From the NCBI RefSeq assembly GCF_009914755.1, contig NC_060947.1: a stretch of 64,000 bases of DNA; one strand, written 5' to 3'. A program made the translations under genes and the position numbers. Under the pieces are notes generated by a model, which searched no databases, was not told the DNA's origin, and saw only the letters and a program-made list of their open reading frames with translations. Below are positions 1 to 64,000 of this stretch, one piece after another (within the stretch, counting starts at the first letter, position 1; every line of letters begins with the position of its first letter). Source of the stretch: the human T2T-CHM13v2.0 reference genome, Homo sapiens.

Positions 1-169
1 TCAATATTCATTATGATTTAATATTTATTTATCCTTTACATTGCTTCTTCTTTCTTATATTTCCATGTTTCCATCTGGGATCATTCCTTCTGCTGGAAGA
101 AGTTAAATATATGCAACTGTATATATATATTAGTATGGTTCTATTGGAAACAGATTTTCTCAGATTTCC

Positions 170-485
<316 letters not shown>

Positions 486-2428
486 TGAGGGGATGCATTG
501 CCATGTCTTTGTTTCATTTTTATTTTTGGAGAATACTCTTTCTACAACAGAATTCTAGATTAGCAGTTATATCCTGTCCTCATTATCGTTGTTCATTTTT
601 TCAAAGTAGAACACGGGTCTTTTCTGTCATTTTGGACCAGAAGATTTCCCACTCAGTGGTCTTCAAGCCACTCAGCAGACAAGGGAATTACTTCTTGCTG
701 AGGATACAAAAATCTCCCCATCTGCTTTGCTCTTACCTTGTTGAGCTTATGGAACTGACTTATTCCCAAGACCCCTTCCTTTGAAACTCCTGTTCCTAAA
801 CAGCACATATCCCTAGATTTCCCATGTCTCTTCCTCAGTTTTTTTCCCTGGAGCCTCTTTTTACATCCTTCTGGATTCGTCACTGTTCTTGAAATAATCT
901 GTTCCATGTGATAGAATCGAAGGGCAAGTTGGACAAGGAGGCTTTGCATGGGAAAGAAGTCCATGTGGCAGGAATTGAGGACACTGTTGCTCTACCTTAC
1001 AGAGCCCAGTCAGTACTGGGGCTCTGTCTTCTCTCTATGCTGTGAAAACCAGAATCTCGTTTGCCAGTCCTGACTTGGTGTCCACTTGGGTGAGGGGCTC
1101 TGGCCCAGGTGTGGGTCATTTATTTTTGACCGGGGCCCACCACAGACCCTGAGTTTCCTTCCCAGAGATGAAGACTCTGCTTTGGGTCAAGCAGCTATGC
1201 AAAGAGGCGGTGTCTACGAGTGGCTCCTTGGGGGCCTTTCCCTAGTTGCTCTGCAGAGCTGTAAGATTTGCATGTGTCTCTCTCAACCACCTCTGCCCTG
1301 AGCTTTCACTACGCTACGTAAGACCAACTCCCTGTTGGGCGTTTCCAAGGGCGAGACACACGCACAATCCTGCCTCAGGAACCCAGCCCCCATTGCCCAG
1401 TGCAGGAAGCGTGCCTGGCCTATTGCAAAAGTACCCAAGACGGTCAATTAAATAAAAGCTGCTGAAAGCATAGAGCCTGCAAAAGACTGCCTGGGTATGA
1501 ACCCCAGTCGACCCTGTGGAAGCTTTTAGAAGTGTGGACTTGGGGATATTATATATGTTCTCTGTAGCTCAGTGTTCTCAAATGGAAAATGGGAAAAACA
1601 TACCAACTTTGTGGTGTCATAAGTATTCACTGAGTTAATATCGGTGAACACCACCGGAAGTGTTAGCTCTTATCACGTCTTTCTAAAATTAGGATATGCT
1701 ATTATTGTTGCCCTCTTTAAAAATCATGGCTGGATCCCCCCTGCTGATGTGACAGTTGTTTATCATGCAGTAAGAGTTGCTTTATAATGTCTTCCCTCCT
1801 CAAAGTTCATCTTTCCCCAGACCCATCAGTGTCAGCCACGCTACGGAAGAACTAAACAGCTGGCGCCTTCACGCTGTCACTCCATGCCCATGCCAGTGGT
1901 GGATGTTGCTCTCTCCCCTGAAATGGTCGTCTCTCCTCTTGGCCTGCCAACCCTGGTGCACTGAGAAATGTATTATTGTCCCCACCTTAGGTAACTGTAT
2001 TGTCCTATGGGCAGCCTTTTCTAACATTCTCAGATGACACCTCCTGAGTATTTTCTTCATGCTGTTCATTTTTATTATGTTCGCCACGCCTTATCAAGTC
2101 TTTGTTTACATGTCCATGTCCATCTCCACTTCTTATGGCTGATGGCTATTTCTGATAGGCGCTCAACAAATTATTTGCCTGGAACTGGAAATACTCGACA
2201 CTCCTCAATTTGCGGCCTCTTTTTTTCTTACAACTTCTTAATTGTTGTATTCAATATGTAATTTTTACTCTAGGTGTTCAGAAGTATGATATAAGAATTT
2301 ACGAATAGCATAAACGTTATCTGAAATTATGGAGGCCTAAACCCAAAATTCATCAGACCACATTCTCTCTGCTTCCCAGAATGTATTAGTAGTTTGGCTG
2401 ATTTAATGCTGGCTGTCCTGGTTACACT

Positions 2429-2446
2429 TGCCAGCAGGGGGCACCA
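2429..2446 (+). promoter_or_regulatory. Candidate CTCF binding motif
   Basis: TGCCAGCAGGGGGCACCA closely matches the CTCF core CCASYAGRKGGCRC; occupancy unknown. Confidence 0.5.
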
Positions 2447-2730
2447 AAGGGCTACCCTGGGAGAAAGCCCCAGAACTTGCTTCCAAAGTCAGAGTTGACA
2501 CTGGAGCCTGAAGTTCCCTCATAGACAAGACACCTTCGAAGACAAAGCTTAAGATGGCAATAATGAATTATCCTCCAGCAAAGCCTGAAGAGGACCAGCG
2601 AAGCAAGGAAGGAAATCCTCAAACCATTACCTGAGAGACAAATCAGGTGTCAGATCAAAGATGAATTTAGTATTAGAGAGATACTTCTTAAGTAAAGCAC
2701 AAAATGCATTAACTAAAAAAAGATAGAGAG

Positions 2731-3132
<402 letters not shown>

Positions 3133-3509
3133 TTACCAAAGACATCTTAAAGAAAGAAAAGAGACTAATTACAATGTGGTAGAAAATGCCTTCACAATAC
3201 ACACCAGACAAAGTGTTGGAATAAAGAATATGGAATTAATTCCTACACATGAAAAGAAAAGAGCACAAACAGAACAAAAAAAAAAAAGAGAAAATCTTAT
3301 AAACAGGCATGGACAGAGGAAGAAACGTGTTTCTAAAAGACATGTTTAGCATCATTGGTGATTGGAAAAAATATAAAATAAGCCCACACTCTCTGTTATT
3401 TTTTACTTTGGCAACAATTTAATAAAAGTCTGACCATGCTAATTCAGCTGCAATTTAGAAGTCTGACCATGCTAACTTCTTTGAAAGTGTATGGCTCTAC
3501 AGCATCTTT

Positions 3510-3637
3510 TATTTTTAAGATATTAGAGATGGGGTATTACTATTGCCCGTGCTGGTCTCAAACTCCTGGATTCAAGCGATCTTCCTGTCTCAGCCTTCTG
3601 AGTAGCTGGGACTACAGGCATGAACCGCTGCACCTGG
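3510..3637 (-). mobile_element. FLAM/Alu monomer
   Basis: Antisense monomer flanked by agcatcttt direct repeats. Confidence 0.8.
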
Positions 3638-4073
3638 CTTCAAAGCATCTTTGATACTTTGCTGGTGCGAGTATCGATTAATGCAATGACTCTGGAAAAG
3701 AGTCGGACATCACCACCAAAAAACCAACCACCCGCATAGATGACGATCCCTCATTTTCACTCCTGGTGCAACCCAACTGAAGCTACCGCATATATATTAT
3801 CAAAGTCTTGACCAAGCAACTTTACAGCAGCACAGCTCACGTTATCAAAATCCTGAAACCAATAAAGTGTCCATCGATAGGACAACAGCTGCATAAACTC
3901 TTGCACATTCACATACTGAAATATTGTACAGCTGTTAAAATTAACTACAGAAATGCATATGTTAAACAAAAACCTTAACAGTATGTGAAAAAAATGCCAA
4001 CAGACTACACATGGTAAGATATACTATCTCTTTATAAAGTTAAAGGTAACTAGAATAAAAAAAATACTTATTA

Positions 4074-4406
<333 letters not shown>

Positions 4407-5098
4407 TTATATAAAAGGGGAAGAAGCGATCATCGTAGACATAGATTATAAGATAATAGTGGGTAAAACAGGAGGATTTGTTGATTGTATAAGGCCTAGC
4501 TTTTGTTAGTGGCAGTGGGATTTTCTGGTGTCCATTACGCTATTAACAATACCTAATTAAATAGTTAGCTAAATAAGTAAAATGGGCTATACCTGGAACA
4601 ATGTTGCAAATGTCACGGACCAGGAGTTACAATTTATCTAACTCAGTGTACCTGAAAATTAAAAATATAATGAAGTCAAAATAACAGTGCCAGACACTGC
4701 ATGGTCACTTAAGCAGCAACACAGGGTCCTAAGCTTCTGTTGCAATATTAAATGCATCATTTGTTAAAAGAATGGGTCAGAAAGCAATGGTTTGTTTGTT
4801 TGTTTGTTTTGTATTCTTTCTGGATGGAAAGTCAGAGAAGAATAAGGCTTAGTAATTGAGTGTTTTTCTTAGGAATAATAAGGAACCAAAAGATAGTGTT
4901 CAGATGACTGAAAAGTGTTAGCCTTGGGGATAAAATAGCCCTAGACTTTTGTAGAGCTGTCTCAAGTACCTAGTGAAACAATATGTCACTGTCAGAAAAA
5001 ATGAGAAGGTAAAGAGTCCAAGACAGGGAACTGACACATGAGGAGAAGATGAGAACTCCGTGGTTTAAACAACCCATGCTTGCAATGACACTGGTCTT

Positions 5099-5752
5099 CT
5101 TTTTTTATTATTATTTTTATTTTTCCATAAGTTATTGGGGTACAGGTTGTATTTGGTTACATGAGTAAGTTCTTCAGTGGTGATTAGTGGGATTTTGGTG
5201 CACCCATCACCTGAGCAGTGTACACTGCACCATATTTGTAGTTTTTTTGTCTCTCGTCCCCCTCCCGCTCTTCTCCCCAAGTCTCCAATCTTTGGCATGG
5301 GTGCGATGAACAGGGAACACTTCTACACTGCTGGTGGGAATGTAAACTAATACAGTCGCTATGGAAAACAGTGTGGAGATTCCTTAAAAAACTAAAAGTA
5401 GAACTACCATTTGATCCAGCAATCCTGCTACTGGATATCTACCCAGAGGAAAAGAAGTCATTATTCGAAAAAGATGTTTGCACACACATGTTTATAGCAG
5501 CACCATTCACAATTGCAAAATTGTGGAACCAACCCAAATCAATCAACAAGTAGATAAAGAAACTGTGATATATATATGATGGAATACTATGCAGCCATAA
5601 AAAGCAATGAATTAACAGCATTTGCAGTGCCCTGGATGAGATTGGAGACTATTATTCTAAGTGAAGTAACTCAGGAATGGAAAACCAAACATTGTGTGTT
5701 CTCACTGATATGTGGGAGCTAAGCTATGAGGACGCAAAGGCATAAGAATGAG
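5099..5752 (-). mobile_element. L1PB1-like 3' fragment with 5' inversion
   Basis: Poly-T plus 3' end on the minus strand (5099-5290), upstream L1 segment on the plus strand (5295-5752); flanks ctggtcttct and ctggccttct. Confidence 0.8.
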
Positions 5753-6320
5753 GCTGGCCTTCTGTGGAGCTCACTGTGCCTGTCTGCAGGGAGGGAATGC
5801 CTTTCTTTATAGTTTTTCACTCTCCTGGGAGACACGGATTTCAGGATCAGCATTATATGCATAATGTTCAAAATAAAATGGGCCAAATGAGATCACATAG
5901 GAGTAAGTGTGGGTATAAAACAGCTATAAGGAGATTTCAGAGGATTTTAAAAGGCACCACAAGCTAGAAAAATAGTTACTACAATAATATGTCTTTCCTT
6001 ATATCTACAGGTTGGTGAGCTCTGGAATGTGCAGACGGGTAATTTGGGCAAATTTTAAGTAATGCAATATTGGGAAGTAATATGTGGGAAATCTCTCTGT
6101 GTCAGTCATTTGAGGTTTTCTGCTACTTTTATTGAATTGTATTCTTTTATCTCTGTTAAGACTCATTTACTTTCCAATTACTTGGGTGAGTTTCAGGAGA
6201 GACTCCTGTTAAATGTGCTTTTTAAATGCTATTGGGAGACTATTCAGTAATATGATAAGTCAACTTCTGTTTATTTCTAACTTCGTAACTAATTCCGGGA
6301 AAGTTCTGAGCACATGGTGG

Positions 6321-6398
6321 GGAGAGACGGAGAGAGACGGAGAGAGACAGAGAGAGAGAGAAAGAGAGAAAGAGACGGGGGTGGAGAGAGAGAGAGAG
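6321..6398. repeat. (GA)n-rich simple repeat
   Basis: gagagacggagagagacggagagagacagagagagagag... Confidence 0.9.
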
Positions 6399-6495
6399 AT
6401 AATACTTGCACCACTGTAATTAAAGTGAAGGGAAGTGAATAAGAATCCAAGTAAAAAAGCAGACTGTTTAAGTTCAAACCACAGCTAATTATTCT

Positions 6496-6655
6496 TCTTT
6501 TTTTTTTATTATACTTTAAGTTTTAGGGTACATGTGCACATTGTGCAGGTTAGTTACATATGTATACATGTGCCATGCTGGTGAGCTGCACCCACTAACT
6601 CGTCATCTAGCATTAGGTATATCTCCCAATGCTATCCCTCCCCCCTCCCCCCACC
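6496..6655 (-). mobile_element. Short young L1 3' end (L1PA2-like)
   Basis: ttatactttaagttttagggtacatgtgcacattgtgcagg; GAG at the diagnostic site (not Ta ACA); TSD GCTAATTATTCT at 6484-6495 and 6656-6667. Confidence 0.85.
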
Positions 6656-6719
6656 GCTAATTATTCTAAAAGCGATTTTAAAATTCTCAATCCACAGGCA
6701 TTTTTATGTGCTGAGTTTT

Positions 6720-7035
6720 ATTGTTGTTGTTGTTGTTGTTCTTTGTTTGTTTGTTTTTTGAGATGCAGTCTCGCTCTGTCATCCAGGCTGGAGCGCAGTG
6801 GCGTGATCTCAGCTCACTGCAGCCTCCGCCTCCTGGGTTCAAGCGATTCTCCTGCCTCAGCCTCCTGAGCAGCTGAGATTACAGGCAGGTGCTACCACAT
6901 CTGGCTGATTTTTGTATTTTTTGGTAGAGATGGGATTTTTCCATGTTGGCTAGGCTGGTCTTGAACTCCCAGCCTCAAGTGATTCGCCTGCCTCAGCCTC
7001 CTAAAGTGCTGAGATTACAAGCACCTTGCTCGGCA
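6720..7035 (-). mobile_element. AluS with (TTG)n tail
   Basis: Antisense dimer. Confidence 0.9.
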
Positions 7036-7436
7036 AGTGCTGGTTTCTAATTACAGATAAATTATAATGGCTTTGATTTAGACTTGCAATCTCACACACT
7101 AACAGCATGAAATACTACATAAGGTGAACTATTATTATTATTATTATTATTAGCTTGCCTCTCTGATGAGTCACTGAAATATTCACTATAAAGAAATGGA
7201 CTTAGAACTTGAAGGTTGCCACAAAGTTGTCAAAACAAAGAAGGAAATACTTTTATTATATTCCAAAACTTTCTTTTCTGTTTTTTAATGTGGATTTTTC
7301 TTTAAGTGAAAGAAAATCTTCTTTTATAAAATATAAACAAGTACATAGGAACTTATGGAGTAATGACAGCTGTTAAATTCTGGTTTAAGTTGGAGAATTG
7401 TGTCATTTTATTTGTGGATACTTTTAGTGTGGATAA

Positions 7437-7786
<350 letters not shown>

Positions 7787-8040
7787 ACATTATATCATTT
7801 AAATGGGTGCTGCTCAATGCTAAAAACTATTAGGAATTTTAAAATGCAGAGGCCTAGGCCCTACTGCGAGACATCCACATTTAATTGGTCTGGGGTGGCT
7901 TTGGTGTCAGTATTGTTTAAAGCACCTTGGTGATTTGAATGCCTCCAGGTTAGAGAATCAACAAGAAGAATACTTTTCCCTAAATTCAAATAGTAGATTT
8001 CAGAAAAGTCCTGGTAATTGGATTAAAATAATGGGAAACT

Positions 8041-8257
8041 CATGGTTTCTCAACATCAACCCCATTGACGTTTTAGACAGGATCCCTCTTCGTCTTGGAG
8101 ACTGTCTTCTGTGTGGGATTTTTAGCAACAACCCTGGCCTTTCACCACTAGATGGTAGTAGAACCTCTTACCACTTACAACACCAACTGTGTCTCCGACA
8201 TTGCCAAAGGGACCCCGGTGGGGCAAAATCGCCCCGCTCCCCAATTGAGAAGCACTG
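8041..8257. mobile_element. MER20-like hAT MITE
   Basis: Ends catggtttctcaac ... ttgagaagcactg; internal ccactagatggtagtag and gacattgccaaa. Confidence 0.7.
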
Positions 8258-11127
8258 ACATAACCAATCCCATGTTTTTCAAATCATCCATTAGTTCTAG
8301 GAAAACCAACCAAATAAATAAACACATCCTTCAACTAAAACAGCATTATATAACAACACACACACAGAGACACACACACAGACACGAACACGTAACACAC
8401 ACGTATGCACACAGATACACACACACAACACAGGACACAATATTTTAAAAAAGATGTTAAACAACCCACAGCACAGAATGTTTCATTCAAAACATTTTGG
8501 GTGATGTTTCGAAGGAAAAATTAACCAATGTGGATGTTTTCCATTTCTTCTACTGTTCCACTACTCCATGCCCCACCCAAACCCTGCCTTCTTGCAGTTC
8601 CTATTCAAATAGTCTCAATGGAACTTCTTATAGAGATGAAAACCTTTCTATCTTCCTTTCTCTAACTAGAGAAAGGCTGGAAATAGCACCTGCAAGAGCT
8701 CCCTCCCAATAAACTGCAATTTACTGACAGTTTATCGTCTATCAGGTATCAAAGGTGTCCACAGGAAGAACAATGAGAAGCATTTATTTTGCTTCATTTG
8801 TTTGCTCTTATTCTCCTTTTTCTCTTGATGGTGGAAGAAAAGTAAGCTTAAATAGCTTTGTTTCTAATTTGATCTCCCCTCTCCCAGTAATTTTGTGTTT
8901 CACCTCTCTGGCAGCAAGTTCAACATTATTTATTCACTCAGTAACTCTCTGAGCCTCCTTCTATGTTTCAAGTCCTGGTCTAGACAGGGTGATATAATAG
9001 CAGGCTACATAAAGTCTCCACCCTCTTGAAGGTTACTTATTAACAGCCAGAGTTATCTCCATCACTCCACACTTTATTTCTGACTATGCAGTTTGCATTT
9101 TCTATTGCATGAGCTCTTGTTTTTAACAAACTTATGAATGTTTGTGACTAAAAATGTTAAGATTGCTTTTCAATGTTGAACTTGCAGTCCTCTTCTTGCT
9201 CTGCTGGGATCATATGTAACCAGCATGCCATTTTGAGTGATTTGACAAACATTCCTGGCACTGTGTTGAATAAGTTCTAAAATAATGAATGTTGAACAAG
9301 GAGAGGGCACCTCCAGTAGCCCCCAAATGGGACCTCAGGTCCGAGGTCATCATTGGTCCCATCAGCAGTGGGTAATCTGAGGGATGCAGCTTTATTCCAG
9401 GTTGCCTCATCAGAATAGAGCCCTTGAATGGGGCTATCTGCAGTGGCATGTCACATGGCTCAGTCAGCTGCTGTGATGTATGAATTTTCCAACTAAGAAG
9501 CCCCTGCGAGTCCATAAAATAAAACAAGTTTCATCAACAGAGTCTTGTGCAGAGCTGTGAAAACAGCCTTGAGTTCTCCCCACTCCAGGTTTTGCGTGGA
9601 CATTGCTGAAGCTGAACATCCATGGCAACACAGTGGATACCATTGGGTTTCATCTTAGGCAAACCATCGGTGAACTAGGCCCTGGCACTTAGGGGAAACT
9701 TGGGGAACCAAAGGCCCCATTCAACCAGTGGGAGTGGAGCAAATAAAGTTTCCCAAAAAGAAATTACTGCCAAAATGCAAAGCGGAGATGCCCTGGTGCC
9801 AGGTAAGCAGCCTTCTTGATAATTCTATTTCCACTGGACAACTGAGGCTTATTGGGCCCTTTCCTGTCTCGTTAGTCATTGAGTCACCATTGATGCACCC
9901 CAAAACAGTAATAGCAGGCTGGAGAACAAGGAGACCTCCACAGCTCAGGTGTTCAGCTTTGACAAGAGCCCTGTAGCAAGCTAAGTGCTGCCTTGCAAAG
10001 GGCTGTACTTGACAGGTACATTAGGGGAGGCATGAATCCACGACCCCAGGAGGCCCCTGGGTGGAGGCTGCCTTCTTCTGCCAGAGGCTCCACTTGGCAA
10101 ATCGTCAGTCATAGAGATTATAGCTCAAAAGGGACGTTAGTGTTGTGGGTCCCTCAAAACACTAACAATTTTGCACCTATGGTTCTCCATGATTGGAAGT
10201 CCCTGCCCCTGCCCCAAACAATCACAGGACAAGAAACAGACTACAATGCATCAATTTATAATACTTATTCACAAGTAAAAGCAACATAAACAGTATGCTG
10301 AATTGCCTCCGAAAGGCCCCACCCACACAAGGGCATTCAACATGCCATAGGGAACCTTATTCGCCCAAATGAGCTGAACTTGGATGTTCACTCACCACAT
10401 GGAACCCCGTGGGATGGTGACTTGGAAGCCTGTATTCAACAAAGCCGTAATAATTTGAATCACTTCTCCGCACAAAGTTCCCAGCACAATTGCAGAGATC
10501 CACATGGTACTCAATTCAGCCTGGCGGCAGAGAGACCTTAGCCCTAGCCTTCCCCTCTAAAGCAGCTGAGGTTGGCTGGAGGTTGAGGGAGGGAGGGAAA
10601 TGTGGGGGGAGAGAGTGCATCTGCTCAGCACTTTTATTTCTGCTTTCAAGTGATCTGCAGAGGCTTGCTTGTGTGATTAAACACGTAGTATTTTTTGTTT
10701 TGTTTTGTTTTTGTTTTCCTCGTCAATTCAATCAGCTACCCCTGGAAGTTAAGAAATGTGTATTAGAAATCAGCCTGACGTTTCTTACAAATTGTAGTCT
10801 GAGGCCTTCACGACAGCTCTGGGAGATGCTTGGGTCAGCTACAATAGCCTCCCATAGTTTGAAACAGATTTCTTTGATTTTCAGAGAGGTGACAATTCCT
10901 CCTGCTGTCAATGGCATCTGCTGGGCATATAGAATTCCCACTTGTAGCAACAACAGCTCACAAAACTCATTTGAAGAGACTATGGCCAGGCCCAGCACAT
11001 GCATGTGCAGGTAGAGATGACCTTCCTGCTTGCTCTCTGGCCAAGAGTGACTATAAGACACTGTTGATTATGCTGTGAGATACACTTCAATTTCAGTGAT
11101 GTTAATATATGTAAACGGTAGGTGTTT

Positions 11128-11445
11128 CAGCCAGTCACGGTGGCTCAGGCCTGTAATGCCAGTGTTTTCAGAAGCTGAGGAGGGAGGATCACTTGAGCCC
11201 AGGAGTTTGAGACCAGCCTGGGCAACGAAGTCTCTACAAAAAAAAAAAAAAAAAATAGAAAGATTGGCCGGGCATGGTGGCAGGTGCCTGTGGTCTCACA
11301 TACTCACAAAACTGATGTGAGAAGATCATGTCAGCACAGGAGGTTGAGGCTACAGTGAGCTGTGATCACACCACTGCACTTCAGCCTGAGCAACAGAGAC
11401 CCTGTCTCACAATAAATAAATAAAAAATAAATAAATAAATAAAAA
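11128..11445 (+). mobile_element. AluJ
   Basis: ggatcacttgagcccaggagtttgag; (AAAT)n tail. Confidence 0.88.
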
Positions 11446-12599
11446 TAGGTCTTGTGAAATAGGCAGCTCTAGCTCACATCTCACAGCTTGGTTATGAGGG
11501 TGAAACACCCCAATCCTTATTCTGTGTGCATAAACGAGGGACATGGTAACATGCACTCAGCGTAGGTCTCTTTTAAACTGGTACGTGGTTTGCTTTGTTC
11601 TACGGGCCAGCTAATTTGCCTATACTCGTTCTTTCCATGAAGACAAAAGAGAACATTAGAGAAAAGAACCCACATTTTTCTCATGTAATGTTAAAACCGC
11701 ATTTTGGATGAAGAATGGAACAAATAGCTCTGTAGAGTAAAGCTAAGAAAATGAATTAAATGGTCAAATGCCTTCAAGATCCTTAAACTGAGTCTATGAT
11801 TTCTACTAAGGTGCTAAAATGCTCCTCAACTCTGCTGTATCCAGTCAAGATCACGACTCCCGCCATACCGAATTACAACCAGGCTGGGTTTTCTTTCTAC
11901 GTTCTAAATGTGTGTGACCAATATTTATTTCCAGTATTACGGGATTTCTAGGAGATATATTAAAAGCAATTCTAGAGCAATCATCTCAGATTTTAAAATT
12001 ACATTGACTAACTGTATTGATTTTTATTTTTCATGCTAAATGACTAGTCTAGTAAACATGAAATGTCAGTAAAAAAGAGATTTTTGGTTCCTAATAAAGT
12101 CATAAAACCGGTGACATAAAGATGTTGGTAGATTATTACTAGCTGGGTTTCTAAGACTAGCACGCACATTAACATGACCCACTAGGAATGAATAAGATAA
12201 AATGCGTGGTGCTTTTTATAAGATTACTATAATGTGCAGCTTATAACTGCAAAATGTGAGATCTGTCTTTATAGTATTTATGAAGTGATGGCTTAGAACA
12301 TGTTTAGTTTTTTGACCATGACCAATGTTGCTACATTAACAAACTGCTCTTACAACGCTATTCACTATTTTTGCTGCCATAAATTGATAGGATATTTTAA
12401 CAAACAGGTGTGTGTTTTTTTTTTCTGTATGTTGTATTTTTTAAGAATAACTAAACATTGCATTATCTCTTGTAAATATATGCTCATATTTTATGTGCTT
12501 TATTTGTTTTCCATTTGTCCTTTCATCGTCATTTAAGGCACCCTTTCCTTCCACACTTGCCCTCTACACTATTTGCCCATGTTGGCCAGCGGCAGCTTT

Positions 12600-12735
12600 T
12601 TAAATTTTTTATGTTTTATTTTTAGAGATGGGATCTCGCTACATCATCCAGGATGGAGTTGAACTCCTGGGCTCAAGTCATCCTCCCGCCTCAGCCTCCC
12701 AAAATACTGGCACTGCAGGTGCAGGCCACCATGCT
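12600..12735 (-). mobile_element. FLAM/Alu monomer
   Basis: gaactcctgggctcaagtcatcctcccgcctcagcctccc. Confidence 0.8.
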
Positions 12736-15700
12736 CTGCTGGGAGTGAGCTTGTAAAGTGCAAAACACACGACGGCCTGCCTTGTCCTCCACCCCCTCGT
12801 GATTTCCCTTCCTTCAGAGATGAGAACCAACCTCTTCTGCCTGGCCTGCTCAACCCCTTCTCATCTGCACTGCCCTTCTTGGGTCTTGTCTCACCCACTC
12901 CTCTGCCCACTCCAGCCCCAGTGGAATTTCTTACTGCACTGAAGCTTATGCTTTCTTCAGAAGATTAGCAAATGCTCTTCCCTATGCCAAAGACATTTTC
13001 ACACCAGTCTTCCTAGGTCCTCTAGTCTCTGCTCAAACATCACCGTCTCATTCTTCACCAAGAGGAAAACACTTCTACAACATCTAACAGAAATAGACAT
13101 AGCCTTTATGAGTATCGATGTGCATGTCAAATGGGATTAAACAATACTTAAAATACAGTATTTAAGTAGATTTTTATTTATAGCCCTATGTAACTAAAAC
13201 CAAAAATAGATCACGTATAAAAGTTATATAATAGCCATTGTATAGAAATAAAATATATAAGTGGATACATTACATTATCACATATATGTACACCTATTAT
13301 ATATTGATGAAAATAATTTTAAAAATAAAATGGATTATCATAAGCTGAGAAAGGTGTTTATGTGAAGACCCTCTGATTTCTCCATCTACATATACCCTCT
13401 ACCGCATCACTCACTAAACCCTTATTCCCCTTCATTTTTCTTCCTAACGCTTCCCTCTCCCTCAAGTTGTGTTATTTATTTTTACATTCACTTGCTTATT
13501 TTATTTACTTGCGTGTTCTGTATCTCTCCAACTAGAACATAAGCTCCATGGAGGCAGGGCTTTGTCTACCAAATTTGCCACTATTGACACATAACAAACA
13601 TTCAATAAGTCTTTACTGAATAATGAATGAATTATTCATGTTTACAGATCAAATACTATTTTATAATAAATGCATCTTGTTGTTGCTTTGATGTGATTTG
13701 CCCGCTTAGGGCCCGACTGAAGGAAGATTCTACTTTTCAGCTGCCTGCTTCTCTCCTTGGTGGGGAATCCGGGGCATCCTCTCCTTTCTGACTTTAAGTG
13801 ATTCTGCTCTCAGTTTGCATGCTTTTCTTTCTGTTTTGTTGCAGATTTTGGAACATTTCTAGTCTGCTTCCCTTTAGGATCTGCGTTCTTGTTGTTTCCT
13901 CTGCCTGAAAAACACCGGGGGGTAATTTTGCACAACTAACACCTTACAGCTGTTGAAAACTTGCTCCAGTGACACCTTCTAAAGCCTCCCCCGACCTAAA
14001 TCTTTCAACCTGGAAACTGACCCTCATCCTGGACACACTGGCTCTTCTTGCTCTGGCTTTACTTTTCCTTCCTGCCATGGGACTCAACAACAACAACAAC
14101 AAATGTAGAATGAAAGTATCATTATGTAAAATACAAAAATAGCGTAAGATATTATTATAAGTAATATTTAATGCTTATTGTTTATTATGTCCCTGTGAGA
14201 GCACACATCTCTGTCCATATGCTACTTTCCTTGTATCTGCCCTCACTTTCCCTGGGCTATGCCTTCAAGCTCTGGCCTCAGGCTCTCTTCCAAGCAGGCA
14301 TCCAGCTGGTTGGGCTAATGGGAGGCAGTGGCAGGTGTCTCCGGGTGTCCGTATCCTTTGTGTATTTCCAGCATCTCTGGATATGCCTGTTTGAGTTTCA
14401 GCTTCCACCAGGTGGTGCCACCTTGGGCTTGCTAGTAACTTCCTGCCACCTAGGATCCTACCTCTAGGGGTCTTAGTAGCTTCCGGAGTTTGATCTTTCA
14501 TCACTTCCTGAATTGCGTTTCCTCTTTTAAATACTCAGAATAGTTTTCCTGGTAGATCTTGAAAGATTTTTATATTTCTTCTGGTTTTTAAGTTGTCTGG
14601 AAAGTCAGGTCAGAGATAGCAAATCAACGCAATGGGCATTAAGTTCTTGTCCCACCACATAATAAAACCAAATAATTTTGCAGCTCAATAAGTTCAGCAG
14701 AAGTATTCTCATTTTATAGGTTTTCTTCATTATTAGAAGAGAGCTAGCTGCATCATCAATCACCTCGTGTGGACAAGAGCTATAATCTGATGTACAGCAT
14801 AATAGCAGTTGTATATGGCAAAGTAATTTATCATAAGCTTTTAATGATACAAAGAGGCACATTACATTTATCTCTGTGTCCTTATCATTCAGTTCGATGC
14901 CTGGAATTTAACAGTTACCCGATAAATGCTTATTTAATGATGAAAGGAATGGACTGAAAGTATTAAAACATTATACACAGGATGGCTATGTGTTACACAT
15001 TACAATATAAGATAGTACAAGAATCCTGGCAACCCATGAGCACATGAATGAAGAAAGATATCCCTGGTTTGCAACACAAAAATGCTAAGGATGAAGGTGT
15101 GCAGACAGACATGCTGTGAATCATAAGATGGGGGAATTTCCAGGGAGTTCTCAGGATACCTGGGCAGGAAAACCTGCTGTAACCACATCTCTTAGTATTG
15201 GCTTCTCAACAGTGTCTTGGAACAGGCAATGGTGATTGATGTTCAAGAGAGACAAAGAAGCACTCAGAACTCAGACCTCTGTGGGGAAGGTCATTCCCAT
15301 GAGGTTTTGGGCCTACTTCTTAAAGGCCCTGGTGTTTAATGGACAAACAGTGAAACAGATGCAAGACGACAGAGCAGGAACAGAGACAAACTTGGATTAT
15401 TGTGCCATCTTGCACACAGGACTACAGAACAGAAGACGGAGGACACAGAAGACAAACTTGGATGATTCTATCCTATTGCCCAGGATATAATCAACAGGCT
15501 TGAATGAGTAGCCAAGAGAGCCAACATTCAATAATGACCTGTGCTCCATAATTTCATTAGCATACAACTCCATGTGATCTTAAACCTGCCCATTCCAAAG
15601 ACTGGCATCATAAGTTGCTTGTTGGGCTACCATTGCAAGAGCTTCTGCTGGATCAAAGAGGACCCATGCTGTGTAGCATGGGTTTTTGAGGCACAGATTC

Positions 15701-16479
15701 CCTCCTCCGGCACTGATCAACTGTTTGTAGGCCAAAAGGCGCCACCATGCCCAGCACCAAATGGGCCACACAGGCAAAGGTTGACCACATTCTGGCCCAT
15801 GTCATGGTGGGATACCCTGCAATTTCTTCTGGAGCCAGAGGAGATAACCTTTTAAGGAGCAGCTAAAAGACATTTCCCCAACCCCACCTTGGGAAGACAG
15901 GCTCTTGGCCACTTCTCTTCCATCTATCTCTCTACTTTGAGGGGAATACAGGCCCTTCTACATCTTGCCCCTTTAGGATACAGCTTCAGGCTTCTGTGTG
16001 TCTCTATAAAGCAGCCTGGCTGTAGGTTAGAGGTAGGACCTCAGCAGAGGGGCTACCCCTAGCTCACAGTATCTGTCACCTGGCCCCCCTGGTTTTGTGT
16101 TGTCAGGTGGGACTTGAGCCTTGGGGAGCTGGCACCATACTGACTATACTTTTGCTGTCTGTGTAAGTCATACACTCTCAGAATCCATCTTGGCTCATCA
16201 CCTCCTTATTGACCAAATCCATTAGACAGTGGCAAGCAAAGCTAGCAGGGGCTGCCACACTGCTGCTTAGGGGTTGTATGGCCACTTGGCTTGGTTTCAC
16301 CTATGCTTCTGCATCCTGCTGTGTTAACTGACCCCAGTGCCTGCAAGGATGCTCTGTTGCCAGGCCAACTTGGGAGGACACGGTTGTACAGAACCTCCTC
16401 CCAGTGATGTAGCCACAAGTCCCTTTTGCTGTTCCTAAATGGTTTGTAAACTTTTTCCACATTTCTGTAGGTCAGGGTT

Positions 16480-17010
16480 CTCCTGTAACCGTAATAAGTC
16501 CATTGCCCCATGCATGTGGCAAGTCACTGCCCCGAGACACCAGGTTGCAGCAGAGAAAGAGGTTTAATCATGGGGCTGCCAAATGAGGAGATGAGAGGAA
16601 ACCTTCAATCCATCTCTCCAAGGAGTTTGGGGCTAGGGGCTTTAAGGATTTTGGAGTGGGCCGAAGCATGGAGATCACTGATTGGTAGAAGAGTGCAGGG
16701 TGAAGTCATGGGACAGGGCGATGAAGAAGCTGTGTTCTCACGCTGATTGGGTTCCTCTGTGGGGATCTTCAAACTGGTTGGCCTCAGCTGTTTCACTGGA
16801 ATTCAGGATCTGCTGAAGCAATTCTTAAACAGAAGCCTCTGATTCTAACATCAGAGATCCTTTCGATAGGAACAACGGAGATGCAAATGGTCAGGATCTA
16901 GTGCTATGGGGCTCGTGGTTACAAGGAAGTGGGTGCAAGTGCAGCCTGAGGATTGCTGAATGATGACTCTCTTTCTGTCCGGAATTCTTGGGAACCCTGT
17001 GAGGATGGCT
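16480..17010 (-). mobile_element. ERV1 (MER4-group) LTR-like sequence; boundaries approximate
   Basis: Antisense LTR-type sequence (gagacaccaggttgcagcagagaaagaggtttaat ... gagtttggggctaggggctttaagg). Confidence 0.5.
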
Positions 17011-17984
17011 TCCTGCCCTGAGTAGCCCCAGAACTCTTGTGGAGCATCCACTAGGAATGTATGAGGTAAAGGGGTTGATTTTATTAGATCCTCATATTGC
17101 TCCAGGTTTATGAGTCACTACTTGTCCTCAAATGCAGTCAATACAAAGGTATTTCCTTAAGAAAAAACAGTGGGCTCATCAAGTCAACACCACACTGTAT
17201 TTCATCAAAGAGAGCCTTCCTTACACATTGACAGCATGTGAACTTCCCCCTGACTCAAAATACCCATAAAGTCCTCTGAGCAAACCCAGAAGCAGGAACA
17301 CGGTTAAGGAAGGTATTCAGATCTCTCAGTAGAGTATTTTCCTGTGGCCCTGTAAGCCCTTTCCTAGCTATAGCTTTAAAATAAATAAATAAAAGCCCTA
17401 GCTTTCTTAGCCAACTGTCACTCTGTCATATGTTTTCAGCTGTGGCTTTTGCCACAATTGAACTCAAATTCATCTTTAATGATAACATTTCTATACTTTT
17501 GCAAAGTATAACCCAGATGTGATACATTGAGAATAAAAAGCAGATGTTTTCTTCAGAGCCTGAATATGCTCCTCTCATAAAACATATCTGTTCATAAATG
17601 TCTGAGGCTAGATGATGATTTATTGTAGCTGAGCTTTTTGTGCCCCACCAAAAGAAAGCCTAGAAGCAAAGGTGTGGGAGTTTACCAGCTGTCCTGATGG
17701 AACAAGAGAGAACCCATTCATGTCTTCATCACTATTTTGCCAAAGGACAGTTTTTCTAATCACGCTATGTTGAGTTTATTGCAAACAAGGTTGTAATTTC
17801 CTAGTTCCTCTCTTCAGGATCACAAGTTACTAAGGAAAAAAAGAAATGAAAATTTTAAAACCCTAGGGAGCAACTTTACCCCATCTGTAACTGCAGAATA
17901 CTTGGAAAGAAAAAAAATGAAGGTTTATTGTACACACGAACGAGGCTGCAATCTGTGAAAGTTGTGAGAATGAAGTGGGGGTGA

Positions 17985-18392
17985 CTAGTGTTAAGAAAAT
18001 CCTGGCAAACAGAGCCAGGGAAAACCATGGAGACGGTTCACATGCTTGTAGGTCTGATAACAAAAACTATCACAAAAGGCTGCAAAAACCACAACCTTGC
18101 ACAAATGTCATCGCAACCTTGCAGAAAAAGTACTTCTATAAGGACATCTGCCAAACAACTCCCTGACCAAACTCGGACTGGTGTCACCTTTGTTACTGAT
18201 TTTTATAGCCAAAGATAATTATTTCAAAACAATTATATCATTCTCATCATTTTTCTGTTTAAAAACCTTTGTCTTCTTTTACCTCCCTGAATAGGCGTAT
18301 AGTTTACTATGGCATGTGTGTTTCTATTGCAATGCCCTGTTCACAAATAAACATCTTTTCTTTTGGAGAGACTCTCTGTTATTTAGGTTGAC
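17985..18392 (+). mobile_element. ERV1 solo-LTR-like element
   Basis: TG...CA ends (tgttaag ... ttatttaggttgaca) with AATAAA near the 3' end. Confidence 0.5.
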
Positions 18393-18709
18393 AAAGTAAA
18401 ATGTAGTTTTCACTATTTTGACTTCATGGCATTTCCTTTAAGTCTCAGGCTCACCAGTGCATGTTTATATGGAACGAAAAAAAAAAAAACTATTATTTGA
18501 ACAGACAGTGCCGCCATAAGAATGTGGGATTTAACGATGGTGCATTCTAACTTCTTGAGGGCCTGAGTTTAACATTGATTCCAGTGTGCTGAGATTCCTT
18601 TGTCTTTGGGAATGACCTGCTTGTGTTCGGGTGGGAGAATCCAAGGGCCACTTTATAGAAACAGAGATTCCCCAAGTTCATGGAGACTTTAATATTAACC
18701 AGTCCTAAA

Positions 18710-18940
18710 TCCATAGAGACAGAATCCAAAGATTAGTGGTTGCCAGGGGCTGGGAGAAGGGAAGATTGGAGGGTGATTACTAATGGGCTTTCTTTTCGAG
18801 GTGATGGAGATGTTCTGGAATTAGATAGTGGTGATGGTGATACTTGTACACCCTTGTGAATATACTAAAAACTAGTGAATAGTTATACTTTAAAGTGGTG
18901 AATTTTGGACTACGTGCAATATCTCAATAAAAATGAATTA
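18710..18940 (+). mobile_element. Old L1M 3' end fragment
   Basis: gattagtggttgccaggggctggg ... tgttctggaattagatagtggtgatgg ... atctcaataaaa. Confidence 0.65.
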
Positions 18941-19554
18941 AAAAGTCAGTACTATGTCAAATTTCTTTTGTGTGCATGTGTGCACACAAACGTGTCACCA
19001 GCCAGTCTACGCATTCATATGGTAATGCTCACATCAGCACCCTTGCCATGGGATTGTCCAACTTTTTACAAATACCGCCAGGAGAGAGCAAGGCACCACC
19101 TTTCAAAGCAGCCCCTTCCATCTTCGAATGACTCTCGTTGTTAGAAAACAATTCCACTGGCCAGCTGAAATAGGCTTTGCTGTGGCTTTCACTCATTGGC
19201 ACTGATGTTATAAACTTAGAGCTTGAGAAAATGACTTTATGAATCTTTACGAAAAAGGCTCCTTAGGAACAACATTCCTATTACTCCTGGATCATCTCTT
19301 CTCCAGATTAAATAACCTCAGTGTCATCAACCACACACCCTGCAACTTGGTGTTGAATCATATTTCTCATCACTCTCCTCAAAGTGTGTCCAGTTCATCC
19401 AGGTTTTTTCAGTAGTGTGGTGTCTTGAGCTGCAAGAAGTACTCCTGAAGTCATCTGATGCAGCTCTTCAAGAAGCAAAACCCAAGTCCCCAACAGCTCC
19501 CCTGACATTGTGGTGAACACCAAGAAGCTATAAGATCAGATGTCTTCTCTCAAG

Positions 19555-19710
19555 TAGGGCTGCCAGATAAAATATAGAACTCTCAGTTTAATGTGAATTT
19601 CAGGTAAACAGTGAAACTTTTTTTGTATAATTGTGTCCCAGAGACTGCATGGGACACGCTTATACTAAAGAAGTATTTGTTGTGTATCTGAAATTCACGT
19701 TTATTTGAGT
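19555..19710. mobile_element. MER53-like hAT MITE
   Basis: agggctgccagataaaata...tgaatttcag start with an inverted counterpart tatctgaaattcac. Confidence 0.5.
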
Positions 19711-19734
19711 ACCTCGTACTTTTTGGGTTGACTT

Positions 19735-20440
19735 TATTTTTTAGTATGGGTTTGGATTCACAGCAAAGTTGAGCAGTAAGTACGTAAGGTTCTCAGGTAC
19801 CCCCTTCCTCAACAAATCCCCATGCATACTTTCAATATTCCATATCAGACTGGTACATTTCTTACCATTGATGAGCCAATACTGATACACCATTATAACC
19901 TGAAGTCCATAGTTTACATTAGGGTTCACAATGACAAATGTATAATGACGAGTATCCACCATCGTAGTATCACACACAGAATTTGGGCTGCCCTGAAAAT
20001 CGTCTGCATGCCACCAATTAATCCTTTCCTGTCCCCAACCCCTGTAAACATTAATCATCTTACTGTCACCATACTTTTGCCTTTTCCATAATGTCATCTA
20101 TATAGCAGGAATCATACACCATGCAGCCTTTTCAGATTGGCTTTTTTCTTTTAGCAATATGAATTTCAGGTTCCTTCTGATCATTTCATGGCTTGCTAGA
20201 TCATTTCTTACAATTGCTGAATGGTATTCCATTGTATGAATGTGCCACAATTTGTTTAGGCACTCGCCCATTGAAGGACATCTTAGTTGCTTCCAAATTT
20301 TGGTAATGATAGATAAAGCTGCTTAAACATTTGCATACAAGTTTTTGTGTGGAAATAAATTTTCAAATCATTTGGGTAATTACCAAAGAGTGCAATTGTT
20401 AGATCATATGGCACATCTATATTTAGTTTTGTAAGACTAT
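19735..20440 (-). mobile_element. Old L1MC-like fragment
   Basis: Antisense L1M 3' UTR motifs (ttcagattggcttttttc, gaaggacatcttagttgcttccaaattttgg). Confidence 0.65.
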
Positions 20441-22080
20441 GCTTAGTTTTGCAACATTTGGCAACCCTATTCTCAATGAGTTGCACCTCTTTTGAAGAGG
20501 CAAAGAACAAGCATTTCTTCAATGAGAAAAGGCTGTAAAGGACATCTGAAACTCGTGTTCACTCATTCATTCATTCATTCATTTGATATTTATTGAGCAC
20601 AGTCATGTGCTAGACCCTGGAAATACAGACATATGTAATGGAAAAAATTCATGCTGTGAAACAAACCAAAGCAACATAAGAAGGGCAGTAGGAAAGGCTC
20701 CCAATATGCAAGTGACAGAACGAAGAAAAGATGGAGGAATTTTCCCTGCAGTGGCTTCAAGAGAGGCTCAGAGAGGTATGAACTAGCAATGTAACACATT
20801 TATCCAATCAACATCTTTTACCTCTCTTCTACACTGGGTCTGAGGACACAGCTATCGTGAAACAGGTGACCCTGCCCAGGATCCTACAGAAAAACAACTA
20901 AAGCATGTTTGTGCAACTCAGAACTACAAGCTCTTCCTCATGATTTGGACAATAGAAGCCTTCAAAGAGCGGTTCTTTTTCCTATATTTTCCTTCCCTTC
21001 TCTTAATGGAGAATTCCTTCTTCCACCCTAAAAAGGAAACACGACCATCAGTTTCCCAAATATGAAGAGGGAAATGCATGTGTGTGTTAACAGTGGTTAC
21101 CACCTAGTGGAATTTTAAGCTTTTGTTAAAGGATTTTCCCCCTAACGATTGCAATTTTCTAAGTTGAGTAAACATTTAGTACTTCAGTTACTATTGTAGT
21201 ATGTGAGATTTTTTGTGTCTTGGGTCCAACGTACTAGTTAGGTATTTCTTTATAGGCTTTTTAAGATTTACAGGTGTACCTGATCAAAAGTAGGTGCAAG
21301 GATCTGAGATGTTTTTTACTGCATAATTTATTCCGTGTGTACCCAGAGGCCAAGCACTTGGCAAATGACCAAAAGATAGAATTTAAAAAGTCAGAATAGC
21401 TCATGCAGGAAATAAGTAGCTGGCAGATAAAGAAAAATGTCAAATTTATGCTTTAATGGCAATGTCAATTATCTAGAAGGGACATTTATCAGTTCAACAA
21501 GAATTGATTTTCTTCACTCTCAGCTCCTATGAACAAGTCTTCACTTTCTGAAAGGTAGGAATGTCTGCTCCAGTAATTAATTTGTTTATGGTAACTAGTA
21601 CATTGTGAGAATCTCTATAAGGCATCTTTCTCTGGCACTTATTTTATCTTGATCCTGGATGGAAGATAATGATAACCAAGTGACCTGTTTGTTGACTAGG
21701 GCACACTTAAAAGCAGGTATGAATATTTGATTTAACGTATATTAGCAGGACATCGATGCAAGTGTTGTGTGAGTACTGAGACAGGTAGGCAAGTGGCGGG
21801 GTGAACTTCACTCCTTAAAATAGTGAGCTCAAGAGACGTGAACTACCTAAGCTGTCTGATTTTTTTCCATGTGCTCTTTTAAAATGATATATAGCAAAAG
21901 ATATTTAACTGCTTAATTAGTGAAAATCTGGCAACAAACGATGTCTGGTTAATTCATGGAAAATGGGAAGTTAGAATATATTTCAAGATACTGTTTGAAT
22001 TAGGCAAATAAAGTTAATTCTTGTGTTTTCATAAACACAGAGTTTGGAGAATTGCTGTCTATTCAGCATTTATTATTTCT

Positions 22081-22388
<308 letters not shown>

Positions 22389-22779
22389 AGCATTTATTAT
22401 TTCAATTATTTAGTACACATGTATTGTGCACCTTCTGTATTGCTGGGAACACACCAGGCTCCAAAAATATAACTAGGACTATGATAAGATTTTTACTCTC
22501 AGGGGTAAGAGTTAAGTAAATAACAGCCACAATATGGGGTTTGAAAGGTACAGAACCACTAAAAGAGAGGAAAAGGGACAGAATTTTGTTTGAGAACAAA
22601 CAGATTCCAGAAGAGGTGAAGAATAAGGTGATCTTTGACACAAAGCTTAAAAGATTAAGTAGGCACTTGCCATACATAGATGAAAGAAAGTGTAGCAGAC
22701 AAAGAATAGACCAGTCATGATTATTAACTATCAACTAGTCAATTTTTATCACTTAATGGCTATTTATTCCTGGACACAA

Positions 22780-23110
22780 TTGATCTCAGGGAGGTAATGA
22801 GTAGAATGGTAGCTACCAGGGGCTGGAAACAGTAGCAGGGATGACCCGGAAAAAGCAATGCTGGACAGTGGGCACAAACATACATTTAAAGAGAAGAAAT
22901 AAGTTCCAGTATTAAATAGCACAGATGAGTAACTCTAGTTATCCTGTATTTCAAAATACCTAGAAGAGATTTGCAATGTTCTCAACACACACAAAAAAAG
23001 ATAAAATTTGAGGTGATAATATCCTAACTATCCTGATTTGATCCTTCCATATTCATGTATCAAAATATCACATTTATCCCATACACATTTGCAACTAATA
23101 CATATCAGTG
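22780..23110 (+). mobile_element. L1MA 3' end fragment
   Basis: gtagaatggtagctaccaggggctgg ... atcaaaatatcacatttatccc. Confidence 0.6.
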
Positions 23111-24304
23111 AAAATCATGAAGGTATTGGTAACTAATAGCTAACATTAATTCAACATGTACCATGTGTCTAACCTTCTCACCATCATTGTTTCCTCTGAC
23201 ACTCACAGTAACCCTCTGACACAGATACCATCATCACTGTCTGTTTTACAAATAAATAAGAATTGATTTCAGTGTGCTTTGGATGAGCAGTGCTGAGCGA
23301 GCCTTGATTTGCCTGGATAAGAATGCAATGCACTGTCTGGTTCTGGTTCAATTTCATATCTCAGAGCTTATGTACTGTGAGTGCAATAAATCAGGTGTGT
23401 GCACAGAGATCAGGGAAGAGTTAAGTTCCTCCTAAGGAGTGAGTAGAGTATTTTGTGATTTGACTTGATCACCTTAATTTAGATATCTTCACGAAGATAT
23501 GAACCTATCAATCCAAAATGAAATTTTAACTAACATCAGGCAGATGAGATGGCCATTTCCCTCCGGTGTCAGGAGAACTCCTCTCCAAGAGGCAGAGACA
23601 AGAGACTCTGTTTCTCCTGGGTTTCAGTTGCTAAAGGAAAGGACTTGCCACTGGTTTGTAGGCAAACTTCCTTGGGAGACCTCTAAATTTTGTTCAATGC
23701 GTTATTGCTCTAAGGATATATTTAGTGCTTTGTGACTGTACATTTCAACATTCAGCTGTCGAGTGAGACAATATTAAGAGACATGATGCTCTTGATATCA
23801 GCCATTCTTCGAAGCAGGTGTTTATTATGGAACAAAAGAAAATATATGCTTCAATCTAGAATTTAAAAGCACTAACTACAATTTTTCAAGCATATGTATG
23901 TAAATAAAAGTTATTTGTCTTACCATTTTCAGGAGAAAAGTGAATCTTTACACTTGTTTTAGTGTGATTGATTTCTGGTATTCGAACCTAAAATTTAATG
24001 GTCACAAAAAAAGAATAAATTAAATGTTCTCTTTATGAAAAGTAAAATAGGGGCTATAGCACAGGTGATGTGAGAAAAATAGTCACTAAAAAAATAGTAA
24101 CCAAGAGTGCACCCTGAAATAATCTATGGAATTGGGGTGATAATGATCTGTTGATGTAAGTTCATGGAGTGTAAGAAAGGCACCACTCTGGTGGGGGATA
24201 TGAATAGCAGAGAACGGTATGGCAGGAGAACAGGTGGTAAATGAGAAATCTCTAGACCTTCAGATCAATTTGTTGTGAACTAAAAACAATTCTAAAAACA
24301 AAAG

Positions 24305-24498
24305 TCATATATATGTGTTTGTGCATCTATCTACACATATATGTATATATGTACACGTAGATATACATATATATGTACATGTAGATATACATATATAAGT
24401 ATGCATACATGTGTATGCATATATACACATATATACACACAGAGACACACACATATATATATACACACATTTATACACACACATGCATATATACACAC
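24305..24498. repeat. (TA/CA)n compound microsatellite
   Basis: Alternating purine-pyrimidine tract. Confidence 0.9.
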
Positions 24499-24553
24499 CC
24501 CTAATAACTTTTAAGGGCAAAGACTTTCTTCCCTTCAGAATATCTGCCAAAGG

Positions 24554-27145
24554 GACTTCAAGTACACAGTTACTTATTCGAGGTAGTAAGGGGTGGCATA
24601 AATATCAACTGTTCCACACTAAGTACATTGTGACCTAATTATCGTCCTTCCACTATATAGTTAGATAGGCCAGTATGTGTAATGGAACTCTCACATGGAC
24701 TGCTGCAGTGCTTATTTTGCCTCTGTAACTACTGAAAGAAGTCTCAAATATGAATCTTCTTAGAAACTTGAAACAGTACTTAGGCTTATATACCAACACA
24801 TGTGTTGGGTAAAAGGAAAATCCTTTATGAAAATGCAACTTTAGGAATTAAATGCTCCCTATAAGGACCCACTTATTCCTGTATAAGTGATTGCAGGCAG
24901 AAAAACAGAATCTGAATGAACTTGTTTTTTTTCTTAAGCTTGGAAAATCTTGAAAAGGTAAGAATGGTATATAGGGACCAATTAAAATGAAAAGCACAAG
25001 GAAAAATGAGAGGAAGTCCCTCTTCTACTCCCCCAATGGGAGTATTGTGTTTTGAATGATTCATGAATGGAATTTCAGAAACTCAGCAAAAAAATACATT
25101 TAACTGACTTACTCCAAATATATTCTGAATTATATATTTACTAAATAAAGCATTTGGAAATGAATATTTTGTATGCTGTTACATATAAAAACTGCACATT
25201 ACAAAAGGAAAGGTAGGAGAATTCATCACTTAAGTTTTTAGATGCATGTATACTTAAACTTCCACATACTCCACAAATATTAAACTTGAAAAACAAAGCA
25301 CTCTACATAATTTACCTTGCTATAGATGTGAAATAATTGTAAGCGTATATAAATGTTAACGAAATACTTTCAATCAGTGCTAAGGGGAGATATCATTGAA
25401 TGGTGGACCAAAACAAACTACATGGCAATTTGATGTCTTTGTGGAAATAACATACCTACAAGCCAGTGGCTCAACACTGATATTAATATATCTTGCACAG
25501 TTGTCTTAATCATTTATTAGTTTAACTTTTTCAAAAACACAGATGTTAAGGTGCTAGTAAAAATTTTGATAAGGCCATAGAGTATACCTATTTTTTGAAG
25601 TCATACTTTGCCAAGACCAGATCAGTTGGGGAGACCCTAACCCAGTGGCGCTAGAGGAATTAAAGACACACACACACAGAAATATAGAGGTGTGAAGTGG
25701 GAAACCAGGGGTCTCAGAGTCTTCAGACTTGAGAGTCCTGAACAGAGATTTACCCATGTATTTATTAACAGCAAACCAGTCATTAGCATCATTTCTATAG
25801 ATGTTAAATTAACTAAAAGTATCCCTTATGGGAAACGAAGAGATGGGCCAAATTAAAGGAATAGGTTGGGCTAGTTAACTGCAGCAGGAGCATGTCCTTA
25901 AGGCACAGATTGCTCATGCTATTGTTTGTGGCTTAAGAATGCCTTTAAGTGGTTTTCTGCCCTGGGCAGACCAGGTATTCCTTGCCCTCATTCCCGTAAA
26001 CCCACAACCTTCCAGCTTGGGTGTTAGGGCCATTATGAACATGTTACAGTGCTGCAGAGATTTTGTTTATGGTCAGTTTTGGGGCCAGTTTATGGCCAGA
26101 TTTTGGGGGTCCTGCTCCCAACAATACTTTCATTGGAATTGCTTCTTAAACCTACTGATAAATAAAGAAGAATGCACAGATAAAATAGGTTTTGTCTTCT
26201 TTTATTAGAGACAAATGTACTTTTCCATGCCCATGCTTTCTACAGTTTTGGAACTGATACAGATCCACAGTGGCCAAACCTAAAACTAAATTATTTTTAA
26301 TGTTGAAATTTAATTGACCATGTATATAACTGTGCAATTGCTGCTTTCTCTTAGAACTGTCTAGGGTTCATTCAACAGATTGCAGAAACAAGGTCTAACG
26401 TGTGGTTTTGTGTAACTGAAGTTATGCTTGTATCATATAACATAGGTTAAGGTTTTTTCTTCAATCATCAGAATAACAGAGATTGAAGAGACAACTGCAT
26501 AAGTGCCAACTCTTGCTGCAGCTGTTTCAAAAAAAAAAAGAAATTTAAGTAATTGTGATAACATTTTTGCAAATAAAATATTCCAGTGCTTACATCAATC
26601 CTGAGTTACTAAGATTAAATATGCATTACTTACAGTCTCTGACACAGTTTTACTTTGGAAAACAGTGATTTCTTTTTTAAGTTGACTTCCTTCACCAAAA
26701 AGAGTTCTTTCATCATACTTTTCCAAGTTCTTGATACTCTAAAACAAAATGGCTAGGTCACTGACAAACCACCACTTTACATCTCTCATTTTAAACAGAG
26801 TAAATTAAATGTCAAAAGGAAACAATTTTTGGTGTTCAAAGGATGCTAGTTATTTATTACAAGTTTAAAAACTGTAATCAATACATGGAGCTCCAAATAC
26901 CCACCTAAATTTTTTAATGCCAGATTTCAGTGAAATATTATAGCAGGTCCAAAGGTCAAGTACTTTGCTTGGAAAAAAATGGGTTGATGAACATCTTAAG
27001 GTCAAAATGGAGCAAAGGCAGAAAAAAGCTAGCAGTCCGATATTATGAAATACCACATTTGTTCATCTGGTAGTCACCCATTTATAATCATAAATAGTCC
27101 ATTTAACATGGTTTCCATTGAAGGGATAAAATGGCCTGTGATATT
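24554..27145 (-). pseudogene. Duplicated FAM9/SYCP3-like gene 3' end (paralog of 48338-50885) with intact last two coding exons, 26634-26738 and 26468-26521
   Basis: Colinear similarity to the FAM9A 3' region (e.g. gacttcaagtacacagtt at 24554 and 48338; gaagggataaaatgg at 27120 and 50861). Exons encode SIKNLEKYDERTLFGEGSQLKKEITVFQSKTVSET and LQQELALMQLSLQSLLF*; AATAAA at 26201-26206. Confidence 0.88.
25609..26123 (-). mobile_element. MER9 (HERV-K HML-3) solo LTR
   Basis: Minus strand TGTTGGGAGCAGGACCCCCAAAATCTGGCCATAAACTGGCCCCAAAAC...CA; 6-bp TSD ATACTT (25603-25608 and 26124-26129); empty site in the FAM9A copy at ~49505. Confidence 0.88.
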
Positions 27146-27783
27146 CAAGCGACATGGCTCATATGAGGCAATATCCAAGGTTTGTTGCCTCATGCCAAGG
27201 AAATCAAGGACATGAACCGACACAAGGAGTGAGTTTAAGAGTGGAAGTTTAATAGGAAAAAGGAAGAGAAAACAGAATAGCCCTCCCTCCTGCAGAAAGA
27301 GAGGGGCACCTGAGTGGGTCTTCCAGTTTTGTGGTGGAGTGCATAGGGTTCTATAGACTAACTTGAGGAGGCAATGTCTGATTTACATAGAGCCCAAAGA
27401 TTGGTTGGACCAGGTGTGATGTTTTCATAGCACACAAAGAACCTTGCCGCCCCACCCTAATCTTTTTTATTGTGCAAATGTGTTTGCTACTTGGTGGCTC
27501 CATGTTGTCTGCTCCCTTCTGCACACGCGATTTGCAAGGAAAAGGAAAGATGGGGCCACCATGTTGGATATGCCTAGCCCCCAGATAGCCTTTTCCTATT
27601 GGCACAGCTGCCATTATGCAAGCTTTCAGCTTTCTTATCTATGTCTGCAGCTCGATCTTAGAGGCTGGTCTTTATTAGAAAAGAAAGGATTTGGGGACTG
27701 CTTTTTATTAAAAGGGAAACCTTACTGAGGACTTCCTTACCCTGACTATCTGCCTAAATAATTTCTTTTTAATTCCTATACTA
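27146..27783 (-). mobile_element. MER50-like ERV1 LTR (3' LTR)
   Basis: Minus strand begins TAGTATAGGAATTAAAAAGAAATTATTTAGGCAGATAG, like the MER50 consensus start as recalled; preceded by a polypurine tract (AGGGGGAAA); left boundary approximate. Confidence 0.75.
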
Positions 27784-30700
27784 TTTCCCCCTAAGGAGTG
27801 GGGACCCTAACTGCTGTTGGGGGTGTTGGACAATGACTCTTTCTGGCTACTTTCTGCTGAAAGGGGGTGCTTTGTGGGCAACAGAAGCTAGGGCTGCTCC
27901 TGGGGTTGATCTAAGAGTCCTCAGAAGAAAGGTGTGTCATGGTTTTGTCTGCAGCACCATTTGGAATTTGATTGCTGTCAGCCATTCCAGTGGGTTTTAA
28001 TACTGGTTTGCATCCACCAGATATTGCTGAAACATTAATATAAAAGTAAAACTCTTTTTAGGATAAATAGCATTAGGTTTGGGTGGCTAGTGTAACTTTA
28101 GTGTTAACCTTGGTTAAATCTTTGCTGCAATTATTAATCCTTTAATGACTCCCACAGACCATCTACAGCATGTTTAACTTTCTAACTTGTCCTAAACATC
28201 CCTCTTTTTAACAGCCAGTTATTCTCTTTAGGACAAGAATTTACCATACAAGATCCTTTCTTATATAAACCTCCATTTTATTACAACCCACTTTGCATAG
28301 CTAGGGTGTGACATATTACCAAACCCGATAAAAAGTCCCAGCAGACTCAGAGATAGTAAAACCTTCATGTTTACTGCTTGTCAGTAGCTATTATTTCTGC
28401 TATATGGATAATACTTAAGCGAAATGCAACAGCAATGGAAACTCTCTGTCCAACATTTCAGTTAGAAGGTGCTACTATGTATAGCTCTAATGCAAATAGT
28501 AGAGTGAGTATAGCAATTCCCACAAAGGTGCCATAGTAGATTATTTCCATCTAAAATTTAAGTTGTCAAGATATAGAATTTCCCTTTTTGGGGGTCTATG
28601 AAGTTCTTTGGTTTTATTTTCCCAAAGAAAACTCCAGGTTATGGGTACCCTATTTATTTTCATTACCTGGCAGGATTTTCAGGATAATTGCCCAGAACTA
28701 GCATATTGGTCCAGATTTTTACTTTACCCATCCCTTTTTGTTTCTTCCAAGCTGTAGGAGATCACTACTTGGTTCACAAGAGTAAGCAGGGTTCATCTAA
28801 AATGTAGGCAAAAACACTCAGAAACAACCAATGAGACTAAAATTTTACAACAAATGTATGATAAGTTTTGGAGCATAATTTTTCTCTCTCCAATCCTCAT
28901 TTTTGGTAAAAACAAATTATGATAGAACCGTATTGTTTGTAGAATAAACTTTAGTTTTATACTTCACCTGATTCTGTGCATAAAGTGCAGCAAGAATAAT
29001 TATCTTTCCCACGGGCTTTTAAATTGACTTTGGCGGAACTCTGTTTCACAAGGAATCTTAGATAAGACCTCTTAAAGCCAAGTCCAGCCATGGGTTTATA
29101 TCCTCAAATACCTGTGAGTTGGGTGATCCTTTCCTCTTAAAGTCCCAAGATAAACTCAGAGCTCCTAGACCTGTTATAAAGTGACATTCTTTATTGACTG
29201 CAGGTCAGGAACCCTGTACAGGGACTGCATAGATGACTGTATGAGGCAAGTCTATTTCTTTTTTTCCCCAAGGGGCTTTTATAAAGAAAATGTATTCTTA
29301 ATGCACTGATCCAAACCATATTGCCATAAGTTAAGAATACTCACAGTCTCCGAATTTTAGAGAAACCAGGCAGTGAAAAACAAATATGTTTCAAATTTTG
29401 TTCAAGAAGCCTACCTTACTTAATTGACAAAAGCAATAGATATCTTAAAGGAAAAGTTTCCTTGACTTTGAAGAAGAAAACAAAGATTAGCAATGTTTCA
29501 AGCAAAAAGTTAAAAAAGATTACTTCAGACTTCTATTAGTGTAATTCATGCAGTTCAACTACTGTTTGATATTCAGAAACATTTCAGCTCCTCATGAATC
29601 CTGTATATTTTCTCTATTCCAATGTTACAATCTTCAAAGCGATTAGAAACCTGCATTTGAGAACAACTGTTAAAGTCCTATAGCTTGATTATAAACCATC
29701 TTTTGAAAGGGAACAAAGCAAGACAGCAATTGTCTGTGAAAGACAAAATTTCCAGGGTAGTTACAGTTAAAAACACGACTGACAGAGATTTGGTTCTTTC
29801 TGTTGTTTACAATAACTTCAACCTTAATTATAATTGATAGTATATATTTAAACATTAGAATTTTAGAAATCCCACACAATTTTGAAACATACACTAATAT
29901 TATTCACTAAAATATAACCTGAAGAAGATTAAACATCATTTTGGCAATCTCACATACGTAACCATGTTAAATAATCCTGTTAACCTTTTTTTTTCTGGAC
30001 ACTTTAAGGGCCCTTCTGAAGTCTCCAAAAAGCCAGGTGTCAGGAAAGACAATTTTAAAACTGAGGTGTGATTTTGAGAAGCCTCTTAAGTATGTTAGAG
30101 GTTTAACTTTTTTTTTTTTAATTTTTTATTATACTTTAAGTTTTACGGTACATGTGCACATTGTGCAGGTTAGTTAGAGGTTTAAAATACTTGATGTTAT
30201 GAAATAGAATTCCAGATTACCATAAATTATTTATTTTGCCAAAATGATGACTCATAAGGCAAAAATCTTTCATTAGCCTTTACTATTACATGAAAATCCT
30301 GTTCAAAGCCAAATTTTACCCTTGAATTAGTTTATTATAGTTAATCCCAATTTTTAGTGAAATCTCATAGACAATTACATCTAATCTTAACCAATTTGAC
30401 CATGGGTGAAATGTTTGCAAACCTTTTATAACCGTTTTGCTAAAAGGCAGACTAGCATCTTAAGACCATCTTGCTGTGCCTTTATTTAAATGCTCAATTT
30501 ATGAAAAAACCATGTAGTACCATTTTGAATTTAGTTACTGTTTATACATGGGATTTTTTTGCAAGATTAATTTTTGCAATCTTTCATAACTTGCTTAAAT
30601 CTTCAGCTTTAGTTTATCTAATTTAAAACAATCCTTTATCCCTAGGCAAAATTTACATTTCCATGCCTTCTTATAATCATTTACTAAAAGCATACGTTAC

Positions 30701-31935
30701 TGTCTTTACACACCTTGAAAATAAATCTATTTTTAGTAGTTTAAATTACATGTCATAATGATAACTTCTAGTAATTTGTAACTTTAATGTGAAACCTGGT
30801 GAGTTGTTTTCATTATATACTAGACACAGAGAAAGTCTGACTTTTTTCAGTATAATTAGGGGTGTGGTTAATTTTGTATGTCCCCAGGCCTCACCAAGTT
30901 GTAAAGCAGGCAGTTTACAACCTTGAAACATTTATCAAACCTAGTATGAGAATTGTATGATTTAGACCACCTATTTGCATTTTGACAACACTTGTATTTT
31001 ACCAATAATCCTTAGGACTATTTTTATTTATTAAAGATTAACATCACATGAAATAAAAGGCATTACAGATTTTATTTTTCCTTTAAAACATATTTAATTT
31101 AAGCACTTATTTCTTAAGACAATTAGAGCTCTTTTTATAGACATTACACACAACACATGTATAGCTACACAGACAGAAGATTCAACACTTTAAAGATTTT
31201 TCATTTGCCGTTTTCTTAATTGGATTACTGGCTTCGGGGGATGCCTTGGAAGAACAGGGACAGGAAAGCAGGCATTCCTAGGGTCTGATAATCAGACACA
31301 TCTGAAGGCAAAGCCAGATCCCCAAAATTAAGAGTGCCATTTTATACTGGATCCTGGATCCCCCAAAGGAGGGAAATGCTATGGGAAAAGATAGCACAGT
31401 GTTTCTACCATGCATTTCATTGCAAGGCAACCCAAAGATAAACAGTTCTTTTTGCAATCAGCCCATCATCTGTGGGAGTCTCATTTCTCAGGTCAGATTG
31501 GGGATGTTTTTATATCTTCTGGGTGGCTGAGAGAATGCCTCTCTGTTCCAAATGTGCAAATAGTTAAGTAGCCCTCCATAACCAGTATTAGCCATCACAT
31601 AAAGTATATTTCCTGCCTAGTTATTACACATCAAGTATCTCTCATAATGTGAAGTAGTTTCTGATATCCCCAAAACTCAAAATCATCAGATAACACAATG
31701 CAAAACAAAACAGAGTCCTGGATTTTGAGAGAGATCTATCCACTTTTAACTCCTGGGATTTCATAAGGAAAATAGAGGCTTTCTTCTAAAATGGAGTCTG
31801 TAGCACCTCCTCTGTTCCCAAGGAGTCCCAGGCTAACAGATGTTATCCTAGGGCCTCTCATGTGTATTAAGAGTGGCAAGAAAATGGAGAAAAATAATTC
31901 AGTTGACTGAGAACAAAATAAAACCTTTTTCACCC
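27784..31935 (-). mobile_element. MER50/MER4-group ERV internal sequence, 5'-truncated at the L1
   Basis: Contiguous with the LTR via the PPT; AT-rich and non-coding, typical of MER4-group internals; no second LTR seen. Confidence 0.65.
30107..30172 (-). mobile_element. Ultra-short young L1 3' end inserted in the ERV internal region
   Basis: Poly-T plus tatactttaagttttacggtacatgtgcacattgtgcagg; TSD GTTAGAGGTTTAA at 30094-30106 and 30173-30185. Confidence 0.85.
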
Positions 31936-31938
31936 AAT

Positions 31939-38180
<6,242 letters not shown>

Positions 38181-39049
38181 ATTAATGAAATGCTTAGCCG
38201 GGCATGGCCAATGGAATTAGAATTAGCCCAGTCTTGCTATAACTTTCTGCTTCCTTATTGTCCTGAGTTTCAGTGGGCAACAGATTCATCTTTGGAGATT
38301 ACTACAGAAATCTCTGCAACACTGTCTTTTTGCATTCATAACTTAAGGCTTTCATAATTATTGCAGAAGTTTCTCAGTCTCTCCATGTGAAATTTCTCTT
38401 AGCTATTGGATTTTAGATATTTCACAGTTCCTTTTGTGCTTTTAAACACACAGGTCCAATTCTGCTACTTAAAGTGGTTCCATGTTCCATTCGCCTGCTC
38501 AAAATATGCCTGTTTAATTCCTCTTCTATGGTGATTGATCTGTTTACACTATACTATACTAGACTGGGGAAGTTTTAAAGTTGAATCCAGCTTTTTAGAA
38601 TGCAGACAGCTGCTAAATTGGTGACAAAAATGAGATGCTACCTTAAAAAGTCTATCCAAATGTACCAAAGGTACTTGCTGTATGAGGCATCATAACTTCC
38701 TGTGAAAATGAAAGCTATGCACTTTTTGAATTAAAAACAATGGTGCACAGATATACATACACTCCTGAGCATGCATCAGGTGTGCCGCACACATTCACAC
38801 ACACGCCTCCTCTCCCCCGCACACACATTATCTTAGAGTGTGCCTTGGCATCCTTCTTCACGTAGACATACGACATTGTTGAAGAGACCCAGCTCTGTGT
38901 GGTCAGTCTGTGTGCCCAGCATCACCTTTGTCCCTCCACAGCTATGTGCCCACTTTGTGTGGTCTTTATATTTTTCTGAAGAAGAGTCAGGTTACTCATT
39001 CACTTTATTTGTGTACACACTTCAAAAAATATATATTATAACATTTCTA

Positions 39050-39900
39050 TAATATCCAATAAAAGGATGAAATTAGAGGATGTGACTTCTGACCCAATAA
39101 AGGACAAAATAAAATGGTAATAATCAAGCTAAAATAAAACAAACACAAACAAGGTAGACAGAATAAAAGTGATATGAACAGCAAGTATACTAACAGAAAG
39201 TACAATATAAGATGATAGAAATGAGTCCACAAACACAATGGATACAAACAGATTAAACTCTATAATGAAAAGATAAAGACACAAAAGGTTTGAAAAGAAG
39301 ATGATGGAAAACCAAACACCAAATATATGTTAACCCAAGTAAAAGAGGCTTAACTGTATCAACATCAGATGAATTAAATATTAATGCTAAAGTCATCCTT
39401 ATGGATAAAACAGTCATCCATTTGAGAAAATCTGTTAAGTTCTCAGATAGCTATAACAATTTAAATCTACATGCATCTAATTAAATGGCATTAATATATA
39501 TAATGTACATAAAAGAAAAATTAACAGAACAAAAATAGAAATGAACAAATCCACCATTATATTGGAATAATTCAGCATATTCTCACCAGCTGTGAGAATG
39601 GTCTATGACTGGCATAGAGACCAAAAGTAATATAAATATAAAAGATTTAATAGTTTAATAAGCTCCTTATAATGGACACATATAGAAAACTACGCCAAAT
39701 AATTGGAGAACACACAATCTTTTCAAGCATTCCAGAAAATTTTCTAAAACTTGGTTACCCACTTGACATAAAGTATGTCTTCTCAAATTTCAAAGAATCT
39801 GAAATTTTCTGACTCTAATACAAAAATTTAAAAATTAATATCAAAAGAAAGCCTTCAATGGCCCTGTATATTTAAAAATGTAAAAAGACACGTAAAGATC
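39050..39900 (+). mobile_element. Highly decayed old L1 ORF2 (endonuclease-region) fragment
   Basis: A-rich sequence with L1 ORF2-like motifs (gattaaactctataatgaaaagataaagac, gaacacacaatcttttcaagc). Confidence 0.45.
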
Positions 39901-41208
39901 TCTGTGAGTTAAAAGTCATAATAAAAATAAAATTGTGTCTAGGAGACTTTGATAATAATAACAAACTTAATTTACTCCATTCATAATTAAGGCTTTCATA
40001 ATTATTGCACAAGTTTGACAAAGTACATATTTAAAAGAAAAATTTTACCTTTAATTTTTATGCATGGATCTTATTTGGGCCATAAGCCAAGCACATGAAT
40101 GTGTGTGTGTGTGTGTGTGCATCTGTATATATACAAGATATTCTACTCTGGGGCAGGCAGAAATGTCTAGGAGTTGGGATGAAATGGAATTGGCCATGAG
40201 TTGATGACTGCGGAAGCTTGGAGAAGGCCTGTAGCTGTTTCTTGGACCATTATCTCCCTCTCATCCTTCACCCCAACGAGTCCTGTATCTAGTCCCATAT
40301 AACAACACCACACACTGAGACAAATATTTTTGTCAGCTTCTTACATACACGTTGAGATGACTTTATACATTTATAAGAAACAAGTAAAGGCATATATGTA
40401 TTTTCCCTTGTTCACATAATATATAGTATATCATACACATCCATTTACAACCCACTTTTTTCACCTAACATCATATCTCAGAAAGCCTTCCTTATCATTT
40501 GATTGTAGTGGCATTCCCACCATTTGGACACACAGTGTTTTATTGAATCCTTCCTCTCCTGAGGAACATCTAGGGTGTTTGTAACTCTGTGCGAAGGCTA
40601 GGGCTGCCGTGAACAAAACTGTGCATCCGCCACGTCATCCATGGGCAAGTGTCTCTGCAGGAAACATTCTCAAAAATGGAACAGCTGGGAGAGCTGGGTC
40701 CCATATCTGATCATTAATACATTTTATTACTGGTGGATATTACCAAATATTTCTCCTCGGGGATTGTACCAATTTGTACTTGTACCAGAAGTGTGCAGGA
40801 GTTATTTGCAATACTTTAATAACCCAGTGCATTTGCGTCCTACCTCATCAGATGCCACCCTCTGGGAGATGATTTAAGAGGGATGTCTTCCATGACAATA
40901 CCTCCTGGGCTGCACTAGGAGACAGACACGTGCCCCTAGGGGTCCCGCAAATGCATGTCTCATAACACTTCTCACACTGCATTATGATTGCCAGGGTTCT
41001 TCATTTTCTCAAGCTCCTGAATACCAGTTCTGTCTTATTTGTCTTCTTTCACCTGTACTTCCTACCATGCCAAACCCACAGGAAGCTATTGGAGTGTTTG
41101 TAACATGAATCTTTAAAAATGGGCTGAGGTCTCTATGGATTATATATACTTCCTAAATCAATTTCAAAATACAAAAAAATACAAGCAAGAAATAGAAAGC
41201 ACATATTT

Positions 41209-41209
<1 letters not shown>

Positions 41210-41251
<42 letters not shown>

Positions 41252-41617
41252 TTTTTTGTGAGCAACAAGGCTGTTTATTTCACCTGGGTGCAGGCGGGCT
41301 GAGTCCGAAAAGACAGTCAGTGAAGGGAGATAGGGGTGGGGCCGTTTTATAGGATTTGGGTAGGTAAAGGAAAATTACAGTCAAAGGGGGTTGTTATCTG
41401 GCAGGCAGGGGCGGAGGTCACAAGGTGCTCAGTGGGGGAGCTTTTGAGCCAGGATGAGCCAGGAGAAGGAATTTCATAAAGTAATGTCATCAGTTAAGGC
41501 AGGAACAGGCCATTTTCACTTCTTTTGTGGTGGAATGTCATCAGTTAAGGCAGGAACCGGCCATCTGGATGTGTACCTGCAGGTCACAGGGGATATGATG
41601 GCTTAACTCGGGCTCAG
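41210..41617 (-). mobile_element. LTR7 (HERV-H) U3-R segment with poly-A tail, inserted by L1 machinery
   Basis: LTR7 sequence ends at AATAAACAGCCTTGTTGCTCACA, followed by a (TAAA)n tail; 14-bp TSD AAAGCACATATTTT at 41196-41209 and 41622-41635. Confidence 0.9.
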
Positions 41618-41648
41618 CGAAAAAGCACATATTTTAAAAAAGCATTAC

Positions 41649-44310
41649 AGTGTGGAGATTCCTTGAAGAACTAAAAGTAGAACTAGCATTTTTTTTTGGT
41701 TACTTTTGCATTTTGTTTTGTTTTTAAACATGATACGCCGTTGTCCAGGGAAGGCAGAGAACAGTGAAGTTATTCCAGCCACAGAGAAAGGGAATGCCAG
41801 GGTGCAAGCCTCTCTTGCCAAAAGCCTTGGAGAATCTAGAAGAAATTTTTGGTCGTGGAGAGGCAGGAACGTGGATCTTGGGGCTGGACAGCCTTGGCCC
41901 AGGTTCGGGTCCTTGCTCTGCCATGTACTTTCCCGGACCTCTCAGTGGGGTCCCTGGGCCAGCAGCATCGCATGCCCTGGGAGTTTGTTAGAGCAGAGCC
42001 CACTGAGTCAGATGTGCATTTTCAACTAGACCGCCAGGCGATTCTTAGCATGTTAAGGTTTGAAGAACATTGACCTGGGATTCTGGGCAAGCCAAATCAC
42101 TCCAGTGTGCCTTAGGGTCCTTATCTGTCGCGTGGTGATAATGCCTACTTGAAAAGGTCGTTGTGATAATTCAATGAGGTAAGGTAGTCCAGCGCTGAGC
42201 ATAGTGCCTGGTCCATAGGAGGTGTTCCATATTTATCTCCAGCCCGTGGACCTTCTTTCGGGAAGTTTAAATTTCTTTTCCACTCTCAAAATGGCCTCTT
42301 GGTTTTGAACTTGAAGCTGTTGTAGTGCTGCAGTCGGACAGTAGAGGGCAATCTCGGTATTGCCATCGCGGAGAGCGCGACACCAGGCTGTGTGGGTCCG
42401 GACTGAGAGTGCGCCGGTGCTGCCGGCCAGCACCTGGGTACCCGGCCAGCACCTGGGTACCCACCCAGCTCGCTTACTTAGCAGCACCCCTTCCGGGGTC
42501 GAGAGTCCTGGGCCTGAGCCTGCAGCCTCGGCCATCTGGTCCCTCACTTGATCTCCCACTGCTAGTTATAAACAAATCTTGTGCAAACCTCCCGGGCTCA
42601 TCCGCAGTCCCGCGGAGCGGCTAGACGTTGATGAAGGATCCCTGGTCGCCTTTGGCCGTCTCGGGCTCCAGGCAGCGCCCCTTCCTCTGTGTGACGTGAG
42701 GTTCTGGTGGAATTTGGCATAGCAGCGCAACCCTCCAGGAAGTCTTGGTGATGGTCGCACGGTTCCCCTTCTGCTGATGATGTTTCGTTACTGTCACTGG
42801 AGAGTTTACCCTGGTTTTTCTTTCTTCTTTGCAGAGGGCCCGCCATCAGGTTTTAAGTCTTCATAATCGGTCCAGTCGAACAAGGCCACGTCCAGTGTGG
42901 GTATCACCTCCCCGTCAGGCCTGCGCTGTGCCTGGGGCCGCAGGGGGGCGATGAGCAGGATCAGGGACTCTTCTGTGGCAGGTGCTGCCTCAAAGGTGGT
43001 GAGGAAGAGCATGGTGGGGGCCAGACTGGCGGAAGAATCCTCCATGGTCGCATCCAGCGCCTTGGCTTCGGAGAGCTCCGCCTTCATCAGGGAGCTGGGA
43101 CCTCCGACCAAGGCTCGGCCTCGGTGCAGCCTCAGCCTGTCCCTGCGTCTCTTGTACTCCCTGCTGCGTTTCCTGGCTCTCTACCACCCTGGACACCGAT
43201 TCTCCTTCTTGGGGTAGGGAAACTCGAGCCCCAGGAGCAGGTCCTTGACCCGCAGCAGGCCTGCAGGACTCTGCTCAGGCAGCGGCCCCTCAGGCCCTGG
43301 CAGCCTGTAAGCCTGCCTGGTGGCGGTGAGCACAGCCCTATCCTGGGCCTCCCTGGGCAGGCCTGAGCCCCACTCCTTCTTGCCCGGGCCCCGCTGGCGG
43401 TGGTGGCTGGCCTGAGGCGACCACAGCGCTGGGCCTGGGAGGTCGATGTGATTCTCGGGTAGATTCTGAGCAGGGGTCCCAGGTGCAAGGGCGTTTGCCA
43501 GGCTCAGCTCCAGGGGCAGCAGGAGGACTAGGACTAGGGTCGGCAGGGAGGAGGCGGAGGGGCGCCGGGCCGAGCACCCGCGGGAGCCTAGCGCAGCAGA
43601 GGGTGAGCCGCAGAGCGGGGACTGCGGGGTGGAGAGGTGCGCGGGCGGCGGGAGAATGTCAGAACTACCATTTGATCCAGCAATCCCACTACTGGGTATC
43701 TACCCAGAGGAAAAGAAAGGAAAAGAAGTCATTATACGAAAAAGATACTTGCACAAGCATGTTTGCAGCAACACAATTCGCAATTGCAAAAACAGGGAAC
43801 CAACCCAAATGCCCATCAATCAACGAGTGGATAAACTGATATACATATATATATATGTTTCTTATATATATGTTTCTTTTATATATGTTTCTTATATATA
43901 TATCAGTTTCTTATATATATATGATAAAAAAACTATGCAGTCATAAAAAGGAATGAATTAATGGCATTCCTAGTGACCTGGATGAGACTGGAGACTATTA
44001 TTCTAAGTGAAGTAACTCAGGAATTGAAAACCAAATATCGTTATGTTCTCACTCCTAAGTGGGAGCTAAGCTATGAGGATGCAAAGGCATAAGAATGATG
44101 CAATGGACTTTGGGGACTCAGGGGGGAAGGGTGAGAAGGGGGTGAGGGATAAAAGACTGCAAATTGGTTCAGTGTATACTGCTCAGGTGATGGGTGCACC
44201 AGAATCTCACAAATCACCACTAAAGAACTTACTCATGTGACCAAACACCACCTGCTCCTCAATAACCCATGGAAATAAAATTAAAATAAATAAAAAGAAA
44301 TTTAAAAAAA
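41649..44310 (+). mobile_element. 5'-truncated L1PB1-like element interrupted by the DRAXIN retrocopy (L1 parts 41649-41691 and 43661-44310)
   Basis: L1 sequence gtgtggagattcc...gtagaactaccatttgatccagc continues across the insert; TSD AAAAAAGCATTAC at 41636-41648 and 44312-44324. Confidence 0.85.
41692..43660 (-). pseudogene. DRAXINP1: DRAXIN processed pseudogene
   Basis: Intronless fragments [33 protein letters not shown]...[23 protein letters not shown] and LRCYAKFH...GDQGSFINV* (stop 42621-42623) match DRAXIN. It has frameshifts, no initiator ATG, a short A-tail, and TSD AGAACTA[G/C]CAT at 41679 and 43661. Confidence 0.92.
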
Positions 44311-44772
44311 TAAAAAAGCATTACGAAGTCAAATTCAGTAAAAGAGACACAAACATGGTTTAAAATGACCCAAAAATAACAACTTTCAAATTCTGAACAC
44401 AGATAGGGATGGGGCTATTTGTTTGTTTTAGTGCCTATAGAAATTGTATTATAACCAGGCTTTTATAGTCATTTGTTGAAAAAAAAGTACAACATAAAGT
44501 GAATACACTAATCAAGGAAGCTGTATATATGCTATAAATATATACATTTTTCATATATGTCCATAGGGGAATGCCCATCATTCTGGAGAAGTTGCATGGA
44601 GCTGTTTAGTACATTTTAAACTAATTTTCCTAAAAAAAAAAAGAGAATTTCTCCTAAATTCAGACACTGCTTCATTGGTTAATTCATTTTTTAATCCATC
44701 CATTCACTCAATATCTCAGCAAATATTTATGGTGGCTTTTTTTTTTTTTCCTTTTAGTAAAGGACTATGCTA

Positions 44773-44880
44773 GGCCAGGCACAGTGGCTCATTGCTTGTA
44801 ATCGTAGCACTTTGGGAGGCCGAGGTGGGAGAATCACTTGAGCCAGGAGTTGGAAACCAGCCTAGGCTCTGTCTCTACTA
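44773..44880 (+). mobile_element. FLAM/Alu monomer
   Basis: ggccaggcacagtggctc start; TSD AAAGGACTATGCTA. Confidence 0.8.
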
Positions 44881-46194
44881 AGAATAATAGCTAAATTTAA
44901 AAAATATATTTTAAAAAAGGACTATGCTAGTTCTTTAAGGTATCCAAAGCTTATCTGACAAAAATCCCAGGCTCTGTAAATTTATAGAAGAGTGGGAAAT
45001 AATTTTATCAGTAAATTATATCATTGTACTTAAAATGTTTTGATTTGGCTTTGATTCTAAGAAATGCAAGGAAATATAAAATGGTTTACATTAATTATAT
45101 ATTGCATATATTCATATGCAAATATTTAAATATGTATTAAAATGTATATGTGGTATATTATTCAACCTTGTTTGTGAATTTAGGAAAAAAGAGATTTGTA
45201 CATTTTAAAACTTCTTTGTATGAAAAAAAATTCTGGAAACTGTAAGTGCGAGCTATCTACATTAGTGTTTCTGTGTTTGCCAAAACAGTATTACAGCCCA
45301 AAGGGGAATGGTTGAGGACAGATAACTTGACCAAATGGCCCTGGCTAAAAAAGGCGAGGAGATTGCATCAAACTCACTCCAAAAGCGAATCAAAGAATAA
45401 CTTGAAACTGCTGTCACTCATTTAGATTTTGCTTCCTGGTCCTTAGTGGTAGCTGATGAGGTTTAGAAATAAGCACATGTATCTGTCTATACTGAAGGGA
45501 AGAAGATAAATCTACTATGGCACCAGTTCCAAACACTGCATGAGCAGTCGAGAGAAACAATTTACCAGATCATGCTTAATGGCAAATCAGAAATGACAGG
45601 TATGAAATGACATGTATGAAAACATCGGGCTGCAACTTGAAAATACTGGAAAATGAGTCATCTATGTTTACAGAACCAATCAGATCTTGGACTGATAACA
45701 CTTTGTAAGTTGCAATTGCTGGATATCATGTATCTATGTGATCAGGACCATCTGTAATGATGAATGGCTCATGTTCACACAGCTTCAAATGCCTGATTTC
45801 TGAAATGATCAACTATTTATTAGGTGTAAGGTAAGGGCAATGATGCATATGATCTTCTCCTGTGCTTAGAGATGTTAAAATTCACTTACGGAACTACGAA
45901 CATTATGACATGCAATAAAACTTCTAAACTATGTAGTAACATCCAAGGCAGGATTTTGTGGATTATGTGTTAGTAATGATATTTAAAGAGAATATTAACA
46001 TTTTGTTAAGCAAATATATTAATATATTAATTATGTGATAATTTTCATTTTAAATACAATAAATTAATTTTATCGTAAGCATCTTCTTTTCTATTTACAC
46101 ATAAAACTCCTACAAATTCACATAATAAAAACTGATGTTTTTAATCTGTACTCAAGAATAGAGAGTCATATGTTTTATATAAAGAGAGTCTATT

Positions 46195-46720
46195 TCAACA
46201 TGGCAAAACCGCTTCTCTACTAAAAATACAAAAATTACCTGGGCATGGTGATGCGTGCCTGTGGTCCTAGCTCCTTGGGAGTCTGAGATGGGAGGATGAC
46301 TTGAGGCCAGGAGACAGAGGTTGCAGTGATCTATGATTACACCACTGCCCTCCAGCCTGGATGATAGAGCAAGACCCTGTCTCAAAATAAAATAAAATAA
46401 AATAAATAAAATAAAATAAAATAAAATAAATAAAATAAAATAAAATAAATAAAATAAAATAAAATAAAATAAAATAAAATAAAATAAAATAAAATACAAA
46501 GTGTATAGGTCAGCTGGATACAGTGGCTCATGCCTGCAATCCCAGCACTTTGGGAGGCTGAGGCAGGAGGATCACTTGAGGCTAGGAGCTCAAGACCAGC
46601 CTGGGCAACACACTGAGACCACGTCTCTACAAAACACACACAAAAAAATTAGCCAGCATGGTGGCACACGCCTGTATTCCCAGGTACTCGGGAGGCCTGA
46701 AGTGAGAGGATCCCTTGAGC
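46195..46720 (+). mobile_element. Two adjacent partial Alus separated by a long (AAAAT)n tail at 46384-46495
   Basis: Alu right-arm sequence, pentanucleotide tail, second Alu from ~46513. Confidence 0.85.
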
Positions 46721-46994
46721 CATCGCATACAATTTGCAGCCAGGTGGAAGACAGTACAGACCTCAAAGCCTCCATTAACTCAATGAACCCCTTCCCCAGC
46801 ACACGGACACATACACAAAGACTTACACTCATGGCACTTGCTTATGGGAGCCAGTGTTTCTCCTTGGGGGTAGCAAGGATGAGCTTTTTATTGTCACTGT
46901 GCCTTCTCAGTTTATGCAAGTCAATACCTTTGGACAAGGGCTGAGAAGAGGATGGAATCCACCCTACCTCCCTCTTTATAATGGTGCCATTTAA

Positions 46995-47122
46995 AAAATT
47001 ATTTTGTAGAGATGAGATCTTGCTATGCTGGCCAGGGTGGTCTCAAACTCCTGGCCTCAAGTGATTCTCCCATCCCTGCCTCCCAAAGCGCTGGGATTAC
47101 AGGCATGAGCTACTGTGCCCAC
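46995..47122 (-). mobile_element. FLAM/Alu monomer
   Basis: Antisense left arm flanked by tgccattt. Confidence 0.8.
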
Positions 47123-47167
47123 CTAAAACAATGCCATTTTTAAGATGAGGTGCATTTAAAGAAAGGG

Positions 47168-47640
47168 TGTATTTGGTAGGCAAAATAAGTACCCTCCAAA
47201 GATGTCCAGGAACTCATCCCTGGAACCTGTGAACATGTGAGACGACAAGGCAAGGGAGGAAATGAGTTGGAAGGTGCTAATGACAGGTACCAATCAGCTG
47301 ACCTGAAACATGGATATTATCTTGGGTTAACTCTGGGGGAGTCCAGTGGAATCCCAAGGGTCTTTCTAAGTGTAAAAGAGGCAGGAGAAAGGAACCAGAA
47401 AGACAGCCACATGAGAAGGATCCGACCCCAAAAATGCTGGCTTTTAAGATGGAGAAAGAGGCCATGAGACAAGGAATGGTGGGAGCTTTCAGAGTCTGAA
47501 AAACACAAGAAAACAGCTCCTCCCCTACAACCCCCAGAAGGGACACTGCCCCACTGCCATCTTGATTTTTAACACAAAGACACTCATTCTAGACTTTACA
47601 CTGAAACTATAGAACTGCAGGGCAATAAGTGTATGTTTTT
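47168..47640 (+). mobile_element. MLT1 (MaLR) LTR
   Basis: ccctccaaagatgtcc...atccctggaacctgtgaa, gattatcttggg, catcttgatttt motifs. Confidence 0.7.
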
Positions 47641-47669
47641 ATTTTTAATTCCAAAAATTTCACTAACTT

Positions 47670-48038
47670 ATTTTAATTGACGAACTTAAATGGTATATAC
47701 TGTCTACACCAGGTTGCTTTGAAATATGTGTACATCGTGAAATAGCTACACCGAGCTAGTTGAAATTTGCATTACTTCATCTAAGTATAATTTTCTTTGT
47801 GGTGAGAACTCTTAAAATCTACCCTCTTAGCAATCCTTAAAAATATAATACTATCATTATCTGTTGTCACCATGTTTTACAATAGAGCTCTTGAACTTCT
47901 CCTGTCTAACTGAAATTTGTACGCTTTGGCCAACATCTTCCCAGCCTTCCACCTCCCCCAGCTCCTGGTAACCATCATTCTATTCTCTGTTTCTGTGAGT
48001 TCAACTGTTCTAGATTCCATATAGAAGTGAGATAATGC
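47670..48038 (-). mobile_element. L1MA 3' end fragment
   Basis: gtggtgagaactcttaaaatctac ... ttctagattccatatagaagtgagataatgcag. Confidence 0.65.
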
Positions 48039-48039
48039 A

Positions 48040-48333
48040 GCCAGGCTCAGTGGCTCATGCCTGTAATCCCAACAATTTGGGAGGCTGAGGTGGAAGTATC
48101 ACTTGAAGCCAGGAATTTGAGATCGGCCTGGGCAACACAGGGAGACTTCATTTCTAAAAAGAATATATATTTTAGCTGGGCATGGTGTGCACACCTGTGT
48201 TATCAGACACTCTGAAGGCTGAGGTGGGAGGATCGCTCGAGCCCAAAAGGTCAAGATTGCGGTGAGCAATGATCACACCACTGCACTCTGGCTGGGCCAG
48301 AGCGAGACAATATCTCTAAAGAAAAAAAAAAAA
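48040..48333 (+). mobile_element. AluJ
   Basis: Dimer with A tail. Confidence 0.88.
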
Positions 48334-49540
48334 ATGTGACTTCAAGTACACAGTTGCTCACTTTATAGTAAGGGGTGACATAAATATCAATTGTTCCACC
48401 ACTAAGTACATTTTGGCCTCTTTCTCATCCTTCCACTATAGAAGAAATAGTCAGGTAGCCCAGTATGTACAACAGAACTTGCACATGGACCTCCGCAGTG
48501 CTTCTTTTGCCTCTGTAACTACTGAAAGAGATCTCAAAAAAGGATCTTCTTAGAAACTTGAAGTAGTACTTAGGAGTACTTATTAGTACCAACACACGCT
48601 TTGGGTAAAAGGAAAATCCTTTAAGAAAATGCAAACTTTAGGAATGAAATGCTCCCCACAGGGACTCACTTATTCCTGTATAAGTGATTATAGGCAGAAA
48701 AACACTATCTGAATGAACTTGCTTTTTTTCTTAAACTTGGAAAACCTAGAAAAAATAAGAGTGGTATATAGGGGCCAATTAAAATAAAAAGCACAAGGAA
48801 AAATGAGAGGAAGTCGCTCCTCTCCCTCCAATGGGAGTATTATGTTTTGAACAATTCATGAATGGAATTTCAGAAACTCAGCAAAAGAATACATTTAACT
48901 GACTTACTCCAAATATATTCTGAATTTCATATTTACTAAATAGTTTCCAAATGAACATTTTTTTACATGCTGTTACATGTAAAATTCCTTTTACATGTAA
49001 AAACGTGTACATCTTTTTAACATGTTTTTACATGCAAAAATATATTTTTAAACATGTTGTTACATGTTGTTATATGTTGTTACATGTGAAAACATTAACA
49101 TTAAAAAAAGGAAAGGTAGGTGAATTCATCATTCAAGTTTTTAGATGCAGGTATACTTAAACTTCCACATAATCCGTGAATATTAAACTGGAAAAACAAA
49201 GCACTCTACATAATTTAACTTGCCACAGATGTGAAATAATTGTAAGCATACATAAATGTTAACAAAATATTTTCAATCAATGCTAAGGGGAGGTATCATT
49301 GAATGATGGACCAAAACAAACTAAATGTCATTTTGATGTCTGTGGAAATGACATACCCACAAACCAGTGGCTCAGCACTGATATTAATGTATCTTGCTCA
49401 GTTGCCTTAATTATTTATAGTAGTTTAATTTTTTCAAGAACACAGATGTTAAGGTATTTTTAATAATTTTGATATGGCCATAGAGTATATCTATTTTTTG
49501 AAGTCCTACTTTCATTGGAATTGCCTCTTTATCCTAATGA

Positions 49541-50273
<733 letters not shown>

Positions 50274-50411
50274 CTGTTTCAAAAAAAAATTTAAGTAACT
50301 GTGATACACATTTCTGCAAATAAAATATTCCAGTGCTTACATCAATCCTGAGTTTTTAAACTTAAATATGCACTACTTACAGTTCTGACACGATTCTTTT
50401 TAAAAACACGG

Positions 50412-59326
<8,915 letters not shown>

Positions 59327-60271
59327 TCAAACTAAGTAAGCTAAGGAAACAGGATATGTGAAAGGAGAGCCAACGGGATCTCGGATTCAAGAAAGGGTGG
59401 GGCTGGCCCACCCCGTGTATCCTGTGGGAGCAGGAGGGGTCGGAGAAGATGCCAGTGTCCCCTCCTATCCTTCGTGGCCCGTCCAGCCCGTCCCTGGGGC
59501 TGGCTGCAGAACTCACAGCTGCCTCGCACACCTGAATGGCCCCTGCAGGATCCTTGCGGTGTCCCTGGGACAGAGTTCAGCCCTGCCCCTGTGTGCCCCA
59601 GAGACCTGCGTGGCCCGGAGGACCACGGGTGTCACAGGACCTCCCCAGCCATCTCTGGGGGAATGTCAGGGGCTGCACTGCCACTTGCCTGCCTGGATGC
59701 CCAGGTGACCCCTCGTGACCCCAAGTGTCCTGTCCTGACGGGCGGCCGGGCTGGAGGGACCCACTCGAACTGTCCCCCACAACACCCCTGCTTGTCGCCT
59801 CCCCACACACTCCGCCCCTCCTCCTCCCCTTCCCCCATCCCCTCACCCCACGAACCCCACACCCCTCCCCTCCCCTGCCCCCATCCCTGGCCCCACACCC
59901 GGCCCCTGCCTGTCTGCCACTTCCCCGACCCTCCACCCTCTGCCACCACCCCTCCCTTGCTCCCCTCTCCACCCCCTCCATTCCCCCAAGCCCCCCTCCC
60001 CTGCCCCACCCCTACCCACTGCACACATGCACAAGTCCCGGGGACACTCCTGGGCCCTGGGGATCACTCAGGTGTCTCCAGCTCCCTCCCTGCCCTGGCC
60101 CATCCCAGCCCACCCTCAGGGCCTCGCCCTGACCCAGGCCCCAGGCAACGATGCCAGGGCCATTTCCTGCTTTGAAAACCTGGGGCCTCTTAGCACGTGC
60201 ATGGTGGACTCCAAAGCCAAGAAGGGGCCAGGGGTCTCGGGCTGCCCGTGTGCAGGTCAGCCGGCCGCTCA

Positions 60272-60413
60272 GCGCTTCACACCCTGGTTGCGAGAGGGCA
60301 GCATGCTCGACTTCCTGCCTCCCTACCGCGAGCGCTTCACCTGCGCTTCACACCCTGGTTGCGAGAGGGCCGCATGCTCGACTTCCTGCCTCCCCACCGC
60401 GAGCGCTTCACCT
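60272..60413. repeat. 2 x 71-bp CpG-rich tandem repeat
   Basis: gcgcttcacaccctggttgcgagagggc...gcgagcgcttcacct at 60272 and 60343. Confidence 0.9.
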
Positions 60414-60510
60414 GAGGGACCCCTGATGCCGCTTCCTCACAGAACCTGCAGGCACTGGCACCACGACGCTCTCTTAGAAAAATGGGTCCTCAGTTCTCGC
60501 GAGAGCAGCT
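60412..60510 (-). other. FAM9A: Probable non-coding exon 1 of FAM9A (boundaries uncertain)
   Basis: CpG-rich segment just downstream of promoter motifs; candidate donors TCT|GTGAGG (60441) and CAG|GTGAAG (60412). Confidence 0.5.
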
Positions 60511-60570
60511 GCCCTGGCTATCCACGCTCCTCTCTGATTGGTCAGCTAAGTGCGCATGCGCATGCGGGTG
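60495..60570 (-). promoter_or_regulatory. FAM9A promoter: BANP/ZBTB33-type TCTCGCGAGA, NF-Y CCAAT box and NRF1 site
   Basis: TCTCGCGAGA 60495-60504; CCAAT on the minus strand 60537-60541; TGCGCATGCGCA 60551-60562. Confidence 0.75.
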
Positions 60571-60600
60571 AAGGACCTTGGGGGCCACGACCCCTGCTGA

Positions 60601-61212
<612 letters not shown>

Positions 61213-61806
61213 ATACCCAAAGTCGTGTCTTTAAAGGCATCAACTGTATGATGTATAGTTGTTTCCAAGAAATGATGACTAAAAGGTACTGATTGAGAAA
61301 CTTTTGTCATTTCTTTCTTCAAAAAAAGTCAACTAGTTTCCTGCTAGTTCTTGCCACTTAAGTTAGCCATAGAAATCCCAGGAGTGACCATCAGGTTGTC
61401 AAAGGCCTTTCTTCTTGTTGCTGTAAGGTTGACCTGCTGATAGTAACAGATACACCCCACTCTCGGTTATTTCAGGATCAAGTAGATCCATTGGCCATGG
61501 AGTGATGGTCTTTTCAAGTCAGGCTATTTTGAGAGGTAATAAAATATTCGTGTACTTTAATTTATTTCCTTTTGTACTTGCTTGTTTTAAAATACAGTTC
61601 TGCACATAAATATTTTTGACAAGATGAACAATATAGATCTATTTTGTCACATTACAAAACAAACAAATTATTAAGATAAGTCAACAATGACTGTAAGTAG
61701 AACATTGTATTTCGTTATTAATTTTCATTAGATTTCCAAAACATTTTTCTGTATAACATATTCAGATATTTTGAATTCAGCAATGCAGTCAGATGTTTCA
61801 TGTAAG

Positions 61807-62135
<329 letters not shown>

Positions 62136-62379
62136 TTATGTGATGATTATCTGAATTGTTTCTTTTTTCTTTGCTTTTATTCTACATGGGTATTACTTCA
62201 CTTGTTTTAAAGAGTTGTGTGTTCATAATAAAGGCTCCCTTTTCTACATAGTTGGTCTTCCCTTCTTCCCTCAACATTTTAAAAAAAATTCTACAAAATC
62301 TACACAATCAACATTCTTCCTTTGGATTTAAGCTGAATTATTAATTTCTTCCCAACATTACAGTTTTTCAGCAGCTGGG

Positions 62380-62770
62380 AAATGGAACCAAATGATGTTT
62401 AATTCTCCCAGCAGTGATGTGAGGAAACCTGCACAGAACATTGCTGCCCAGGGAGCTCCCCCAAGCCTGACATCCAGTGTGGTTTTGGGAGCATGTAGGC
62501 ATGGCCGACTGTCTGCATGACCGAAATTAGTCACCAGCCCCTCCAGAGGTCAAGACTGATACAGGTGGCCCAAAGCCCCCACTATAAATCATCAGCATTA
62601 ACTGTCTAGCATGACTCAAAGCTCCAGGTAAACAAACACGTTATGATCAGGCAGGATATTCCAAGGGTTTAGAGGTTATCCCCTGGAAGGCTGTCAAAGA
62701 ACAGACCTTTCTTTGGAAAGTGCAGGGTTTGGACAACACAGACCTGCTGAGCTAACCTACTACTGCACTC
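62380..62770. mobile_element. MER21-like LTR fragment
   Basis: caggcaggatattccaagggtttagagg ... gacctgctgagctaacc. Confidence 0.5.
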
Positions 62771-63932
62771 TCAAAGAGTGGCTCATTCAGCTGTTATTCT
62801 GAGTTCTCTCTCTCTCTCTCTCTCTCTCTCTTCCTAAAAAGTTCAGATCCTTGTGGATGGAAAATCTGGGAAACACAGCACTCACTGTAAACACACCATG
62901 CCTAGAATTCGGCTCCTCTTCAACAACGCGGGCTTTTGAACTGGGTCGAAGTCACTATGCCAGGATGACATTTTTTTACCTTAGAATGAATTCCCCCCAG
63001 GTGGCTCCTCATCCTCCAGGTATACAAGGCTCCTGGATGACCCATGGCCTCCACGGGGCACACCGGAGTCTGAATCACAGCTGATTTTCTGGATTGTCCT
63101 TGGACTCATCAGGATGATTCCACATCTTCCAAATTCTAGATATCCTGATATCGCAATATTTTTTATCCCTGTTTCTTAATGAAAGGGTAAATGGAGGTAG
63201 AGGTGTTTCTCAACAACCTGCAACAACACATTTTTCTTTCAATTATTCAGTACTTAATTGGAAATCAGAGCCCCTTTCTAATGTATCGATAACATTGGGA
63301 ATTGATGACTATTGTGTAGTTGTACTTAATCTACACCATGCTAATTGCTAACATGGGCTATGGAGGCAGCAGAGCGTCAGATGACAACATATGCACTTCT
63401 CTCCCCGTCTGCCCAAAGCTCCTGGTAACTGTCAAATGAGCAGAGGACAGGGGAAACAATAGGAATATTTTAAAACTGTGGTTTTCAGGATGGGAATGTA
63501 TTACTATCATACAACCTAATTATTTCCTTACTTTGTCTATATTGTTGTATATTACCCAAGCTTCAGAGCTGTCAGGGCAAACCTCAAAGATGAGGAACCA
63601 GCTGGCAGGTAAAAAGCAAAACAAAAACAGCCCGTTGCTCAATGACTAGGATTTTTAGTTCAATTACATTTCCTTGCCATCTAAATAGCCAGATGCAATG
63701 ACCCATAGATAGAGCCAGTGTAGAAAATAGTTCAGCCTAACATAATAATGTCTAAAGGAGTTAGTAATTGTTCTACTCAATTTGTTTCAGCCATTCTATT
63801 GGAATTCCTATTAATTGGAATTGATGGTAAGTATATGGAATGTCATGTAGTGAAACAAACAACCTATTTAGAGCACACCAAGTTTCATGGACAACAAGTA
63901 ACAAATCACTTTTTAAAAATCAATACCAACCA

Positions 63933-64000
63933 GGCCAGGTGTGGTGACTCACACCTGTAATCCTAACACTTTGGAGGCTGAGGTGGGAGGATTGCTTGAG
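63933..64000 (+). mobile_element. Alu start, cut by the window edge
   Basis: ggccaggtgtggtgactcacacctgtaatcc. Confidence 0.85.

What the first reader, a model, noticed from the sequence alone, without database searches (positions are those of the whole stretch)
26468..26738. Hidden intact SYCP3-like C-terminal exons in an unannotated-looking FAM9 duplicate
Seen (minus strand): acceptor TTTTGTTTTAG, a 105-nt exon with 35 open codons (SIKNLEKYDERTLFGEGSQLKKEITVFQSKTVSET), donor GTAAGT and a 112-nt intron. Then T12GAAACAG, LQQELALMQLSLQSLLF TGA TGA, and AATAAA at 26201-26206. The ORF track misses both exons because they are short. Known (recalled): human SYCP3 ends [52 protein letters not shown] with a junction after the same Thr. 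The gapless match is 13/35 and 10/17 identities. This tail is needed for SYCP3 filament assembly, and FAM9A/B/C as recalled all stop before it. Inference: the fragment preserves the ancestral SYCP3/Xlr-like FAM9 C-terminus. Frame, three splice sites, stop and poly-A signal all survive despite ~13% intronic divergence from FAM9A, which hints at constraint until recently or continued use.
Basis: partly seen in the sequence, partly recalled or inferred. Interest (0 to 1): 0.85.

Follow-up and report, generated by a model that had tools for sequence, protein, structure and literature searches.

The report
Truncated FAM9 pseudogene piece, tail still open
This is a leftover 3' piece of a duplicated testis gene (FAM9, a relative of the meiotic protein SYCP3) whose last two exons still read cleanly, but it has no front half and has changed like unused DNA, so the clean reading frame is most likely luck.

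Summary
On the minus strand there is an AG acceptor, a 105-nt open exon (26738-26634), a GTAAGT donor, a 112-nt intron, a second AG acceptor, 17 codons plus TGA TGA (26521-26465), and AATAAA at 26206-26201. It is truly homologous to the last two coding exons of SYCP3, with 23 of 52 residues identical to SYCP3 read from chr12 of the same assembly.

It is not a hidden gene. It is a 5'-truncated, unprocessed FAM9 pseudogene fragment holding only exons 9-10, the 3'UTR and 3' flank. It abuts a dispersed repeat at 27144/27145, and no FAM9 exons 1-8 lie anywhere in window 1-47000. A sister fragment at chrX:7.53 Mb shares the same break and is decayed.

On this copy's own lineage the exons changed as fast as the flanks: 11 of 128 against 123 of 1803, p=0.47, omega 1.05. 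A crude neutral simulation gives a 5-19% chance of staying intact. Of 8 X/Y FAM9-clade copies, only this one is open. Whether its GAA at codon 23 was retained or re-opened from the family's TAA is unresolved. Expression and primate orthologues could not be tested here. Interest is low.

The parts
27145..28600 (.). Dispersed interspersed repeat that abuts the FAM9 fragment and marks its 5' truncation. The family was not determined. The part at about 27170-27780 often occurs alone elsewhere in the genome. The upper limit is only the end of the stretch I searched.
   Evidence: 2331 first-look candidates, of which 40 were scored, on many chromosomes at 73-86% identity; no Pfam family at E<=0.01 for the 4 of 18 ORFs tried that lie in 27074-28000; only the chrX:7.53 Mb copy shares this sequence at the same junction.
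26739..27144 (-). Last 406 nt of the FAM9 intron 8 homologue, ending in the acceptor ttttgttttag.
   Evidence: collinear homology to FAM9A 50481-50885 and to all other copies starts exactly at 27144; junction alignment.
26634..26738 (-). Exon 9-like penultimate exon, 105 nt, 35 open codons, phase 0. It is the homologue of the SYCP3 exon that covers Cor1 positions 103-132. Codon 23 (26672-26670) is GAA here.
   Evidence: One search places the SYCP3 exon at Cor1 positions 103-132.
26522..26633 (-). 112-nt intron with GT donor and AG acceptor, homologous to the last intron of SYCP3 and of all FAM9 copies.
26468..26521 (-). Coding start of the exon 10-like last exon: 17 codons plus TGA, followed at once by a second TGA at 26467-26465. 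The last six residues are LQSLLF, against LQSMLF in SYCP3.
   Evidence: Passages of PMC4102245 describe the role of the last six residues of SYCP3.
26190..26467 (-). 3'UTR-like remainder of the last exon with AATAAA at 26206-26201, homologous to the FAM9A 3'UTR and its poly-A signal.
   Evidence: FAM9A exon 10 against 26193-26536, E 1.35e-66 and 6.6e-39.
25610..26123 (.). 514-nt insertion, solo-LTR-like, about 75 nt past the poly-A signal. It is present in this copy and in none of the other FAM9 copies.
   Evidence: all paralogues jump from 26124 to 25609; 1182 first-look candidates. The 39 scored elsewhere are 92-93% identical, and some lie in pairs about 5.5 kb apart.
22578..25609 (-). 3' flank shared with the flanks of FAM9C, FAM9A, FAM9B and the X:10.81 and X:151.46 copies at 78-88% identity. 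The lower limit is set by the end of the FAM9C DNA that I fetched.

Best explanation
This is an unprocessed, 5'-truncated pseudogene fragment of the FAM9 family, which is made up of X-linked, DNA-level duplicates of SYCP3. It holds the end of intron 8, exon 9, intron 9, exon 10 with its 3'UTR and poly-A signal, and at least 3.6 kb of 3' flank. It lies 23 kb downstream of FAM9A on the same strand.

The upstream eight exons and the promoter were lost when the copy was broken at a dispersed repeat. That happened before this copy and its sister at chrX:7.53 Mb separated (shown). Since then it has evolved neutrally for about 0.07 substitutions per site (shown, with low power). No stop, frameshift or splice-site change has happened to land in the 52 codons (inferred to be chance).

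It most likely makes no product. The SYCP3-like tail it could encode, including a near-perfect copy of the SYCP3 fibre-forming last six residues, is a fossil of the ancestral gene end. All three working FAM9 genes have lost that tail.
For: Structure:
- Homology to FAM9A covers only window 24554-27144 against 48338-50885.
- Of the 10 FAM9A exons, only 9 and 10 have counterparts in window 1-47000. With blastn at E<=1, exons 1-8 give only scattered matches of 29 nt or less, best E 0.018. A second pass found only exons 9 and 10 in window 20000-46000.
- FAM9A intron 8 is homologous along its length in FAM9B, FAM9C, X:10.81, X:151.46 and X:151.44. In this copy and X:7.53 it stops at the same base.
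- The junction alignment shows that both share the same foreign sequence upstream. That sequence is a dispersed repeat.

Sister copy: X:7.53 has TAA at codon 23, a 4-nt insertion and a 1-nt deletion.

Neutral pattern on this copy's lineage:
- Exon changes are 11 of 128 scorable columns against 123 of 1803 in the flank, Fisher p=0.47.
- There are 8 non-synonymous and 2 synonymous changes, omega 1.05.

Chance of intactness: the simulation gives 0.06-0.14 per copy at d=0.07 and 0.045-0.19 over d=0.05-0.09. There were 8 FAM9-clade copies to look at.

Annotation: the hub's RefSeq table lists no gene or pseudogene here.
Against: - This is the only one of the 8 X/Y FAM9-clade copies, plus the older Xq28 copy, with an open frame, AG/GT/AG and the stop all intact. 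A 5-19% chance is not large, and it is smaller still if the frame first had to be re-opened at codon 23.
- Two own-lineage changes move the peptide towards SYCP3: stop or Glu at codon 23, and Pro to Ser inside the last-six motif.
- In exon columns, 5 of 11 own-specific states equal an outgroup base, against 4 of 52 in the flank (p=0.006). The other copies show the same exon excess (27 of 106 against 28 of 246), and this copy does not differ from them (p=0.17).
- The selection tests rest on 10-11 substitutions and cannot exclude moderate constraint.
- The simulation is crude: uniform rates, kappa 2, and 20% of indels assumed harmless.
- The acceptor is in phase 0, the same phase as the end of FAM9A exon 8, so an in-frame FAM9A read-through isoform is arithmetically possible.
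- No RNA, proteomic, population or primate data could be consulted.
Confidence: 0.8

Rival explanations
1. The exon pair is used. It would serve either as an alternative 3' end of FAM9A, by read-through past the FAM9A poly-A site and splicing of exon 8 to the 26738 acceptor, or in a transcript started in the adjoining repeat. Either route would give a protein with a SYCP3-type self-assembly tail.
For: - Same strand as FAM9A and 23 kb downstream.
- FAM9A has 930 coding nt before exon 9, so exon 8 ends in phase 0 and the 26738 exon starts in phase 0. This is arithmetic on the hub's annotation.
- Splice signals and AATAAA are intact.
- The last six residues match SYCP3 at 5 of 6, and that motif is needed for SYCP3 fibres (PMC4102245, passages).
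- It is the only intact copy among the 9 non-SYCP3 copies compared.
Against: - There is no RefSeq model here (hub table).
- The substitution pattern is neutral.
- The sister fragment has decayed.
- The 35-codon exon has no in-frame ATG, so it needs an upstream coding exon.
- The FAM9A poly-A site and a pseudogene (DRAXINP1) lie in between.
- Nothing here tests transcription.
Confidence: 0.05
2. History variant. The fragment never carried the family's stop. The lineage of this copy plus X:7.53 split off before G changed to T at codon 23 in the other FAM9 copies, and X:7.53 acquired the same T independently. On this reading the tail is truly a retained ancestral state. It is still a neutral fragment.
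For: - SYCP3 and the older Xq28 copy both have GAA at this codon.
- A tree with the six other copies as one clade is not rejected (lnL 4.8 lower, p-AU 0.076). On that tree, retention plus a parallel hit costs two changes, the same as stop plus reversal.
- The FAM9 clade is a near-polytomy.
Against: - The best tree nests this copy plus X:7.53 inside the clade. On that tree retention needs four parallel G-to-T changes, against two steps for a reversal.
- Placing this copy alone as sister to all the others is borderline (p-AU 0.051), and the shared break with X:7.53 contradicts it.
- It requires the same nonsense change twice at one site.
Confidence: 0.35
3. The exons were refreshed by gene conversion from a SYCP3-like source, which reset lesions and explains the SYCP3-like states.
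For: In exon columns 5 of 11 own-specific states equal an outgroup base, against 4 of 52 in the flank, Fisher p=0.006.
Against: - The same exon excess is seen pooled over the seven other copies (27 of 106 against 28 of 246, p=0.0013), and this copy does not differ from them (p=0.17).
- The remaining own-specific exon states match no outgroup.
- No tract of consecutive SYCP3-like sites is visible in the alignment.
- The intron between the exons is FAM9-like, not SYCP3-like.
Confidence: 0.05

Closest known systems
FAM9A, FAM9B and FAM9C (human Xp22.3, testis-expressed SYCP3/Cor1 relatives)
   Same: 81-84% nucleotide identity over the last intron-exon block, and up to 88% in the 3' flank. The exon-intron layout of exons 9-10 is the same, as are the poly-A signal and the 3' flank.
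   Different: - The working genes have 10 exons. This copy has two.
- The genes end inside exon 9. FAM9A and FAM9B have TAG at codon 23. FAM9C has a 1-nt deletion and a stop at the exon's end. The B and C phases are inferred.
- This copy reads through to the SYCP3-type end.
SYCP3 (chr12), last two coding exons
   Same: Same exon lengths (105 nt, then 17 codons plus TGA), same splice phases, 23 of 52 identical residues, and 5 of 6 in the last-six motif. Intron homology is about 70%.
   Different: SYCP3 is a complete gene with the full Cor1 domain spread over upstream exons. Here nothing upstream remains. The Cor1 HMM does not score this exon at E<=10, whereas it gives the SYCP3 exon 30.9 bits.
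Sister fragment at chrX:7,526,700-7,528,360 (loci L003, L026)
   Same: The 5' break is identical within a few bases and is followed by the same dispersed repeat. It also has only exons 9-10, and the two group together in the tree with 72/85 support.
   Different: That copy has TAA at codon 23, a 4-nt insertion in the exon and a 1-nt deletion in the last exon. It shares only about 580 nt of the repeat, whereas here the repeat continues to at least 28600.
Mouse Xlr/Slx/Sly Cor1 genes (recalled, not examined here)
   Same: They are X- or Y-linked multicopy SYCP3 derivatives expressed in germ cells. I saw only the titles and abstracts listed.
   Different: No sequence comparison was made. Those are expressed multi-exon genes, not a two-exon remnant.

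Membership tests
Cor1 / SYCP3 family (Pfam PF04803) | Significant match to the Cor1 profile | tested here: not met
   0 families at E<=10 for the 35-aa exon; the genome-wide Cor1 scan (25 of 25 candidates scored, 16 matches) lists nothing inside this window, not even FAM9A, so its sensitivity for FAM9 exons is poor.
Cor1 / SYCP3 family (Pfam PF04803) | Descent from SYCP3: collinear homology of exons and intron with the SYCP3 locus | tested here: met
   chr12 SYCP3 locus at 70% identity, E 1.6e-47; same splice sites; 23 of 52 identities, blastp E 1.8e-14, 0 of 100000 shuffles.
Cor1 / SYCP3 family (Pfam PF04803) | A complete Cor1 domain, meaning the exons for profile positions 1-102 | tested here: not met
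   no counterpart of FAM9A exons 1-8 in window 1-47000. Homology stops at 27144.
FAM9 gene family | Close nucleotide similarity to FAM9A/B/C and placement inside the FAM9 clade | tested here: met
   81-86% identity; the clade of 8 X/Y copies is supported 98/99 against SYCP3 and the older Xq28 copy.
FAM9 gene family | Full ten-exon gene body | tested here: not met
   FAM9A, FAM9B, FAM9C and X:10.81 show exons 1-10. This copy shows only exons 9 and 10.
FAM9 gene family | Termination within the penultimate exon (T at the first base of codon 23) | tested here: not met
   this copy has G at 26672. Six of the six other FAM9 copies with sequence at that column have T, and the Y copy has it deleted.
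Unprocessed (duplicated) pseudogene fragment | Introns and flanks retained, but promoter and upstream exons missing | tested here: met
Unprocessed (duplicated) pseudogene fragment | Neutral substitution pattern | tested here: met
   exon 11/128 against flank 123/1803, p=0.47; omega 1.05 from 8 N and 2 S changes. Power is low.
Unprocessed (duplicated) pseudogene fragment | Disabling lesions inside the retained exons | tested here: not met
frame, AG/GT/AG and stop are all intact.
SYCP3 Ct6 self-assembly motif | Conserved last six residues that drive fibre formation | tested here: inconclusive
   The sequence matches at 5 of 6, LQSLLF against LQSMLF. The function of the motif in SYCP3 comes from passages of PMC4102245. 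Whether this copy is ever translated, or would assemble, cannot be tested here.

The most novel reading that the evidence does not exclude
The open exon pair is a live alternative 3' end. FAM9A transcripts that run past their poly-A site would splice exon 8 (phase 0) to the 26738 acceptor. The result would be a FAM9A isoform that regains the SYCP3-type C-terminus with its fibre-forming last-six motif, giving a human X-linked Cor1 protein able to co-assemble with or cap SYCP3 filaments. The T-to-G change at codon 23 and the Pro-to-Ser change in the motif would then be adaptive restorations.
Probability: 0.04. Interest if true: 0.55.

Novelty: new member of a known kind. Interest (0 to 1): 0.15.

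Why it matters
As it stands it matters little. It is one more unannotated pseudogene fragment in the low-copy-repeat landscape of Xp22.3.

It does have modest value as a molecular fossil. Together with the paralogue comparison, it shows that the FAM9 family arose by DNA-level duplication of SYCP3, with introns conserved. It also shows that the SYCP3 self-assembly tail was cut off by a stop at one codon, shared by six of the seven other FAM9-clade copies (the seventh has that stretch deleted). That helps explain why FAM9 proteins need not behave like SYCP3.

If the exons were shown to be spliced into FAM9A transcripts, the finding would become a real addition to human meiotic protein biology.

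Tried and rejected
- Pfam Cor1 on the 35-aa exon and on FAM9A exon 9 gave no hit at E<=10.
- phmmer of the exon against PDB sequences put SYCP3 2nd and 3rd of the 3 sequences listed (177635 searched), but at E 0.55 and 1.7, which is not significant alone.
- tblastx of FAM9A exons against window 1-47000 produced many low-complexity matches for exon 7, scattered over repeats on both strands. I disregarded them as compositional, and none was collinear.
- The Cor1 scan of the whole genome missed all FAM9A exons, so it could not be used to exclude upstream exons. I used blastn with FAM9A exons and introns instead.
- I looked for coding remnants to name and orient the adjoining repeat. The 4 ORFs within 27074-28000 had no Pfam hit. 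Only L1 ORF1 and RT appeared, further away on the + strand.
- The search for homologous proteins would not take the 35-aa exon because the minimum is 40, so I did not search protein databases for primate FAM9-like proteins with a full tail.
- The founding FAM9 paper (Martinez-Garay et al. 2002, PMID 12213195) is not held. I saw only its title in the reference list of PMC8432983. It may describe extra FAM9 copies.
- Three literature searches showed nothing, in the titles and abstract starts listed, that describes a FAM9 fragment between ANOS1 and FAM9A (36 papers, 25 listed; 87, 20 listed; 60, 12 listed). I opened only PMC8432983 and PMC4102245, and only passages of each.
- I considered the gene-conversion idea and set it aside.
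Full report
**1. What is in the sequence**

- Acceptor ttttgttttag ending at 26739.
- A 105-nt exon at 26738-26634 with 35 open codons.
- Donor gtaagt.
- A 112-nt intron at 26633-26522.
- A T-run followed by gaaacag.
- 17 codons at 26521-26471.
- TGA at 26470-26468, a second TGA straight after it, and AATAAA at 26206-26201.

FAM9A's own last two exons, read alongside, have near-identical flanking introns. Its penultimate exon is strongly diverged and ends in TAG at 50414-50412, as annotated.

**2. Is the SYCP3 likeness real?**

It is real.
- The window's assembly can be searched. The 1-kb block matches the SYCP3 locus on chr12 at 70% identity (E 1.6e-47), intron included.
- SYCP3's two last coding exons, read from that locus, have the same lengths, the same splice dinucleotides and the same junction.
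Pairwise blastp gives E 1.8e-14, and 0 of 100000 shuffles reach that identity.

- Pfam Cor1 gives nothing for the 35-aa exon at E<=10.
- phmmer against PDB sequences lists SYCP3 2nd and 3rd of 3 sequences, at only E 0.55 and 1.7.
- Cor1 positions 103-132 do correspond to this exon in SYCP3.

Passages of PMC4102245 confirm that SYCP3 fibre formation needs its last six residues. Here they match at 5 of 6.

**3. How much of a gene is there?**

Only a 3' piece remains.
- Self-comparison of the window shows homology to FAM9A only for 24554-27144 against 48338-50885.
- Of FAM9A's ten exons, only 9 and 10 have counterparts in window 1-47000. For exons 1-8, blastn at E<=1 gave only scattered matches of 29 nt or less, best E 0.018. 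The tblastx matches of exon 7 were low-complexity noise.
- A second pass against 20-kb stretches around every paralogue gave this table:
  - FAM9A, FAM9B, FAM9C and a copy at X:10.81 Mb have exons 1-10.
  - Two Xq28 copies have exons 6-10.
  - This copy, one at X:7.53 Mb and one on the Y have exons 9-10 only.
- FAM9A intron 8 is homologous along its length in FAM9B, FAM9C, X:10.81, X:151.46 and X:151.44. In this copy and X:7.53 it stops at the same base.
- The junction alignment shows that these two copies share the same foreign sequence upstream.
- That sequence (27145 to at least 28600) is a dispersed repeat: 2331 first-look candidates, of which 40 were scored. The 4 ORFs tried within 27074-28000 have no Pfam domain at E<=0.01.
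- Downstream, a 514-nt solo-LTR-like element at 25610-26123 is inserted in this copy only.
- The 3' flank continues to at least 22578.

The truncation therefore predates the split from X:7.53.

**4. The other copies**

Aligned over the two exons, only this copy and SYCP3 keep AG/GT/AG, both frames and the stop.

| Copy | Lesions relative to the SYCP3-type tail |
|---|---|
| X:151.46 | TAA at codon 23; second acceptor lost |
| X:7.53 | TAA at codon 23, a 4-nt insertion and a 1-nt deletion |
| X:10.81 | 12-nt insertion, donor AT, second acceptor AA, two stops in the last exon |
| FAM9C | 1-nt deletion, so it stops at the exon's end in another frame |
| FAM9B and FAM9A | TAG at codon 23; FAM9A also has a 4-nt deletion in the last exon |
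| Y copy | Most of the exon lost; a stop in the last exon |
| X:151.44 (older Xq28 copy) | An Alu inside the exon |

The frames of FAM9B and FAM9C assume FAM9A's phase. At the first base of codon 23, all six other FAM9 copies that still have the column carry T. This copy, SYCP3 and the older Xq28 copy carry G.

**5. Tree**

The tree used 2141 kept columns of 10 rows.
- The eight X/Y FAM9 copies form a clade (98/99), with the older Xq28 copy and SYCP3 outside it.
- Inside the clade there is a near-polytomy. FAM9A+B (100/100) group with the Y copy (100/99). FAM9C groups with X:10.81 (100/99). This copy groups with X:7.53 (72/85).
- This copy's terminal branch is 0.07 substitutions per site.
- Placing this copy alone as sister to all the others costs 7.15 lnL, p-AU 0.051.
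- Placing this copy plus X:7.53 as sister to the rest costs 4.8 lnL, p-AU 0.076.

The G at codon 23 is therefore either a reversal of the family's stop, which needs two steps on the best tree against four parallel hits for retention, or a retained state with a parallel nonsense change in X:7.53. I put this at about 60:40 for reversal.

**6. Constraint?**

I took the majority state of the seven other copies as the ancestor, scoring a column if at least 4 were present and at least 70% agreed.
- This copy changed at 11 of 128 exon columns and 123 of 1803 flank columns, Fisher p=0.47.
- Setting codon 23 aside, 8 changes are non-synonymous and 2 synonymous over 123.5 N and 32.5 S sites, omega 1.05.
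- There are 12 own-specific indels in about 1 kb.
- A simple neutral simulation (uniform rates, kappa 2, 20% of indels assumed harmless) gives 0.06-0.14 at d=0.07 for keeping frame, splice dinucleotides and stop. Over d=0.05-0.09 the range is 0.045-0.19.
- With eight copies, one survivor is unremarkable if all started open. It is less likely if the frame had to be re-opened first.

These tests have little power, resting on 10-11 events. They show no sign of purifying selection but cannot exclude mild selection.

In exon columns, 5 of 11 own-specific states equal an outgroup base, against 4 of 52 in the flank (p=0.006). The other copies show the same exon excess (27 of 106 against 28 of 246), and this copy does not stand out from them (p=0.17). 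I do not read this as gene conversion.

**7. Verdict**

This is an unannotated, 5'-truncated, unprocessed FAM9 pseudogene fragment whose SYCP3-type tail happens to be open. The structural argument carries most of the weight: there is no promoter and no exons 1-8, a repeat sits at the break, and the sister copy with the same break has decayed.

What remains open is whether the exons are ever spliced. FAM9A exon 8 ends in phase 0 (930 coding nt before exon 9, from the annotation), so an in-frame read-through isoform is arithmetically possible. No data here bear on it.

The following could not be examined: primate orthologues, RNA-seq, proteomics, population variants, and the founding FAM9 paper (not held). 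The literature searches (listings only, plus passages of PMC8432983) showed nothing describing this fragment.

Noticed in passing
L019+L027 (G000:C23:10795000-10814999), + strand: A full-length FAM9C-like copy with counterparts of all ten FAM9A exons. It is sister to FAM9C (100/99). Its last two exons are disabled: 12-nt insertion, donor AT, second acceptor AA, and stops in the last exon. I do not know whether it is annotated.
   Followed up: partly
L017+L025 (G000:C23:151455000-151474999, - strand) and L023+L031 (G000:C23:151424000-151443999, + strand): An inverted pair of partial SYCP3/FAM9-like copies in Xq28, each with exons 6-10 only. The + strand copy has an Alu inside the penultimate exon and branches outside the FAM9 clade, nearer SYCP3. 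It may be a relic of the first X-linked SYCP3 duplicate.
   Followed up: partly
L022+L030 (G000:C24:6752000-6771999), + strand: A Y-linked FAM9 fragment with exons 9-10 only, a large deletion in the exon and a stop in the last exon. It groups with FAM9A+FAM9B at 100/99. It looks like a decayed Y gametologue, which implies the family radiation predates that X-Y split.
   Followed up: partly
window 59182-59310 and 58067-58195 (- strand): FAM9A exons 2 and 3 are a tandem duplicate of each other, 98.45% identical over 129 nt.
   Followed up: no
window 50381-50480 (FAM9A exon 9) and its FAM9B counterpart in L021: The penultimate exon of FAM9A and FAM9B carries far more lineage-specific differences than the other copies. 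There are 33 and 29 in the exon columns, against 4-12 elsewhere, while their flank counts are ordinary at 34 and 38. This suggests accelerated change of the gene's C-terminal exon after the tail was cut off.
   Followed up: no
window 25610-26123: A 514-nt element inserted about 75 nt past the poly-A signal in this copy only. It is 92-93% identical to the 39 scored copies elsewhere (1182 first-look candidates), and some of those lie in pairs about 5.5 kb apart, as LTRs of a provirus would.
   Followed up: partly
window 33722-36441, + strand: L1 remnants: ORF1 RNA-binding domains (E 1e-23) and reverse transcriptase (E 3.7e-38).
   Followed up: no
G000:C1:19121015-19121330 (+) and G000:C8:43394852-43395151 (-): Continuous Cor1 matches spanning several SYCP3 exons with internal stops. 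They look like processed SYCP3 pseudogenes.
   Followed up: no
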